Part shown: one piece after another, positions 1 through 64,000 of the stretch | Layout of the letters: the number at the start of each line of letters is the position of its first letter | Numbering within the stretch: the first letter of the stretch is position 1 | Made by a program: the position numbers and the translations under genes | The notes under the pieces: generated by a model | Told to the model about the DNA's origin: nothing | Database searches by the model: none | Seen by the model: only the letters and a program-made list of their open reading frames with translations | Source of the DNA: Clostridiales bacterium | Lineage (GTDB): Bacteria > Bacillota > Clostridia > Saccharofermentanales > DTU023 | Assembly: GCA_004556925.1 (NCBI GenBank) | Contig: SFFI01000013.1 | Span: 11,563-75,562 of the forward strand | DNA: 64,000 bases | Reading direction: 5' to 3'

Positions 1-2522
1 TCAGGATCCTGTGTTTGAACCTTGAGGGAGTTGCCCGTGTAAGACACCAGTTCACTTTTTCGATCGTGCAAAGCGCTCATACCTTGATCAAAAAGCGCTT
101 TATCCAGGCGGACCACATGGAAATTAAGATCACCGCTACCATCGAGGCTATCCCCCCCGGTCAAGTCAAACTGCAGTTTTAACTCAGCACCTTCCTCTAA
201 ATAACCAAGTTCGCCAAAACCTTGCGACTTATGGCCAACGCGTTTAATGGGTTTGTCAGGTTCTATGAGATTGATTTCCCGTAGGCTCAAGCTAGAGAGC
301 TTCCAGTCCACATAGTAATACCCTGTTTCTTCTATCCTAAAGGGCTGGGTAAACGAAGCGCTATAAGCGCCGTTGCGGGTAACGTGGACGGCTCCGTTCT
401 GGTTAGTAGCGCTCAGGCCTTCGGTAGAAAAGGCATTATCCTCAAAGCTTAGGGGAATAAATAAGGCCTGTCCCTCTTGCCCACTGAGGTGGCTAAACAT
501 GCGTGACTGATACTGGAAGGCGTTTGTGACCTCCCCACTAAGGTTTGTATCTTCTGCTTTTTTTTGGCCCAGCACTTGCGTAAGTTTTAGTTGAGAGGCA
601 TCGGCTAAGAAGGCCACCGGCAAGGCTTGGTCATTCTCCCAAACTTGGATGGGCCCATCCTCAAAGACCTTCTTATACAGGCCATCCTGGATCTGATTGT
701 TGTCGCGATGAACGACATAGCGTAAGCCTAAGAGAGAATCCAACACAGGCGTTCCACCAGCATATTGGTAACTATTAATACCATTGTTTGCATACCCTAA
801 TTTAGACATATACTTAACAGGGTCATGCGGAACAGTAGAAGAAAAAATAGTCACCCCATTGGACCGGTAGAGCATGGCATCATTAACACACTTATCCGGC
901 TTAATTTCCATACGTACCAGCTGATTAGGGTCTTCATTCTGGAATTTGGCCAGGGCAGAACGCAGTTTTTCCACCTCTTCTCCCTGGCTGTAACCTTCTC
1001 TGATGCCGAAATACTCGGCACTCTCAAACTTATCAATAGAAACAAAAGCATTAAGCATAAGTTCAAACAAAATCAAAGTTAAGAGCAGGTAGGAAACTGT
1101 CTGTAGCTGCTTGCGCTTGGCTTGAGGACTACGCATCCTTGCCCCAAAGTGAGGGCGGGAGGTCCTTATGGTAAAACGAGCAAAAAGAAAACCATAGAGG
1201 AGTAGGAAAGCAATTCCAACATATACCGATAACTTCGCAAAGCTTCCTTCATCTATTTTGTTCAAGAGCAAATAGAGTAAAGTGTAGAGCCCCGTCACTC
1301 TCATGATGAATTCAGCAGATAAGTCCCGGAGCTGGGGTAAGGCATCGTAAGCCAAGAACAAGAGGTAAAAAACCAGGACAAAAGAGTTGCGATAGGGCAG
1401 CTGGTTGGGGAAATGCAGGCCATGCCAAATAAAGTTCAAGACATTATTATTGAGACTGGCAAAGAGAAAAAGGAGAAGGGTAAAACTGACGGCTTTTTGC
1501 TGCCACCGTATGCGCCTGGACTTAACCAGCACAAAAAGCAGGAGCAAAACAAAACTACCGCAAAAGATATTAGCCATACCGGACCGCACAGAAACGCTAG
1601 AAAGCGGAATCAGGCGGGAGAGGAAGTCCAGGTCAGCAAACTTCATACTGTAGTCGGAGGGGAAGCTGTCCCCCACAGCAGAGGTCAGCCCCATCGCTTT
1701 AAGGGTGGGATATAAAGTTATAGCGCTCAGGGCTAAACCAAATATGGTGGCTATCCCCACCCGGGCAAAGACTAAAAGCTTTGCCTTGCTACTTGCTAAA
1801 TTTTCCCGAGAAAGTAAAACAAAAAAGAAAAAGAAAGTAAAAGCGCAAGCAAAAAAGCCTGTATAAAAGTTACTGATCAGGGTTAAACCCAGAATCAGAA
1901 TATAGGGGGTATAAAGCTGATTACGGATGAGTTTGGTTAGGCTCCAGGCTAGAAGTGGCAGGCAATAGAGGGTATCCAGCCACATGATATTAAAAAAGTA
2001 AGCCATGGTATAGCCACTTAAAGCATAGGCCACCGCAAATCCCAGGCACAGGGGACCATCACGATGGTAGTAATCCCGCAGGAAAAAGTGAAAGCTAGCG
2101 CCCGCAAGGCCAATCTTTAAGAGGACTAAAATCAAGACCAACTCGGAAAGCAGCTGGTCGGGAAAAATCAAGGCAAGAAAGTTTAAGGGTGAAGCGAGAT
2201 AATAGGCATAAAGCGCGTAGAAATTCACGCCTAAGCCGCCAGACCAGGTGAAAAACCAGGAGTCACCGCTGAGAAGCTTTTGGCGGAAGTCACTCAGAAA
2301 AGGGGCGTACTGGTGGAAAAGATCAACTGTAAGAATATGGTGATTGCCAAAGGGAAAAACGCCCTGAATACCAAAGGCAAAGAACATCACCACAAGGGGA
2401 ATAAAGAAAGCTAACAAAGTTCTTTGCCGAGAATACTTACGGCTGACTGCCGCCAAGTCCTGAGAAGCGTGTTGTCTAGAAACAGTAGGGTATGTGGACG
2501 AAGCCATACTTGTATCTTGCAT
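1..2522 (-). CDS. YfhO-family polytopic membrane protein (glycosyltransferase-like); the C-terminal end runs off the left window edge
   Basis: My own translation from the ATG at 2522 (AAGGAAG Shine-Dalgarno 7 nt upstream) gives MQDTSMASS...FPFGNHHILTVDLFHQYAPFLSDFRQKL...GGLGVNFYALYAYYLASPLNFL, the typical YfhO N-terminus. I translated the first ~230 codons without a stop; the rest is inferred open to position 1 because the track reports no complete long minus ORF here. It is missing from the ORF track because it has no stop in the window. Confidence 0.75.
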   Translation of the reverse strand, partial: MQDTSMASSTYPTVSRQHASQDLAAVSRKYSRQRTLLAFFIPLVVMFFAFGIQGVFPFGNHHILTVDLFHQYAPFLSDFRQKLLSGDSWFFTWSGGLGVNFYALYAYYLASPLNFLALIFPDQLLSELVLILVLLKIGLAGASFHFFLRDYYHRDGPLCLGFAVAYALSGYTMAYFFNIMWLDTLYCLPLLAWSLTKLIRNQLYTPYILILGLTLISNFYTGFFACAFTFFFFFVLLSRENLASSKAKLLVFARVGIATIFGLALSAITLYPTLKAMGLTSAVGDSFPSDYSMKFADLDFLSRLIPLSSVSVRSGMANIFCGSFVLLLLFVLVKSRRIRWQQKAVSFTLLLFLFASLNNNVLNFIWHGLHFPNQLPYRNSFVLVFYLLFLAYDALPQLRDLSAEFIMRVTGLYTLLYLLLNKIDEGSFAKLSVYVGIAFLLLYGFLFARFTIRTSRPHFGARMRSPQAKRKQLQTVSYLLLTLILFELMLNAFVSIDKFESAEYFGIREGYSQGEEVEKLRSALAKFQNEDPNQLVRMEIKPDKCVNDAMLYRSNGVTIFSSTVPHDPVKYMSKLGYANNGINSYQYAGGTPVLDSLLGLRYVVHRDNNQIQDGLYKKVFEDGPIQVWENDQALPVAFLADASQLKLTQVLGQKKAEDTNLSGEVTNAFQYQSRMFSHLSGQEGQALFIPLSFEDNAFSTEGLSATNQNGAVHVTRNGAYSASFTQPFRIEETGYYYVDWKLSSLSLREINLIEPDKPIKRVGHKSQGFGELGYLEEGAELKLQFDLTGGDSLDGSGDLNFHVVRLDKALFDQGMSALHDRKSELVSYTGNSLKVQTQDP

Positions 2523-2546
2523 ACTATCTTCCTTAAAAAAGTTATT

Positions 2547-2892
2547 CCGAGAAAACCTGTAAGCCGGGTTCTGTCAGGGGCAATCATCTATCTAGGCCGG
2601 GGCTCTCACCCCAGCTCCAGCCACCTCCTTGAGACCTGCGGACCACAGTATATGTCTCGCCACGGTGTTGCTCCAGGTGGGGTTTGCAGGGCCAAGCTGT
2701 CTCCAGCTTGCCGGTGAGCTCTTACCTCGCCATTTCACCCTTACCAGGTTTAGCACCTGGCGGTATCTTTCTGTTGCACTTTCCTTAAAGTTGCCTTCAC
2801 CGGGAGTTACCCGGCACCCTTGTCCTATGGAGCCCGGACTTTCCTCACGGCCCAGCTTTCGCTAGGGCCCCGCGATTGCCCAGTTAACTCGG
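2547..2892 (-). ncRNA. rnpB: RNase P RNA, bacterial type A
   Basis: The reverse complement contains GAGGAAAGTCCGGGCTCCATAGG, GGTAAGGGTGAAA, GGTAAGAGC.CACC and the 3' ACAGAACCCGGCTTA. The P1 ends pair (CCGAG...CTCGG). Ends are good to about +/-10 nt. Confidence 0.9.
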
Positions 2893-2902
2893 AATGAGAC
2901 TA

Positions 2903-3625
2903 TTATAAGATAAGCGGTGGAAGGAGGTCTAGGATTTGTTGGTAAACCGTATTGTAGGCCGGATCCCGGAGCCGCCTCTTCGCATAAACCCGGGCTAAAT
3001 AAGAGAGCCAAGCGTGCAGAAGGGCGGGCTCATGAGCCAGGTAATCTTGATAAATAGGGCTATCCGCCAACCAGGCTTCGCCAATTGCTGCAGCAGCCAG
3101 GCTCAATTCCCGGACCTCCCCTCCCCTTATGAGTTTAAAAATACTGTAGGTCCGGCCACGGTCTTGTACCAAGCTTTCCTGGATAAGGAAAGCTTGGCTA
3201 GCCAAGTAGCGCCGCAAGACTTCACGATTCCAGGTGGGCTGTAGGCAAATGGTCAGCTCTTGCCCCAGATCAATACTCTGAAGAATAGACCGAATTTGGT
3301 AGGCCCCCATGCCGGCAATCACCACCGTGTCGCCGGGGCTGGGTACCAGCCCTGCAAAGCCATCCCCTAAAATGAGCGTAACCTGATCCGGCCCCAAGCC
3401 GTAGGCTTGAGCAAGTTTTTTTGCTTCAGCCAAGGGCTTTGCTTTAATATCCGTAAGAATGGCTTTGTGGCAAGATCCTGTAAGATACATATTAATACCT
3501 AAAAAGCCATGGTCACAGCCAATATCCCAAAACTGGTCACAGGGACTAATCAAATCCTTAATATGCTGGAGCCTCGGCATCAACTTGGGTGGCTGGGTCA
3601 AGTGCTCACTCCTCTTGCATCTCAT
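2903..3625 (-). CDS. trmK: tRNA (adenine22-N1)-methyltransferase TrmK-like SAM methyltransferase
   Basis: Contains the DIGCDHGFLG motif and VIAGMGAYQI, and sits directly downstream of sigA as in Bacillus. The true start may be the internal Met at 3577. Confidence 0.75.
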   Translation of the reverse strand: MRCKRSEHLTQPPKLMPRLQHIKDLISPCDQFWDIGCDHGFLGINMYLTGSCHKAILTDIKAKPLAEAKKLAQAYGLGPDQVTLILGDGFAGLVPSPGDTVVIAGMGAYQIRSILQSIDLGQELTICLQPTWNREVLRRYLASQAFLIQESLVQDRGRTYSIFKLIRGGEVRELSLAAAAIGEAWLADSPIYQDYLAHEPALLHAWLSYLARVYAKRRLRDPAYNTVYQQILDLLPPLIL

Positions 3626-3631
3626 CCCGGC

Positions 3632-4975
3632 CTAGTCAAGATAATCCTTAAGCTTACGGCTACGGTTAGGGTGACGCAATTTCCGTAAAGCCTTGGCCTC
3701 TATTTGACGGATGCGCTCACGTGTCACATTAAACTCCCGGCCCACTTCCTCCAAGGTGCGGGTGCGTCCATCTTCTAGGCCAAAGCGCAGTTTCAGAACC
3801 TCTTCTTCTCTTGGGGTGAGTTCTTTTAAGACCTCGAAAAGCTGTTCGCGCAAGAGGGTATAAGAAGCTTGTTCCGCAGGAGATTGAGCATCCTCATCTT
3901 CAATAAAATCCCCCAATTGGCTGTCTTCCTCCTCACCAATAGGCTTTTCTAGAGAGACCGGGATCTGGGAAATCTTTTGGATTTCCCGCACGCGGTCAAC
4001 CGTTATACCCATGCGTTCTGCTATCTCTTCGGGTTCAGGCTCCCGCCCCAATTCTTGCAAGAGTTGTCTTTGGTGGCGGACCAGCTTATTAATAGTTTCA
4101 ACCATATGGACTGGGATCCGAATGGTCCGCGCCTGGTCTGCGATTGACCGGGTGATGGCTTGGCGAATCCACCAGGTAGCATAGGTGGAAAACTTAAAGC
4201 CCTTATGGTAGTCAAATTTATCAACTGCCTTAATCAAACCCAGGTTACCCTCTTGAATTAAGTCCAGAAATTGCAGCCCCCTACCCGTATAGCGTTTAGC
4301 GATAGAGACGACCAAGCGTAAGTTGGCCTCTGTTAAATGCTGCTTGGCCTCCTCATCACCCGCAGACATTCGGGCGGCCAGCTCGCGTTCCTCCTCCGCA
4401 GTTAAGAGATCGACCTTACCAATTTCTTTCAGATACATCCGTACCGGGTCATCAACCATAATGATGTCATCTACGGTCTGCCTCTTGGGCAGGTCGCCAG
4501 TGCTGTCGTCATCTTCTAAAACCGTAATGCCGGACTTTTCCAGGCCGTCAATCACATCATCCAAAAGCTCCTCATCCAAATTGAGGTCTTCAAAATAGTC
4601 TAAAACTTCCTGCTGAGCAATTTGTTTGTTGTGCTTTTTGGCCCGAGAAACTAACACATCCATGACCTGCTTAGCCGAGGCTTTATTAGCAGTTTGGTCC
4701 TCTAGGCTGAGTAATTCGTCATCGTCATCCTCTTCTTTGGCTTCATCCAAGGAAGAGTCTAGGCCCTTGAACTCATCGCGATTACGTTTAGGTCTTTTCT
4801 TAACAGGGGGAATATAAATATCCACACCTGCCATATTCACTTTTTCTCTTATTTGATCATCTGCGTCGTCCTTGACCGCTTTGTTCTCTACGGCAAGGGC
4901 AGATTCTGCTGCTGGATCCAGCTTATTAACCTGTTGGTCTGGGTCGGATTTCTTATTGGTCATGCTGTACCTCAT
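3632..4975 (-). CDS. sigA: Primary RNA polymerase sigma factor (sigma-70 family)
   Basis: Regions 1.2 to 4 are recognisable ([53 protein letters not shown]). It has an acidic N-terminal extension and overlaps the dnaG stop. Confidence 0.95.
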
Positions 4976-6761
4976 TTCTTAATTTGCTCAGTGCTAGGTT
5001 AAGGTCATTTAATCGATTTAAGGCCGCTTGTTGGCTGGCTAGGTCATCTGCTCTTTCAATCTCTTGAATGGCCGCCTCTCTTTGTTCATTCAGGCGGTCA
5101 AGCCTTAAGAGGCGCAAGGCCTCCAGGGCATAGTCTTCTCTAGCGCGTAGTTTTGATTTGGTCAGGCGAGAAAAATAAGGCAAAATACTGCGCGAGAGAT
5201 TTTCACCCGCGCCTGCCTGGTCTAAGAGGCCCAAAAACTCTGGCATGGTCAGCTTGCCCTCTTCTGCCAAGGCTAAGGCCTTGACCATTACCTCCTGCAT
5301 ACCCGATGGGAAATCCTGGGGCGCAGCCTGAAGTTCCGGCTTACTGATCAGACTATTATCTTCTATCAAGGCATTCAAATAGGTCAAACTGGCTTGATCA
5401 AATTCGAAATCTACCCGCTGCAAATTTGTTTCAGGATTAAAGCTAGGGCTAGGCATGGAGCTTGCTTCCTTAACCCGTTTCTTATCGATAACCTGCAGAA
5501 TACTGGCTGGAGAAACCGAAATTTCCCGAGCCAATTTATCTGCATAAAGCTCACGCACCACAGGGCTTGACTCTTGAGCCAGAAGATCTGTTATCGCTTC
5601 CTGATAAGCAAGAATATCTAAACTGCCCAGGTCAGTCGAGGCTGCTTGTCTGGACAAATAGATACGGTAGTCTAAGGCAGGAAGGGCCTGGTTCAATAAG
5701 CCTTGGAAGCGCTCCTTGCCATTTGCATGGATAAATTCATCAGGGTCTTGGCCATTGGGCATAACCAGAACCCTACAATCCACCTGCTCTCTGGAAAGCA
5801 AGTCCAGGGCTTTGAGGGCAGCATTGCGGCCAGCGCCATCCGCATCATAAGCAAGAATTACCTGCCTGGTGTATTGGCTTAATAGCCTAGCTTGACTAGA
5901 AGTGAGCGCCGTACCCAGGCCAGCGACCGCGTTGGTAAAGCCCGCTTCGTGTAGGGCAATAGTATCCATATAGCCTTCTGTGAGAATCAGAAAGTCACGG
6001 CTATCCTTTCGCGCAAAGTTCAGGGCGTATAGATACTTCCCCTTATTATAAATGCGGGAATCAGGAGAATTAATATATTTAGCTTCTCCCTGGCCCATGA
6101 TGCGACCGCCGAAGGCACGTAAACGTCCAAGGTGGTCAAAGACCGGAAAAATGACACGATCTCGAAAGAAGTCATAATAAGTCCCCTTACTTGACTTGCG
6201 GGTCAAGCCCAAATCCAGCAAGATTTTTTCCGGATAAGTCTTCAGTAAGTTTGAGGTCAGCGCATCCCAAGAATCGGGCGCATAGCCAATGCCGAAGCTG
6301 GTCAGGATGGCAGGGCTTAACCTGCGTTTGACCTGCATGTAGTTTTCAGCGGTTCTGCCTTGGGGCGACTTGTAACTATGGTAGAAAAAACGGGCGGCAT
6401 CGAGAAGGCAGGCCTGCATTTGTTTGTATTCTGCCTGTTTTTTACGCGCCTCTGGTGCATCATCTAGCTGAAGTTCAATCCCCACACGTTTGGCAAGAAA
6501 GGCTACCGCATCAGGAAAGCTAAGATTTTCTATCATTTGGATAAACTTAATAACATTGCCACCCGCGTGGCAACCAAAGCAATAGAAAAACTGCTTGCTG
6601 GTATTGACGGAGAAAGAGGGCGTTTTTTCACCATGAAAGGGGCAAAGGCCAAAAAGATTTTGTCCTCCTTTGCGTTCCAAGCGGACATAATCCCCTACCA
6701 CCGCCTCAATACTGTTGCGGGCAATAACTTCATCAATAATATTTTGGGGAATAAAAGCCAA
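4953..6761 (-). CDS. dnaG: DNA primase
   Basis: Zinc-ribbon [11 protein letters not shown]...CFGCHAGG, a TOPRIM EGYMD motif, and the dnaG-sigA gene order. Confidence 0.95.
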
Positions 6762-6894
6762 TCCCAGTTATCCTTCTTTCCGTACTACACTCTATACTAC
6801 GTAAACTTTTCCGCAATCCCCCTAAAAGAAAACTGCCTCAGATCCTAGAATCCAAGGCAGCTGCAGAAAGCTCATTAAAGAAGAAATCTGCAAA

Positions 6895-7341
6895 TTAATC
6901 TTCTTGATCGTCCTTGCCTTTTAACTTGTCCATAAAGGAGTGTTTCTTAGGCTTATCATCTGCCGCCTTAGCCTTCGCCTCAGCTTCTACTTTACGCTGT
7001 TGGGCTTCTGCCTTGGCAGCTGGACTCATCACATGCGCGATAGCAGACTTTTTGAAGGTCATGAGGGTATTCTGCACACTGGTAGAAACCGTGACTTCAT
7101 CATCTTGTATGTTAAAGATACGACCTGTAATACCGCCAATGGTGACGACCTCATCCCCCACCTGCATGGCATTGATTTGCTTCCGCAGTTCTTCATCCTT
7201 CTTCTTTTGTGGACGAATGGTAATAAAGTACATCAAGGCGAAGACAATGATCAGGGGTAAAAACATGCCTAGCATGCTGCCACCAGGTGCGGCTTCAGTG
7301 CCTCCGGCTTGTTCTAAGACCATAAACTGTAATAATGTCAT
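6895..7341 (-). CDS. yajC: Preprotein translocase subunit YajC with an Ala/Lys/Glu-rich C-terminal tail
   Basis: FLPLIIVFALMYFITIRPQKKK...GDEVVTIGGITGRI matches the YajC core, and it lies next to tgt/queA. Confidence 0.85.
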   Translation of the reverse strand: MTLLQFMVLEQAGGTEAAPGGSMLGMFLPLIIVFALMYFITIRPQKKKDEELRKQINAMQVGDEVVTIGGITGRIFNIQDDEVTVSTSVQNTLMTFKKSAIAHVMSPAAKAEAQQRKVEAEAKAKAADDKPKKHSFMDKLKGKDDQED

Positions 7342-7498
7342 GAGTTTCTCCTCAACTATCTATTCGCTTACCTATTTACGAGAAAGTCTGAGCCGGGCAC
7401 GCATTTAAGGCCCAAGACTAACTTCCATCAGCTTTACGATGATAACACTTGTCGGCCTGCTTCAGCAATAGCCGGCCAGCAGAGCCTTGATCTAGGAC

Positions 7499-8641
<1,143 letters not shown>

Positions 8642-9715
8642 TTAAGAGAGTTCGGGCAAAATCAGCATACAGTCGCCCAAGCTATAAAAACGATAGCGTT
8701 CTTGTACGGCCTCCTGGTAAGCAGCCAGCATGGCCTCTCGACCATAGAAGGCGGAAACCAGCATCAGCAGGCTAGACTCGGGTAGGTGAAAATTCGTGAG
8801 CAGCCCATCCATGATCTTAAACTGGTAACCAGGATAAATGTAAAGGTCCGTCTCCCCTACGGCTGGCTTGATCAAGCCAGTTTGCGGATCCGCTAAACTT
8901 TCCACCGTCCGGCAAGAGGTAGTCCCCACACAAATAATCCGCCCACCCGCTTTTTTCCGAGTGTTGATGAGGTCAGCAGTTTCTGTGCTCACTTCATAAA
9001 CTTCGGAGTGCATCTGATGGTCTAAAATATGGTCTTCCTTCACCGGACGGAAGGTTCCGATACCCACGTGCAGGTAAACGCCTGCAATGGCTGTGCCCTT
9101 GGCTTGTATGGCAGCCAAAAGGTCCTGGGTAAAATGCAAGCCAGCTGTTGGCGCCGCCACTGACCCATCCCGGTTTGCGTAAACGGTTTGATAGCGGTCA
9201 GGATCTTCGAGCTTGTGGTGGATATAAGGCGGTAAGGGCATTTCTCCCAGTTGAGAAAGCACTTCTTCCCAAATTCCTTCGTACGCGAAGGTTAAAAGGC
9301 GGGAACCATCTTCCTCAATGCCTACGACCTCTGCTTCCAGCAAATCTGGGGCAAAAACGATAGTGTGTCCCAGCTTAAGCTTGCGGCCCGGTTTGGCCAA
9401 ACACCGCCAGGTTTTTTCTGCCAACTGGCGGATTAAGAGGACCTCAATGAGAGTTTCCTGGCCAGGAACCTTCCCATGGAGGCGGGCGGGAATGACACGC
9501 GACTTATTGATGACCAGGCAATCTTCTGGCTTCAGATAATCCATGATGTCCCAGATATGCTGGTGGATAGGCATGTGATGGTCTTGAAGAACCATCATGC
9601 GAGATTGATCACGCTTTTCCAGAGGATCTTGCGCAATCAAGTCCTCCGGCAGGTCGTAATCATAGGCCTGGAGAAGGAGGTCTTTGGGGGTCGTTACTAA
9701 AGCTTTAGGTGGCAT
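8642..9715 (-). CDS. queA: S-adenosylmethionine:tRNA ribosyltransferase-isomerase
   Basis: DYDLPEDLIAQDPL, PLPPYI, VAAPTAGLHFT and TNFHLPESSLLMLVSAF. Confidence 0.95.
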   Translation of the reverse strand: MPPKALVTTPKDLLLQAYDYDLPEDLIAQDPLEKRDQSRMMVLQDHHMPIHQHIWDIMDYLKPEDCLVINKSRVIPARLHGKVPGQETLIEVLLIRQLAEKTWRCLAKPGRKLKLGHTIVFAPDLLEAEVVGIEEDGSRLLTFAYEGIWEEVLSQLGEMPLPPYIHHKLEDPDRYQTVYANRDGSVAAPTAGLHFTQDLLAAIQAKGTAIAGVYLHVGIGTFRPVKEDHILDHQMHSEVYEVSTETADLINTRKKAGGRIICVGTTSCRTVESLADPQTGLIKPAVGETDLYIYPGYQFKIMDGLLTNFHLPESSLLMLVSAFYGREAMLAAYQEAVQERYRFYSLGDCMLILPELS

Positions 9716-9750
9716 CTATTATCACTTCTTCTATCTATTTTCTGTATGCA

Positions 9751-11130
9751 TTATAGTCCATGTGCTTCCACGAGTGCTTGAATCGCCTCATCACTAAATC
9801 CCAAGTGCTCTAAGGAGCGAAGGCTGTAATAGCTTCTGCGCAAGGCCCGGCCCCGGCCCTTCAGCTTATATTTTTTGCGAAAATATTTCATTTCCGAACC
9901 CTCTAAGCCTCGCAAGAGCGAAAAGTTCGCCTTCATGGGTTGAAAGTTTTTGCTCTCAGCCTGCGAGACATAGGCGGCGAGGCCCCCTAAAATAGTCTCT
10001 CTTCCGGCAAGTTTGAGAATTTCTGTCTCCTGCCCCAGATCCTGGGCTAAGGCCAGAGCCGCAACCAGGCCAGATGCAGTCGACTCTAGATAACCTTCTA
10101 CCCCCGTCATTTGTCCTGCAAAAAACCGTTGAGGCAGGGTCTTACTGCGGTAGAAGTCTGTGAGCAGACTAGGAGAATTGAGAAAGGAATTGCGGTGCAT
10201 GACCCCATACCTAGCAAATCTAGCCTGGCCAAGTCCCGGAATCAAGTGGAAGACCCGGTCCTGCTCAGGAAACTTTAAGCGTGTTTGAAAACCCACCATA
10301 TTCCAAAGGTCCTGCGCAAAGTTATCCTGGCGAAGCTGAACAACCGCATACGCTTCTTGCCCTGTGCGGGGGTCGGCCAAACCTACCGGCTTCAGCGGAC
10401 CAAAGCGCAGCGTATCATAGCCGTCCCGCGCTAATTCTTCAACGGGCTTGCAACCTTCAAAAAGAAGGCTCCGTTCAAAACCAGAAAGTTCAGCCCGGTC
10501 TGCTTCGACCAGGGCTTCATAAAAAGCTCGGTACTGGCTTTCATCTAAGGGGCAGTTCAGATAGTCCCCTCCGTCTTCTTCGTACCGGTTGCCCCTATAC
10601 GCAACCTCCAAATCAATAGAGTCATACTCAACAAGCGGAGCTGCCGCGTCGAAGAAGTACAGATTGTCCTGACCTGTAAAGTCCTGGATAGATTCAAAGA
10701 GACCGCCAGCGGTCAGGGGGCCGGTGGCAATAATCTGGTAGCCTTGCTTTAAGTCCTCTAAACGATGTACTTGGGCTTGCACAAGATTTATGAGGGGCTC
10801 TGCCTGGAGTTTCTCCGTAATATACCGGGGAAAGGCTTCGCGGTCGACAGCCAGGGCATTTCCAGCTGGTAGCCGGCAGGCCAGTGCGGCCTCCATGATA
10901 AGAGAAGAAAAATGTTGTAGCTCCAGCTTCAACAAGCCGCTGGCCGTGGTCAGTTTTTCGGACCGCAACGAATTGGAACAGACAAGCTCGCCAAAAAAAC
11001 TTTGTTCATGTGCAGGCCCTAGGGTCTCCGGCTTCATATCAATCAGGTCTACCGCAAACCCATGCCGAGCTAGCTGCCAGGCAGCTTCCGACCCTGCAAG
11101 GCCCGCTCCTAAGACACAAATATCTGCCAT
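9751..11130 (-). CDS. trmFO: Methylenetetrahydrofolate-tRNA-(uracil54-C5)-methyltransferase
   Basis: N-terminal GAGLAGSEAAW FAD fold, FFAGQMTGVEGYLESTASG, and placement between topA and queA. Confidence 0.9.
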   Translation of the reverse strand: MADICVLGAGLAGSEAAWQLARHGFAVDLIDMKPETLGPAHEQSFFGELVCSNSLRSEKLTTASGLLKLELQHFSSLIMEAALACRLPAGNALAVDREAFPRYITEKLQAEPLINLVQAQVHRLEDLKQGYQIIATGPLTAGGLFESIQDFTGQDNLYFFDAAAPLVEYDSIDLEVAYRGNRYEEDGGDYLNCPLDESQYRAFYEALVEADRAELSGFERSLLFEGCKPVEELARDGYDTLRFGPLKPVGLADPRTGQEAYAVVQLRQDNFAQDLWNMVGFQTRLKFPEQDRVFHLIPGLGQARFARYGVMHRNSFLNSPSLLTDFYRSKTLPQRFFAGQMTGVEGYLESTASGLVAALALAQDLGQETEILKLAGRETILGGLAAYVSQAESKNFQPMKANFSLLRGLEGSEMKYFRKKYKLKGRGRALRRSYYSLRSLEHLGFSDEAIQALVEAHGL

Positions 11131-11151
11131 CTTACTCCCTTATGTATTTGC

Positions 11152-13332
11152 TTATTGATCCGCTTCTGCTTGAGCAGAATCCTGCTTTTTATCCGTCTTC
11201 GTTTTTGCTTTGCGGGATTTATATTGTCCGTTTGGGCAGTCTTTATTAGAGCACAGCTTGTACTTTCTGCCCCGGTAGCGTTTTTCTACCATATATGAAC
11301 CACAAAGCCCACATTTCTCTTCCAGGGGCAAATCCCAAGAAATGAAGGGACACTCGGGGTCAGCGCCTTTTTTATCGCATACATAGAAGGTGGCAGAGCG
11401 TTTGCGGGACTTCTTCACAAGCAAGCCAGAACCGCAAAGGGGACATTTACCAGGCGCTTTGACTTCTATATTTTCTGTGTAATCACAGTCAGGATAACGG
11501 TTGCAAGCAATAAACTCACCATAACGGCCATGCTTGATGACCAGTTGACCTTGGCCACATTTGGGACAGGCACGGCCTGTCTCTTTATCTTTAAGGACTT
11601 TTTCTGTGATCGCTTCATCCGCCTGATCAATTTGCTTATGGAAGGCGGGGTAAAACTCGTGCAGGAGCTCTACACCAGAGACTTCGCCAGACTCCACCAA
11701 GTCCAGCTTTTCCTCCATCTTGGCAGTGAACTGTGTATCCACAATATTGGCGAAATTATCCTCCAGGAGTTCGGTAACAGCCTCGCCTAGTTGGGTAGGC
11801 TTTAGGTAGCGGTCTTCTTTTTCCACGTATTTACGATTGAGGATGGTAAAGATCGTCGGCGCATAGGTAGAGGGTCTGCCTACGCCTTCCTCCTCTAAGG
11901 CCTTAATCAAACTGGCCTCGGTATAGCGGGCAGGTGGCTTGGTAAATTTTTGTTCAGGCAGAAGTTTTACAAGGTCTAGGGGCTGGCCTTCTTCTAAGGG
12001 GGGCAGACTTTCCTTGTCGAGTTCCTCGCTATCTTCTGAGGATTTAGACGTGTTGCTTTCGTAGATTTTCATCCAGCCAGGAAAGAGCATGGTCTCACCC
12101 TTAACCCGGAACAACTTGTCCTCCCCGGCCAAAATATCACAGGTAACGGTATCAAATACCGCAGCTGCCATTTGTGAGGCCATAAATTTATTCCAGATTA
12201 ACCGGTAGAGCCGGTATTGTTCATTGCTTAAATCGGCCACAATTTTATCCGGACTGAGTTCAAAGTGAATAGGCCGAATAGCCTCATGGGCATCTTGGGC
12301 AGATTTTTTATTTTTGAAATAGCGGGGCTTGTCTGGCAGATAATCTTTGCCATAGTTGTCCGCGATCAGCTGGCGAACCTCTTGAATGGCATCTGAATTC
12401 ACACGCAAGGAGTCTGTACGGATATAAGTCACCAAGGAGGTCTGCCCCTGTCCGCTAATGGACACACCTTCATATAGCATTTGGGCCACCCGCATAGTAC
12501 GGTTGGCGGAAAAACCTAAGGCTCTTGAGGCTTCCTGCTGGAGTGACGAGGTCGTAAAAGGTGGGTAGGATGCGCGCTTTGACTTGCGCTTTTTGACCGT
12601 CTGGACCTTATAATCGGCATGGTCAATTTCCCCTACTAAGCGTTTAACCTCATCTTCATTCTGAAGCTTAACGACCGATACCTTACCCTGCTTCAGCAAG
12701 CCATGGAAGCGGGCGCGAAAGGCCTCATCCTGTTTGGTCTTGAGCTGGGCATCCAGCCACCAGTATTCTTCCGGCACAAACGCCGTAATTTCACGTTCGC
12801 GGTCTACAATCATCCGCGTAGCCAGGGACTGCACCCGACCCGCAGAAAGACCCTTCAGGACCTTTTTCCAAAGCAGAGGACTCAACTCATAGCCTACCAA
12901 ACGGTCCAAAATACGGCGTGTCTGTTGGGCATTAACCAAATCCATATCAATAGGACGCGCATGCTGGAGCGCCTCAGTAACCGCTTTTTTGCTAATTTCA
13001 TTGAAAGAAATTCGCAGATCGGATTGGGGGTCCAATTTGAGCGCCGTAGCTAAGTGCCAGGCGATGGCCTCCCCTTCTCTATCCGGGTCAGTCGCAAGCA
13101 GAACCAGGTCTGCCTTCTCTTTCTTTGTTCTCAGGTCTCGAATGACTGACTCTTTACCCGGCATGGTGATGTACCTCGGCTGGAAGTCATTATGAACATC
13201 CACCCCCAGGGTCGACTTGGGCAAATCACGGACATGGCCCACAGAGGCGGCCACATCATAGTCCTTGCCCAAATAGCGGCCAATCGTTTTGGCCTTGGCC
13301 GGAGATTCTACAATTACTAAAGTTTTTCCCAT
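11152..13332 (-). CDS. topA: DNA topoisomerase I
   Basis: TOPRIM VIVESPAKAKTI, the active-site region YIRTDS, and C-terminal C4 zinc ribbons. Confidence 0.95.
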   Translation of the reverse strand: MGKTLVIVESPAKAKTIGRYLGKDYDVAASVGHVRDLPKSTLGVDVHNDFQPRYITMPGKESVIRDLRTKKEKADLVLLATDPDREGEAIAWHLATALKLDPQSDLRISFNEISKKAVTEALQHARPIDMDLVNAQQTRRILDRLVGYELSPLLWKKVLKGLSAGRVQSLATRMIVDREREITAFVPEEYWWLDAQLKTKQDEAFRARFHGLLKQGKVSVVKLQNEDEVKRLVGEIDHADYKVQTVKKRKSKRASYPPFTTSSLQQEASRALGFSANRTMRVAQMLYEGVSISGQGQTSLVTYIRTDSLRVNSDAIQEVRQLIADNYGKDYLPDKPRYFKNKKSAQDAHEAIRPIHFELSPDKIVADLSNEQYRLYRLIWNKFMASQMAAAVFDTVTCDILAGEDKLFRVKGETMLFPGWMKIYESNTSKSSEDSEELDKESLPPLEEGQPLDLVKLLPEQKFTKPPARYTEASLIKALEEEGVGRPSTYAPTIFTILNRKYVEKEDRYLKPTQLGEAVTELLEDNFANIVDTQFTAKMEEKLDLVESGEVSGVELLHEFYPAFHKQIDQADEAITEKVLKDKETGRACPKCGQGQLVIKHGRYGEFIACNRYPDCDYTENIEVKAPGKCPLCGSGLLVKKSRKRSATFYVCDKKGADPECPFISWDLPLEEKCGLCGSYMVEKRYRGRKYKLCSNKDCPNGQYKSRKAKTKTDKKQDSAQAEADQ

Positions 13333-13401
13333 GCTATATCCTTAATTATTCACTCAGCTGTCCTGGCTTGAATGCTAGTCGCTAGTCGGCTGAGAGCTTG
13401 C

Positions 13402-14640
13402 CTATACTTTGTCATATATACAGGATACGGCGGTCTCTGTCAAAAGCAAGTGTCCCCGTGAACGTTTTAAATAACCCTGGCTTTCTAGTCTAGCAACGCT
13501 GCGAATAAGGCGATTCGCTTCATGCGGGCTCTGTTGGGTTAATTTCTCTAAACTATTCAGGCCCGCATGGACTGCCTGAATAATGGCCAGATCTTCTGAG
13601 GCTAGAGAGGACGGCTTGTCTGAAACCTGGTCGTGCGCTTTGCTGGTCGTTTGACTTGTCTGATCATTTTGCCAGTAGCTACCTGGCTTCCAGGCTTGGG
13701 CCAGCTTTATATCCTGTGTCTTGCTGTAAGCAGATAAGCGGCTGGAATTCTCAGGCAGGAGATCATCCAAAAGCCCATAGGAATCTATGATTCTCGCTCC
13801 GTCAGCTATGAGGCGAAGAGAGCCGCGATAGGCTTCAAATTCTAAACTAGCGGGTGCCACATAAACCTCTCTGCCCTGCTCGGCTGCCAGCCTGCCAGTA
13901 ATTAAGCTACCAGAGCGCTCCCCTGCCTGAATAATAAAAACCGATAGGCCCAGGCCTGAGATCAGTCTGTTCCGGTAATGAAAATTTTCTCTGCGGATAG
14001 GATAAGCTGGCGGAAATTCAGACGCTACAAATCCCCCCTGACGGCAAATCTCCTGTAAAAGCTCTTGGTGACAGGCAGGATAGCAAGAATCTAAGCCACA
14101 AGGGAGGATCGCTGCTGTTAAGCCCTCATGGTCAAGGCAGCTTTTATGGGCCAGGCCATCAACGCCAACTGCCAGACCAGAGATAATCGGATGGCCTCTT
14201 TCTACAAGGCGACCTACAAGCTTTTCCGTTAAGTATGCCGAGTAAGGTAAGACCTTCCGTGCACCCACGACTGCAGCGGTAGAACGACCATTCAGTACGG
14301 CCGGCGCCACCCCCTTAAACCAAAGCCAAAGCGGTGGATCGGGAATACTATTAAGATAGCTGGGCCAAGCCTCATGGCCAGGATAACAAAGGCCCAAGCC
14401 TTCCTCACGGTAAGTTGCTGCGCGGGTCAGAAAGCTTTGCCAGGACGCAGGTTTAGGCGCCAAATCCAAACCGGTCCTTTCTCCTAACTGCAAGCATAAG
14501 GCTTGTAGCGGGAGCTCGAGAATTTTTCCGCGTTGGTAGAGCTTGTAGCGGTCAAGCCAGGAAATATGTTTTTGCCAGGCAAGATCTTCTAAATATAGGG
14601 CTTTAGCCAGAATTTCTGTATCAGCGTATGTCTTGACCAT
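13402..14640 (-). CDS. dprA: DNA-processing protein DprA (Smf)
   Basis: Rossmann core VVGARK...SGLAVGVDGLAHKSCL...SEFPP, with the usual dprA-topA linkage. Confidence 0.9.
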   Translation of the reverse strand: MVKTYADTEILAKALYLEDLAWQKHISWLDRYKLYQRGKILELPLQALCLQLGERTGLDLAPKPASWQSFLTRAATYREEGLGLCYPGHEAWPSYLNSIPDPPLWLWFKGVAPAVLNGRSTAAVVGARKVLPYSAYLTEKLVGRLVERGHPIISGLAVGVDGLAHKSCLDHEGLTAAILPCGLDSCYPACHQELLQEICRQGGFVASEFPPAYPIRRENFHYRNRLISGLGLSVFIIQAGERSGSLITGRLAAEQGREVYVAPASLEFEAYRGSLRLIADGARIIDSYGLLDDLLPENSSRLSAYSKTQDIKLAQAWKPGSYWQNDQTSQTTSKAHDQVSDKPSSLASEDLAIIQAVHAGLNSLEKLTQQSPHEANRLIRSVARLESQGYLKRSRGHLLLTETAVSCIYDKV

Positions 14641-14652
14641 CCGTGAACCTCC

Positions 14653-16280
14653 TTACATCAGACTTTGCGGGTCGGGGTGGAAAAACACAGCTTCTTCTAT
14701 GTCAGCGACTAGGAGGTCCTCCCGCTGGTCCAGGTCTGCAATTGTGCGAGCCTTACGCAAAACTTGCTGGTAGGACCGCATGGTAAACCGGCGCTGATTG
14801 GCTATTTCATTGGCACGTTTGATAATGTCGGGACTAAAGCCATAAGACAGATTGGGAGCAAAGTAGGGATTGACCCCATTCTGGTAACTAAAGCCATCGA
14901 GATGGCTCCCCTCATCTACTCTTGACCTAGCAAGCTGCCAGGCTTGCAGAATTTTCCCTTGGGCTTTCTTAAAACCCGCACGATCCCCTTCCCTAATGGG
15001 GCGCCCTATAAATTCCAGGTTTTGTCGCTTCATGAGGACCATAAGGTGGAAACGGTTCCAAAGGGCACCCGAGATAGATTTCAAGTAGCTGGCAATCGCT
15101 TGATCAGAGCAGTGGCAGAGACCATCATCTTCTAGGGCATGGCCACATCGGCAAGGATTTGCTGCAGCGAGTAGAAAAAATTCGCCGGCAAGACCAGGCT
15201 GTGCTGGGCCCGAACCAAATAGATTTGATGGGAAGACATCGGTTCCCTCAGTAGCTCCAATTTGCTTGGACTATACTCTCCCAGTTCATCAAGGAACAAA
15301 ACGCCTGAATGTGCAAGGCTAAAAAGCCCTGGTTTGAGATTTTGTCCCCCTCCGGAAAGCCCCGTAGGTGTTACGGAAAAATGGGGGGCTACAAAGGGGC
15401 GCCTGCCCCAATCTAATACTTCCGTATCTTGAACCTGGGCCACGCTGTATATCTTGCGCAAGACTTGTAATTCCTCCTTTTCCAGGCCAGGTAGCAATGA
15501 AGCCGCCATGGAGAGGAGCATGGTCTTGCCACAGCCCGGAGTCCCCAAGAGTATTAGGGGGTGAAGGCCGGCTAGGGCAAGCATCAAAGCATGCCGGGCC
15601 TGGGCCTGTCCCTGATAGGCAGAAAAAGCCAATAGATCAGATTCCCTAATGGGTGGAGCTGGCAAATCCTGGAGAGCGCTTTGCTTGCAAGTTAAACTTC
15701 TGCCTCCCCTCAGATAGTCTAATACCTGGACCAGCTTTTGCAGGGGGAGGTAGTGGAGGCCATCGACAAGCTCCGCATCCCCCGCATTCGCTTGTGATAA
15801 AAAGACCAATTCTCCCGCTTGCGCCGCAGCTTCCAAATTAGGGAAAATGCTCGGAACTGGGCGGAGGGTGCCATCTAAGCCCAACTCCCCCATGACACAG
15901 TATTTTTCCTTCAGTTGAAAGCGACCCAGCTGGTCAGAGGCCTCAATGATGGCCAATGCCAGTCCCAGGTCATAAAGGCTGCCGGTTTTAGGTAGCCAAG
16001 CCGGGCTAATCCCGCAGATAATTCTGCCCTTAGGCCACTTAAGTCCCGCCGAAAGCAGGGCGGCCCGCAAGCGGCTCTCCACCTCACGGCTCTTACCCGA
16101 AGAAAGGCCCGACAAGGCGAAGGCAGGAAGGCCCGGTAAAATACTGGCTTCAATGATGGCAGGAATTGCTTCAAAACCTTGGGGAATATAGGTCTTAATC
16201 TGAGAATACATGTCTTGGTCCACTCCTCTGCCCCAAGCATAGGAGAGGAGCAAGGCCCTGAGACAAGAGAAATCCGACAT
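14653..16280 (-). pseudogene. comM: ComM/YifB Mg-chelatase-like AAA+ protein, split by a 1-nt frameshift in a homopolymer
   Basis: The 382-aa ORF carries the Lon-like N-domain, Walker A (GTPGCGKT) and GVLFLDELGEY, then ends ...PANFFYSLQ*. Shifting frame at the A6 run (15175-15180) gives PANFFLLAAANPCRCGHAL...SYLKSISGALWNRFHL, which runs into the 143-aa ORF. The likely true start is the Met at 16211. Confidence 0.8.
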
Positions 16281-16333
16281 ATGGTCCTAAATAGGGACAA
16301 TTTGTCGCATAGGGGCCAGGCAAAGCTCTAAAT

Positions 16334-16954
16334 TTAAAGGAGGTCTTGAAACTTAATGCCGCGCGTAGCGAGTTGATCCTGCAAGATCTTCTGCGCCTGC
16401 CTGCGCAGGTCCTCCCTACTTCCATTGTTTAGCACCAAAAGATCCGACAGCTTTTCATATTCTGCTTGGGAAAGTTGGACAGCCATCCTGCGCTGGGCCT
16501 CCTCGCGAGGCATTCCGCGTTTCTCCAAACGCTCCAGACGGACCTCCTCATCTGCCCACACACTAATGACTAGGTCACAGCGGTCTAAAAAACCATGCTT
16601 GACTGGTATAGGGACATCCAAAACTACGGCCTGTGCCTTACTTTGACTTAGTTCTTGCAGGCGGTCTGCGATCGTCAAAAGCACATCATGGTGGATAATG
16701 GTAGAGAGGGTATCTAAGCTTTTCTTATCTTGAAAGGCTAAGGCTGCCATCGCCTTACGATCCAAGCTGCCATCCGGATTCAAGTAATCAGCCCCGAAGC
16801 AGGCTTCGATTTCTGGCATGGACCGACCGCCAGCCTTGGTCATTTCGTGAGAAATTTGATCGGCATCTAAAAGTGGGAGCCCTGCTTCCGCCAAAAGTTC
16901 AGCCAAGCTTGACTTACCCGCTCCAATGCCGCCTGTTACACCAATAATAAACAT
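16334..16954 (-). CDS. coaE: Dephospho-CoA kinase
   Basis: IGVTGGIGAGKSS P-loop and LDADQISHE; the size is typical. Confidence 0.9.
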   Translation of the reverse strand: MFIIGVTGGIGAGKSSLAELLAEAGLPLLDADQISHEMTKAGGRSMPEIEACFGADYLNPDGSLDRKAMAALAFQDKKSLDTLSTIIHHDVLLTIADRLQELSQSKAQAVVLDVPIPVKHGFLDRCDLVISVWADEEVRLERLEKRGMPREEAQRRMAVQLSQAEYEKLSDLLVLNNGSREDLRRQAQKILQDQLATRGIKFQDLL

Positions 16955-18046
16955 TTAGACATTAAAACGGAAAAGGACCACATCCCCATCCTGCATGACA
17001 TAGTCACGGCCTTCCGACCGTAGCTTGCCTTGGTCCTTGACCTCTTTCATGGACCCCAAGGCCTTTAAATCATCAAAGGCTACCAATTCCGCCCGGATAA
17101 AGCCCCGCTCAATATCTGAGTGGATTTTGCCGGCTGCTTGAGCTGCCTTCGTTCCAGCTTTGATGGTCCAGGCACGGGACTCATCTTCCCCCGTGGTTAG
17201 GAAGGAAATAAGCCCCAGGAGCTCGTAAGAAGACCGAATAATGCGGTTGAGACCGGGTTCCGTGAGGCCAAGATCTTCTAAGAACATAGCCTTTTCATCC
17301 TCTTCCAGGTTGGAAATTTCTTCTTCAATCTCTGCGCTTATGGCCAAAACAGAGGAGCCTTCCTTTGCCGCCATCTCCCCTAGTGCAGCAACTTCCGGCA
17401 GATCCTGGCCAATCTTATCTTCAGCAATATTAGCAACATAAAGGACTGGCTTGGTCGTCAGCAAGAAAAGATCAGGTAGATAATCCTCCTTTTCCTGGTC
17501 TGTCCAAGGGAAAGAACGGGCAGGCTGTTCTGCCTCCAAATGGGCTATAAGCCGGTCTAAAAAATCCAACTCGGCTAGGATATCTTTGCTACCAGATTTG
17601 GACATTTTTGCCAGCTTCTCTTTTCTGCGTTCCAGCCATTCGAGATCAGAGAGGATGAGCTCTAAATTGATGATGCTGACGTCACGTAAGGGATCCGCCG
17701 CTCCTGAAACATGCGTAATATCACCATCTTCGAAGCACCGGACCACGTGTAAAATCGCATCCGTTTCACGGATATTAGATAAAAATTTATTCCCCAAACC
17801 TTCACCGCGAGAAGCGCCGGCCACCAGGCCTGCAATATCCACAAATTCCACGGTCGCCGGTGTTGTTTTTTTGCTCTTGCTTAGCTCTGTCAGCCAGGTC
17901 AGGCGGGCATCAGGGACCGCTACAATACCATGATTCGGCTCAATCGTGCAGAAGGGGTAATTGGCCACCTCTGCACCCGCATGGGTAATGGCATTAAACA
18001 GCGTGCTTTTGCCTACGTTAGGCAGACCAACAATTCCAACTTTCAT
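16955..18046 (-). CDS. ychF: Ribosome-binding ATPase YchF
   Basis: GIVGLPNVGKSTLFNA, FVDIAGLV and the C-terminal TGS-like DIERGFIRAE. Confidence 0.95.
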   Translation of the reverse strand: MKVGIVGLPNVGKSTLFNAITHAGAEVANYPFCTIEPNHGIVAVPDARLTWLTELSKSKKTTPATVEFVDIAGLVAGASRGEGLGNKFLSNIRETDAILHVVRCFEDGDITHVSGAADPLRDVSIINLELILSDLEWLERRKEKLAKMSKSGSKDILAELDFLDRLIAHLEAEQPARSFPWTDQEKEDYLPDLFLLTTKPVLYVANIAEDKIGQDLPEVAALGEMAAKEGSSVLAISAEIEEEISNLEEDEKAMFLEDLGLTEPGLNRIIRSSYELLGLISFLTTGEDESRAWTIKAGTKAAQAAGKIHSDIERGFIRAELVAFDDLKALGSMKEVKDQGKLRSEGRDYVMQDGDVVLFRFNV

Positions 18047-18204
18047 TTTTCACCTTTGCTTCAATCACTATATCCTAGCTACTTGCCTGGTCCCTACGCT
18101 TTTAACAAGCTTGAAGGCAGCGCAAGTAAGCGCTATCAATCTACTCAACTTCTCTAGTCTAGCACGAAAAGTCCCTCGGAGGAGTTTGTGGCCTGACCAG
18201 ACGC

Positions 18205-20829
18205 TTAGTGCGGATGATAAGTTGACATTTCTCCCCAGCTTTTGCCGATATCCAAATCAACCTTGAGGGGGACGGATAGCGAAAGGGCAGATTCCATAAC
18301 TTGCCGCAGGATAGCTGCCGCCTCCGGGACCTCCTCGTCTGGCACTTCCAAAAGCAGTTCATCATGGACCTGCAAGATCAGCTTAGCTTTTAAGCCTGCA
18401 GCCCGGAGTTCCTTTTCAACCTCTACCATGGCGATTTTAATGAGGTCTGCTGCCGAACCCTGGACAGGGGCATTCATGGCTGCCCTTTCTCCAAATTTTC
18501 TCTGGTGGAAGTTCCGACTCTTAAGTTCAGGGATATAACGGCGCCGGCCTAGAATGGTTTCGACATAGCCTTGCTTTTTGGCCTGATCTACTTGGGCCTC
18601 CATCCAGGGTTTCACCTTAGGATAGTGGCTGTAGTAAGCGTCAATATAAGCTCGTGCCTCTGCCACACTTAAGCCCAAGTCCTGGGAGAGGCTAAAGTCA
18701 GAGATCCCATAGATAATGGAAAAATTGATGGTTTTAGCATTCCGTCTTTCCTTGCTGCTAATCTCTTCCGGAAGCTTATTGAAAATCCGGGAGGCTGTAG
18801 CCAAATGAATGTCTGCATTTGTCTGGAAGGCCTCTTGTAAGCCGGGATCCTGGCTCATATGGGCCAAAAGGCGGAGTTCTATCTGGGAATAGTCTGCATC
18901 CACAAAGGTCCAGCCCGGCTTGGGCACAAAGAGCTTGCGAATCGCATCCGCCCGGTCAGATTTTACAGGAATATTTTGCAGGTTAGGTTCGGCGGAAGAA
19001 AGGCGCCCGGTGCTTGTTAGGGTTTGCTTGAAGTGGGTGTGAATACGGCCATCCCCAGAAATTTCCTTACTCAAGCCTTGAACAAAAGTGGATCGTAGCT
19101 TAGACAGCTCACGATACTCTAGGATAAGTGGGATGGCGGGATGGTCATAGTATAGTTTATCTAAAACATCCGCCGCGGTAGAGTAAGATCCGTTTTTATT
19201 TTTCTTGCCCCCCTTGAGACCTAAATCCTCAAAGAGTACCTCTCCTAGCTGCTTGCTAGAATTGAGATTGATCTCCCGGGGAAAGTAGGCAAAAATTCGC
19301 TTTTCTAGTTCAGTCAGTTCTTCTGCCATCTTGTGCGATAAGCGGTCTAGGCTTTCCCGGTCAATCCCGATGCCTACCCGCTCCATCTCTGCCAAAACCC
19401 GGGCCAGAGGGAACTCCAAATCTGTGGCCAGCTTGGACAGGCCCAGGTCAGCCAGGGCGAGGTCTGCTAAGTCACAAAACTTCAGGAGGGCAGCCAAGCG
19501 AAAATAGACTTCTTGCTCTAAGGCAGGACCTGACAGCTGGGACAAGTCCTGGAAGTCTATATTTTCGCCTCCTACAGCCTGCCAGGCGCTCAGAAAGCCA
19601 TCTGGATAGGCCTTGCTTAGGTCACCTGCATTGAGCAAGTAGGCGGCAATCTCTCCGTCATAATAAGGGTAGGCAGGAATGCTTAGGTTAGCCTCGCGCA
19701 GGGCTTCCTTCCCGGCCCAAAAGCTTAAGTGTGGCGAGACCGCTAGAATTTGCGGCCAGACGAAGTTCAGTTCAGTGAGGCTCAGGCTGAGCAGTTGGTC
19801 TTGATCCGTTAAGAGGCTCCAATGACCAGTCGGTAAGGCTAACAGCGCAATTTTATTTTCTGGACTCAAAGTCAGGTCCTGCCAAGTATCCACCTGTGTC
19901 CACTTCTTCTCCATCTGCTGGGCGGACAAGACCTCCGGCATCTCTAAATCGAAACGCTCACGCAAACTTTTAATATTGAGCCTTTGCAGGTATTGGTCCA
20001 GGGACTCTGTATCTACAGGTAAATTAGCTGGGCAGGCTTCAACGGGAGCTTCAAAATTTAATTTCGCCAGCTTGTAGGAGAGGTAGGCATCTTCTCGCCC
20101 CTCTGCCAAATTGCGTCCCTTGGCCCCTTTTATCTCTGCCAGGTGGGCATAAACTTGGTCTAAGCTGCCATAGTCCTGGATTAAAACCATGGCTGTTTTC
20201 TCACCGACCCCTTTCACACCAGGAATATTATCTGAGGGATCTCCCATCAAGGCCTTGAAATCCAAGAAAGACTCGGGGCCAAAGCCATATATCAGCTTAA
20301 ATTCCTCCGGGGTCATAAAGTCCTTCCCAGAGCCCCCCTTATTCTTGTAGGGGTAGATCAGGGTCACCTGGTCAGAAATCAGCTGCCACAAGTCCCGGTC
20401 GCCGGAAAGCACATACACTTGATCGCCTGCCAGAGTCCCTTGCCTAGCCAGGCTGGCGATCAAATCATCTGCTTCACAGCCAGGTTCTTCAACCTGGTGG
20501 AGCCCCATATAGCGCAGGCCTTCCTTAACCAAGGGAAACTGGATGGCTAGGTCCTCCTCCATGGGTTTGCGACCTGCCTTGTAACCCTCATAAAGCTGAT
20601 GCCTAAAGGTCGGTTCTGGGCGGTCAAAACAAACACAGGTGCGTTCAGGTTGGAGTAAGTCCAGATAGCTAAAGAGCATATTAAAAAAGGTGAAAATAGC
20701 ACCCGTTGGTGTGCCATCTGGTGCCGATAACCGTTGATTCCTTCCGATCCCATAATATGCCCGGTTAAGGATGGAATTACCATCTACTAATAGTAAATCG
20801 GCCTGTTTGAACTCGGTCTGTGAACGCAT
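18205..20829 (-). CDS. polA: DNA polymerase I
   Basis: A 5' nuclease domain plus polymerase motifs DYSQIELR, RRNAKTINFSIIYG and QVHDELLLE. Confidence 0.95.
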   Translation of the reverse strand: MRSQTEFKQADLLLVDGNSILNRAYYGIGRNQRLSAPDGTPTGAIFTFFNMLFSYLDLLQPERTCVCFDRPEPTFRHQLYEGYKAGRKPMEEDLAIQFPLVKEGLRYMGLHQVEEPGCEADDLIASLARQGTLAGDQVYVLSGDRDLWQLISDQVTLIYPYKNKGGSGKDFMTPEEFKLIYGFGPESFLDFKALMGDPSDNIPGVKGVGEKTAMVLIQDYGSLDQVYAHLAEIKGAKGRNLAEGREDAYLSYKLAKLNFEAPVEACPANLPVDTESLDQYLQRLNIKSLRERFDLEMPEVLSAQQMEKKWTQVDTWQDLTLSPENKIALLALPTGHWSLLTDQDQLLSLSLTELNFVWPQILAVSPHLSFWAGKEALREANLSIPAYPYYDGEIAAYLLNAGDLSKAYPDGFLSAWQAVGGENIDFQDLSQLSGPALEQEVYFRLAALLKFCDLADLALADLGLSKLATDLEFPLARVLAEMERVGIGIDRESLDRLSHKMAEELTELEKRIFAYFPREINLNSSKQLGEVLFEDLGLKGGKKNKNGSYSTAADVLDKLYYDHPAIPLILEYRELSKLRSTFVQGLSKEISGDGRIHTHFKQTLTSTGRLSSAEPNLQNIPVKSDRADAIRKLFVPKPGWTFVDADYSQIELRLLAHMSQDPGLQEAFQTNADIHLATASRIFNKLPEEISSKERRNAKTINFSIIYGISDFSLSQDLGLSVAEARAYIDAYYSHYPKVKPWMEAQVDQAKKQGYVETILGRRRYIPELKSRNFHQRKFGERAAMNAPVQGSAADLIKIAMVEVEKELRAAGLKAKLILQVHDELLLEVPDEEVPEAAAILRQVMESALSLSVPLKVDLDIGKSWGEMSTYHPH

Positions 20830-20878
20830 GTCTCTACCTCCGCTGAGCTTGCAGCTTGTCCGTTTAAGTGTAGGTTAT

Positions 20879-22294
20879 CTACTGATACTTGTCTAAGGCA
20901 TAACTTAAGACCTGGCCCGCAAGGGAAGAAACATCCGCCCATTGTCCTTCAACCACTATCGCAATAGCCAAGGGGCAGTGGGGATTCTGTAAGAAACCTG
21001 TGAACAGAGAGTCCGTTTGATTCTCCCCCTTGCTGGAGGCTCGCTCTGCCGTGCCGGTTTTGCCGCCCACCACCTGGCCAGGGATCTGGGCCCCACCTGC
21101 CATCCCCTCCTGTACAGAGTAAACCATATCTTGGGCTAAAGTATGCATAGCGGCCTCTGTGCCGACAAGATACGCCACACGGGGATGCGTAAGCTCACCG
21201 CTCTGGGCTCCAGGATTCAGGACCTCTGCTAGCAAATGCGGCTCCATCATCTGCCCGCCTTGGGCAATTGCTCCTGATATCATGGCTAAATGTAGGGGCG
21301 AAAGGCTAAGCTTCTGCCCCTCCAGGGGCTGGCCAATGGCCAACCAGCTCAAGGTATAGTCATCTATTTGCGGGGTCATTTCCAAGCGGCTCGTTTTAAC
21401 ACTCAACTTACCCAAATTTAAATCCGCGTTGAAGGCAAAGTTTTCCGCAGTATAAAAGACTTGCTTGGCGCCCATGTTCACAGCCACCTGGCCAAAAAAA
21501 TGGTTGCAGGATGCGGCCAAGGCCTGGGACCGGTTGACTAAGCCATGCCCCGCATCTTGGCGGTTTTCTAAAACAGAGCCTGGCCCCAAAAGAGGTTCGC
21601 TGCCCTTGCACATCACCTGGTAATCAGGCTGGTATTGGTCAGAGGATATCCAGGCGGCATCAGTGATCAATTTGAAGGTAGATCCCGGCGTGTATTGACC
21701 AAGCAAGGCTTTATTGAAGAGCGAGCCTTCTGCTATATTTTCCCAACGGATGACATTTTCTGGCGGGACCAGAGGGGTATTGACCAGGCACAGGACTTCC
21801 CCGGTTTCGTAATTCAAAACGACAAGGGAGGCCTTGTAAGGCTCCAGGAGTTCAGCCGCCTTACGGCATAGTCCAGCATCCAGGGTCAGGCGCAGATCCG
21901 ACCCTCTTAAGCCATGGCCTTGCAGGTCAAAAATCAATTGTTTGAAAAGGCCACGGTTGCTTCCGGTGAGTTCGGCCTGGTAACGCTCTTCAACTGTATT
22001 GGCGATATTGTGGCTATAGTCACCAATCGTCTGGACAAGCGCAGAAGCTACAAGTGCATCTTCTGCGTAGGACCGCTTGCCTTGATGGCTAGAAGCCAAA
22101 ACGACGCCCTGACGGTCTAAGATGCTGCCAGCCTTGGCGTATTGGTCGGCCAGGGCTAATTTATTTTCGCCCTCATGGCCCTCTAGTTTGGTTTTACTGC
22201 GGTCTTGCTGAAAAATAATGCCTAAGAGCAGGAAGGCAAACACCAGAATAAAGGCGACACTTACAAAGAGTAGGTTCCGGATTAATTGTTTCAT
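20879..22294 (-). CDS. Class B penicillin-binding protein (PbpA-like transpeptidase)
   Basis: N-terminal TM helix, then STFK, SCN and KTGT motifs. It overlaps the upstream SEDS gene by 4 nt. Confidence 0.85.
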   Translation of the reverse strand: MKQLIRNLLFVSVAFILVFAFLLLGIIFQQDRSKTKLEGHEGENKLALADQYAKAGSILDRQGVVLASSHQGKRSYAEDALVASALVQTIGDYSHNIANTVEERYQAELTGSNRGLFKQLIFDLQGHGLRGSDLRLTLDAGLCRKAAELLEPYKASLVVLNYETGEVLCLVNTPLVPPENVIRWENIAEGSLFNKALLGQYTPGSTFKLITDAAWISSDQYQPDYQVMCKGSEPLLGPGSVLENRQDAGHGLVNRSQALAASCNHFFGQVAVNMGAKQVFYTAENFAFNADLNLGKLSVKTSRLEMTPQIDDYTLSWLAIGQPLEGQKLSLSPLHLAMISGAIAQGGQMMEPHLLAEVLNPGAQSGELTHPRVAYLVGTEAAMHTLAQDMVYSVQEGMAGGAQIPGQVVGGKTGTAERASSKGENQTDSLFTGFLQNPHCPLAIAIVVEGQWADVSSLAGQVLSYALDKYQ

Positions 22295-24093
22295 GAGCCC
22301 ACCTCCGCCTGACGGTTGGCTAGGCCTAGTAAAAGCCCCGCCATGAGGTATTTAGCCAGCATGGATGAACCGCCGCGGGCAATAAAAGGTAAGGTGACGC
22401 CTGTCAATGGCACCAGGCCAGTCGAGCCTGCAATAACAACCGCTGCCTCAATAAAGAAGGAAGAAGCCAGCCCCAGGATGAGGGCCGCAGAAAAGCTATC
22501 CCGCGTTACGATAAAGGCATGTGCCCCTCTCAGCCAAAGGGCCATAAAAATAACCACGAGGGCTAAGCCCACCAGTAGCCCCTGTTCTTCAACCAAAAAG
22601 GTGAAAATCATGTCTGAGCTTGCCAGGGGTATGGCACGGGGTTCCGCCTGGCCACAGCCAAGGCCTACCAGGCCTCCCCTAGCCATTGCTTTCAAGCCCC
22701 GGATGATTTGGTCGTTCTGGGCATTCGTTTCAGTCCAAAGGGTGAGCCAGCCGTAAATTCTCCGGCGCACATAGGGAAACAACTGATAGGCCGCGAAGAA
22801 AAAAGCAGAGCCCCCTAGGAGGATTAAGCCGGTTTTGATGTACTCCGAGGTCATGACCAAGAAGACAACCAAACTGACGGGCAAGAGGATCATTAGGGAC
22901 CCTAGATCTGGCAAGAGGAGGATCAGGACAAAGTTAAAGCCCGCCCAGGCCAGAAAGAGCAATTGCCGCTTAAAGGACAAGCGCACCTTAAAGGTCCAGG
23001 CCAAAACAAGAATATAGGTAATCTTGGCAAATTCACTCGGTTGAATCGTCAGACCTAGTGGAAGCCGGATCCATAACCTGGTTCCTGTACCTGTAACATC
23101 CGAGCCCAAGAGGATGCTAGATAAATAAAGGACCGGGGTCAAGACCAGGCAGACCGGGGCCAAACGTTCAATCAGCTTTGTACGGCTGACCACTACAATA
23201 ATTAGGGGCATAATGCCCAGGCCTAAAAGCGGAAAGAGCGCCTGTTTGAACATATCAGAACTGAGAAAGTCTAACCATTTTTCTGCATTCCAGTCCGGAG
23301 TGTCCGGCATGGTCCGGTTTAAGAGCGAAAGCCGCATCTGCATGACAAAACCCAAGGACATGAGGAAGGCAAAGCAGGTAAAGGCCATGCTGTCGAAATG
23401 GCGGAAAATGCGGGGCCAAAGTAAGGAAGAAGAAAGGATAAGCAGCATGAATAAGCCAGAGAGCAGGAGGAAACCAGGTAAAAGGGCCTCAAGGTCAGAG
23501 GGTAACACAAAGGCGACCTGCAGGATGGCTAAGGGTAAATACAGGCCTAAAAGCAAGGAGGCCAGGCTGGGGGGTTGGTTTTGATCCAGGGATAAGCGTT
23601 CCTCCACCTTGCGCAAAGATAGACCCGATTTTTGTGCGGATTTTGCTTCATCAAAAAAGGACAAACTATGGCGGCCCACATCAATCTTATCCTCATGGCG
23701 CAAACGTTTACGTCTTTTGATCTCTTGACCGTTAACCTTGATCAGGGCTTTACCAGAAGAATTGTCAATGTACCAAGCCCCCTTGTACAAGTAGATCATG
23801 GCATGGTGGCGCAGGATGCCCCGGCCCTTTAATTGAATATCAGAAGACCGGGCTTTGCCTAAAGAAGTCGAAAAATAGAGCGGATAGTAGAGGATGCCGT
23901 CTGGCTGACTCTTGTCTTCACCCAATAGAAAATAGTGGTCCACCCCCTGGCGGTGCAGGGTCAAGCGTTCACGCAGGCGGCGATAAGCAGCCACATACAA
24001 CAAGATAGCGGCCACGGCGAAAAATGCGCCGGTTAGGTAGCGCGATACATAAGAAAAATAAGCAGCTGACATTAATGTACAAGACATGTCCAT
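22291..24093 (-). CDS. FHA-domain / SEDS (FtsW-RodA-SpoVE family) fusion protein
   Basis: An N-terminal TM helix and FHA-like block (SSDIQLKGRGILRHHAMIY...YIDNSSGKALIKVNGQEI) are followed by about 10 TM helices with the SEDS C-terminus (PLTGVTLPFIARGGSSM). Confidence 0.85.
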   Translation of the reverse strand: MDMSCTLMSAAYFSYVSRYLTGAFFAVAAILLYVAAYRRLRERLTLHRQGVDHYFLLGEDKSQPDGILYYPLYFSTSLGKARSSDIQLKGRGILRHHAMIYLYKGAWYIDNSSGKALIKVNGQEIKRRKRLRHEDKIDVGRHSLSFFDEAKSAQKSGLSLRKVEERLSLDQNQPPSLASLLLGLYLPLAILQVAFVLPSDLEALLPGFLLLSGLFMLLILSSSLLWPRIFRHFDSMAFTCFAFLMSLGFVMQMRLSLLNRTMPDTPDWNAEKWLDFLSSDMFKQALFPLLGLGIMPLIIVVVSRTKLIERLAPVCLVLTPVLYLSSILLGSDVTGTGTRLWIRLPLGLTIQPSEFAKITYILVLAWTFKVRLSFKRQLLFLAWAGFNFVLILLLPDLGSLMILLPVSLVVFLVMTSEYIKTGLILLGGSAFFFAAYQLFPYVRRRIYGWLTLWTETNAQNDQIIRGLKAMARGGLVGLGCGQAEPRAIPLASSDMIFTFLVEEQGLLVGLALVVIFMALWLRGAHAFIVTRDSFSAALILGLASSFFIEAAVVIAGSTGLVPLTGVTLPFIARGGSSMLAKYLMAGLLLGLANRQAEVGS

Positions 24094-24114
24094 TAATTTT
24101 AGCTTATTTCAGCT

Positions 24115-24143
24115 ATAAAAAAAGCCTGTCGTTATGACAGGCT
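24115..24143 (-). terminator. Intrinsic terminator downstream of hup
   Basis: On the minus strand: AGCCTGTC-ATAAC-GACAGGCT (8-bp stem) followed by TTTTTTT. Confidence 0.7.
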
Positions 24144-24167
24144 AAGAAGTTCAATCGCAAAATAGAA

Positions 24168-24443
24168 CTAGCCGTTGATGCGTTCTTTGAGGTTTTTGCC
24201 AGCTCTGAAAGCAGGAGCCTTGGAAGCAGGAATCTTGATGACTTCTTTGGTGCTGGGATTGCGGCCCATGCGCTCAGCACGCTCACGGACTTCAAAGGTA
24301 CCAAAGCCAACGAGAACAACCTTTTCGCCTTTTTCCAGGTTTTCAGCAATAGCATCAAAGACAGCGTTAACAGCCTTTTCACTCTCTTTTTTGGTCAGCT
24401 CTGTTTTTTCAGAAACAGTAGCGATGAGTTCAGTTTTGTTCAT
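24168..24443 (-). CDS. hup: Nucleoid protein HU
   Basis: [32 protein letters not shown]...[38 protein letters not shown]. Confidence 0.95.
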
Positions 24444-24475
24444 ATGAGCCTCCTTTAAGGACTTGATTCCTGAGC

Positions 24476-24504
24476 ATTATGCTAAGTGGAAGCCTGAATG
24501 TCAA
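24476..24504 (-). promoter_or_regulatory. Candidate sigma-A promoter of hup
   Basis: On the minus strand: TTGACA, 17 nt, CATAAT, about 30 nt upstream of the AAAGGAGG RBS. Confidence 0.55.
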
Positions 24505-24575
24505 GAGCCAAGCCTGTTTTGAGACTTTTTCGGCTTAGAAAAAATCGATTTTAATAAATATATCTAGAAATATAT

Positions 24576-25277
24576 TTAGGCCCAAGCTTTCTCTCCCCTA
24601 TCCTCCTCTAGGGCCATTTCTGGAAAAAGATCGCATTTTATTAACTTTTGTATTTGTTTATGCAGAGTTCTCACCGCTTCAGCATTGGTATAGCGGTCTT
24701 TGCATTCAATCAAGACGCGGGTTTTCACCGCCTGAAAGATAGGTTTACCCTCTTCAATCGCTAAGGGTAACATCCTATGCCTGTAATCAAGACCGGTCTC
24801 CTCCATTTCTTTTAGTTTAAGGAGACAGTAGCGCACATTGCGTTCGACATGGCTGGTTTCCACTTGGAAATGTTGAGCAGTCATGGGGTAGAGCATTTTA
24901 GACAAGGAGGTAGAGAGTCCAGGATCCATGGTTAATTGTATGAGCATATACCGCAAAAAGTGGTAGCCCTTGAGCGAATCATCAAAGGCATAGCAGGATA
25001 GGACGGAGTCGACATAAAATTCTACGTTAAATTTTTCTGCCTTGCTACTGCGTTCCGCATCCAAGATGAATTTTTGCGTGACGCCTGCAATACGGCGCGC
25101 AGCGTAGGGAGCCCCCTTGCGGCCATCAATAACATAGTGATAATGCCCTTGCGGGTCACAGACACCTAGGTGGCCTTTATCACCCATGATTTGATTGATA
25201 CGATCTAAGAGTTCAGTATTGCTACCTACTACATAAAAACCCAAACTTTGCACGGTCTCATTGTCGAAATACTTCAT
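24576..25277 (-). CDS. Protein with a Spo0A-C-terminal-like DNA-binding domain and an unrecognised N-terminal domain (no receiver domain)
   Basis: LKGYHFLRYMLIQLTMDPGLSTSLSKMLYPMTAQHFQVETSHVERNVRYCL aligns by eye to B. subtilis Spo0A IKGYLYLREAI...[28 protein letters not shown]. Confidence 0.6.
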   Translation of the reverse strand: MKYFDNETVQSLGFYVVGSNTELLDRINQIMGDKGHLGVCDPQGHYHYVIDGRKGAPYAARRIAGVTQKFILDAERSSKAEKFNVEFYVDSVLSCYAFDDSLKGYHFLRYMLIQLTMDPGLSTSLSKMLYPMTAQHFQVETSHVERNVRYCLLKLKEMEETGLDYRHRMLPLAIEEGKPIFQAVKTRVLIECKDRYTNAEAVRTLHKQIQKLIKCDLFPEMALEEDRGEKAWA

Positions 25278-25409
25278 GGCTCTCCTCCTCGAGGGATGTA
25301 ATTATCTCTAAGAAATTTCCTTATCACTAGCATAACGAGTGACAGAGCCAAAGATTTCAAAAATGCAAGAATTATTGTCGAAATGTAGACCAGGCTTAAG
25401 AGGTTAGTG

Positions 25410-27862
<2,453 letters not shown>

Positions 27863-27878
27863 CTAAGCCTAGCCCGGC

Positions 27879-30530
27879 CTAGTTCTGTTTAATCTGCTCC
27901 AATCTTTGCACGCTAGCGGCTAGGGCATCTTCGTTCGCTTGGAGTTTCGCTTTTTCTTTATCTACCACCGCAGCGGGAGCCTTAGAGGTAAAGTTGTCAT
28001 TAGCCAGCATCTTTTTGCCTCGGCTAATTTCTCCCTGCAGACGTTCGATTTCCGCCTCCAGCTTACCTGCTTCCTCCTTGAGGTCTACCAGGTCTTCCAG
28101 GGCCAGATAGACTGTGCCCGGGCCAAAAGGTGCAGACACCGCATTAAGGGGCAAGTGGCTATCATCCTCAAAGGTCTTCACTTGGCCTACATTAGCCAGA
28201 TGGGCCAGGATAGCCGGATTATCTTCAAAAATTTGACGCACTTGAGGGCTTTCGGCTACAACCATAATATTGAGTGACTTCTTGGGGCTTACTTGTTTGT
28301 CCGCACGAATATTACGGATGCCCCTGACGGCCTCACGCATGATGAAAATTTCTTCTGCATCTTCCGGGAAGTCTAAGCGGGCATCAAGTTGGGGCCAACT
28401 GGCACGGATAAGCTGGCCCTCTTCATGAATGAGGTGTTGGTAAATATCCTCAGTAAAATAGGGCATGAAGGGATGGAGGAGCTTAACGGCCAAGACGAGG
28501 ACCTCGTTTAGGACATACTGGGCTACTAGGCGGCTTTTACCCCCCTGTCGCAGGCGGGGCTTGACCATCTCAATATACCAATCACAGAAGTCATCCCAGA
28601 GGAAGGCGTAGATATTGCCCACTGCATTGCCCAGCTCAAACTTCTCAAAGTTCATATTGACATTCTTTAAGAGGGCCTGGGCCTGGTGCATAATCCAGCG
28701 GTCTTCCCGCTCTAAGTCCTCCAATTGGACGCTGGAGAAATCCATCTCGTCATCAAAGTTCATGACTGTGAAACGGAAGGCATTCCAAACTTTATTAATA
28801 AAGTTACGGGCGGCCTCAATCTTTTCAGTAGAAAAACGCTGGTCATTACCAGGAGAGGCTCCATTCACCAGGGTAAAGCGCAGAGCATCGGCCCCATATT
28901 GCGCAATCATCTCTAAGGGATCAATACCGTTACCCAGGGATTTAGACATCTTCCGTCCTTGGTTGTCGCGAACCAGACCATGGAAAGACACATACTTAAA
29001 GGGGATTTCACCTGTCTGGTGCAGGGAGGAGAAAATCATTCTGGCCACCCAGAAGAAAATAATGTCATAGCCTGTAACCAAAACATTCGTAGGGAAGAAT
29101 TTATGGAGATCCGGCGTATCCTCTGGCCAGCCCAAGGTAGAGAAAGGCCAAAGTGCCGAAGAGAACCAGGTATCTAGGGTGTCAGGATCTTGGTCCAAAT
29201 GCGTAGAACCACAGTGTTCACAGCATTCAGGGGTATGGTCACTCACAGTTATCTCTCCACACTCCTGACAGTACCAGGCAGGGATCCGGTGCCCCCACCA
29301 GAGCTGGCGGGAAATATTCCAGTCCCGCACATTCTCCATCCAGTTGTCATACACCTTGGTAAAGCGCTCGGGAACAAATTGGATAGCCCCTGTTTTGACC
29401 GCTTCAATAGCGGGTTGCGCCAATTTTTCCATGGCCACAAACCACTGTTTAGACAAGCGGGGCTCAATAATGGTATGGCAACGATAACAATGCCCTACTT
29501 GGTGAACCATAGCTTCGGTTTTAACAAGGAAGTCTCCAGCCTCCAAGTCTTGCACGATCGCTTGACGTGCTTCTTCCCTGCTAAGTCCGGCATACTTACC
29601 ACCCTCTGCGTTAATTCGGCCATCCTCTTCCATGACATTGATGATAGGCAGATTATGCCGCCTGCCCACTTCGAAGTCATTGGGGTCATGGGCAGGGGTA
29701 ATCTTAACCACACCCGTACCAAAGTCCCTTTCGACATAGGCATCCGCTACAATGGGAATTTCACGGTTCACCAGGGGTAGGATGACCGTTTTACCTACAT
29801 AGGCCTTATAGCGTTCATCCTCCGGGTGAACCGCCAGCGCCGTATCACCCAGCAAGGTCTCTGGCCGCGTGGTGGCAATTTCTAAATAGCCAGAGCCATC
29901 ACTTAAGGGATAGCGAATATGCCAGAAAGATCCCTGCTCTTCTTCGTGTTCTACTTCTGCATCAGAAATGGAAGTTAAGCAATCGGGGCACCAGTTAATC
30001 AGGCGCTCACCACGATAGATGAGGCCTTCCCGGTACATATCCACAAAGACCTTGGTGACAGCCTGGGAAAGTCCCGCATCCATGGTAAAACGTTGCCGGG
30101 ACCAATCACAGGACAGGCCCAAGCTCTTGGACTGCTCTACAATATGGTTACCATAATTTTCCTTCCAATCCCAAGCGCGCTCCAAGAAAGCCTCTCGCCC
30201 AATATCTTCTTTAGACAGGCCTTCTTTCCGCATGGCTTCTACTATCTTCACTTCCGTCGCAATAGACGCATGGTCTGTTCCTGGCAGGTAGAGCGTTTCA
30301 TAGCCCTGCATGCGCTTTTGGCGGATGAGCATATCCTGCAGGCCCAAGTCCAGGGCATGGCCAATATGTAGGTTGCCTGTAATATTGGGGGGTGGCATGA
30401 CAATGCAAAAGGGCTCTTTGTCCGAGTGGGCATCTGCCCCAAAAGCGCCCTGGTCAAGCCAGGCCTGGTAAATGTGTTTTTCCCTTTCTTGGGGCACAAA
30501 GTGGGTCGGTACGCGGTCAATTCTCGCCAT
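27879..30530 (-). CDS. valS: Valine-tRNA ligase
   Basis: PPPNITGNLHIGHA (HIGH), KMSKSLGN (KMSKS) and a C-terminal coiled coil. Confidence 0.95.
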   Translation of the reverse strand: MARIDRVPTHFVPQEREKHIYQAWLDQGAFGADAHSDKEPFCIVMPPPNITGNLHIGHALDLGLQDMLIRQKRMQGYETLYLPGTDHASIATEVKIVEAMRKEGLSKEDIGREAFLERAWDWKENYGNHIVEQSKSLGLSCDWSRQRFTMDAGLSQAVTKVFVDMYREGLIYRGERLINWCPDCLTSISDAEVEHEEEQGSFWHIRYPLSDGSGYLEIATTRPETLLGDTALAVHPEDERYKAYVGKTVILPLVNREIPIVADAYVERDFGTGVVKITPAHDPNDFEVGRRHNLPIINVMEEDGRINAEGGKYAGLSREEARQAIVQDLEAGDFLVKTEAMVHQVGHCYRCHTIIEPRLSKQWFVAMEKLAQPAIEAVKTGAIQFVPERFTKVYDNWMENVRDWNISRQLWWGHRIPAWYCQECGEITVSDHTPECCEHCGSTHLDQDPDTLDTWFSSALWPFSTLGWPEDTPDLHKFFPTNVLVTGYDIIFFWVARMIFSSLHQTGEIPFKYVSFHGLVRDNQGRKMSKSLGNGIDPLEMIAQYGADALRFTLVNGASPGNDQRFSTEKIEAARNFINKVWNAFRFTVMNFDDEMDFSSVQLEDLEREDRWIMHQAQALLKNVNMNFEKFELGNAVGNIYAFLWDDFCDWYIEMVKPRLRQGGKSRLVAQYVLNEVLVLAVKLLHPFMPYFTEDIYQHLIHEEGQLIRASWPQLDARLDFPEDAEEIFIMREAVRGIRNIRADKQVSPKKSLNIMVVAESPQVRQIFEDNPAILAHLANVGQVKTFEDDSHLPLNAVSAPFGPGTVYLALEDLVDLKEEAGKLEAEIERLQGEISRGKKMLANDNFTSKAPAAVVDKEKAKLQANEDALAASVQRLEQIKQN

Positions 30531-30541
30531 GTTATCTCCTC

Positions 30542-32677
30542 CTAGATCAGTTCCAGTCCCTGAAATTCGATTTGGTCTAAATAGATTGAGCCTTCTGCTT
30601 CCTTGTCTAGCAGGAGGAACTCGAGTTTGCGCAGGCGCATGAGGTCTACCGGGGCATCCTTAAGCTTAAAAACCAGGGTTTGCCAGGATAAGACATTCTT
30701 GATCTCCAAAGGCTCAGACACAGTCTCCCTGTTGTTCACGTCCTCCAGCAGTAAACGCAGGGTCTTAATCCTGTGTTCTGTATTAAAAATTTGCAGATGC
30801 AGTTCAGACCACATATGCAGATCCAAGGGAGGATAGTCAGAAGCGTAATCCAGGACTGGCCCAAAGCTCAGAGGCTTCTCATCTGCCTTGCTATAGCGAA
30901 TTAAAATAGAGGCATTGCCCCTGCGTTTATTGTTGGCCTCCAGCTGGAAGCTGGCTCTGCCGGAGTAAAGCTTCCATAAGGGATAAATACCCGGCGTGGC
31001 CTTCCCCCCCATACGGGGGCTACGGGGGTCCGTAATAGGAAATTTGAACGCCTCCAGGCTATCACAGTAGGACCAGGGGCGTGGCTTTTCGGCCGGACGG
31101 TTCTCGCGGTCCAGGCGGAAAGGGACCAAGGGCATTCCGCTAGAGCCACAAAGGTTTGCTGCCGAGTTAAAATTCCAGAAAGCATAGGAGCAGGAGCGAG
31201 GATTCTTGACCTCATCATGCCAGACGATCACCCGCAACTGATAAAGCTCCTTGGCCTCAGCAAGAACATATTGGCCATCTTCGCCACAAATACTAAAACC
31301 CTTTAACTGCGTTTCTCCATTGCGGAGCCGGATCCCCTTGCCTGCGTTATCAAAGGTCAGGAGCAGCTTATTACCTACACTTTCCGCCCCGACACATTCT
31401 GGTGCAGAATCTGGCATATCAAATTGATAAGCCAGGCCTTGGGCCACCCGGGACATGCGACGGCCAATTTCAAACTTGGCGCGGGGGGTATTGGGACTAT
31501 CATAGTAGCCTGATCCCTGCCGGAAGCTCAGGGGTAAATCATAGTTGGTAATCATGCCCGCCTTAAGGGGGAGTCGCCGTCTGATAGCCGCCAAGGCTTC
31601 GTTAAAATAAGCCAAACGGGCGGGGTCTATATCCGAAGCCAGGCGGGGGGTCATTTGGGAATAGATGAAGCTCAAGCCCGAGAGGGGGCTCTGAAATAAC
31701 TCTTTAAAAACCTGGCAGAGGGCTGGCAGGGCCCGCATATAGTAATCAGGATATTGCAGGTCTTCTTCCCCCTGATACCAAAGAATTCCCCGGAGGCTGA
31801 GGCTCGTATAGGGCGCCAACTTATGATTAAATAATGCCCCGGGTTGATTGTGCAGGGAAAAGGGCAGGTTTTGTGCAGCCTTATCCTTGTTGCCATAGTT
31901 TTGACTTTTGAGGTAGCGATCTGCCGCCTTTTCTTCCGGTGGCAAGGCATTCCAGTTGGACTTATCTCGATAGTGGCGGATCTCCCGTACGTGATTCTTA
32001 ATGATGGCATCTGATTCAATCACCGCACGCGGCAGCCAGGAATGGATATAGGAAGCGGGGCAGGGTAAGGCAAAAACGGCCAGCGGGAGATTTAAGGCTT
32101 TTTGCAGGTCAATAGCAAATGCTACCGCAGTAGCACTCAGCTTTAATACAGCTGCCTGCTCCCCAGCCTGGTACCAGCGGCCACCAAAAATCCTGCCCAC
32201 AGGATCATATGAATATTCCTTGCTACCAATACGCAAGCCATCTTCATTTTGGGTAAAGAACCGCAAGCCGGAATCGTTAGTCAAGCCCTTAATTAAAGGG
32301 GCGACGTCTGTGTGCTCTACCGCCATAGACATGTTGGAAGAGCCCGCAGCCAGCCAAACCTCGCCAAAGAGGATATCCTCAAATACCAAGCTCTCCCCTA
32401 CAGCCTCCACGGTCAGGCGAAATCTATCGTAGGAGCCCTCGATCATGGGAAGTTTGAACTCAAAAAAGCCGTCTTCTTCCGCATAGTCTTTCTCTTGAAA
32501 AATGAGGCCGTATTCTGCTTCCAGGGAAGATAGGAGCCGGCCAGAGGGAAAACGTTCCAGGCTAATGGTAACTTGAGCAGAGGGGGCCGTATTCCCATAT
32601 ATGCGGGTTCTTACCTGCTGCTGTAAAACCATGTGGTCACCAAACCAGGCAGGCAGGCTAAGATTATTTTTAGACAT
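30542..32677 (-). CDS. Sialate O-acetylesterase-like (SASA/SGNH-type) carbohydrate esterase with an extra C-terminal beta-rich domain
   Basis: LPAWFGDHMVLQQ, GEVWLAAGSSNMSM and ILWYQGEEDL resemble the SASA family. Confidence 0.65.
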   Translation of the reverse strand: MSKNNLSLPAWFGDHMVLQQQVRTRIYGNTAPSAQVTISLERFPSGRLLSSLEAEYGLIFQEKDYAEEDGFFEFKLPMIEGSYDRFRLTVEAVGESLVFEDILFGEVWLAAGSSNMSMAVEHTDVAPLIKGLTNDSGLRFFTQNEDGLRIGSKEYSYDPVGRIFGGRWYQAGEQAAVLKLSATAVAFAIDLQKALNLPLAVFALPCPASYIHSWLPRAVIESDAIIKNHVREIRHYRDKSNWNALPPEEKAADRYLKSQNYGNKDKAAQNLPFSLHNQPGALFNHKLAPYTSLSLRGILWYQGEEDLQYPDYYMRALPALCQVFKELFQSPLSGLSFIYSQMTPRLASDIDPARLAYFNEALAAIRRRLPLKAGMITNYDLPLSFRQGSGYYDSPNTPRAKFEIGRRMSRVAQGLAYQFDMPDSAPECVGAESVGNKLLLTFDNAGKGIRLRNGETQLKGFSICGEDGQYVLAEAKELYQLRVIVWHDEVKNPRSCSYAFWNFNSAANLCGSSGMPLVPFRLDRENRPAEKPRPWSYCDSLEAFKFPITDPRSPRMGGKATPGIYPLWKLYSGRASFQLEANNKRRGNASILIRYSKADEKPLSFGPVLDYASDYPPLDLHMWSELHLQIFNTEHRIKTLRLLLEDVNNRETVSEPLEIKNVLSWQTLVFKLKDAPVDLMRLRKLEFLLLDKEAEGSIYLDQIEFQGLELI

Positions 32678-32685
32678 CCTGAAGC

Positions 32686-33396
32686 TTATCCTTTCCCCGC
32701 GAACTCCAAATTATTATATAGGTCGCGGAAAGGGCCAGCAAGGTCACGGGGAAAGCCCTTCAGGTAAAGGGCTTCCCGGATAATCCGCGCCCCCCAGCAG
32801 GCAGGCGCAAGTTCTGGCTTAAACTCTGCTAAAGCTTTGAGCATCAAGTCTGGCCTAAGATTTTCCGAGGAGCCAGCCTTGCAGCAATACATAAAGCTAT
32901 TCTCATCTATAACCTGCCACTGATAGAGATAGGAAAATAATTGCAGGCTCCGTTGCTTACCCTTGTGTTCTCTGATGATTTCTACGCTCTCAGGCTTCTG
33001 GGCCAGCTGGGCAAAAGTTTGGCCTAGCCCGGGGCCCTCCAAGCGATAGGCTGCGGCTTGCACCAAGGCCATGAGGGACTTTTGATGGTCGGGACTGACT
33101 CTAACCTCTACAATAGTCAAGCCCCGGGGAAGCTTTGCGTTCAGGTCCTGCATAATGTCCTGAGGCAAGAGCTTTTCTGTCGTCTCTATCTCCAGAAGGT
33201 CGCGCCGGCATTCCACTCCCAGCCCCAAAGGCAGGGCAAAAACTAGGGAGGGACGCGGATTATAACCCTGGCTCCAAACCAGAGGCAAGCCAGCCCGGCG
33301 GAGGGACCGCTCAAAAACCACCATGAGGTCCAAATGGCCAAGCCAGGCTAGGGTGCCTTCGCGGGCAAAGGTCAAGAGATAGGTATACTTATCCAT
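32686..33396 (-). CDS. Radical-SAM-associated protein (DUF2344 / TIGR03936-like)
   Basis: LAWLGHLDLMVVFERSLRRAGLPLVWSQGYNPRP, plus an 8-nt overlap with the upstream radical SAM gene. Confidence 0.8.
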   Translation of the reverse strand: MDKYTYLLTFAREGTLAWLGHLDLMVVFERSLRRAGLPLVWSQGYNPRPSLVFALPLGLGVECRRDLLEIETTEKLLPQDIMQDLNAKLPRGLTIVEVRVSPDHQKSLMALVQAAAYRLEGPGLGQTFAQLAQKPESVEIIREHKGKQRSLQLFSYLYQWQVIDENSFMYCCKAGSSENLRPDLMLKALAEFKPELAPACWGARIIREALYLKGFPRDLAGPFRDLYNNLEFAGKG

Positions 33397-35266
33397 GCTG
33401 GGTTCTCACTTCACGGCAGATGCCGGTGGCAAACTGCTGTACGCCGCATAAGTTACAGGCCTTCCGGCAAGACTTGGTCGTTTGGGCTTCCAGGGCCCGG
33501 TGTCTTTCACCCAGGAGGTAAGCCTTCTCCACGCCAGGGTCGATAAAGTCCCAGGGCAAGACCGCTTGCTCAGGGATGCTTGCACTCACCAGCTGGTCTA
33601 AGTCCAAGCCCACCTGGGCCATGGCCTGGGTCCAGCGCTCATAGGAAAAGTGTTGTCGCTCTCCTTCTAGCCAGGCACCGTCTTTATGGACCTTATAAAG
33701 CACCTGAGCCATGCGCCGGTCCCCCTTGGCCAGGGCTGCCTCAATCCGGGATGACTCATAACCATGCCATTGATAGCTAATGGCCGGATGGCGCAGTTTC
33801 TCCTGCAGAATTTTCACCTTATGATCCATTTCTTCCAGAGATATTTGTCCTTCCCATTGGAAGGGAGTCCAGGGTTTAGGAATAAAGATCGCGGTGGAGA
33901 CCGTAATATGTAAGCGACGTCTTTTTTGCTTGCGCCGACAAACGTCGGACCAGATCTCTAAGAGCTTGTAACAAAGGTCTGCAATGCCCCCGACATCCTC
34001 ATCCGTCTCCCCAGGCAGGCCTAGCATAAAATAGAGTTTGAGCCTTTCCCAACCCAAGTCAAAAGCATATTCTGCAGTCTCCATGAGGTCTGCCTCAAGA
34101 ATATTCTTATTGATACGGTCCCGGGCTGTCTGGCTACCCGCCTCCGGCGCAAAAGTCAGGCCGGACTTGCGGTTGGTAGCCACTTGATCTAAGAGGTCCA
34201 TGGACACAGAATCCAAACGCAGGGAAGGCAAAGAAAGATTCACGTGGTCTTCGCCATGCCGGTCTAAAATCTCCTGGCAGAGGGCATCTAAGTGGCTGTA
34301 ATCCCCAGTGGATAGGGATAAAAGGCCTATTTCTTCGTAGCCCGAATGGGCCAGCATGTAATCAGCCTGAGCCAGCAAAGTGTCTAAAGTCCTCTCCCGA
34401 ACAGGCCGGTAAATCATACCGGCCTGGCAAAAACGGCAGCCCGAAGCACAGCCCCGGTAGAGTTCCAGGAAAATTCGGTCATGGACAATTTCAATGTTGG
34501 GAACCAGAACATCAAGAGGGGTAAAGACTTGGTCTAAATTCTTGATCAAGCGTTTTTGAATGCGGGCAGGGACCTGGTCGGTCAAGGGTTGAAGCCTAAG
34601 AAAATGCCCTTTTTCATCGTATTCAGGCTGGTAAAGCGAGGGGACATAAATACCCGGAATTTGGCTGGCTTCCTGCAAAAGATGCTTTCTGGTCCAGCCT
34701 TGGGCTCTTGACCTGCGGTACAAGTCCATGAACTCTAGGAGGACTTCTTCGCCTTCGCCAATCATAATGACATCAAAGAAATCTGCCACAGGCTCGGAAT
34801 TATAGACACAAGGGCCCCCTGCGACAAGCAAGGGATCTTGGTCCGTCCGGTCTTTCTGCCACAGGGGGATCCCCGCCAGGGCCAGCATATCAAGGACGGT
34901 TGAATAGGAAAGCTCGTATTGCAGGGTAAAGCCCACAATATCAAAGGCTGCAAGGGATCTTTGGCTTTCCACACTAAAGGGCGGCAGGTGAGACTGCCGC
35001 ATATAGTCCCGCATATCTTCCATGGGGCAAAAGACCCGCTCACAGTAAACATCCTCCTGGGCATTCAGGAGGCCATAAATAATCCGCAAGGCTAGGTTAG
35101 ACATGCCCACTTCGTAAATATCGGGAAAGCAAAAGGCAAAATGAATGAGGGGCTGACCATTGGGGCCACGCTCCCCCTTTTCTACCATGTTCCACTCCCC
35201 TCCCAAATATTGTGCAGGCTTTTGAACCTGGCGCAAGAGTTGGCGTGTGAGTTCAACATTTTTCAT
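33389..35266 (-). CDS. B12-binding-domain radical SAM protein (TIGR03960-like)
   Basis: KPAQYLGGEWN N-terminus and the CxxxCxxC cluster motif (GCASGCRFCQAG). Confidence 0.85.
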   Translation of the reverse strand: MKNVELTRQLLRQVQKPAQYLGGEWNMVEKGERGPNGQPLIHFAFCFPDIYEVGMSNLALRIIYGLLNAQEDVYCERVFCPMEDMRDYMRQSHLPPFSVESQRSLAAFDIVGFTLQYELSYSTVLDMLALAGIPLWQKDRTDQDPLLVAGGPCVYNSEPVADFFDVIMIGEGEEVLLEFMDLYRRSRAQGWTRKHLLQEASQIPGIYVPSLYQPEYDEKGHFLRLQPLTDQVPARIQKRLIKNLDQVFTPLDVLVPNIEIVHDRIFLELYRGCASGCRFCQAGMIYRPVRERTLDTLLAQADYMLAHSGYEEIGLLSLSTGDYSHLDALCQEILDRHGEDHVNLSLPSLRLDSVSMDLLDQVATNRKSGLTFAPEAGSQTARDRINKNILEADLMETAEYAFDLGWERLKLYFMLGLPGETDEDVGGIADLCYKLLEIWSDVCRRKQKRRRLHITVSTAIFIPKPWTPFQWEGQISLEEMDHKVKILQEKLRHPAISYQWHGYESSRIEAALAKGDRRMAQVLYKVHKDGAWLEGERQHFSYERWTQAMAQVGLDLDQLVSASIPEQAVLPWDFIDPGVEKAYLLGERHRALEAQTTKSCRKACNLCGVQQFATGICREVRTQHG

Positions 35267-35296
35267 AAATTTTTATTAAGTAAATTCCTGCCGAGT

Positions 35297-36646
35297 TTAG
35301 ATACGGCCTTTTAATTGCTGCGCTAAGTCCTCCATGCCCGGCTTGCCCATGAGGGCGAACATATTTTTCTTATACGCTTCTACCCCCTCTTGGTCAAAGG
35401 GATTAATCGCATTCATATAACCGGAAACACCGCAGGCCGCCTCAAAGAAGAAAATTAGCATCCCCAGATTTTCTTCATCCAAACGATCCAGCGTCAACTT
35501 GAGGTTAGGCACTCCACCATCCGCATGGGCCAAAGCCGTGGCTTCCAGCGCAATATTTTGAATCTCGGAAAACTTTTTTCCCGCTAAATAATTCAGCTGG
35601 TCCTTATCTTCTGGGTCCTGAGGGATTTCCAAATCCCGCCTGGGCTCGGCCACGGACAAGAAAGTCTCAAACAAAATGCGAGATCCGTCCTGGAGGAATT
35701 GCCCCAGGGAGTGTAAGTCTGTCGAATAAGAGACAGAAGCGGGATAGATCCCCCGTTGGTCCTTACCCTCACTTTCACCAAAGAGCTGTTTCCACCACTC
35801 ACTGAAGCTTTTGAGCTCCTGGTCGAAAGAGGCTAAGACCTCTATGCGATAGCCCTTGCGGTAAAGGGCATTGCGGATCATGGCATAGCGAATAGCTGCT
35901 CCTTCTATATCTTCTTTCTCCAACTGCAGTTTATAATCTTGGGCACCCTGCATCATCCGCCCAATATCCAGGCCTGCAGCAGCCATGGGCAGGAGGCCTA
36001 CCGCTGTAAGCACCGAGTAGCGTCCGCCAATATTATCTGGAATAACAAAACTTTCGTAGCCCTTTTCGCTCGCGAGGGTTTTCAGTTTGCCTTTAGACTT
36101 ATCGGTGGTGGCGTAGATCCGGTTGGCGGCCTCCTTTTCCCCATACTTTGCCTCCATGAACTGGCGCAGGAGGCGGAAGGCCAGGGCTGATTCCAGGGTA
36201 CCGCCTGACTTGGAGACAATATTCAGTGAGAAGTCACGGTCTCCCAGATAATCCATGACGTCCAGATAGTAGGCGGGAGAAAGGTTATTGCCCAAATAGA
36301 GAATCTCCGGCAGATGCTGGGCCTTCCGAGAGTCTACAGTTTCCATCAAGGGGCCCCTAGCTTCAATAAAAGCCTTGGCACCCAGGTAAGAGCCCCCGAT
36401 ACCGGCAACAATCAGGACTTCACTTTCCTCACGGATTTTGGAAGCGCATTCTAAAATCCAGTCAAACTCCTCACGATCGTAATTTATCGGTAGGTCAAAC
36501 CAGCCTAAGAAATCTTGGCCAGGTCCTCCCCCATTTTTGATCAGGTCCCAAGCCGCTTGGGCTTGACCCTGCAGGTACTCTAATTCATGAGGGACTAAAA
36601 AATTTTGCAAGTGCTTGACATCAAGATCTAACACGTGTGCTTCCAC
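35297..36646 (-). CDS. pgi: Glucose-6-phosphate isomerase
   Basis: GIGGSYLG, SKSGGT.E and GGRYSVL..VGLLP motifs. Confidence 0.95.
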   Translation of the reverse strand: MEAHVLDLDVKHLQNFLVPHELEYLQGQAQAAWDLIKNGGGPGQDFLGWFDLPINYDREEFDWILECASKIREESEVLIVAGIGGSYLGAKAFIEARGPLMETVDSRKAQHLPEILYLGNNLSPAYYLDVMDYLGDRDFSLNIVSKSGGTLESALAFRLLRQFMEAKYGEKEAANRIYATTDKSKGKLKTLASEKGYESFVIPDNIGGRYSVLTAVGLLPMAAAGLDIGRMMQGAQDYKLQLEKEDIEGAAIRYAMIRNALYRKGYRIEVLASFDQELKSFSEWWKQLFGESEGKDQRGIYPASVSYSTDLHSLGQFLQDGSRILFETFLSVAEPRRDLEIPQDPEDKDQLNYLAGKKFSEIQNIALEATALAHADGGVPNLKLTLDRLDEENLGMLIFFFEAACGVSGYMNAINPFDQEGVEAYKKNMFALMGKPGMEDLAQQLKGRI

Positions 36647-36681
36647 CTTTCTAAGATGCTTACGCTCTCTTTTTATGAGGC

Positions 36682-37716
36682 TTAAGTCCTATGGTAACCT
36701 AATTCTTCCATGGTTATGAGGCCCTTTTCCACCGCTTCATCTCGGATGGCCGCATAAAACTCGGCCTGGGCCTGGTGGTAGCGGCTATCCACAAACAAAT
36801 AGAGGAAGGGCAATAAAACTGCGCTCAGGGTCAAAAGGAAGGGCGCCAAGATTATGGGAAGTAAAAGCCAGGGGAGATAAGAAACTGCCAATAAGAGTAG
36901 GGCTCCCTTCTTACCCTGCATAAGCTTCTCACTCAGCTCCAAGGCTCTTTGTCCGCCTATTTGGGGATTATCGGCTAAAAACCAATCGGCTTGACTGTAG
37001 CTCAGCCGTTTAGAAATATAGAGGACAAGCGACAAAAAAAAGAGGGTCACCAGGACAAAGCCCAAAAAGCCAAAATCTTGCCATTCTGTCTGAAAATAGA
37101 TATCCGCCTGGTCTGGATTGCTATCGAAGAGATAATTGATGGTTAAATTCTGCTTCAATATCTGCCAATTCATATAGCCAACACCCAGAGTAAGGAGGTA
37201 AAGGGGTAACCCCCAGAGCCAGAGGCGAAAATTCTTGTAGAAGCAAGCTTTCACTGTGGTTTGATAAGTGTCTTGCTTAAAAAAGGAAAAAAGCAAGCGG
37301 CTAGATGGGGTCGGCCTCAACCCATCAGTACTTGTGAGCTCTCGGTTGCGCGAAAACCAACGGCGGTAGCCCTCCCTGATGATGGCATCAAAGAAGATAA
37401 AAAGGAGCCAGCCCAGTAGCATAGATAATACCGAAGCCGCTACAAGCTTAGGCACATTCTGTTCTAAGCTTTGGAGGATTTCCCCCTGTTTAGCCTGGTC
37501 GGAAAAACTTAAGTCCTGAATGAGCTGATCCAGGCTAGCCCAGTTTTCTCCCATCACAATTCCGCTCAGCCAAGACCGCAGAGTCTTAACCAGTCCAACT
37601 GCAAAATTTAAAATGAGGGCCATACGCAAAGAGGGCCACAGAGTAGCCTTATGGATGTTACGAGTACGCTCGAGTAATTCCTTATTGGTATAGCGCATAG
37701 GAGTCTCCTTGCTCAT
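36682..37716 (-). CDS. Polytopic membrane protein, possibly DUF975-like
   Basis: Multiple TM segments. The N-terminal YTNKELLERTR...ATLWPSL pattern is reminiscent of DUF975, but the family call is weak. Confidence 0.45.
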   Translation of the reverse strand: MSKETPMRYTNKELLERTRNIHKATLWPSLRMALILNFAVGLVKTLRSWLSGIVMGENWASLDQLIQDLSFSDQAKQGEILQSLEQNVPKLVAASVLSMLLGWLLFIFFDAIIREGYRRWFSRNRELTSTDGLRPTPSSRLLFSFFKQDTYQTTVKACFYKNFRLWLWGLPLYLLTLGVGYMNWQILKQNLTINYLFDSNPDQADIYFQTEWQDFGFLGFVLVTLFFLSLVLYISKRLSYSQADWFLADNPQIGGQRALELSEKLMQGKKGALLLLAVSYLPWLLLPIILAPFLLTLSAVLLPFLYLFVDSRYHQAQAEFYAAIRDEAVEKGLITMEELGYHRT

Positions 37717-37756
37717 AAAAGTCTTTTAACCAGTATAACACTGACCGAAATAGGAC

Positions 37757-40162
37757 TTAGGTCACATCAAAGTAAAAGGCATCCTGACGGTAGCCTACTT
37801 TGACGCCAGATTTATTTTCTAATTGACCAGACAGCAAGAGGTCAGACAGCTGGTCTTCAATTTCCCGCTGGATCGTCTTGCGTAGAGGCCTGGCCCCAAA
37901 CTTAGGATCATAGCCCTTCTCAGAGAGGGCATCCTTAGCAGCAGGCGTCACCTCCAATTGATAGCCTGACAGCTCCATAGACTTTTCTACCTCTTCGAGC
38001 ATCAGACTGACGATTTGCCGCAGGTCCTTCTTGGTCAGAGATTCAAAGATCACGATATCATCAATACGGTTGAGGAACTCGGGGCGGAAGATATCTTTGA
38101 GGACGGTATCAACCCGGGCCTTCATGGAGATATCGTTATTCTTTCCAAAACCTAAGCCTTGGGCCTTGAGGCTAGTCCCCGCGTTGGAGGTCATGAGGAT
38201 AACGGTATTGGCAAAATTCACCACCCGGCCATGGCTGTCTGTCAGGCGACCGTCATCCAAAATTTGCAGGAGCATGTTGTAGACATCCGCATGGGCCTTT
38301 TCAATTTCATCCAAGAGGATAACGGAGTAGGGATGGCGGCGGATCTTCTCGGTTAATTGGCCCCCATCATCATAGCCCACATAGCCCGGAGGAGACCCAA
38401 TGAGCTTGGAAACTGTATGGGCTTCCATGAACTCGGACATATCTAAGCGAACCAGGGCGGTTTCGTCCTCAAAGAGGACTTCTGCTAAGGCCTTGGCCAA
38501 TTCTGTCTTTCCGACACCGGTAGGCCCAACAAAGAGGAAGGAAGCCGGTTTATCCTTTTTGCCAAAGCCAGCCCGCTTACGCCGGATGGCCTGGGATAGG
38601 GCGGTCACGGCTTTATCTTGGCCGACAACCCGCTGGTGTAGGCGTTCTTCTAAGTGCAGGAGCTTTTCCCCTTCACTTTCGGTAATCGATTTAACCGGAA
38701 TCCCCGTCCACATTTCTACCACAGAAGCAATATCATCCTCCGTGATTTCCACAGGCTTGAAGTGGTCTTGGAGTTCCTCAAATTCCTTATTGATGCGCAT
38801 TTCCTCAGAGCGCATGGTCGCCTGCTGTTCAAAAACTTTCAGCCGGTCTTCCTCTGACAGGTCTTGGCGCAATTGGTCATTGAGTTCTTCCAAGTCCTCC
38901 TGGATGACGGCTAAACGGTCATGGTCCTGCTTCATCTTGACCAAATCCTGGTTATCCAGGTTCACACGCGACCCCGCCTCATCCAAGAGGTCAATCGCCT
39001 TATCAGGCAGGAACCTATCCTGGATGTAGCGCACAGAAAGCCGCACAGCGGTTTCTAGGGTCTCATCAGAATAATGGACATGATGGTGATCTTCATAATA
39101 GCCCTTGATGCCTTTAAGGATCTCTAGGCTATCTTCGGGGGAGGGTTCGTCTACAATCACCTTCTGGAACCGTCTCTCCAAAGCTGTATCCTTCTCGATG
39201 AAGCGTCGGTATTCATCCAGGGTAGTCGCCCCAATCACTGAGATTTCACCCTGGGCCAAGGCAGGTTTCAGAATATTGGCCGCATTCATGGCACCTTCTG
39301 CATCACCAGCCCCCATGATGTTATGCAATTCATCAATCACTAAAATGACATTCCCCGACTGCTTGGCGTCTTCTACCACACCCTTCATGCGGTTTTCAAA
39401 TTGGCCACGGAACTGAGTCCCCGCCACCATAGCCGTCATATCTAGCTGATAGACTTCCTTATCTAGGAGCTTGGCCGGAACCTGGCCCTGGGCAATGCGG
39501 AGGGCTAAACCCTGCGCAATGGCCGTCTTCCCTACACCGGGTTCTCCCAGGAGGACAGGGTTATTTTTGCTGCGGCGGTTCAGGATTTGGACAACCCGGT
39601 CCAATTCCTTTTGCCGCCCCACAATTTTATCAATTTTGCCTTCCTGGGCTTCCAGCGTGAGGTTGGAGCCAAATTGGTCCAAGAATTTCTTTTTCCGCTC
39701 ACGCTTCTTGGGCCGGCGGTCTCCGGCTGCCCGGTCATTAGCCTGGGCTTTGGCGGGCTCTCCCTCCCGTGCGGTAGAGACATTCATCAGTTCACCTAAA
39801 ACGTTCGCTAGGCCAGTCTGGCCCTCCTCAGAATCTTCAGCATTATCCCCTAAGACAGAGCCGGACAGATCCTTGAGGCTCTCTAAGGCATCATTAATAT
39901 TGAAATCAGAATCCATGAGGGATTTAAGCAGGAAATTGGCCTGATCCCCACCTAATTGGGTGATCATCTCATTGATGCGGCCTTGGATTTCCCCCACATT
40001 GTCCCGATTAATACCCGAGCGGGCAAAGGCTTCTTCCAAGCCGGCAATGTTCTTTTTGAGGGCACACTCCAAGCAGATACCCTCGCTAATGCGTTTATCC
40101 CCTTCAATGCGGGTCAAAATGATCACCGCTTCATTTACTTTACAAATTTGACACTTTGGCAT
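37757..40162 (-). CDS. Clp/Hsp100 double-AAA+ ATPase with an N-terminal CxxC...CxxC zinc ribbon (ClpE-like); no Clp_N repeats
   Basis: Two Walker A sites (GEPGVGKT, GPTGVGKT), a coiled-coil linker, and N-terminal KCQICK...CLEC. Confidence 0.85.
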   Translation of the reverse strand: MPKCQICKVNEAVIILTRIEGDKRISEGICLECALKKNIAGLEEAFARSGINRDNVGEIQGRINEMITQLGGDQANFLLKSLMDSDFNINDALESLKDLSGSVLGDNAEDSEEGQTGLANVLGELMNVSTAREGEPAKAQANDRAAGDRRPKKRERKKKFLDQFGSNLTLEAQEGKIDKIVGRQKELDRVVQILNRRSKNNPVLLGEPGVGKTAIAQGLALRIAQGQVPAKLLDKEVYQLDMTAMVAGTQFRGQFENRMKGVVEDAKQSGNVILVIDELHNIMGAGDAEGAMNAANILKPALAQGEISVIGATTLDEYRRFIEKDTALERRFQKVIVDEPSPEDSLEILKGIKGYYEDHHHVHYSDETLETAVRLSVRYIQDRFLPDKAIDLLDEAGSRVNLDNQDLVKMKQDHDRLAVIQEDLEELNDQLRQDLSEEDRLKVFEQQATMRSEEMRINKEFEELQDHFKPVEITEDDIASVVEMWTGIPVKSITESEGEKLLHLEERLHQRVVGQDKAVTALSQAIRRKRAGFGKKDKPASFLFVGPTGVGKTELAKALAEVLFEDETALVRLDMSEFMEAHTVSKLIGSPPGYVGYDDGGQLTEKIRRHPYSVILLDEIEKAHADVYNMLLQILDDGRLTDSHGRVVNFANTVILMTSNAGTSLKAQGLGFGKNNDISMKARVDTVLKDIFRPEFLNRIDDIVIFESLTKKDLRQIVSLMLEEVEKSMELSGYQLEVTPAAKDALSEKGYDPKFGARPLRKTIQREIEDQLSDLLLSGQLENKSGVKVGYRQDAFYFDVT

Positions 40163-43052
40163 AGTTTACTTCCTTTATCTTTTCCACCGGTGCTAAGACC
40201 TCTTTGAGGTAAAAGCCCGTGTAAGAACCTTCTACTTGTGCGACCTCTTCGGGGCTACCACTCGCAACAAGTTGGCCGCCCCCCTCGCCTCCCTCAGGAC
40301 CAAGGTCTATTATATAATCTGCATTCTTGATGACATCTAGATTGTGTTCAATGACCAAAACAGTGTTGCCATTTTTAGTCAGCCTCTGCAAGATGTCAAC
40401 CAAAAGATGGACGTCCGCCGCGTGTAAGCCGGTTGTCGGCTCATCCAAAATATAAAAGGTACGGCCGGTCGAACGTCTGGCTAGCTCTGTGGCCAACTTG
40501 ATCCGTTGGGCTTCACCTCCAGATAAGGTGGTAGAGTTTTGCCCCAACTGGATGTAACCTAGGCCGACATCCACCAAGGTCTGCAGTTTGCGTTGGATAC
40601 TGGGGATATTCTGGAAAAAGATGAGGGCTTCCCCCACGGTCATCTCCAGGACATCCGCAATGGTCTTGTCTTTATACTTCACTTCCAAGGTTTCACGGTT
40701 ATAACGCTTCCCCTGGCAGACTTCGCATTTTACATATACATCCGGCAGAAAGTGCATTTCGATTTTTTCTACCCCATCCCCCTTGCAGGACTCACAGCGA
40801 CCGCCCTTCACATTAAAGGAAAAACGTCCAGCCGCATAGCCGCGTGCTTTGGCCATGGGGGTAGCGGCAAAAAGTTTGCGAATATCATCAAACACGCCTG
40901 TATAGGTCGCGGGGTTCGAGCGCGGGGTCCTTCCAATGGGCGACTGGTCTATGGAAATCACCTTGTCCAAGTATTCTGCGCCCTCCACTTTTCGGTAATT
41001 GCCCTGCTTGGCACGTGCCAAGTTAAGTTTTGACCGCAGGTACTTCTCGATAATCCCATTGACCAAAGAGGACTTACCCGAGCCCGAAACGCCGGTCACG
41101 CAGGTAAATACCCCCAAGGGAATGGCAACATCTAAATTCTTAAGATTATGCTCCGAGCAGCCGTAAAAACGCAGAAACTCGTCGCCTAAGGGCCGACGCT
41201 TTTCGGGTACAGCAATCGCTTGCCGTCCAGACAGGTAGGCCCCCGTTATAGAATCTGGCACAGCCTCTACGGCTTCTACTGAGCCTTGGGCGACCAAGTG
41301 TCCGCCGTGGACACCTGCGCCCGGTCCTATATCAATAATGGTATCCGCCTCTCGAATCGTCTCTTCATCGTGCTCCACGACAATGACACTATTCCCTTGG
41401 TCGCGTAGGCGCTTGAGGCTAGATAAAAGTTTACGGTTATCTCTTTGATGCAGTCCAATTGAGGGTTCGTCCAAGACATAGACCACGCCCGTGAGGCCAG
41501 AACCAATCTGCGTTGCCAAGCGAATACGTTGGGCCTCACCTCCAGATAAGGTGCCGGCTGCCCTGGCTAATGTTAGGTAATCTAAGCCCACATCAATCAG
41601 AAATTGCAGGCGGTTCAACAGCTCCCGCATGATGGGCGCCGCGATTTTCTCTTGGTAGGCAGTCCACTCCAAGCTATCTAAAAAATGCCTAGCCTCTGTA
41701 ATAGAGAGCTGGGTAAATTCGTAAATATTGAGGTCTTTTATCTTGATCGACAAAACCTCAGGTTTCAGCCTTGCACCCTGACAAACCGGACATGCGCTGA
41801 TCGATAAATAGGGGGCATATTCATCACGGTAGTCCTCTGACCCATGCGCCCGGAAGCGGTCATTCATGGATGGAACCACTCCCACCCAGGAGCGGTAGTA
41901 GGGCTTCTTGCGGTGGTAGGGCGTACGGGAGGTATCAATTTCCATACGCTTACCCTTGTTGCCAAAAAGCACCAGGTCCTGGATATCTGAGGGCAGGTCT
42001 TGCCAGGGCGTATCCAGAGAGAAATCGTATTCCTTGGCCAAGGCCTCAATAAAAGCCCGGCCCCAGGACTTGCGGTCAGCAAAGTTCCAACCAATGACCT
42101 TGATGGCCCCCTCATTTAGAGAGAGTGAGGGATCCTGAACCACTAGGTCAGGATCTATTTCCGTTAGCTGGCCCAAGCCCAAGCAATGGGGGCAGGCCCC
42201 CAGGGGATTGTTAAAGGAAAAGAGCCGAGGCGAAACTTCCGCCAGGCTAATATCACAGTGCGGGCATGAAAAGTTCATAGAGAAGACTTCTTCCCTAGAG
42301 TCATAGCCTTCTCCGTCCGCCTTTGGCTCCTGCACAATAATATTGGCTAGGCCCTGGCCCAGGCTTAAAGCCAGCTCCAGGGAGTCAGCCAGGCGGGCCT
42401 CAACATCTGGCCTTATAACGAGCCGGTCAACCACCACGTCCAGGTCATGCTTCTTATTTTTTGCCAAACGAAAGTCGTCAGGCAGGCTGTCCAGCTCTAT
42501 CAGGTCTCCATCAATTCTCACGCGCACGTAGCCATCCTTGCGGAGCTTTTGAATTTCCTTGTGATACTCGCCCTTACGTGAGCGTACCAAGGGCCCCATA
42601 ATGATCAGCCAGCTACCCTCAGGGTAAGTCAGGATCTTCTGCAACATCTGGTCTATAGATTGGGGCTCAATCAAGCGCCCACACTGTGGGCAGTAAACAT
42701 CGCCCAGCCTGGCATAGAGCAGACGGAGATAGTCATAGATTTCCGTGACAGTAGCTACCGTAGACCGGGGGTTACGGCTAGTCGTTTTTTGGTCTATGGC
42801 TATGGTCGGCGATAAACCTTCAATGGAATCACAATCTGGCTTTTGCATCTGCCCCAAAAACAAGCGGGCATAGGAAGAAAGCGACTCCACATAGCGGCGC
42901 TGGCCTTCCGCATAAATGGTATCAAAAGCTAGGGAGGATTTTCCGGAACCTGAAAGCCCCGTAATCACCACTAGCTGGTTACGAGGTATATCAATATTAA
43001 AATTTTTCAAGTTGTGCTCTCGGGCACCCACTATCTTAATTACGTCGTTCAT
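40140..43052 (-). CDS. uvrA: Excinuclease ABC subunit A
   Basis: [14 protein letters not shown], two ABC signatures (LSGGEAQR twice) and zinc modules. It overlaps the clp start by 23 nt. Confidence 0.97.
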
Positions 43053-43167
43053 CTTTAATAGTTTATCCTATGTCCGTGAATAACTTGGTAACAATTACGA
43101 AATTGCTGTGGCAGTCTCAGCTCGAGAGTGCTAAACCCAGGATAACAAAGATGCCAAGACTAAGAAA

Positions 43168-43256
43168 GTCCAAATTAAGAGCGTCTTAGCTAAGGAGAAC
43201 CAAACTAGAGCAGTCCTGATTAAGAGCGTCCTAGCCAAGGCGGTCGAACTAGTGCA
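43168..43256. repeat. Imperfect tandem duplication (45 + 44 bp)
   Basis: gtccaaATTAAGAGCGTCtTAGCtAAGG...AACTAGaGCA (43168-43212) versus gtcctgATTAAGAGCGTCcTAGCcAAGG...AACTAGtGCA (43213-43256); roughly three quarters identical by eye. Confidence 0.6.
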
Positions 43257-43295
43257 CAAAAAGCAACAAGCTCTGCGGCAGGAAAACCACAGAGC
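43256..43295 (-). terminator. Intrinsic terminator downstream of tRNA-Glu
   Basis: On the minus strand: GCTCTGTGG-loop-CCGCAGAGC (9 bp including one G-U) followed by TTGTTGCTTTTT. Confidence 0.6.
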
Positions 43296-43300
43296 TCGTC

Positions 43301-43376
43301 TGGTGACCCTAAGGGGAATCGAACCCCTGATTCCGCCGTGAGAGGGCGGCGTCTTGAACCGCTTGACCATAGGGCC
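43301..43376 (-). tRNA. tRNA-Glu (anticodon CUC) with encoded CCA
   Basis: The reverse complement GGCCCTATGGTCAAGCGGTTCAAGACGCCGCCCTCTCACGGCGGAATCAGGGGTTCGATTCCCCTTAGGGTCACCA folds as a cloverleaf. The anticodon loop is CTCTCAC and the T-loop is GGTTCGATTCC. Confidence 0.9.
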
Positions 43377-43387
43377 ATAACTCGTTG

Positions 43388-43416
43388 AGTTTACACTAAA
43401 TTTTTCAGATAAGCAA
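43388..43416 (-). promoter_or_regulatory. Candidate promoter of tRNA-Glu
   Basis: On the minus strand: TTGCTT, 17 nt, TAAACT, ending about 11 nt before the tRNA 5' end. Confidence 0.5.
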
Positions 43417-43539
43417 ATTTTTCCCCAAAAAGGCCAGAGTAGCTAAAGTGAAAAAGTAAGTTCCACTTCCACACTAAAGGGTGGGGAGTTGCATTTAGCC
43501 TTACAAGAAATTTTACCGAAAATTAAATCCTACACTCCT

Positions 43540-43674
43540 CAGGTTTTTGAGGCTTGTTGACTTTGTGGGCGGGCTTCATGAACTGTCAATGGTCTTTAAC
43601 CGCTTTGCGGCGCCGAAGGCGCCATTGACAGTTCATGTGGTCCGGCCATAGTTTAAGCAAGCCTCAAAAACCTG
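43540..43674. repeat. 135-bp nested inverted repeat (long hairpin)
   Basis: Outer perfect 17-bp arms: CAGGTTTTTGAGGCTTG (43540-43556) / CAAGCCTCAAAAACCTG (43658-43674). Inner perfect 16-bp arms: CATGAACTGTCAATGG (43577-43592) / CCATTGACAGTTCATG (43622-43637). The apex has CCGC-TTT-GCGG and GGCGCC-GAA-GGCGCC. Confidence 0.85.
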
Positions 43675-43690
43675 CACAATAAATTGACAG

Positions 43691-44270
43691 CCATTACCTG
43701 TGTAAACCGCGAAAGTCATCTTTCACATGCTATTATATCCTTCGCTTTCAGCCAATTACCTGTGGAAATCGAAGAAGTCACTTTTCACATGCCTTTCGCC
43801 CTTAATTATTTGGCCGAAATTCATGTGAAATAAATCATTATGACATTCCACCATAAATTGAGCTTATCTGGCCCTAGCAGAATTCTTGTGAAATAACTCC
43901 ATATGCTATTTCACCATATAATTTCCTTATCTGGTCTGGGCAAAAATATTGTGAATTGAGCCAATATCACATTTCACCATATTTTTTGGCTTTTTTCCCT
44001 GCCCAAAGGCTTGTGAAATGGACAAATGCAATATTCCACCACATTTGTGATTTTGTGGACCAGTCCGGCCGGCCTGAAAAAGGTTGGCAAACCCCTGATT
44101 TGGCGGAATTGCCAACTCTTTTTTCGCTATCCCAGCATGGTATTGCCCCGAAAAGAGTTGGCAAAGTCTTGCTTTAGACGATCTGCCAACCATTATTTGG
44201 CTTTCCCAAGCAAATGTGATCCAGAAAAAGGTTGGCAAAGTGCTAATTTAGCGAGATTGCCAACCAATAA
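43691..44270. repeat. Periodic array of nine diverged palindromic units (six at 62-63 bp spacing, three at 74 bp)
   Basis: 5' arms TGTGnAAA start at 43699, 43761, 43824, 43887, 43950 and 44012, with matching TTTCAC-type 3' arms in the same register. GTTGGCAA-N18-(T/C)TGCCAAC units start at 44083, 44157 and 44231. Confidence 0.85.
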
Positions 44271-44339
44271 AGCTGCCTGACAAAAGCTAGCTAAGAAAGG
44301 CAATTACAAATTTACACACTATTAGGGACTAGACTGAAA

Positions 44340-45029
44340 CTAGATATGGAAGCGGACCTTTAACTCAAAGACAATCAACCTATATTTGAGGGCGACCGTA
44401 AGGGCAAAAACCAGGCCACAGAGAGAAGCACTCAGGGCAGCAGGCCAGACAGGTTGGAGGTCTGACCAGGCCAAGAGCAAGAGGGGCAGAATGCCTATTA
44501 GCGAAGTGGCTAAGAGGTAAAGAATGTAATCTCCCAGCTCATAGCGGACCAGGAGCATGGTCACGAGGATGGCTATAACCGCTAGGCCCGCAAATAAGGG
44601 AATCGCATAGACAATAGACCAGCCCTGCCAGCCAGTCAAATAGTCCCAGGCCAAGGCCAGGCTTGCCAGAATGGCCAGCTGATAGAGGACGCTCTTGGCA
44701 AGGTTACGGCGTTTGCGGATGAGGGCCGTGCCCAGGGACCAAAAGCCCGCTAGGATTAAAGCGGCATGGATCCAGCTTAGGCCTATGTCGGGCCAGGCCA
44801 AACGCATGGCCAGCAGGATGCCCAATAGAATTGCGGATAGGCCCATGAAGACCTTAAAGATCAAGTGCTGGTTGTAACGCAAAGGAATGAGGGGGAAACT
44901 ATCTTGGGTCAAGTCCTCTCCACTCTGGGAGAGGGGTCGGTCTTCCAGGACTTCCTGGCAGAGGGGGCAAGAGATTCTTTGTCCCTTGACCTCTATTTTG
45001 CAATGGGGGCAGTAGGCCATCTTAAACAC
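44340..45029 (-). CDS. Zinc-ribbon (CPHC...CPLC) N-terminus fused to a 5-6 TM membrane domain; possibly DUF6320-like
   Basis: MAYCPHCKIEVKGQRISCPLCQ is followed by hydrophobic helices. There is an 8-nt overlap with the upstream 849-aa gene. Confidence 0.7.
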   Translation of the reverse strand: MFKMAYCPHCKIEVKGQRISCPLCQEVLEDRPLSQSGEDLTQDSFPLIPLRYNQHLIFKVFMGLSAILLGILLAMRLAWPDIGLSWIHAALILAGFWSLGTALIRKRRNLAKSVLYQLAILASLALAWDYLTGWQGWSIVYAIPLFAGLAVIAILVTMLLVRYELGDYILYLLATSLIGILPLLLLAWSDLQPVWPAALSASLCGLVFALTVALKYRLIVFELKVRFHI

Positions 45030-47571
45030 GCTCCTCTACTAGGTTATTGGCGGCCACTGTAATGTCTACACCCTGGTCTACCAGGAAGCGTAAAAAATGT
45101 CGCTGAATGTTTGTCTTCTGGTAGGGAGAGCAGAAACTCAGGCTGAACGTGTCTCCAAAGCTTATACAGGTAAACTGCGGCCGTCTAGCAGAAATGCACA
45201 GGGTCAGCTTATCTACATAAGGGGCAACTGGGTCTGGTAAGCTAAACTTGCCCATATTGGACAGGGCACTGGTCAGTTTAAGGTCCTCCAAGTGGGCTGA
45301 AAATTTGAGGACAGCATCTTTCAAGGGCCTCGGGATGGGCCGGAGGGCCAGATTTTCCTCCAAGTCAAACAAGCGGTAGAGTTTGGCCGCCAACTTGTCT
45401 TGGCTGATCTGGGTCTGGTACTGACTTTTGACTGCCTGGCAAAGCTCAGACAGGCTAGGTTCAGGGCCAGTGTAGGTATAGCCAATGGTCACCGTGGCAA
45501 AAAAGTTGCGGGCAGATTGGGATGGATAAAAAGACCGCAAATTAACCGGCACCGAAAGGGTAATACTGTAGGGACGTTGGCTCGGATCCTTAGGGTTCGG
45601 ACCCTCTTGGTCTTGCTTTGCCCGATTGATGGACTGGATAAATAAGGCCGTTAGGTAGATCGACAGGCTGACCCCTTCCTTTCTGGCGAGCTTTAAGACG
45701 GGGGCGAGTGGCATATTACATTCCAGGATATGCACCCGATTGTCAGGCGTAGGCTGGCCAGAAATATGATAGACACGCGGCCATTTTTTCTGGAGGTCAG
45801 CCGCTTGGCTTTTCACCTTGGCTTTCCGAGCCTGCCAGGCCTTGCGGTCGGCCTTGTTGTGGGGGCGCGCAAAATAAGTGGTAAAGGCATCTTCGGTCTG
45901 CTGGGCAAAAGACAGGCCTTCTGGGGCCAGGTCCTCCCAGATTGTCTCTGAGGCCTCTGCCTCTCGAAGATAGCGCAAGTGTACATAGTGGGAGATCAGA
46001 AGGCGGAAGAAGTCAGCGGCCCCGTTACCATCTGATAGGGCATGAAAAACTTCCAGGCTGATCCTTTTATGATAGTAAAGCACCCTAAAGAGCAGGTTCT
46101 GCCGGTCCAGCTGATAAAGGCCTTGGACCGGCGCCTCGGCTTCTGGCTTGACCTGGGGCCTCAAGTCACTCTCCTGGAAGTAGTACCAGAAAATACCTCG
46201 GCGCAGAACCACATGGTAGAGCGGAAAATGGTCGTAGGCCAGGTCTAGAGCCTCTTGCAAGATCTGAGGGTCTACCTCCTCCCACATAACGGCCGTAAAG
46301 CGGAATACCTTGGTATCTATCGGGGTGAGCGTTGCAGGAAAAATCTTAGAAGCATTGTCCAGAGTCATCCAGGCACGCTTTTGCCGGGCCTGGGCCACAG
46401 CCGTGTCCAAATTGGTGCGCTGGCGGGCCGCCTGGTCTGAGACCAGGTCTTGCATCTTGTCATCCAAATCGGGATGGTCAGGCAGAGATTTTTCCGGGCT
46501 GATCTCCTGGAGCCATTTTCGGGCTTGCGCCAGTTCCTCTGGGCTAAGCTTGCGGGAAGCTGGCGGGTCTGGAGAGTCTTCCCCATCCTTACTCTCCTCT
46601 ACACACTCCTCTACATAGGCAGGGCTTGTCCCTGCTGGGCCTGTAGCCTCCAGGAAGGCGGAGATCCTTCGGTAAGTCTCCTCTACCGCCCCCAGCCAAT
46701 CTGGATAGGCCAAATAGCCATGGGGAGCCCCTAAAAGCCGGTAAAGTTCCACCGTGTTACCCGCCTCCTCCAGAGCCAGGGCGAAAGCCTCCCCCTCATC
46801 CCGCAAGGGATCATATTCGGCAGTTAGGACCAGGGTGGCCGGGAGATTTTTCAGGCTATGGGCCAAGAGGGGCGAAACCTCTGGGCACTTTCTTTGGAGC
46901 GGGTCTGGGATGTAGAGGGTCATATAGTCCTGGACTTTTTGGCTCGTCAGGCCATAGTCTTCTCCCATACTACGTATGGAATCAAAAGGGCTCGTGCGGG
47001 GATCGTGGTCCCAATAGGTGGCTGGATAGAAAAGGATTTGCCGATCAGCCGGCCGGGAGTGGGACTCCCGCAGAAATAAGGACACTACGGCGGCAAGATT
47101 GGCCCCGGCTGAATCCCCGCACAGGGTGATCATACCCTGGTCTCGCTGGTCGCCGGCATGGTAAAAATCAATGAGGAGGTGGGCCGCTGTCAAGCAGTCT
47201 TCCAGCCCTGCGGGGAAGGGATGCTCCGGTGCCAGGCGGTAGTCTACCGAAAAGACTAGCTGGCCAGTCTCCTCTGCCAGCTTGCTGCAGACAGGCGTAT
47301 AAGTCTCGATATTGCCGATCACCCAGCCCCCGCCGTGAAAGTAAATGATCGCACCAGGCTTGCGTCCAGCCGAGGGGTAAAAAATACGGATGGGGATGGT
47401 CCGGTTGGCATCTAGAGAAGGCAGGCCGTAATCCTGAATAGGCGCCTGACCGTCTACAGAGGGGGCAAAAAGAGATTGGAAATCCCGCACCATTTGATAG
47501 TTTTTCTTCATATCAAACTTGGAAGTCGACAATAATTTGAGTAACAATTTCATGGCTTTATGCATGGTCAA
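45022..47571 (-). CDS. Fusion protein: HSL-family alpha/beta-hydrolase (esterase/lipase) N-domain plus a condensation/acyltransferase-like C-domain
   Basis: N-domain: HGGGW oxyanion motif, GDSAGANLA nucleophile elbow, DPLRDEG and APHGY. An acidic/Pro linker follows. C-domain: VFHALSDGNGAADFF (HxxxDG). Confidence 0.8.
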   Translation of the reverse strand: MTMHKAMKLLLKLLSTSKFDMKKNYQMVRDFQSLFAPSVDGQAPIQDYGLPSLDANRTIPIRIFYPSAGRKPGAIIYFHGGGWVIGNIETYTPVCSKLAEETGQLVFSVDYRLAPEHPFPAGLEDCLTAAHLLIDFYHAGDQRDQGMITLCGDSAGANLAAVVSLFLRESHSRPADRQILFYPATYWDHDPRTSPFDSIRSMGEDYGLTSQKVQDYMTLYIPDPLQRKCPEVSPLLAHSLKNLPATLVLTAEYDPLRDEGEAFALALEEAGNTVELYRLLGAPHGYLAYPDWLGAVEETYRRISAFLEATGPAGTSPAYVEECVEESKDGEDSPDPPASRKLSPEELAQARKWLQEISPEKSLPDHPDLDDKMQDLVSDQAARQRTNLDTAVAQARQKRAWMTLDNASKIFPATLTPIDTKVFRFTAVMWEEVDPQILQEALDLAYDHFPLYHVVLRRGIFWYYFQESDLRPQVKPEAEAPVQGLYQLDRQNLLFRVLYYHKRISLEVFHALSDGNGAADFFRLLISHYVHLRYLREAEASETIWEDLAPEGLSFAQQTEDAFTTYFARPHNKADRKAWQARKAKVKSQAADLQKKWPRVYHISGQPTPDNRVHILECNMPLAPVLKLARKEGVSLSIYLTALFIQSINRAKQDQEGPNPKDPSQRPYSITLSVPVNLRSFYPSQSARNFFATVTIGYTYTGPEPSLSELCQAVKSQYQTQISQDKLAAKLYRLFDLEENLALRPIPRPLKDAVLKFSAHLEDLKLTSALSNMGKFSLPDPVAPYVDKLTLCISARRPQFTCISFGDTFSLSFCSPYQKTNIQRHFLRFLVDQGVDITVAANNLVEERV

Positions 47572-47716
47572 CTCCTTACTCTACCCTTCAATGCGTTAGC
47601 CCTACTTTAGATAAGGTAAAATAGCTGTGCAAGTATTGTAGAAGAACTCATAGGCTCACTCATTGAGCGTAACCTTTATAAGGCGTTAGCTATTGTCAAC
47701 TAACAAGAACTAGTCA

Positions 47717-47756
47717 AGAAAAGGCTCCAGAGCAGAATGAACTGATCCGGGGCCTT
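47717..47756 (-). terminator. Possible intrinsic terminator after the surface-protein gene
   Basis: On the minus strand: GGCCCCGGA-loop-TCTGGAGCC (imperfect) followed by TTTTCTT. Confidence 0.4.
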
Positions 47757-47792
47757 GAGAATGTAGTGATAATGGCCTATTTGCTATTTAGT

Positions 47793-49625
47793 CTAGCCGC
47801 GCCTTTTCAGGAAAAAACCTACGAGGGCAAGGCCCAGGCCTGTCCAAAGAATCAAGCTCGTCTCTACACTACCTGTAGCCGGCAAGGCATAGACATTTGG
47901 GCTGGGCGTAGTAGGCATCACTACGACTTGTCTTGTCGGCTGGGGTAAAGTTTCCATCGATTCAACTACAGTTTCAACAGTAGTCTGGTTAGGATGAAGA
48001 GGCATGCCAATGTTATGCAAAGGTAAGGTTTCCACCGGCACAACCACAGTTACCGCAGTAGTCTGATTAGGATAAACAGGTATCTCAATGTTAGGAATAT
48101 CATTGCTTTCCCATTCTGCGATAAAAGTATGGTCTCCCTCCACGACATAAGTGTCTCCCGGTTGATACACAGAATCCTGTCCCTTCCAGTAGAGAAAACG
48201 ATAGCCCTCCCTAACTGGCGTTTCGATGATTATAAAGTTTTGATCTTTCACTACAACAAAGGTCTTATTGGAGCCATTGCCATCCCAATTTCCCCCGTTG
48301 GGATCAAAGGTCAGGAGGCAGTCTTCTGCAGTATATGCGGCCTTGAGATCCGCCTGCCAAACCTCCTGTTGGTAATCGAGCTTAATAGCTTCTTCTGCGT
48401 GCTCTATGGCATCGAAGCGCTGCCCTTGACGGCCATCTTCAAACCAGCCTGATGCCCGGAAAGGAGTCATCTTGCCGGTGGCCGTCATGCTTTTACCGGT
48501 GGGGAGCTTGACCGTGTGAGCGGTATCATTATCAATGGTTATATCATCTCCGGCTGTTGTCGCCTTGTTCTCATAAATAACTGACTGATCATCAACCGTC
48601 AGGTCACATTCAAGAAGACCAATAGCGCCACCCCTATTTGCCTGATTCTGCGTAAAGGCGCTTCCTGCTACGCTTACAGAACCGGTTGCATAAAGTGCGC
48701 CGCCAGATTCTATTGCATTATTGTTCTTGAATATGCAGTTTTTCATGTCCAGCGTGGTGCCGGAATAAATCGCACCGCCATATTGCGCACTATTTTCCTC
48801 GAAAACGGCATTTTCAATATGGACGCTCTTTCCATTGAAGTTGGCAATGGCCCCTCCGAAGTCGTTACCCCATTCGCCGGTCGCACGGTTATTTCGGAAG
48901 ATACCACCGTACACATTAAGAACTGCCGTAGCTTCTGATTGCCAGGGTGGAAGACTGATCCCTCCACCCATCATCTTAGACTGATTATTCTCTACCGTTC
49001 CGCCATACATATTGAAGGTGCCATAAACCACAATACCGGCTGCGCCTGTCCCGCCATGACCATTCGAGTTACGAACGGTAACACCAGCGTACATGTTAAT
49101 AGTCCCATTATCATGTGCGATCAATAAGGCGTTAGTGCTGTATTGTTCTTTACCATCAATAACAAGTCTGCTTTTTTCCGGTTCAGTTTTGCTACCCAGA
49201 TTGACCACTGCACCATTCTTGGTGAAAATCACATTTTTGTAGGCGTATGTTGTATCATCCGATCGCGTAATGGTGTGCCCGTTTCCTAAGATGGTATAGG
49301 TTCCCGGCTGGTCGAATCGCAGGATCCCATCAGTGTCAGAAGTAGCGCTGTCATCTGTTCGATTGCCGGAGAGCTTATTTAATTCGACATCCTTCAATAG
49401 TTCGATCGTATCCCCATCATTTGCCGCATCGACAGCATCCACCAAAGTGTCATAGTGCATTGTACCGATCATGGCTTCATGCGGGCAGTCACCTGTACAA
49501 TTATCAGTTGGTTCTGCATGAACGCAGAGGGGCATAAAGGTTAGTGCGAACAGGAGTAATAAAATAAAGAGGATATACCCATTATGTTTAAGATTAGTCT
49601 TATTGATCATGATCATTCTTATCAT
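47793..49625 (-). CDS. Cell-wall-anchored surface protein: signal peptide, Pmp-type (GGAI) beta-helix repeats, Listeria-Bacteroides repeat, LPATG sorting signal
   Basis: FGGAIANF, YGGAIYSG, SGGALYATG and RGGAIGLL repeats; LTFDPNGGNWDG...REGYRFLYWKG; C-terminal LPATG plus a TM helix and KRRG. Confidence 0.85.
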   Translation of the reverse strand: MIRMIMINKTNLKHNGYILFILLLLFALTFMPLCVHAEPTDNCTGDCPHEAMIGTMHYDTLVDAVDAANDGDTIELLKDVELNKLSGNRTDDSATSDTDGILRFDQPGTYTILGNGHTITRSDDTTYAYKNVIFTKNGAVVNLGSKTEPEKSRLVIDGKEQYSTNALLIAHDNGTINMYAGVTVRNSNGHGGTGAAGIVVYGTFNMYGGTVENNQSKMMGGGISLPPWQSEATAVLNVYGGIFRNNRATGEWGNDFGGAIANFNGKSVHIENAVFEENSAQYGGAIYSGTTLDMKNCIFKNNNAIESGGALYATGSVSVAGSAFTQNQANRGGAIGLLECDLTVDDQSVIYENKATTAGDDITIDNDTAHTVKLPTGKSMTATGKMTPFRASGWFEDGRQGQRFDAIEHAEEAIKLDYQQEVWQADLKAAYTAEDCLLTFDPNGGNWDGNGSNKTFVVVKDQNFIIIETPVREGYRFLYWKGQDSVYQPGDTYVVEGDHTFIAEWESNDIPNIEIPVYPNQTTAVTVVVPVETLPLHNIGMPLHPNQTTVETVVESMETLPQPTRQVVVMPTTPSPNVYALPATGSVETSLILWTGLGLALVGFFLKRRG

Positions 49626-49700
49626 CCTCGCAGTTTCATCAGAGAATTTATGGAAATTGTATAATACAAGATAGAGAAATTAAAGGCATAGGAGAACAAT

Positions 49701-50585
49701 ATGGATTTTGCAAGCACACTGAAGGACCGGGTTCAGGTCATAGAAGGTATCTTAGACGGCTACCTGCCCCCGATAGAAGGCCCCCAGGCTCATGTAATCG
49801 AGGCCATGAATTATGCAGTCAGGGCCGGTGGTAAGCACATCCGCCCTCTCCTCATGCAGGAGACCCACAAGCTCTTGGGTGGCCAATCCCCTGCCCTTCC
49901 CGCCTTCATGGCGGCCTTGGAGTTTATCCATAACTACTCCCTCATTCACGACGACCTACCTGCCATGGATAATGATGACTTCCGCCGCGGCCAGCCCACC
50001 GTTCACAAGGCCTACGGAGAGGCCCTAGCAATCCTTGCCGGCGATGGCCTCTTAAACCTGGCCTTTGAAACGGCCAGCCAAGCCCTAACCCTAGACGATT
50101 CACCCAAGACCAGCAAAGCTCTCCAGATTTTAGCCCAAAAGGCAGGCATTTACGGCATGATCGGCGGACAGGTTGTTGATATACAAACAGAAGGGCAAAG
50201 CATTGATTTAGAGACCCTGGTCTTTATTCACCAGCTCAAATGTGGGGCCCTCTTTGAGGCCGCCATGGAGATAGGGGCTATCCTGGCTGGCGCCTCAGCG
50301 GAAGAAGAAAAAGCCATAGTAGCGATCGCCGCCGACTTAGGCCTGGCCTTCCAAATTCAAGATGACATCCTGGATGTCACCTCAAATCTTGAAGCCTTGG
50401 GCAAGGCCAGCCAGGCCGATGCAGCCTTGGGTAAAAATACCTATGTTAGCCTCATGGGCTTAGATAAAGCAAAGGAAAAGGTCAGCAGACTGACCGATAG
50501 AGCCCTAACGCAGTTGCGCACTTTGCCCCAGTCCAATGCCTTCCTAGGAAGTTTAATCCTCGCCCTTTGCGGCCGGGCCTATTAA
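49701..50585 (+). CDS. ispA: (2E,6E)-farnesyl diphosphate synthase / short-chain polyprenyl synthase
   Basis: First Asp-rich motif LIHDDLPAMDNDDFRRG and second FQIQDDILD; 294 aa. Confidence 0.85.
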   Translation: MDFASTLKDRVQVIEGILDGYLPPIEGPQAHVIEAMNYAVRAGGKHIRPLLMQETHKLLGGQSPALPAFMAALEFIHNYSLIHDDLPAMDNDDFRRGQPTVHKAYGEALAILAGDGLLNLAFETASQALTLDDSPKTSKALQILAQKAGIYGMIGGQVVDIQTEGQSIDLETLVFIHQLKCGALFEAAMEIGAILAGASAEEEKAIVAIAADLGLAFQIQDDILDVTSNLEALGKASQADAALGKNTYVSLMGLDKAKEKVSRLTDRALTQLRTLPQSNAFLGSLILALCGRAY

Positions 50586-50770
50586 AGACCCGCCCCAGCC
50601 CTAATAAGTCGCCTAGCCATTGATAGTCATGAGCTCCTGGACCACAATTCAATCTGCAACTCTTGCAGAGTTAATAAAAGCCCCAGACCAGACTAAGCTG
50701 ATCCAGGGCCTTTGGGGTTTAGTGATAAATTGACTTCATACCCAGGCTAAAGCTCTCCTATGTTACGAAA

Positions 50771-50797
50771 AAAAGACCGATGTGGCGTCGGTCTTTT
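50771..50797. terminator. Bidirectional intrinsic terminator between the convergent ispA and amidohydrolase genes
   Basis: AAAAGACCGA-TGTGGCG-TCGGTCTTTT: a 10-bp stem (AAAAGACCGA / TCGGTCTTTT) that itself carries the A and T tracts. Confidence 0.7.
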
Positions 50798-50874
50798 TAG
50801 GCTTCGATCAATTGTGCTAAGAAATATCCCTTACAGGGTAAACGGCAATGTGCCTTTGGTCATCCGCTTGATGC

Positions 50875-52122
50875 TTATAGGGCGTCTTTAATGACGATGT
50901 CCCCTTCCTTCATAATGACCTGCATGTTATCAGGGGTCAGGTTATGAATATCGGCCGCCACGTCGCCGGTGACAACCAGCAAGTCGGCATACATGCCTGC
51001 TTGCAGGGTACCGAATTCATCTTCTTTACCGACCATCTTAGCCCCGTTGAGGGTAGCAGCCACAATGGTATCCATGGTAGAGATGCCAGCCCGGTCAACA
51101 AAGTCATACATTTCCTGAATGGTGACATAGCCATAGGGGGTCGCATTCGCAAAGGAGTCAGAACCGATGTTGATGGTAACACCCAGTTCATGGGCCCGGC
51201 GGAGGTTGGCATATGTACGGTTCAATTCTTTTTCGGTGGTGGTAGCACCGGGGAATTTGGCATTGGCTTCTGAGGGTTCAGGCGGATAGGTGCTGTACCA
51301 GGTAGGCAGGAAGCCGATGGTCGGTGTGAAGAAGGTGCCTTTTTCGGCCATCAGGTCCATGGTGCGGTCGTCCAGCTCAAAGCCGTGGATCAGCTGGTGG
51401 CAGCCAAAACGTACGGAGTCATAGGCGGCACTGACACTATTGTAAGAGTGGGACCAGACGGGTACACCACGTAGGGCGCATTCATCGCAGACGGCTTGAA
51501 TTTCTTCGGAGGAATAGAGTTGGAAACGGCCAGAATCCCAGCGCCAGATACCGCCGCCGGTCGCCCAGATCTTAATGGCATCTGGGTTTTCACGCAGGCG
51601 CATACGAATAGCTTTGCGGAGTTCCCAAGGGCCATCTACCTGGTCGCCCCAAGGGTGGGAATCCTTGCTCATTTGCTGGGGTAATTTATGTGAATCGCCG
51701 TGGCCAGCAGAGGCGCAGAAGCCTAGGCCTGTGGCAAAAATCCGGGGACCTTTTAATTCGCCCATATTGACCAGGTCACGAATAGCAATACCAAAGCGGC
51801 CAATTTCGCAAACCGTGGTCAGGCCGTGGGTCAGGGCCATGTAAGACTGCTTAACGGCTTCAGCCTGCTTTTGCAGGAGGGGCTCGATAACCCAGTCAGA
51901 GTCGTTATCAGTCAGGTTGCCAGAGAAATGTAAGTGGGCATCGATGAGGCCAGGCATGATGGTGCAACCTTTGATATCCCTTACCTCATAACCTTCGGGG
52001 ATCTCTTTGGCCTTGCCGGCATATTCAATTTTCTTGCCATCAACCAGGACTAGGCTGTCCACTACTGGATTGGCACCGGTACCGTCTACCAGTTTGCCGC
52101 CTTTAAATGCATATTTACCCAT
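50875..52122 (-). CDS. Metal-dependent amidohydrolase family protein
   Basis: PGLIDAHLHF metal-binding motif and a TIM-barrel amidohydrolase layout; substrate unknown. Confidence 0.8.
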   Translation of the reverse strand: MGKYAFKGGKLVDGTGANPVVDSLVLVDGKKIEYAGKAKEIPEGYEVRDIKGCTIMPGLIDAHLHFSGNLTDNDSDWVIEPLLQKQAEAVKQSYMALTHGLTTVCEIGRFGIAIRDLVNMGELKGPRIFATGLGFCASAGHGDSHKLPQQMSKDSHPWGDQVDGPWELRKAIRMRLRENPDAIKIWATGGGIWRWDSGRFQLYSSEEIQAVCDECALRGVPVWSHSYNSVSAAYDSVRFGCHQLIHGFELDDRTMDLMAEKGTFFTPTIGFLPTWYSTYPPEPSEANAKFPGATTTEKELNRTYANLRRAHELGVTINIGSDSFANATPYGYVTIQEMYDFVDRAGISTMDTIVAATLNGAKMVGKEDEFGTLQAGMYADLLVVTGDVAADIHNLTPDNMQVIMKEGDIVIKDAL

Positions 52123-52277
52123 AATATTAAAAACTTCCTTTCAAATAAAATAGCTTTGTTAAATATTTTTAATCTAAATCGTTTTAGGTTAAAACAAGAT
52201 CAGGGGCTACTGGCTCAATCACTTTTCTATCGCTTTGTTTGACTGGACCAGCAGCCTTATGTAAAGAAGGTAGGTGA

Positions 52278-53771
52278 TCAGGCTTGCGCTTTTGTGGGAT
52301 CTTGCTGGCGTGCGCCATAAAGACCCAGGATCAAGAGACCAATCAGCAACCAGGCGCCCGTGATCATCCACTCAACAGAGTTCAGAGCGGCCGGACTGAA
52401 AGGCAGGACCATCAAGCCGATAATAAGAGCCGCTGCGGCAATGGCACAGCAAATCACAAACTTACCACCGTTGACTTTATAGGGCCTATTTAAGCCCGGA
52501 TCACTTTTACGTAATTTCAAACAAGCGACACCTGCCATCATGCAAGCAAAGATAAAACCTAGCGAAGCGACATTAGTCAAGGGGACTAACATGTTGCTCC
52601 CCAGGAAGGGGCCAATCAAGGTCAGGACGCTCATCACGACCAAGGCCTTGGTCGGAGTCCCCTTTTGCGGATCTAGTTGCGCATAGGATTCCGGCAACAG
52701 ACGTTTCCGCCCCATGGCCAGGATCAGGCGGCTAGAGGCTCCGAAGAAAGAATTCATGGGACCTAGGGGGCCCAAGGTCGCAATTATCAGCATGACTAAA
52801 TAAAAGAAGAAACTCAACTTTTCCGGAATGCCTGCCAGGTGTTGCAGGACCGCTAAGGCTGGCACAGGCTCCTTAACAAAGTCCTGCCAAGGGATAATGG
52901 TTCCGAAAGAATAGATACAAATCAGATAGAATAAACCACTCGCCAGTAAGGCCAGGGCCGGGATCAGGCCAAATTTCTTCCAGTTGATATTAGGCGAAGC
53001 TTCCTCAGCCTGCTGGGGAATGGTGTCGAAGCCTGCATAGAAGAAAGGCGTCATAACCAAGACGGCAATCATACCGCCCAGGAAGGAGGTCGCTTTGGTA
53101 TCGCCAACGCCACCAGCTGCATTCGTTACCTGTGAGAAGGCCGGGGTTGCATTTTGGAAAGATCCGGTCGCAAAAGAGATAATCATGGCCAAAACCATGC
53201 CGGTGAGCAAGGCCTTGGTCAAGAAACTCGATAATTTAGCCGCTGCACCAGCGCCCGCAAAGTTAAGGCGAATCACTAGGATGGCAAATAATAAGGCAAT
53301 AACAGTGGGCCAGAGGTAAACATCTGATCCCATAATGGTATAGAGCTTAACGCTGGTCAACCAAGATAAACCGGGCAATTTTGCGAAGCGCGTTGTTAAT
53401 AAGGTTGAAATGGCAATGGTCTCCCAGGGGCAAAGTGGGGCATTACCTAAGATTAGCATCCAGCCGGTAAGGAAGCCCATGGACCGACCATTGGTCCTAT
53501 CTACATATTCAATGATGCCCCCCGAGATGGGGATAGCTGCCGTGAGCTCACCGAAGCACATACCAATGGGTACTAAAAAAATAGAACCAATCACAAAGGC
53601 CAAAATAGCCGGCAATGGGCCGCCACCCAGGACCATCCAGTCCCCTACCAGCATGACCCAGCCGGTTCCGATAATGGCACCGAAACCGATCGTAAAAAAG
53701 TTGAAGAGGGTCAATTCTTTCTTCATACCCTCTCCTTGAGTTTGTTGACTGTCTGACGACAATTTAACCAT
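52278..53771 (-). CDS. APC-superfamily amino acid/polyamine permease
   Basis: About 12 TM helices with FFTIGFGAIIGTGW. The likely true start is the Met at 53726 (AAGGAG upstream). Confidence 0.85.
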   Translation of the reverse strand: MVKLSSDSQQTQGEGMKKELTLFNFFTIGFGAIIGTGWVMLVGDWMVLGGGPLPAILAFVIGSIFLVPIGMCFGELTAAIPISGGIIEYVDRTNGRSMGFLTGWMLILGNAPLCPWETIAISTLLTTRFAKLPGLSWLTSVKLYTIMGSDVYLWPTVIALLFAILVIRLNFAGAGAAAKLSSFLTKALLTGMVLAMIISFATGSFQNATPAFSQVTNAAGGVGDTKATSFLGGMIAVLVMTPFFYAGFDTIPQQAEEASPNINWKKFGLIPALALLASGLFYLICIYSFGTIIPWQDFVKEPVPALAVLQHLAGIPEKLSFFFYLVMLIIATLGPLGPMNSFFGASSRLILAMGRKRLLPESYAQLDPQKGTPTKALVVMSVLTLIGPFLGSNMLVPLTNVASLGFIFACMMAGVACLKLRKSDPGLNRPYKVNGGKFVICCAIAAAALIIGLMVLPFSPAALNSVEWMITGAWLLIGLLILGLYGARQQDPTKAQA

Positions 53772-54000
53772 CTCCTATCTAAGTTGATACACTCGAAATA
53801 TCTCTATTTCTTATCCAGGAGGTATTGTATACCTCCTATTTTATCAATTCAATGAATAGGAAAGGTTAAACTTGCCAAAATTAGCCTGGCAAATGCCATA
53901 GTTTTAAACAATTTTATGGTAAGAAGCATGGCATTAAGTCATGCTTCCGATCTGCTTTTGCTGATCCTTCGATCTGCTTTTGTTGATCCTCCAATGATGG

Positions 54001-54873
54001 TCAAATTGAATAGTTGCTCTTGTCATCAACACCCTCTTGACTATGACCTACACTACTCGCTTGATCCGTAGCGTTTTCTTTCTTAGCTTTAATAAATCTC
54101 CAGACGGAGAAGGCAAGCAGGCCAAGACCGATGACTAGCATGACCACACCGATCGTCTTGTTACTTGTCTTATAATTGCCGATGATTTCCTCCGCACTGA
54201 CCTCCCGGTCATAAAAGAATACAGGCACATCCTCTGGAACAAGGAGGCTATCCCCTTCTAAGCGGCCGGCTGCCGTATAAACCGGGGCAAAATCCTCAGG
54301 ATCTCCAACTTGCCAGTAGATCTTAATGTCCCCGACTTCCCATTCATCTGTATCGCTGTTGGTGTAATACTCATCTAATTCAGGATGGAAGCCCGCAACT
54401 TCAATCCACCCATCCAAACCGTCTACAAGATAGAGTTTATTCTCTTTATCAAAATTCACATAGGATTTGTAAGACAATGTCTTCAAAAACTTCTTGTCCA
54501 GATGTACCTTGTCCTTGCCTATGACGACATCGCCATAAAACATGTCAGCCTTGACCGTATCAGGAAAGGGAGGATTTTTATATTCAAAAAGTCGATCTCT
54601 CTTGGGTACAGTCTGATGGTCGGGGAAAAAGCCATATGCAACATCTTGATTCCCATCTTCGTAATATTGGAACATCTCTACATTTCTCTTGAGAAAAGGG
54701 CTATCCATTTCAATTTCAAAATCTGGATCATAGGCTGAACCGACCAGCTCTAACTTGCCGGTGATCACATCCAATTCTCCAGGTCCTTGTACACCACGCG
54801 AGAAAGTATAGGCCCCCCATGCCAGGAGCAGAATGCCAATAACAACTAAAATATACTTTTTATACTTTTCCAT
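54001..54873 (-). CDS. Membrane-anchored protein (TM helix at each end), TMEM43/DUF1625-like
   Basis: The topology plus FLKRNVEMFQY and GDIKIYWQV blocks are reminiscent of TMEM43-family proteins; the family call is tentative. Confidence 0.5.
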   Translation of the reverse strand: MEKYKKYILVVIGILLLAWGAYTFSRGVQGPGELDVITGKLELVGSAYDPDFEIEMDSPFLKRNVEMFQYYEDGNQDVAYGFFPDHQTVPKRDRLFEYKNPPFPDTVKADMFYGDVVIGKDKVHLDKKFLKTLSYKSYVNFDKENKLYLVDGLDGWIEVAGFHPELDEYYTNSDTDEWEVGDIKIYWQVGDPEDFAPVYTAAGRLEGDSLLVPEDVPVFFYDREVSAEEIIGNYKTSNKTIGVVMLVIGLGLLAFSVWRFIKAKKENATDQASSVGHSQEGVDDKSNYSI

Positions 54874-55092
54874 AAAAAAGCTCTCCCCCTTCGCCTACAA
54901 GCTGGGAACTTCTAGCAAAGTTACCCTCTGATTGTCCCCAACTTCTCCCAACTTCAGACACAGCAATCGCTTTGCCTACGTCTATATAGCCAAATTATGG
55001 TGAATTAAAGCGGATACTAAATCGCCCGAAAGGATGATGTTGTTAAAAGGCGGGTAAAATCTAGAGCCATTAGCCTCTTACCTAGATATATT

Positions 55093-55128
55093 GGTTGGCT
55101 AATCAGCTCAAACCAAGGTTTGCCAACC
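55093..55128. repeat. Solo copy of the GGTTGGC...GCCAACC hairpin element seen in triplicate at 44.08-44.26 kb
   Basis: GGTTGGCtAA-N16-TTtGCCAACC followed by TTTATTTT; it abuts the stop of the toxin stub. Confidence 0.7.
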
Positions 55129-55129
55129 T

Positions 55130-55294
55130 TTATTTTCCAAACAAGTCCGCATGACTGCCATTGCGGTAGAGCATCAACACCAGCAATGAAGACTGAACTT
55201 CGTAAATCAAAAGCCAGTCAGGATCAATATGACACTCACGAGTTCCTTTATATTTTCCAGATAGATTATGGTCTCGAAAGTTTCTTAAGCTCAT
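55130..55294 (-). pseudogene. YafQ/RelE-family toxin remnant (C-terminal ~50 aa only)
   Basis: My translation: MSLRNFRDHNLSGKYKGTRECHIDPDWLLIYEVQSSLLVLMLYRNGSHADLFGK*. It matches the YafQ C-terminal half (from roughly residue 45 by eye). The N-terminal half is absent and the ORF overlaps the antitoxin 3' end by 29 nt. Confidence 0.6.
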
Positions 55295-55547
55295 CAATAC
55301 TATGATATCCTACTGCACTCGGATCAAAAGCAATGCGCCTTCCCTCTTCTATAGCTGCTGATGTCTTTGCATTCGGGACATCCAACTTTAAATCAAAGGG
55401 CAGACCATTTTCACGCACCGTCGCCCTAAGAAATAAATTTACAGCTGTAGTCATATTCATGCCAAGCTCAGAAAAAATAGTCTCAGCCTGTTTTTTAATA
55501 GTCGTATCGGTTCTAACATTCAAATTACTTGTAGCCATGACTATCAC
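55266..55547 (-). CDS. RelB/DinJ-family type II antitoxin
   Basis: MATSNLNVRTDTTIKKQAETIFSELGMNMTTAVNLFLRATVRENGLPFDL. The likely start is the Met at 55538. Confidence 0.85.
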   Translation of the reverse strand: MIVMATSNLNVRTDTTIKKQAETIFSELGMNMTTAVNLFLRATVRENGLPFDLKLDVPNAKTSAAIEEGRRIAFDPSAVGYHSIDELKKLSRP

Positions 55548-55679
55548 CTCCTAGGCAATTTTATCATAATAAAGCTACTAGCAACATAATATGTTGGCAT
55601 AAGCTTCATCATAGAAGATTTAAGGAAATATCCGTTTTGTCGTCCTTTTTACCTTCTTAGTTGGGTTCACCTTGAGATT

Positions 55680-55757
55680 CTACAAGCGTTTCTCCAAATC
55701 GAGCTTTCCATATAAAATACGCCTAACTTCCATGATACGTAATTTATAATCTTTCAT
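55680..55757 (-). pseudogene. RelE/ParE-family toxin remnant (25 codons; apparent internal deletion)
   Basis: The ATG overlaps the antitoxin end in the usual TA fashion. The product MKDYKLRIMEVRRILYGKLDLEKRL looks like a toxin N-terminus joined directly to a ParE/RelE C-terminal ...V.RILHG.RD motif. Confidence 0.45.
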
Positions 55758-56019
55758 TGTCTTTTATGCGCTCTTTCACTCTAGTAAAAACTTCGTCAGC
55801 ACAGTAAAGCTCAGGTATTATTTCTGCCATTCTATCTGCCTCATCTAGTCTTTCTTCTATGTCCTCGGTAAGTGCAGTATATTGCTCCAAACTCATAACA
55901 ACCATCGTCCCATAGCCGCTTTTTGTTAAATAAACAGGCGTACCTGATTTAACAATTTTCTCAATTTCCTTAAATCGGTTGCGTAAATCGGAAACAGGTC
56001 GAATTGTAATCATGTCCAT
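55744..56019 (-). CDS. Phd/YefM-family type II antitoxin
   Basis: ITIRPVSDLRNRFKEIEKIVKSGTPVYLTKSGYGTMVVMSLEQYTAL. Confidence 0.8.
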   Translation of the reverse strand: MDMITIRPVSDLRNRFKEIEKIVKSGTPVYLTKSGYGTMVVMSLEQYTALTEDIEERLDEADRMAEIIPELYCADEVFTRVKERIKDNERL

Positions 56020-56098
56020 TACCTCCCTAAGTGGCTTTATTTTGTCATAATTCCGCCATCAGAAACAGAAATATAATAGCGACTATCAAGGCTAAAAC

Positions 56099-56404
56099 TT
56101 GCCTCATCATAAAGGAGACCTTAGTCAATGCGATATTCGCCAACTGATTTTGACAACTGCCGGTAACCTCCCCGTGGTTATCAATAATCTTCTTAAAGAA
56201 GACCTCATCAGTAAACGCCCCCATGAAGCAGATGGCAGACGTCAGGTTTTATCCTTAACTTTAAAAGGAAGGAATCTCCTTGAAGAAGTATTTCCTAAGA
56301 ACCAGAAATGCATTGAAGATTGTTTCTCTGTTTGGACGGAAAAAGAAAAGGAAATGCTACATGCAGCTATGAAGAAATTTAGAAAGGAACACTATGAAAG
56401 CTAA
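56099..56404 (+). CDS. MarR-family wHTH regulator, apparently 5'-truncated (possible pseudogene)
   Basis: Only the wHTH and C-terminal helices are present (LILTTAGNLPVVINNLLKEDLISKRPHEADGRRQVLSLTLKGRNLLEEVFP). It has a TTG start immediately after an in-frame stop and is about 40 aa short of typical MarR. It overlaps the pirin start. Confidence 0.55.
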   Translation: MPHHKGDLSQCDIRQLILTTAGNLPVVINNLLKEDLISKRPHEADGRRQVLSLTLKGRNLLEEVFPKNQKCIEDCFSVWTEKEKEMLHAAMKKFRKEHYES

Positions 56405-57221
56405 AATCTTAGAAAGAGTGAAAGGCATAAACACAAGTGATGGCGCAGGCGTTAAACTTGTTCGTGTCCTTAGTAACAAAACTGTTGAAAGCTATGATCC
56501 CTTCCTCATGTTGGACAGCTTTGATTCTACCAATTACGATGATTACAAAGCAGGATTCCCCATGCATCCACATAGAGGAATTGAGACCATCACTTACCTA
56601 TCTGCTGGTCATGTAACCCATCGAGACTCTTTGGGTAACGAAAAAACTATTGGACCAAAATCCATTCAATGGATGACCGCTGGATCTGGAATCCTTCACT
56701 CAGAATTTTTTGATGAGGAAGATCGTCTCCTAGGTCTTCAACTTTGGTTAAATTTACCCAAGCATGCCAAAATGACTTCTCCAAGTTACAAGGAAGTGCT
56801 CCCTGAGGACATCTCCGTCGTAAATCGAGAAGGAGCAAACATCCGCGTTTATAGCGGAAGTCTCGAAGATGCAAAATCTGACCAAGCTAAATACAATCCA
56901 CTAGATTTCTATGCCATTGACTTAAATGGTTCTGTCACCATCTCCCCTAAAGAAGGCTATACAGTGAGTCTCTTTACCCTGATCGGTCACATTAAAGTCA
57001 ACGGTGAAAGTGTAGAAGAAAAAACATCTGTACGACTTTCAGAAGGTGACGTAAAACTAGAAAGTGATGGTGAAGTAGAAGTCATTTGGATGGCGTCTCC
57101 CCCACTAAAAGAACCTGTTGCTTGGGGTGGACCCATTGTTATGAATACAAGAGAAGAGGGCAATCATGCATTTCAAGAATTATCAAAAGGAACATTTTTA
57201 AAGGAGAGCATACAAGAGTGA
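56394..57221 (+). CDS. Pirin-family (bicupin) protein
   Basis: FPMHPHRGIETITYL...H.DS.GN...QWMTAGSGILHSE. Confidence 0.9.
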   Translation: MKAKILERVKGINTSDGAGVKLVRVLSNKTVESYDPFLMLDSFDSTNYDDYKAGFPMHPHRGIETITYLSAGHVTHRDSLGNEKTIGPKSIQWMTAGSGILHSEFFDEEDRLLGLQLWLNLPKHAKMTSPSYKEVLPEDISVVNREGANIRVYSGSLEDAKSDQAKYNPLDFYAIDLNGSVTISPKEGYTVSLFTLIGHIKVNGESVEEKTSVRLSEGDVKLESDGEVEVIWMASPPLKEPVAWGGPIVMNTREEGNHAFQELSKGTFLKESIQE

Positions 57222-57284
57222 AATTTTTAGACTCAGAATAAAAATATGGTGGGATTAGGTTAATTCTCGACTTCAATCATACCA

Positions 57285-57330
57285 AGAAAAAAGACGTAGC
57301 AGGATTTAGTTCTTGCTACGTCTCTTTTAT
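57285..57330. terminator. Bidirectional intrinsic terminator after the pirin gene
   Basis: AAAAAA-AGACGTAGCA-loop-TGCTACGTCT-CTTTTAT (10-bp stem). Confidence 0.75.
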
Positions 57331-57432
57331 GGCATCGTACATCAAAACGAATACAATCCACTCAGAAATATTGCTCGGGTGCATTGGGGTGCAAAATGAA
57401 AAACCAGGTGCAATTTGAACCCCTAGAGCACG
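57324..57432. repeat. Copy 1 of a ~105-bp direct repeat
   Basis: TTTTATGGCATCGTACAtCAAAACGAATACAATCCACTCAGAAATATTGCTCGGGTGCATTGGGGTGCAAAATGAAA... includes a 58-nt block identical to 60795-60903. Confidence 0.85.
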
Positions 57433-57469
57433 TCTTTCGATCTTAACTTGAGAGTGGTACCCTTCCAAA

Positions 57470-57652
57470 CTAAGATTTGCCTCTATCCCTTTTTGAAACG
57501 TGATACCTACTTCCACAACCTATACCAAAAAGCATAGAACCTATTATCCATGCATACTCGGTTTTCCCCGTTTTGTTGGACATATATATTGATAGAATAA
57601 GCACGATTCCTGAGATTACAGTTAATACTAACCACATGTTCTTTTTATTCAT
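57470..57652 (-). CDS. Small two-TM hypothetical protein (60 aa from MNKKNMW)
   Basis: GGGGGA Shine-Dalgarno 8 nt upstream of the ATG at 57652, two hydrophobic helices, and a position downstream of the ABC permease. Confidence 0.4.
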   Translation of the reverse strand: MNKKNMWLVLTVISGIVLILSIYMSNKTGKTEYAWIIGSMLFGIGCGSRYHVSKRDRGKS

Positions 57653-57714
57653 TTGTGAGTCCCCCAAGTTATAAGCAGAGCTCTCACCAACGAAACATTA
57701 GACCTAAAGGCTCA

Positions 57715-58350
57715 TCAAAATTCCCTTTTCTCATAGATAACTCTTGAACAAAAGTAGGAAATCCCGTTTACCAAGATGGCGGCGGCAGCCAAGATAAGGG
57801 CAAGGTAGCGACTATCCAGGTTAAATCCTGCCTGCAGCTTAGCCGCAAGCCACTCCTTATTAGAGGCTATACTGGAAAAAAAGGCAAAGGTGACAAAGTA
57901 GAGTCCGACAAAGATGAGCCGGGCTTTCGTTTCACCAAAACGATACATCAGGGGCAACTGGACAGCTGAGATAAAACTGGTCATGAGAAAGATTCCTGGA
58001 ACGAGTAAAATCCAGTCCAAGGCTAAGGGGTTGTTGCCCTTGGTGAGCCAAGGCATCATTAAAGCTAAGATGACGGCCAAAGTCGACATAAACCAAACAA
58101 TGACATAGCGACTCAAAACGATCGTTGACCTTTTAACAGGAGACGGTACGAGGTAGTGGTCAAGCCGGTCTTGGCTATCGGCACCAAAGAGCATACCCAG
58201 AATAATAACCGGTAGCAGGATAAAAAAGAGGGGTAAAAGGTAGATCTGATCTTCCTTATAAAAATAAAAAGCGATAACAGCTAGGATTACCAGCATCAAA
58301 AGCAAGACCTTTTTTAAGGCTATAAAATCTTTATAGAGCAAGGCTTTCAT
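57715..58350 (-). CDS. ABC-2-type transporter permease
   Basis: Start MKALLYKDFIALKK with AAGGAGG 6 nt upstream, inside the ATPase gene end; 6 TM helices. Confidence 0.7.
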   Translation of the reverse strand: MKALLYKDFIALKKVLLLMLVILAVIAFYFYKEDQIYLLPLFFILLPVIILGMLFGADSQDRLDHYLVPSPVKRSTIVLSRYVIVWFMSTLAVILALMMPWLTKGNNPLALDWILLVPGIFLMTSFISAVQLPLMYRFGETKARLIFVGLYFVTFAFFSSIASNKEWLAAKLQAGFNLDSRYLALILAAAAILVNGISYFCSRVIYEKREF

Positions 58351-59197
58351 TTTTGTCCTCCTTAATGGTGAACACCATAATGTCTTCGATACTAGCCTTA
58401 TCCAAACTGAGATCGGCCGGTACAAGATTACGCTTAACCAGGGCTTCTATACCAAATCGGTGCTTCCGCAAACCAACCACAGCCCCGGGATCAAGGGCTT
58501 GCAACTGGTCTTCCGTGAGAGAAGCAATCCCATATTCTTCAGCCAGACTGTCCTTGTTCTCCATAAAGAGCAATTCCCCCTTATGGATAAAGGCAATGTA
58601 ATCGGCTATTTTTTCTAAATCCGATAGAATGTGAGACGAGATAAAGACTGTATGGCTTTCGTCTTGGAGATAGTCCAATAAAATATCTAGAACATCGTCC
58701 CTGATAACAGGATCAAGCCCGCTTGTGGCCTCATCTAAAAGCAAAAGCTTTGCCCCATGAGAGAGGGCAACCGCCAGGCCGAGCTGCATCTTCATCCCTC
58801 GTGAAAGATCCTTTACCCGTCTTTTTTCAGGAAGGTTGAAGGACTGGATGAGCTTCTGAAAAGTATGATCCTGCCAGGCTTGGCCATAGAGCAAACCATG
58901 AAAGCGTTGCACGTTAGCCACGGTCATCGACCCGGGTAAAAACAGGTCATCAAAGACATAAGCAATGTCCTTCTTTTGTTCCGCTGTTATTTTCTCAAGC
59001 GGTTTGTCCAAGATCTTGATTTGGCCACTATCGGCCTCCATCAAGCCTAGTATGAGTTTAATCGTCGTACTCTTTCCTGCTCCATTCTCCCCAATGTATC
59101 CGACCACACAACCGGTCGGGACAGAAAAAGTGAGCGGTCCCAAGTGGAAGTCACCTAGCTTTTTGGTAACCCCCTTTAATTCGATCGCCTTAGTCAT
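58331..59197 (-). CDS. ABC transporter ATP-binding protein
   Basis: GENGAGKSTT Walker A, LSRGMKMQLG signature and LLLLDEATSGLD Walker B. Confidence 0.9.
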   Translation of the reverse strand: MTKAIELKGVTKKLGDFHLGPLTFSVPTGCVVGYIGENGAGKSTTIKLILGLMEADSGQIKILDKPLEKITAEQKKDIAYVFDDLFLPGSMTVANVQRFHGLLYGQAWQDHTFQKLIQSFNLPEKRRVKDLSRGMKMQLGLAVALSHGAKLLLLDEATSGLDPVIRDDVLDILLDYLQDESHTVFISSHILSDLEKIADYIAFIHKGELLFMENKDSLAEEYGIASLTEDQLQALDPGAVVGLRKHRFGIEALVKRNLVPADLSLDKASIEDIMVFTIKEDKNESLAL

Positions 59198-59567
59198 GAT
59201 CCTCCTCCAAATTATCCAGCATGCTCATCAAATCTTCCCGCGATAGGCCAAGGATTTTGGCATAGTCGAGAACAGCTGTCAGATTGTCCTCTATCTTCCT
59301 GAGGAGACTTTCCCTGACAAGCTCCTGGTTCTGGGGAGCAACAAAACTCCCTTTCCCCTGGACTGAATGGATAAAGCCATCCTTTTCGAGCTCGTCATAA
59401 GCCCGCTTAGTGGTGATAACACTCACCCTAAGTTCCTTAGCCAGAACACGGATCGAGGGCAGGGGCTCGTCAGCTCCCAGCTCTCCGTTCAGAATAGCAA
59501 ACTGGATTTGATTTTTTATTTGTAGGTAAATCGGATCATCACTCGAGTTTTTGATATGAATATTCAT
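59190..59567 (-). CDS. GntR-family regulator, short YtrA subfamily (125 aa)
   Basis: PIYLQIKNQIQFAILNGELGADEPLPSIRVLAKELRVSVITTKRAYDELEKDGFI; GGAGG SD before the Met at 59567. The longer track ORF start (59678) is unlikely. Confidence 0.85.
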   Translation of the reverse strand: MNIHIKNSSDDPIYLQIKNQIQFAILNGELGADEPLPSIRVLAKELRVSVITTKRAYDELEKDGFIHSVQGKGSFVAPQNQELVRESLLRKIEDNLTAVLDYAKILGLSREDLMSMLDNLEEDHD

Positions 59568-59708
59568 AAAAACCTCCGCTTGCCTACTGTGCATAGTGTA
59601 TATGAACAGTTTTCCATTGTCAATGCTTTTCAAGACTATGGAGGTTTGTTGAAGTGGCCATCTAGTTATCAAGGTCACCCAGCTAGCAAGTATTATTTAC
59701 TGTGATTT

Positions 59709-60050
59709 ATGCTTAAACAGCTCAAAACATTCGAAGAACAAGTCGCTATACTAAAGCAACACGGTTGCGTCATAGATGATGAGGAAACCTGTATTCGTGT
59801 ACTTGCTAAATTCGGGGCATTAGAAGCAATCGAGATTTCTCTAAAAACTCGTCTAGCCTATCTCCACGGACATCATTATGGCCCACTTGGTTATCTTGAT
59901 CAAAAATATGACGGACGATTTCCTATCTGGGTTATCACTGAGCTCTTCAGCTTCAGTCTGATTGATCACGTCAGCGTTCCTACAGGTGGTAAAAAATCAT
60001 TCATTTACCATCTGCGAAGCGGTGAGGCAAAAGAAATCACGCTGGAATAA
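59709..60050 (+). pseudogene. Abi_2 (AbiD/AbiF-like) abortive-infection gene remnant
   Basis: FEEQVAILKQHGCVIDDEE...IRVL resembles the Abi_2 N-terminus, and EISLKTRLAYL and PIWVITELFSF resemble internal blocks. The ORF is only 113 aa versus about 300, implying internal deletions. Confidence 0.55.
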
Positions 60051-60088
60051 TTCAAAAGTTTTCTCTTCAATCCTTACCGGAAGTAGTC

Positions 60089-60490
60089 CTACCAGATAAC
60101 AAAGCAGAAAGGGTGACCAACGGGGTCAATGAGCGTGATCCAATCATCTGTTCCTTTTTCATCATTGTGACCAAATTGTACTTCCGCTATCATAGCACCA
60201 CAGTCCAAAGCATGTTGGACAGCGGTTTTCATTTCTATCTGACTACTAACTTCAAAATCCAGGTGTGCCTGCTGCTGTTGAAACAATCTTTGTTCAGGCC
60301 AATTCGGGCGGTCATATATCTCGTTAAGTTGAATGAGAATTCTGCAACCTCCATTCGGTGAGGAAACACGGCCAACAGTCTTTTCATTAATAAAATCAAT
60401 ATTCCAGTTCAGAAGCTTTGCGTAAAATTCAGTTAAAAGTCGGACATCCGGACTATCCAAAACTACCGCATCAAGGACATAGGGCTTCAT
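60089..60490 (-). CDS. VOC/glyoxalase-family protein
   Basis: Size and pattern (VLDSPD...FYAKLL.W...HLDFEV...DP.GHPFC) are typical of glyoxalase-like VOC proteins. Confidence 0.75.
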   Translation of the reverse strand: MKPYVLDAVVLDSPDVRLLTEFYAKLLNWNIDFINEKTVGRVSSPNGGCRILIQLNEIYDRPNWPEQRLFQQQQAHLDFEVSSQIEMKTAVQHALDCGAMIAEVQFGHNDEKGTDDWITLIDPVGHPFCFVIW

Positions 60491-60562
60491 ATCATTCTCC
60501 TTCTAGAAAATAAATAGCTACACATCTACAACTGATTTATAAATCCTACAGCCAATAATACC

Positions 60563-60630
60563 AGCTACACGAAAATCATAATAGCTACACGAAACTAAAC
60601 AGACGATACGAAACTCCGAGTTTCGTGTAG
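60563..60630. promoter_or_regulatory. Direct plus inverted AGCTACACGAAA repeats upstream of the VOC gene
   Basis: AGCTACACGAAA occurs at 60563 and 60583 (20-bp period). CTACACGAAACT (60585-60596) is inverted as AGTTTCGTGTAG (60619-60630). Confidence 0.5.
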
Positions 60631-60755
60631 TTGGTTTCACGAGCAAATAAAAGGGTGCAGAAAACAGCCAAACAATCAGCTATTAAGCCTAAATTGCACC
60701 CTTTCGTTTATTTAAGGGTTTCCTGAAAGCTTTGCCCTGTCAGCATTTTAAGACA

Positions 60756-60800
60756 CAAAAAAGGACGACTCAGGATTGTATCCGTTTGGTCGTCCTTTTA
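60756..60800. terminator. Terminator-like hairpin abutting repeat copy 2
   Basis: AAAAAA-AGGACGAC-loop-GTCGTCCT-TTTTAT; same architecture as 57285-57330 but a different stem sequence. Confidence 0.6.
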
Positions 60801-60903
60801 TGGCATCGTACAACAAAACGAATACAATCCACTCAGAAATATTGCTCGGGTGCATTGGGGTGCAAAATGAAAGACTGGGTGCAGTTTAAACCCTTAGGTG
60901 CGT
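60795..60903. repeat. Copy 2 of the ~105-bp direct repeat
   Basis: See 57324-57432. About 9-12 mismatches, clustered at the distal end. Confidence 0.85.
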
Positions 60904-61138
60904 GAATCTTTCCGCTCCCATATATCCATTTAGCATAGAATACTGGGATGTCATTTCATAATGCACCAAGAGCCTCCTTTTCGATATCGTCTCTGACCAC
61001 ATAAATATATAAAAGCACAGGACAATGCGGACCACAACTCTTTTATGAAGCTCCTAAATCATTACACTTCTAATGAACGTTTAATTACTTAATTTTTAAA
61101 ATCAAGCAGTCAGTCTCCATGTGTATTAAGAGGTACCG

Positions 61139-62020
61139 TCAATAGATTCCATAAGAGAGTCCAAAAGGCATAAACCCTCGCATAAAATTGATCTCTGTTC
61201 GTTTCTCTTTTTGAAATAAAGAAGTTTCCAACTTTTTCCAACCCGCAAATTCTGCCCCATTATCTACCATGATTGTTTTGAATTTCTCTCGAAAAGCTCT
61301 CGTGCCAAGCTGCCGTTCAAGAGAATTCAGTTTCCGTAAGACCGCTTCCTGTGTTTGGCGACCAATCTTCAATAAGATACTCTCCCGACTTAAACGATCA
61401 ACCAGTGTTAAGAGACAGGTTCGATCAGCTTTCACTGACTCAATACAGTCCATCTCCCAGTGTCCTGTTTCTAAACGTTCTTGTGCTTCTTTGGGTCGCT
61501 GATCAATTCGCTTCTTATCCGGTGTGGATAGGCGTTTTTCTAGCCTCCGGTACCGTCGTTTCGGCTTTGCTCCTTTCCGTGGAAAATCCCTGCTTGTCAC
61601 ATGTAAAAAGACTTCTTTCTCAAAATAATGATAGATGGTACGAGCACAAAGTCTGGTGGCTGTTGGTCAGCCTTGTTTCTCAAAATGCATCACAATAGCT
61701 GTCGGAGAATATCTTAATTCCCCAAACGAAACCATTGCTTTCCCCAGTAGCATTTCTTCAATCGTTTGTGCAAGTTGATGATCTTGACCAATTTTTAAGG
61801 ATGGCCCTTTCTTCTCCCAATTCTTCTTCACGTTACTTTGAGCTACATAAGAAGAGTAGGCTTGATACGTTGTTAAATCACTTGCTTGTTGCTTGACCAT
61901 ACCACGTTTGAGTTCGCGGCTTAATGTTGCTTCACTCCAGCCTAGCTGGCGCGCTAATTCTTTTTGGGTGTACCGTTCTTTCTGACTGCGTTTTAGATTT
62001 TGATTATAAAGATATTCCAA
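61139..62020 (-). mobile_element. IS30-family transposase pseudogene (frameshifted and 3'-truncated)
   Basis: The N-terminal HTH ORF (YTQKELARQLGWSEATLSRELKRG) is separated from the catalytic-core ORF (GHWEMDCI...LLTLVDRLSR...IMVDNGAEF). The region after the second Asp is degenerate and the DDE Glu region is missing. Confidence 0.8.
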
Positions 62021-62171
62021 TATTTTCCGATCTTCTAATCCTTAATGCTGACCTAGTTCCTTTTCCTGCCACAATTTAAATGGCTCAAAACGATTCTCCT
62101 TTGTTTGTTTTTTCCAATAACATTGTACAGGATTGTGGAGAGCCTTTTTATTTCAGTTTATTTTACAACTC

Positions 62172-62222
62172 GCCAAAACCGTTCCGGTTTATCAGCGATA
62201 AACAACTTGGAACGGTTTTATT
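62172..62222 (-). terminator. Intrinsic terminator downstream of the hydrogenase gene
   Basis: AAACCGTTCC (62176-62185) / GGAACGGTTT (62209-62218) form a 10-bp stem, with T-rich flanks on both strands. Confidence 0.6.
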
Positions 62223-62247
62223 TATATCACCTATCAAGCAATAAAAA

Positions 62248-63993
62248 TCATTCTTCAATGAACTTTGGTCGCAATACATACTTTGTGTGTAAGAGATGAT
62301 GTGCCTTTTCGCCTCCGACTTCTCCCAGAAATTCCTGATAAAGTTTTTGTATTGATTCATTCTCATAGGATCGTCTAGTTGCTTTTTCACGATCCGCTTG
62401 ATGGATAGCTGCTTCACGCTGATCTAAAATTGTTAAATCACCATGATGGAAAGGCTGACCACCACCATCAATGCAGCCACCCGGACAAGCCATAATCTCA
62501 ATAATATCGTAATGCTTAATACCTCTACGAATATCATTCAACAAATCTGCCGCATTACCTAAACCGCTGGCTACCGCAACTTTTATTTCACGTCCCTGAA
62601 TATCGACTGTCGCTTCCTTTAAGCCTTTCACCCCGCTTAATTCAGCGAATTCAAGATTTTCTAAATCCTCACCGGTAATCATGTGATAGGCCGTTCTCAG
62701 CGCAGCTACTGAAACACCGCTGGAGGCGCCAAAAATAACACCTGCACCCGTTGACTCTCCTAATGGATCATCAAAATCGTCTTCCTCCAGTCCGGGGAAA
62801 TCCAAAGAATATTCCTTGATCATAAACGCTAACTCGCGTGTTGTAATAACATAATCGACATCAGAAACTTCATCTGACTGAGCGAGTTCCGGCCTTTTCG
62901 ATTCATACTTTTTAGCAACACAAGGCATGACGGAAACGACCACCAAATCTTTCGGATCAATCTCATATTTTTCAGCAAAATAAGTTTTGGCAATCGAACC
63001 GAACATTTCATGTGGTGATTTACAGGTACTTGGAATATCCAGCATATCGCCAAAGTTATGTTCAATAAACTTGACCCAACTTGGGCAGCAACTGGTCAGG
63101 ATCGGCAAACGACCTTTGCCGTTCAAACGATCAGCAAATTCCTTTGCTTCCTCCATTGTCGTTAAATCAGCTGCAAAATTCGTATCAAAAACATAATCAA
63201 AGCCTAAAGCCCGCAAAGCTGCAACCATTTTACCCGTGACAATCGAGCCCGGTTTCATATCAAATTCTTCGCCCAAAGCAACGCGTACTGCCGGAGCGGT
63301 CTGCACAATAACTGTTTTCGTCGGATCGCTCAAAGCTTTGATCACCTGTCGGATCTGACTAATCTCCTGCAAAGCACCGGTCGGACAAACTGCCAGGCAT
63401 TGCCCACAAAATGTACAATTGGTTGTATGCATCGGTTGATGATATTGTGTTCCGACAACTGTCGTAAAACCTCTACCAATATCCGTTAATGTTCCTACCT
63501 TTTGTACTTCACTGCACATGGTTTCACAGCGTTTACAGAGAATACATTTATTCGGATCTCTAAAGATTGAATAACTGCTGTAATCAACAGGATATTCAAT
63601 TCTCTCGCCATCATAACGTACTTTTTTGATACGAGCCAGAGCTGCCAAATCTTGCAGCTCACATTCACCATTTTTACCACAAATCAAACAATCTTTGGGG
63701 TGATTAGATAAAAGTAATTCAATATTTACTCGTCTGGAGTTGATCACTTTATGCGTATCGGTACGAATCTCCATCCCATCTTTTACTAAGGTATTACATG
63801 CCGGTACTAAAGAACCATTTTTTTGTTCAACCAGGCAAATACGACAATTCGCCTCTTTATTAATAAAACCCAGTTCATTTAAGTCAAAATGGCAAAGCGT
63901 GGGAATATTAATATTCAAGCTTTTAGCCGCTTCTAAAATCGTCGTACCTTCTTCTACCTGAATCGTTTTATTATTAATTTTAACTGTAATCAT
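62248..63993 (-). CDS. hydA: [FeFe]-hydrogenase catalytic subunit (group A; N-terminal 2Fe-2S and 4Fe-4S ferredoxin domains plus H-cluster domain)
   Basis: H-cluster motifs TSCCPSW, MPCVAKKYE and EIMACPGGCIDGGGQP; an N-terminal NuoG-like 2Fe-2S; two CxxCxxCxxxCP motifs. Confidence 0.9.
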   Translation of the reverse strand: MITVKINNKTIQVEEGTTILEAAKSLNINIPTLCHFDLNELGFINKEANCRICLVEQKNGSLVPACNTLVKDGMEIRTDTHKVINSRRVNIELLLSNHPKDCLICGKNGECELQDLAALARIKKVRYDGERIEYPVDYSSYSIFRDPNKCILCKRCETMCSEVQKVGTLTDIGRGFTTVVGTQYHQPMHTTNCTFCGQCLAVCPTGALQEISQIRQVIKALSDPTKTVIVQTAPAVRVALGEEFDMKPGSIVTGKMVAALRALGFDYVFDTNFAADLTTMEEAKEFADRLNGKGRLPILTSCCPSWVKFIEHNFGDMLDIPSTCKSPHEMFGSIAKTYFAEKYEIDPKDLVVVSVMPCVAKKYESKRPELAQSDEVSDVDYVITTRELAFMIKEYSLDFPGLEEDDFDDPLGESTGAGVIFGASSGVSVAALRTAYHMITGEDLENLEFAELSGVKGLKEATVDIQGREIKVAVASGLGNAADLLNDIRRGIKHYDIIEIMACPGGCIDGGGQPFHHGDLTILDQREAAIHQADREKATRRSYENESIQKLYQEFLGEVGGEKAHHLLHTKYVLRPKFIEE

Positions 63994-64000
63994 CTCATCA

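Follow-up and report, generated by a model that had tools for sequence, protein, structure and literature searches.

A composite block of tandem hairpin-capable repeats upstream of two sets of tRNA genes in an uncultured species of Clostridia

The stretch between the tRNA-Glu(CTC) gene and the gene of a DUF6320 membrane protein carries a block of repeats that is, with a probability of roughly one half, a recently acquired, lineage-specific composite of intergenic repeats of the REP/BOX/MIRU kind. The block consists of two unrelated tandem families of hairpin-capable units, here called A and B, a 135-nt palindrome and a short tail. Being young, species-specific, twice present, strain-variable and absent from relatives, it stands closer to REP, BOX and VNTR elements than to a new RNA or defence system. 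The term window denotes the whole 64-kb stretch of DNA that was analysed, and coordinates refer to it unless another sequence is named.

Organisation of the block

The gene for tRNA-Glu(CTC) occupies positions 43301..43376 of the minus strand and is followed by a strong terminator (43265-43300). Its promoter, also on the minus strand, lies at 43388..43416, with the -35 hexamer TTGCTT at 43416-43411, a 17-nt spacer and the -10 hexamer TAAACT at 43393-43388. The upstream neighbour is the DUF6320 membrane protein gene (226 aa, 44340..45020, minus strand), the predicted transcript of which would run into the B array; the nearest B unit, B3, starts 76 nt past the DUF6320 stop (44339-44264). No Pfam-recognisable ORF is present between the two genes, and this is the sole long non-coding stretch in the window, as had been claimed in an earlier reading of the letters alone (the sequence-only reading); seeming gaps at 1-2540 and 57.2-58.3 kb are coding.

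The A array (43691..44072, no strand assigned) comprises six diverged units of 62-63 bp, A1 to A6, each with a 27-bp palindromic core of the form GTGRAA-N15-TTYCAC. The cores are located at 43700-43726, 43762-43788, 43825-43851, 43888-43914, 43951-43977 and 44013-44039, and the sequence of A4 is GTGAAATAACTCCATATGCTATTTCAC. A search of the 64 kb with up to one mismatch matched this pattern exactly six times, at the six core starts (each the TGTG start of the sequence-only reading plus one), against a chance expectation of 0.57 matches per 64 kb; six matches were reached in 0 of 100 shuffles. The units are 60-82% alike, with homology spanning the entire unit.

The B array (44073..44294, minus strand) is made up of three 74-bp units, B1 at 44083-44116, B2 at 44157-44190 and B3 at 44231-44264, each forming a GGTTGGCA...TGCCAACC hairpin with a T-run. 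The unit consensus is GTTGGCAA-N18-YTGCCAAC, and the pattern GTTGGCA-N20-TGCCAAC was matched without mismatch at 44083, 44157 and 44231. A repeat search gave spacings of 62/63/63/63/62 for A and 74/74 for B, and TRF also reports a period-63 array. The nine periodic palindromic units of the sequence-only reading were thus recovered by pattern and repeat searches alike, at the places it had given, and the window contains no further such array. The gap between the arms is strictly constant, 15 bp in 12/12 A units and 20 bp in every B unit, counted over the window and the second locus described below.

The sequence-only reading had overlooked a long, near-perfect palindrome of 135 nt in the same intergenic block (43540..43674, no strand assigned). 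It has 53-nt arms and a branched tip with GGCGCC-TTCG-GCGCC, and it is part of the duplicated block. The tail segment (43442..43505, minus strand) lies closest to the tRNA gene and carries a short A-like palindrome, GTGGAA-N7-TTTCAC, at 43448-43466. At either locus the end of this palindrome and the downstream -35 hexamer of the tRNA promoter are separated by 31 nt.

One solo B-like hairpin and no solo A copy were found in the approximately 80 kb searched (window, L211 and L214). The hairpin is located at 55094..55127 on the plus strand, reads GGTTGGCTAA-N-TTTGCCAACC plus TTTATTTT, and aligns with the B units over the whole of its own length. It lies 3 nt past the stop codon of an unannotated RelE/YafQ-like toxin ORF, downstream of relB (55266-55547).

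Several other ideas about the region were dropped. The local alignment score of the A units with the tRNA promoter region equals that of the shuffled null, so a derivation of the A units from that region was rejected. There is no GC-skew switch that would mark a replication origin or terminus, and an apparent switch of gene strand at the left end of the window came about only because an ORF extends past that end. A DnaA-box cluster is unsupported, the A arms fitting the relaxed DnaA-box consensus only, and mini-ORFs (MVK*) with an SD-like sequence in A4 are conserved neither in the other units nor at the second locus.

Second locus, copy number and relatives

A second copy of the block, about 54 kb away on the same contig, was found by searching with translations of spurious ORFs inside the array; a like search with the palindrome ORF matched only itself. 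This copy (locus 2, represented by L211 and by L214, the latter on the same ENA contig as the window DNA) again combines a B array with the six A units in unchanged order, the 135-nt palindrome and the tail, and is located upstream of tRNA-Met/Tyr/Pro. It is 81.5% identical to the block of the window over 752 bp, the homology covering exactly the part from the palindrome to the B array. For the tail segment, blastn gave 76-78% identity to L211 6276-6333 and L214 2130-2187. Both blocks have the same orientation, lie just upstream of tRNA promoters and share one complex higher-order layout, while the flanking genes differ and are unrelated housekeeping genes. The shared layout, the placement at tRNA promoters and the fixed 31-nt position of the tail palindrome hint at function or targeting rather than junk.

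In the two relatives L083 and L082, whose DUF6320 proteins are 67% and 73% identical to that of the window, the stop codon is followed by about 70 bp and then by tRNA-Glu with the same promoter, and there is no array. The promoter (TTGCTT-17-TAAACT/TACACT) is thus retained directly after the DUF6320 gene. Because relatives with a flanking protein of this similarity have only about 70 bp at the site, the block of about 880 bp is regarded as a recent gain, and no gene has been lost there. The proposal that relatives carry a normal coding gene of which the block is the decayed remnant accordingly falls. The sequence-only reading had also allowed that the units might be ordinary dispersed REP-like terminator hairpins without a conserved periodicity in related genomes, and in part this is what was found: the relatives lack the array at this locus, and the terminator-like hairpins of the B units recur, in an array at another locus and once singly.

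The number of B units varies, with three in the window and at least four in L085 at locus 1, and six in L211 and eight in L214 at locus 2, where a 222-bp super-repeat is seen. The B units are therefore tandem units at more than one locus with strain-variable copy number, in the manner of VNTR and MIRU elements. The A units occur at the two loci in six copies always. In L081 the linker between B3 and B2 carries the locus-2 variant, which was counted as an exchange between the loci. A covariance model of the B unit found it in this species only, within 810 kb of Clostridia DNA.

The favoured explanation may be put as follows. Tandem duplication of hairpin-bearing units would have built the block, and the whole block would then have been copied to the site about 54 kb away. 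The B array is probably still dynamic, unequal recombination between 74-bp units or 222-bp triplets shifting its copy number between strains, with sequence exchange between the two loci, while the A array may be older and frozen at six units. A point against a REP/BOX/MIRU-like element is its low number: the approximately 80 kb searched contain two arrays and one solo copy, where such elements typically have dispersed copies by the tens to hundreds.

A mobilising enzyme was found neither in the window nor at the fetched loci. A Pfam search of about 40 ORFs in the window, together with the gene lists of L211 and L214, gave no cas, intI/integrase, par, rep, RAYT or transposase gene in the window; an IS3-like transposase fragment is present at the contig end beside locus 2, and RAYT was seen neither in the window nor at the fetched loci. 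Searches of plasmids and phages with blastn delivered no matches to the block, and three conserved 20-28-mers had no viral match. A metagenome scan with a two-unit B pattern yielded more than 120 matches, all of them unrelated 'AGTTGGCA' iteron elements, and a viral scan with the B pattern gave only the same unrelated element, adjoining primase/helicase genes. With UvrA as query, a contig search yielded no relative above 63% identity.

Folding, arm conservation and alternative explanations

Folding bears out the statement of the sequence-only reading that the B units on the minus strand form a stable hairpin followed by a T-run. The B stems have energies of -11 to -18 kcal/mol, the RNA hairpins of the three units in the window lying at -16 to -18 kcal/mol, and whole B units reach z-scores of -2 to -3. 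For B3 a tail of T5-6 is present on the minus (module) strand, and B1 has one of T6-7 on the plus strand; for the B1-type copies in general, all of which have such a tail on the strand opposite to the module, it is T7-8. The combination of a G+C-rich stem-loop and a following T-run, from which intrinsic terminator activity is predicted, is found in the B units only. The A hairpins are weak (-2 to -11 kcal/mol) and have no T-runs; three of the six A units have a plus-strand minimum-energy fold other than the palindromic pairing, and for the A region the minus strand gives the better fold (z -4.5, against -3.1 on plus).

Under the composite-repeat explanation the B units are putative bidirectional intrinsic terminators, with B3-type units halting read-through from the upstream operon and B1-type units halting transcription from the tRNA side. 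If they terminate both ways, the block would be at most a dispensable transcriptional insulator before the tRNA promoters.

The claim that the arms covary did not stand. Among 12 independent A units, 76.9% of the cells pair, as compared with 74.3% after shuffling of the 3' arms between units, and 64 of 500 shuffles are as high. Double-change pairs number four against 2.7 expected (106/500 shuffles), and mismatches in the A arms show no G-U enrichment on either strand. The mean local score between A and B units is 13.8 (null 12.8), which gives no detectable homology, so that the differing arms of the two families do not amount to covariation; the B arms are invariant and therefore uninformative. 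Inner-stem covariation in the B loops looked suggestive in the three units of the window, but in the locus-2 copies these inner stems are disrupted and no compensating change restores them.

It is the arm sequence itself that is conserved. Between the loci the A arms are 88.5% identical and the A linkers 71.5% (p=8e-4), and the B arms are identical at 48/48 positions as against 85% in the linkers (p=0.003). The idea of the sequence-only reading that selection acts on the hairpin rather than on the primary sequence, which rested on covarying arms, fails. The better conservation of arms than of linkers looks like purifying selection; the arm sequences may be maintained by concerted evolution and/or by recognition through a putative host protein.

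It is unlikely that the block is instead a functional unit at two tRNA operons, either as a phased array of palindromes for a DNA-binding protein (sopC- or enhancer-like) or as a multi-hairpin RNA of about 0.5 kb with a promoter hidden in the long palindrome and a stop at the B1 terminator. Either version would imply purifying selection on the arms, with a variable terminator bank at the far end.

In the DNA version, itself doubtful, a host DNA-binding protein would occupy the A and/or B palindromes as phased sites before tRNA promoters, resulting in a higher-order nucleoprotein structure that is sopC- or centromere-like, enhancer-like or a titration site. This agrees with the conservation of arm sequence rather than pairing, with the constant arm spacing given above, with A hairpins too weak for an RNA structure, and with the fixed 31-nt distance between an A-like palindrome and the -35 hexamer at two different tRNA promoters. 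As to helical phasing, the sequence-only reading was right that 63 and 74 bp are about six and seven turns, and with half-sites 21 bp apart in units of 63 bp the A sites fall on multiples of two helical turns and so on one face of the helix. Internal AA/TT periodicity of about 10.6 bp holds for the B units only, where three arrays have 10.57 bp as their strongest harmonic; in the A units the peak is at 9 bp rather than 10.5 bp, and the B half-sites are 27 bp apart and therefore off-face. One rigid dimer geometry could not accommodate the 7-bp gap of the tail palindrome alongside the 15-bp gap of the A units; the A array lies at distances from the tRNA promoter that differ by about 375 bp between the loci, and copy number varies freely. 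A pattern search of the 64 kb found no single A- or B-type site upstream of any other window gene, and the gene lists of the two loci contain no candidate binding protein common to both and no par or rep genes.

The sopC site of the F plasmid consists of 12 units of 43 bp, and SopB binds the inverted repeat present in every unit. It is likewise a strictly periodic tandem array with one inverted repeat per unit and a period near whole helical turns, but its units are near-identical and lie beside sopAB on a plasmid, whereas the units described here are 60-82% alike, chromosomal, variable in number and without partition genes. Adjacent parA/parB-type genes and near-identical sites, as expected of a partition centromere, are present at neither locus. 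The centromere-like reading is conceivable yet unsupported, since only the B units are periodic at 10.57 bp and no partner gene is nearby.

In the RNA version, which we likewise consider improbable, the block would be a plus-strand non-coding RNA gene, antisense to the flanking genes, with a product of 460-590 nt serving as multi-hairpin scaffold or sponge for an RNA-binding protein. Transcription would start at a predicted promoter-like site, TTGACA-16-CATAGT (43625..43652, plus strand, 10/12 matches), within the 3' arm of the palindrome and facing the A array, or just upstream of the palindrome; it would run through the six A units and stop at B1, the best plus-strand terminator, the remaining B units being a terminator bank shared with the convergent upstream operon. 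Both hexamers are identical at locus 2 in the alignment, where five of the 16 spacer bases differ, and every B1-type unit has its T-tail on the plus strand. The stretch homologous between the loci runs from the palindrome to the B array and has its variable part where the RNA would have its 3' end, and the A cores are more conserved than the linkers. The palindrome folds at -88 kcal/mol on the plus strand (z -12) and at -71 kcal/mol on the minus strand (z -9), i.e., 17 kcal/mol better on plus, with eight G-U pairs on plus and none on minus. Compared with locus 2, it has one compensatory pair (A-U/C-G) among 49, too little to decide. This pair and the strong G-U strand asymmetry are as expected of an RNA.

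Against an RNA stand the weak A hairpins, half of which do not adopt the palindromic pairing as plus-strand minimum-energy fold, the lack of covariation and of G-U enrichment in the A units, and the better minus-strand fold of the A region, which conflicts with the strand deduced for the palindrome. A promoter scan of the region gave four sites where 2.0 +/- 1.5 are expected, which is neither above chance nor one per unit, and the two of these that lie near the B units are not conserved at locus 2. A candidate promoter upstream of the palindrome, TTACAA-17-TAAATC, was dropped, as its -35 hexamer has only 3/6 matches and is out of register between the loci. The element is absent from relatives and therefore not a conserved RNA.

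The search for known RNA families proposed in the sequence-only reading, including ROOL and GOLLD, gave no known Rfam family. At the gathering threshold only RNase P and the tRNA were reported for the whole window, and at E<=10 the segments 43200-44500, 43520-43700 and L211 4300-7300 gave chance matches only, with ROOL, GOLLD, OLE, raiA and NsiR1 absent. The palindrome had generic hairpin matches and matches to Bacillus-plasmid RNA of 17-25 bits, below the gathering score of 31; the best of the latter (25.1 bits, at the palindrome tip) rests on a GUCAA stem plus GGUA only.

The NsiR1 array of Nostoc contains 12 copies of an sRNA of about 60 nt, each with its own promoter (PMC9045159). The block resembles it as an intergenic tandem array of short, slightly diverged hairpin-containing units; unlike NsiR1, in which each repeat has a DIF1-motif promoter and a terminator, its 62-74-bp units have no consistent promoter, so that the promoter and terminator per unit which characterise tandem sRNA arrays of the NsiR1 or LhrC type are not seen.

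A degenerate CRISPR, an integron cassette array or a decayed coding gene, readings to which periods of 63 and 74 bp (within the range of CRISPR repeat plus spacer) and spurious ORFs of 88-116 aa called in the arrays might lend themselves, are effectively refuted, the first two in line with the sequence-only reading: whole units and not just the 'repeats' are mutual homologues (60-82%), so that no part of a unit qualifies as a unique spacer, and the 'repeats' are far less alike than those of a CRISPR; cas and intI genes are absent from the window and the fetched loci; the palindromes read GTTGGCA...TGCCAAC and GTGRAA...TTYCAC, not RYYYAAC...GTTRRRY, with no cassettes between them; and periods of 62, 63 and 74 bp disrupt any reading frame, the spurious ORF products matching their own copies only.

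Comparison with known intergenic repeats

Among modular intergenic repeats of Firmicutes, the BOX/SPRITE elements of Streptococcus pneumoniae are similar in having variable tandem hairpin sub-units flanked by other modules, strain-variable copy number and no transposase of their own. They differ in being scattered in about 100 copies or more, presumably through mobilisation in trans, whereas two composites and one solo hairpin are known here. Compared with boxB (45 bp), the units of the block are larger (62-74 bp) and lie upstream of tRNA genes; the likeness is one of layout, and no sequence kinship is expected.

REP/BIME elements affect termination and mRNA stability and contain binding sites for IHF and gyrase (PMC3184786). 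The block shares with them imperfect palindromes that are extragenic, probably transcribed and arranged singly or in tandem clusters, with arm sequences conserved and not covarying. REPs are about 35 bp long, G+C-rich, present in hundreds of copies, alternating in orientation within BIMEs and linked to RAYT; the units of the block are direct, with A+T-rich A units, its copy number is apparently very low, and a RAYT gene was not encountered in the window or the fetched loci. For the MIRU-VNTRs of Mycobacterium tuberculosis, a portion of the same source places the repeats within or after operons (PMC3184786). Tandem intergenic units of 40-100 bp at several loci with strain-variable copy number are common to both systems; MIRUs, however, are not palindromic terminators, often have small overlapping ORFs, occur at about 41 loci and belong to an unrelated phylum.

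If the arm conservation and the association with tRNA promoters reflect function, the block would represent a new type of tRNA-linked regulatory array or RNA. If the ordinary reading as an intergenic repeat is true, it is mainly a caution, since "different but self-complementary arms" can be two unrelated adjacent tandem-repeat families. It would also be a rare case in which the birth of a REP/BOX-like element (absent in the 67-73% relatives), its duplication and its ongoing expansion are visible within one uncultured species. Arrays of this sort would, moreover, interrupt the assembly of uncultured Clostridia from short reads; in this species, all independent short-read contigs end about 50-300 bp into the array.

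The repeat array and its arms

The 963 bp between the stop of the DUF6320 gene (44340-45020, minus strand, 226 aa) at 44340 and the tRNA-Glu(CTC) gene (43376-43301, minus) contain no Pfam-recognisable ORF. A separate promoter (TTGCTT at 43416-43411 and TAAACT at 43393-43388, 17 nt apart, minus strand) serves the tRNA gene, and a strong terminator (43300-43265, minus) follows it. The window's genes are all on the minus strand and of the housekeeping type (rpoD, dnaG, tgt, queA, topA, polA, ligA, valS, uvrA, a clpB-like gene and others); cas, integrase, par and transposase genes were not found among them. The host is an uncultured member of the Clostridia, with a top UvrA match of 63% among species representatives.

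The intergenic region (locus 1) carries six A cores, GTGRAA-N15-TTYCAC with at most one mismatch, at 43700, 43762, 43825, 43888, 43951 and 44013, and three B cores, GTTGGCA-N20-TGCCAAC without mismatch, at 44083, 44157 and 44231. The A pattern has no match elsewhere in the 64 kb window (0.57 expected by chance), and none of 100 shuffles reached six. A repeat search gave spacings of 62, 63, 63, 63 and 62 bp for the A units and 74 and 74 bp for the B units, with unit identities of 60-82%, and TRF also picked up the period-63 array, all in exact agreement with the array coordinates of the sequence-only reading. The gap between the arms is fixed at 15 bp in all A units and at 20 bp in all B units. 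Absent from that reading is a 135-nt palindrome at 43540-43674 with 53-nt arms that are 81% complementary; its fold energies are -88 kcal/mol (z -12) for the plus strand and -71 kcal/mol (z -9) for the minus strand.

The proposed covariation of the arms was not borne out. Nine arm pairs were counted in an alignment of twelve independent A cores, half of them from the window and half from a second locus; 76.9% of the cells are paired compared with 74.3% when the 3' arms are shuffled among units (64 of 500 shuffles equal or better), and double changes are no more frequent than in the shuffles. The A arms therefore pair as a side effect of their conserved palindromic consensus, not through compensation within individual units. 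The 29 cells that are not Watson-Crick comprise four G-U pairs on the plus strand, seven on the minus strand and 18 other mismatches. Because the B arms are invariant, the B hairpins give no covariation signal. An apparent inner-stem covariation in the three B loops of the window vanished once the copies from the second locus, with their uncompensated changes, were added. A hairpins are weak (-2 to -11 kcal/mol), with whole-unit z-scores of +0.2 to -2.2, and in three of the six units the best plus-strand fold is one other than the palindromic pairing; the B hairpins, at -11 to -18 kcal/mol, are stable. Outside their own arms, A and B units have no detectable similarity (mean local score 13.8, shuffled mean 12.8), and the contrast between their arms, taken earlier as a sign of selection on the hairpin, is that of two different palindromic repeats.

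Recent gain, second copy and variation

Relatives were found through proteins related to the DUF6320 neighbour, and their contigs were then fetched. In two of them, L083 (67% identity) and L082 (73%), about 70 bp separate the gene from the same tRNA-Glu, whose promoter is also the same, and uvrA and the clpB-like gene come next; array and palindrome are absent at this locus in both. Judging from these contigs, the window's lineage gained about 880 bp and no gene decayed here: the relatives have only the short spacer where a decayed protein-coding gene had been considered, so nothing was lost.

A protein search with a translated spurious ORF of the array returned one related ORF (P0023), on contig L211, and with it a second copy of the entire block in other surroundings (locus 2). 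Here an F420-ligase-like gene is followed by three 31-bp repeats, six B units (a 222-bp triplet, twice), six A units, the long palindrome, about 375 extra bp with a second copy of the 31-bp repeats, the tail, a promoter (TTGACA-16-TATACT), the genes for tRNA-Met, tRNA-Tyr and tRNA-Pro, and metNIQ. L211 5149-5900 is 81.5% identical over 752 bp to window 44267-43520, and the tail at 43505-43442 also matches L211. A further copy of locus 2, L214, lies on an ENA contig that shares 12.7 kb of identical sequence with the window, about 54 kb from locus 1 and inverted relative to it; two copies of the block therefore occur in one chromosome. Each is found close upstream of a tRNA promoter, and both have the same orientation with respect to it.

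The 31-bp units of locus 2 (CCAYCCAYTAGYTGNARANNTGC) are a third tandem family, forming direct repeats of about 160 bp that are 93-96% identical (L211 4826-4910 and 6057-6203; L214 481-639 and 1858-2017). They flank the block of B units, A units and palindrome, which would be excised if they recombined with each other; locus 1 lacks them. At L214 1-340, the end of ENA contig k141_107333, locus 2 of the window's own strain borders on a transposase fragment, the C-terminal end of an IS3-family-like enzyme (...YIRWYNQDRIKISLNNLSPLDYRR...); the fragment adjoins a segment of about 190 bp that is inverted compared with L211, and the contig ends there.

B units number three at locus 1 of the window, at least four at locus 1 in a strain from another sample (L085), six at locus 2 in L211 and eight in L214, and A units six everywhere. 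In L085 the sequence runs on after B1 into a B1-to-B3 linker resembling that of locus 2. A strain 99% identical on the basis of the DUF6320 protein (L081) has a B3-B2 linker of the locus-2 type (CGGCTTACATTTGCTTGGG), with five differences in 41 nt of linker after 120 identical nt (L081 4262-4296 against window 44224-44190), which suggests exchange between the loci by gene conversion of the arrays. In all other short-read contigs of the species the sequence breaks off after 50-300 bp of the array. A B-unit covariance model run on 810 kb of Clostridia DNA hit only this species. A solo B-like hairpin at 55094-55127 shares the 34-bp geometry of the B units and has similar flanking sequence, with a single mismatch in its arms. 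It begins 3 nt past the stop of a RelE/YafQ-like ORF without annotation (55133-55262, minus, ending ...ECHIDPDWLLIYEVQSSLLVLMLYRNGSHADLFGK), a putative toxin that looks like the partner of the RelB antitoxin encoded upstream (relB, 55266-55547); a second, orphan-looking antitoxin, of the Phd/YefM type, lies at 55744-56019.

Identity between the two loci is 48/48 in the B arms, 76% in the B loops and 85% in the B linkers, 88.5% in the A arms, 82% in the A loops and 71.5% in the A linkers, and 89% in the long palindrome. Arms exceed linkers in conservation in both A (Fisher p = 8e-4) and B units (p = 0.003), and their sequences are thus maintained, by either selection or concerted evolution. A short A-like palindrome, GTGRAA-CTTACTT-TTTCAC (GTGGAA-N7-TTTCAC in the window), at 43448-43466 and L211 6303-6321, has the same distance to the -35 hexamer at both loci, its end being exactly 31 nt upstream. 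The promoters differ (TTGCTT/TAAACT for tRNA-Glu, TTGACA/TATACT for tRNA-Met-Tyr-Pro), and the 31 bases in between show no relation after the first six; the shared spacing may be due to chance.

Nature of the element

The evidence on the whole favours, with a probability of about one half, the reading of the block as a composite repeat of intergenic DNA that is specific to the lineage and of the kind represented by REP/BIME, BOX/SPRITE or MIRU-VNTR, probably dispensable, with the B units as predicted, probable terminators. Its recent origin and absence from relatives, the second composite copy, the solo hairpin, a B copy number that varies freely, the exchange between the loci, the terminator anatomy and the lack of covariation and of partner genes all argue for this. 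B3-type units have a T5-6 tail on the minus strand, as the sequence-only reading had noted for B units, B1-type units have T7-8 on the plus strand in every copy, and together they look like a bidirectional terminator bank.

A multi-hairpin non-coding RNA on the plus strand is unlikely, and so, to the same degree, is a protein-binding DNA array, although the significant arm conservation, the tRNA-promoter association repeated at both loci and the RNA-like features of the long palindrome speak for them. In the palindrome, G-U pairs are confined to the plus strand, where there are eight; it also has one compensatory A-U/C-G pair relative to locus 2, and a cUUCGg loop at its tip on the minus strand. 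Its 3' arm holds a promoter-like TTGACA-16-CATAGT on the plus strand, kept at locus 2 despite spacer changes, and the A region folds to -131.5 kcal/mol on the minus strand (z -4.5) versus -109.3 on the plus strand (z -3.1); the strand signals of palindrome, promoter and A region conflict. As to the DNA array, the suggestion that all sites face one side of the helix agrees with the top AA/TT harmonic of three B arrays (10.57 bp) but not with that of the A arrays (8.97 bp), which gives a curved-DNA or one-face model weak support at best. A more interesting, tRNA-linked function of the block is doubtful.

Rfam at the gathering threshold matched only RNase P RNA and tRNA in the window. Permissive searches of the region, the palindrome and the second locus gave chance matches only, the top one a Bacillus-plasmid RNA (25.1 bits, gathering threshold 31) based on a GUCAA stem and GGUA at the palindrome tip; a known RNA family, considered earlier for this region, was thus not found. 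Nor did blastn match plasmids or phages. In its working the block appears to resemble BOX/SPRITE elements (PMC3184786), which are modular, variable tandem hairpins with terminator-like character, and MIRU-VNTR, with variable tandem units at several loci, a likeness short of membership in any named family. It differs from NsiR1-type sRNA arrays (PMC9045159) in having no promoter per unit, and from sopC-type centromeres in its diverged units and lack of par genes. The element is a new sequence family of a known kind. CRISPR, integron and decayed-gene readings are effectively excluded.

Other features

A 233-aa protein encoded at 24576-25277 (minus), adjoining the HU gene (24168-24443), has the Spo0A C-terminal DNA-binding domain as its only match (E 2e-11). 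The A half-site TGTGGAA differs from the 0A box TGTCGAA by one base and lacks its CG core, so the two were not linked. A 610-aa surface protein with Listeria-Bacteroides and Chlamydia PMP repeats contains a 78-bp coding tandem repeat (47944-48093, 1.9 copies, 79% match), unrelated to the array.

A conserved element of about 170 bp with packed direct and inverted AGTTGGCA/TGCCAACT iterons, its pattern match always 83 bp, was found on 111 viral contigs (L217-L296 among them) and more than 100 metagenome contigs (many of L091-L210). It was rejected as a homologue of the array, the likeness being only the 7-mer imposed by the search pattern. On viral contig L283 (1700-1880) the element closely follows a DNA primase/helicase gene (phrog_239), and it is probably a phage or satellite replication origin.

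A CIRCE-like inverted repeat, TTAGCACTC-N9-GACTGCCAC, is located at 43108-43134 (minus), about 55 nt before uvrA, whose downstream neighbour is the clpB/clpC-like gene. It is the sole match in the window (0.03 expected) and a similar element occupies the same place in L083; the uvrA-clp operon may be under HrcA-type heat-shock control.

Follow-up and report, generated by a model that had tools for sequence, protein, structure and literature searches.

Attachment (att) sites of large serine recombinases (LSRs), as known from phiC31, Bxb1, TP901-1 and A118, are imperfect dyads of ~50–60 bp centred on a 2-bp crossover, and homology between sites switches partner exactly at this central dinucleotide. 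The recombinases carry Resolvase, Recombinase and zinc-ribbon domains, and in the phage the site is flanked by lysis genes on one side and integrase genes on the other. Arm repeats are dispensable for minimal serine-integrase sites, and the standard mechanism gives them no role. Pairs of serine recombinase genes of unequal size occur in SCC (CcrA/CcrB) and in the Dehalococcoides ssrA islands (DsiA/DsiB; PMC3146451), which target rlmH or the tmRNA gene, both conserved, at the 3' end and form tandem arrays, some members of which are pseudo-elements without a recombinase, flanked by direct repeats, the tandem islands at the Dehalococcoides tmRNA gene having a CcrB-like serine recombinase. Integrated elements also decay and then accrete into tandem arrays in the ICESt1/ICESt3 model, as CIMEs (reviewed in PMC5704250). 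Here we describe a locus with likenesses to all of these systems, at which a pair of direct repeats can with good confidence be read as att-site scars, left where several LSR prophages would have piled up and then decayed.

The window (the whole 64-kb stretch of DNA that was analysed) contains the two repeats on the plus strand, reported at 57324..57432 (copy 1) and 60795..60903 (copy 2). The two repeats of ~105 bp given in the preliminary description are real: 57324-57426 and 60795-60897 align without gaps over 103 nt at 93% identity, weaker gapped similarity runs on to ~57445/60915, and core probes of 51 nt and 21 nt each occur exactly twice in the window, where shuffles expect none. The identical core holds as an uninterrupted run, its length being 59 nt (57343-57401 = 60814-60872) and not the 58 nt given before. 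A hairpin stands directly before each copy on the plus strand: h1 (57287..57329) is a 13-pair terminator-like fold (stem AGACGTAGCA.../...TGCTACGTCT, 57292-57323), and h2 (60764..60800) is a predicted fold on an inverted repeat (stem GGACGAC/GTCGTCC, span 60764-60796), both being followed by CTTTTATGGCATCG. The 5' halves of h1 and h2 align in register (AAAAA-GACG-...-CAGGATT), so the repeat starts ~40 nt to the left of the position first reported. Hairpins with differing stems are present as described, but they are homologous and belong to the opposite att arm rather than being two independent terminators. The locus is present in only two other assemblies, both of which look the same as the window.

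Relatives were found by a scan of viral contigs using motifs taken from the repeat, and they separate two arms. The arm formed by the repeat itself, P-right, is present in L016, L017, L018 and L019, where it sits directly outside endolysin, holin and tail genes, in keeping with the position of the site in LSR phages. The other arm, P-left, occurs in L016, L017, L025, L036 and L040, and in the window at 60554..60763 on the plus strand (60554-60800 including the hairpin), where it is recognised by 77-79% identity over 220-320 nt to L017, L025 and L036 and by 69% identity to the L016A arm. In L025 and L036 two tandem genes, encoding proteins of 427-430 and 526-539 aa, lie immediately upstream of P-left, and each product combines Resolvase, Recombinase and Zn_ribbon_recom domains, which makes it an LSR. 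L040 has the same gene pair followed by a different, shorter arm, which recurs as the hairpin to the left of L016B, and is flanked by a P-left of the window type; upstream of P-left in L016 and L017 there are only gene fragments. The P-left arm of L036 ends at the 3' CCA of a tRNA-Asn gene and that of L025 at the 3' end of a tRNA-Cys gene, the latter read by eye because the contig end cuts the gene and ARAGORN made no call. In these intact relatives the TG of P-left is the CA of the CCA encoded by the tRNA gene. As opposed to the phiC31/Bxb1-type models, which have one recombinase gene, the family has two in tandem, and its target is an encoded tRNA CCA end, in at least two different tRNAs.

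Both repeats very probably represent the same arm, P-right, of an LSR-prophage attachment site, with the junction included in copy 1 as reported, judging from the way the sequences align around a single dinucleotide. The full site measures ~58 bp and consists of a left half-site (GGATTGTATCCGTTTTGTCGTCCTTTTA), which is the loop plus 3' arm of the terminator-like hairpin that ends P-left, a central TG, and a right half-site (GCATCnTACnnCAAAACGAATACAATCC) formed by the initial ~28 nt of the reported repeat. At copy 2 these parts are the P-left half-site GGATTGTATCCGTTTGGTCGTCCTTTTA (60773-60800, loop and 3' arm of h2), TG at 60801..60802 and the P-right half-site at 60803..60830, all on the plus strand; together they form a 58-bp imperfect dyad (60773-60830, arms 60773-60793 and 60810-60830) centred exactly on TG. 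At copy 1 the putative crossover TG is at 57330..57331 and is followed by the P-right half-site GCATCGTACATCAAAACGAATACAATCC (57332..57359, +), a candidate recombinase-binding half that mirrors the left half-site GGATTGTATCCGTTTTG and is conserved in L016B, L017, L018, L019 and L003. The dyad matches at 20 of 30 positions in copy 2 and 22/30 in L017, where TG is again the geometric centre, and has decayed to 12/30 in copy 1. When ten junctions were aligned, flanks of the P-left type and flanks of the P-right type or of the host switched partner exactly at one TG, and only this TG was common to all. The homologies, the contexts of the genes, the shared breakpoint and the dyad are observed directly; TG would be the actual crossover point. 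On present alignments the dyad around it is the expected design of a serine-integrase attP. Since the common breakpoint falls at TG and TG is the dyad centre, copy 2 together with 60554-60800 appears to be an attP-like composite junction between tandem elements.

Unlike phiC31/Bxb1-type sites, those of the family have their left half-site within a terminator hairpin. Hairpins of the h2 type recur in L017, L025, L036 and L040, with a paired stem change from GACGAC/GTCGTC to GACAAC/GTTGTC; the stem is maintained by such paired changes and the loop, which is the half-site, is conserved. Hairpin h1 is of the P-left type and shares the stem ACGTAG.../CTACGTC with the P-left hairpin of L016A, its left half-site being the decayed one; it is still a predicted A-tract/stem/T-tract terminator behind the pirin gene. 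The hairpin may have been retained for transcription termination.

Between the two TGs lies a 3.4-kb block, and its parts stand in the layout of an integrated element: P-right (57332...), cargo genes, an LSR remnant (59955-60050, +) and P-left (60554-60800). The remnant corresponds to the last ~30 codons of the second LSR gene (...SLIDHVSVP...FIYHLRSGEAKEITLE, then stop); it was matched in tblastn by the recombinases of L036 and L025 (E 6e-7 and 3e-6), has 75% DNA identity to L017 1588-1671, and lies at the same place and in the same orientation with respect to P-left as do the genes in L025 and L036. A tblastn search of the 64 kb with both recombinases returned only this C-terminal remnant and no intact LSR gene. 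The gene content listed in the preliminary description, with an IS30 remnant after copy 2, was borne out by ORFs and Pfam: a 65-aa membrane protein, an ABC-2 permease, an ABC ATPase and a GntR/YtrA-type regulator (57470..59570, minus strand) and a VOC/Glyoxalase_6 gene (60089..60490, minus strand). Its 'Abi_2 remnant' is a different matter, as ORF 59709-60050 is a chimera of an Abi_2 fragment fused to the ~30 codons of the LSR C-terminus. By comparison of spacing with L017, L025 and L036, the VOC gene was inserted between the recombinase stop codon and P-left. The 3.4-kb block, which has att sites of the family at its ends, in the right order and orientation, and no recombinase of its own, is by these features a decayed element of the cis-mobilizable type. 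As the half-site of copy 1 has decayed, the block is probably fixed, and the same 12/30 left half-site argues against its excision in trans.

Two further remains flank the block. To its left, 55629..55649 (+) carries the last 21 nt of a P-left arm (TATCCGTTTTGTCGTCCTTTT), identical at 21/21 positions to the P-left ends of L036 and L040 and a direct repeat of 60779-60799; this third att scar has neither TG nor the remainder of the site. To its right, where the interior of the next element would be expected, are 249 nt of unassigned sequence at 60903-61151 and then an IS30-family remnant (61152..62176, minus strand; Pfam HTH_38 and rve), frameshifted and 3'-truncated, and no element is recognisable to the right of copy 2.

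In the mechanism that we propose, copy 2 would be P-left/TG/P-right, the junction expected between two tandem integrated elements, and copy 1 would be a junction of the same type, in which mutation has turned the left half-site into a longer, plain terminator after the pirin gene. The array may have arisen by successive integration beside a tRNA gene that has since been lost. Textbook behaviour does not account for the route to P-left/TG/P-right, as canonical serine integrases act only on attP paired with attB. Other observations also count against att-site scars: neither end of the array in the window has a tRNA gene or fragment, the sole tRNA being at 43304-43376; at the odd junction L016A, P-left is joined to the start of a tape-measure gene and not to a tRNA; and the family is a small one, comprising about 10 loci across the collections searched.

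The reading of the repeats as two paralogous ~100-nt RNAs on the minus strand, or as a conserved 3' UTR or leader, each with its own intrinsic terminator, draws on the conserved block lying directly upstream of hairpin and U-tract in every copy. Read in this direction in the phages, the block closes the late (lysis) operon at its 3' end and is therefore probably transcribed, and fold z-scores of -4.2 and -2.2 were obtained. These z-scores stem from the terminators, however, and a covariance search of the repeats against Rfam gave no family match, be it at the gathering score or even at E<10. The only structure that RNAalifold recovered from six copies was the att dyad; it contained 0 compensatory pairs, and its covariation term was unfavourable. 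No conserved promoter lies upstream on the minus strand, as had already been noted, no gene follows copy 1 on that strand, and the mirroring of the conserved half-site across TG is a property of the DNA that explains the conservation. We therefore consider an RNA function very unlikely.

A plain segmental duplication or gene conversion in a junk region, without site-specific function, is suggested by the 93% identity and the 59-nt identical run, which have the look of a recent event, and by a region full of remnants. Against it, unrelated genomes and phages carry this same arm, in every case with the same junction nucleotide and a conserved dyad partner, and inward of the two copies the sequences bear no relation to each other. 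We give it little chance as an explanation, but it does not exclude att-site scars, and conversion between the two arms may well account for their high identity.

The arms carry further motifs outside the ~58-bp site. The three GGTGCA hexamers reported for copy 1 were confirmed at 57378, 57388 and 57407 (57378..57412, +), i.e. at +48, +58 and +77 from TG, and copy 2 has them at 60849, 60859 and 60878 (60849..60883, +); those at +48/+58 are conserved in two diverged lineages, and the hexamer is not enriched window-wide (26 observed against ~27 expected). P-left has ACACGAAA-type repeats at 60566, 60586 and 60605 with an inverted copy at 60621, and GGGTGCA at 60653 with an inverted TGCACCC at 60695. 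Unlike in minimal serine-integrase sites, such repeats reach ~80 bp into the right arm and ~250 bp into the left, and the conserved GGTGCA and ACACGAAA repeats, being unusual for serine-integrase sites, weigh against an LSR origin. They could instead be binding sites of a transposase or integrase at Mu-like transposable phage ends or tyrosine-integrase arm sites: subterminal repeats are found in both arms, the ACACGAAA/TTTCGTGT motif presumably resembles MuA-site sequences, which we take as a lead only, and GGTGCA at +48/+58/+77 resembles the layout of the lambda P' arm. Yet neither a Mu-type DDE transposase nor a tyrosine integrase was seen beside the arms at any locus, the adjacent genes being LSRs in L025 and L036 and mere fragments upstream of P-left in L016 and L017. 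Insertion is not random but takes place at a single defined dinucleotide at the CCA end of a tRNA, and the dyad of the site is designed like that of serine-integrase att sites, all of which renders a Mu-like or tyrosine-type origin scarcely probable. The boundaries of an integrated cassette proposed in the preliminary description are thus upheld in substance, as att arms in an integrated-element layout; its phased hexamers are not the recombinase recognition site, which would be made up of the loop and 3' arm of the hairpin and the initial ~28 nt of the repeat.

An origin of the repeat from the adjacent IS30-family element, as its terminus (transposase 3' end plus inverted repeat) with copy 1 as a solo end, has a negligible probability: copy 2 lies ~250 nt from the IS30 remnant, roughly where an intact transposase gene would end, and some IS30 members target hairpins, but the intact IS30 relative in L011 (89% aa identity) aligns with the window only from ~62176 to ~61152, its true 3' end and flank have no similarity to the repeat, and the repeat relatives in L003 and L016-L019 have no IS30 nearby, so that the remnant is unrelated to the repeat and an IS terminus as a trivial origin of the core is refuted.

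An SCC-type element (CcrA/CcrB/CcrC) was likewise rejected. The recombinases of the relatives give only weak matches to the CcrB, CcrA and CcrC models, below the NCBIfam equivalog cut-offs of 700-900 bits (CcrB, 138 and 125 bits against 900; CcrA, 71 and 61 bits against 700), and, as opposed to SCC and the ssrA islands, the targets are tRNA genes and the elements, being phages, carry lysis and tail genes. With CIMEs the locus would share a tandem array that grew as elements integrated one after another, site-specifically, at a target gene's end; the described cases mostly involve tyrosine integrases and conjugative elements (PMC5704250), whereas here the recombinases are of the serine type and the intact relatives are prophages or satellite-like elements. 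Taken together, our comparisons indicate that the family is one of temperate phages and related integrative elements that integrate with paired LSRs, and the repeat pair would be an ordinary mobile-element scar with a few unusual details.

The two ~105-bp direct repeats that bracket the 3.4-kb block, copy 1 (57324-57432) and copy 2 (60795-60903), represent a familiar kind of feature, the scar left at an att site by serine-recombinase elements whose tandem array has decayed, and the element family itself seems undescribed. The two copies are real: 57324-57426 and 60795-60897 align without gaps over 103 nt at 93% identity, their longest identical stretch measures 59 nt (57343-57401, equal to 60814-60872), and probes from the repeat core occurred twice each in the 64-kb window and never in shuffled sequence. 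A motif search bore out the three GGTGCA hexamers of copy 1 (57378, 57388 and 57407) and located hexamers at equivalent positions in copy 2. An A-tract, a hairpin and a T-tract precede both copies, with CTTTTATGGCATCG common to the two, as the preliminary description had stated, but one correction is needed to its account of two different terminator hairpins: the hairpins can be aligned in register over their 5' halves (AAAAA-GACG-...-CAGGATT) and are diverged descendants of a single ancestral hairpin.

For relatives, an exact 20-mer from the repeat core was scanned against 185,579 species genomes and against metagenome collections. The metagenomes returned chance matches only, and the genomes yielded one real relative, L003, a Clostridia MAG. 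Loci L004-L010 were judged to be chance matches of these 20-mer scans: three (L004, L009 and L010) are the same contig and lie inside a methyltransferase coding sequence, L005-L007 all fall on a single Bacteroidetes-like gene start, and L008 is an isolated match. L003 has two blocks in common with the window, CAAAAACGAATACAAT and GGGTGCATTGGGGTGCAAAA, joined by a linker 21 nt longer than that of the window, and its arm adjoins a hairpin with a third stem sequence. We note that, in L003 (22-858 and 2527-4185), a leucine-rich-repeat protein gene adjoins this arm and that a gene lying ~3.4 kb beyond it was read by eye as having an ArdC-type antirestriction-like N-terminus. The arm may occur on conjugative elements too, with a host of ~60% G+C in the case of L003. 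The gapped pattern formed by the two common blocks matched four viral contigs (L016, L017, L018 and L019), and later patterns added L025, L036 and L040. A scan with a degenerate pattern of the arm opposite the repeat (P-left; 60554-60800 in the window, hairpin included) gave mostly chance matches besides L016 and L017, which had already been found, only L025 and L036 being both new and real. Plasmids and phages, searched by blastn with the repeat and the IS region, contained no match.

The arm containing the repeat (P-right) lies, in L016-L019, directly outside prophage late genes (tape measure, tail proteins, holin, endolysin and a small ORF). The match of L017 to 60587-60901 of the window (77% identity over 319 nt) extends past the repeat, so the unit under conservation exceeds the repeat; the whole stretch between the AGCTACACGAAA repeats at 60560 and the hairpin, both included, belongs to it. 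In L025 and L036, two tandem large serine recombinase (LSR) genes (427-430 and 526-539 aa), each encoding Resolvase, Recombinase and Zn_ribbon_recom domains, are followed by P-left. The same gene pair in L040 is followed by a different, shorter arm, and upstream of P-left in L016 and L017 there are gene fragments only. The C-terminus of the longer recombinase reads ...SL(I/V)D(H/Y)VSVP...FHLR.G..KEI.L. Past the hairpin, P-left of L036 continues into the 3' CCA of a tRNA-Asn, and that of L025 into a tRNA-Cys-like 3' end (identified by eye, cut at the contig end and with no ARAGORN call); near-identical P-left arms adjoin these two different tRNA genes (L036 7-82 and L025 3988-4038). The T-loop sequence GATTCGAAC lies 14 nt from the inferred crossover dinucleotide, TG, in both tRNA flanks, and the phage right half-site carries CGAATACAATCC at about the same distance, which suggests that the recombinases would recognise generic features of tRNA 3' ends.

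Large serine recombinase att sites are defined by an imperfect dyad of ~50-60 bp around a central 2-bp crossover. We aligned ten junctions on the TG (57330-57331 in copy 1; 60801-60802 in copy 2), namely both window copies, L003, L017, L018, L025, L036, L040 and the two junctions of L016 (L016A and L016B). The sequence to the left of TG is of P-left type in the window copies, L017, L025, L036, L040 and L016A and a different one in L016B, L018 and L003; that to the right is of P-right type in the window copies, L017, L016B, L018 and L003, and otherwise a tRNA (L025 and L036), a different arm (L040) or a tape-measure gene (L016A). The sole sequence common to all ten is TG, which at the tRNA junctions corresponds to the CA of the encoded CCA. 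The inverted repeat of copy 2 (60773-60793 and 60810-60830) is centred between 60801 and 60802, that is, on the TG, and 20 of 30 dyad positions are mirrored in this copy, compared with 22 of 30 in L017. Right-arm homology among copy 1, copy 2 and L017 stops together near +100 from TG, and the right arm behaves as a ~100-nt module. In L016 (1283-1880), where an IS256-family transposase fragment precedes the P-left arm, P-left meets the start codon of the tape-measure gene at TG (TTTTA-TG-GCTGAT); this junction could reflect pseudo-site integration inside another prophage, or an inversion. A promoter-like pair, (A/T)TGGCA and TACAAT spaced by 17 nt, lies on the plus strand of the right half-site (57329-57357 and 60800-60828). 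Its -35-like element overlaps the crossover TG; the junctions with P-left have ATGGCA here, and L016B and L018 have the better-matching TTGGCA. Transcription from the pair would enter the element antisense to the late genes, and the pair may be a by-product of the half-site sequence.

Copy 2, with P-left, TG and P-right in succession, is the junction expected where two elements have integrated in tandem, or on a circle after excision. Copy 1 shares the right half with it; the left half of copy 1 retains GGATT at the proper distance, 28 nt from TG, and has otherwise turned into a longer perfect stem (12 of 30 dyad positions matching), so that it now resembles a plain bidirectional terminator following the pirin gene. 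From one TG to the other come P-right, cargo (a 65-aa membrane protein, an ABC-2 permease, an ABC ATPase and a GntR), recombinase tail, inserted VOC gene and P-left. An integrated element of the family that has lost its phage and recombination genes has this order. The earlier suggestion that the repeats are att-like cassette boundaries is right in substance. Exactly the C-terminal recombinase tail given above is kept at 59955-60050, where it lies upstream of P-left and on the expected strand. The ORF to which it belongs (59709-60050, plus strand), previously called an Abi_2 remnant, does match Abi_2 over residues 35-66 but is a chimera, its last ~30 residues being an LSR C-terminus. Relative to L017, L025 and L036, a VOC/Glyoxalase_6 gene with its flanks (60051-60553) is inserted between the recombinase stop and P-left. 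No intact recombinase gene lies within the 64 kb, and no tRNA gene is left at either end of the array.

At 55629-55649 lies a third and older att scar, a 21-nt fragment (TATCCGTTTTGTCGTCCTTTT) that matches the terminal P-left half-site of both L036 and L040 at every position, and the array therefore once reached further left, at least 1.7 kb beyond copy 1. This scar sits between two toxin-antitoxin-like modules; small ORF pairs of this kind occupy 55130-56019, with RelB/DinJ-like and Phd/YefM-like antitoxins recognised by eye. A second ABC-permease remnant at 56045-56224, considered on account of a direct repeat (D5), was set aside as lacking protein-level support. To the right of copy 2, as far as the IS30 copy, 249 nt (60903-61151) matched none of the fetched loci; within this stretch, a strong Shine-Dalgarno sequence (AAAGGAGG) stands ahead of a 26-codon ORF.

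Tandem arrangement recurs in L040 (IMGVR_UViG_3300049647_001069), a 14.1-kb element encoding a capsid, a D5-type primase, a DNA methylase, a ThsB-like TIR defence protein and two serine recombinases, which looks like a phage satellite because tail and lysis genes are absent among the ORFs scanned. One of its flanks is a window-type P-left and its other end is its own, different short arm; the seemingly foreign hairpin to the left of P-right in L016 is this same short arm. L040 is integrated in tandem behind a window-type element. The tandem arrays of the family match the published pattern in which integrated elements decay and then accrete (PMC5704250), and also the serine-recombinase islands arrayed in tandem at the tmRNA gene of Dehalococcoides (PMC3146451).

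The preliminary description had also offered a second reading, in which the repeats are two minus-strand RNAs of ~100 nt, each with its own terminator. The stems do vary in a compensatory manner, as it had claimed: paired substitutions distinguish the P-left copies (GACGAC/GTCGTC in L036 and L040, GACAAC/GTTGTC in L017 and L025, GGACGAC/GTCGTCC in the window and GAACGTAGA/TCTACGTCC in L016A), and the loop with the half-site is constant. The hairpin would be kept because, after integration directly behind a tRNA CCA, it would substitute for the terminator of that tRNA, and it would also halt transcription arriving from the recombinase genes. In phages, the minus strand of the arm probably forms part of the late-operon transcript, at its tail. 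The reading as small RNAs is not supported, and no evidence of a structured or independent RNA came up: the region has no Rfam match at gathering score or E<10, RNAalifold on six copies recovered the att dyad only (0 compensatory pairs, with an unfavourable covariation term), and no conserved minus-strand promoter was found. Elsewhere in the window, a class A bacterial RNase P RNA lies at 2544-2891 (minus strand, 282 bits). A riboswitch or attenuator was considered because the terminator loop of copy 2 is complementary to the repeat, as an antiterminator might be; this complementarity is absent from copy 1 and L003, and the att dyad explains it better.

A trivial origin as an IS terminus was examined on the IS30 copy at 61152-62176 (minus strand), which is frameshifted and ends at ~61152 inside the catalytic domain, its left end and 5' part being intact. 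An intact relative (P0001, 89% identical; L011, 2915-4300) shares ~92% DNA identity with it, from the IS left end (~62176) to ~61152 only. The repeat is not an IS30 terminus, because the true 3' end of the intact IS is unrelated to it. Window G+C is 49%, and an [FeFe]-hydrogenase operon runs from 62248 onward; taken with the class A RNase P RNA, these features point to a Clostridia-like anaerobe represented by metagenomes alone (ENA ERZ27309548, Logan SRR9218167). A Mu-like end, prompted by TTTCGTGT repeats, was rejected, as serine recombinase genes adjoin the arms and the elements insert at a specific site. A small ORF (MHP...IVFV, in frame between the window and L003) was discarded, having no ribosome-binding site and losing its frame in the other relatives.

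The arm repeats are the one feature that current serine-integrase models fail to predict; minimal serine-integrase sites are not known to need any of them. Two diverged lineages that differ in the intervening bases both have GGTGCA at +48 and +58 relative to TG, and L003 has it at +69/+79; the left arm carries GGGTGCA at -147 with an inverted copy at -106. The left arm bears repeats of ACACGAAA type in the window, L016A, L017, L025 and L036; in L016B and L018 it is the right arm that has them, in inverted orientation. It seems to us rather unlikely, yet conceivable, that the family combines an extended att site bearing accessory arms with generic recognition of tRNA 3' ends by its recombinases. 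The GGGTGCA repeats (+48/+58/+77 on the right; -147 and, inverted, -106 on the left) and those of ACACGAAA type may bind a putative accessory or regulatory protein, for which a directionality factor or a small sigma-like HTH/zinc protein whose gene precedes those of the recombinases (3475-3864 in L036) could be a candidate, and which may govern integration and excision by analogy with the arm-type sites of tyrosine integrases. Recognition of the T-loop plus the encoded CCA may in turn permit entry into different tRNA genes and tandem stacking.

Taken together, the puzzle of a repeat joined to a hairpin resolves as a scar of site-specific integration, and the window from 55.6 to 61.2 kb is a graveyard of decayed integrated elements, not a regulated operon or an RNA locus. 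The family offers a ~58-bp site with a predicted crossover, natural targets at tRNA CCA ends and a two-gene serine-recombinase system, which may be of interest to those mining recombinases for genome-engineering tools.
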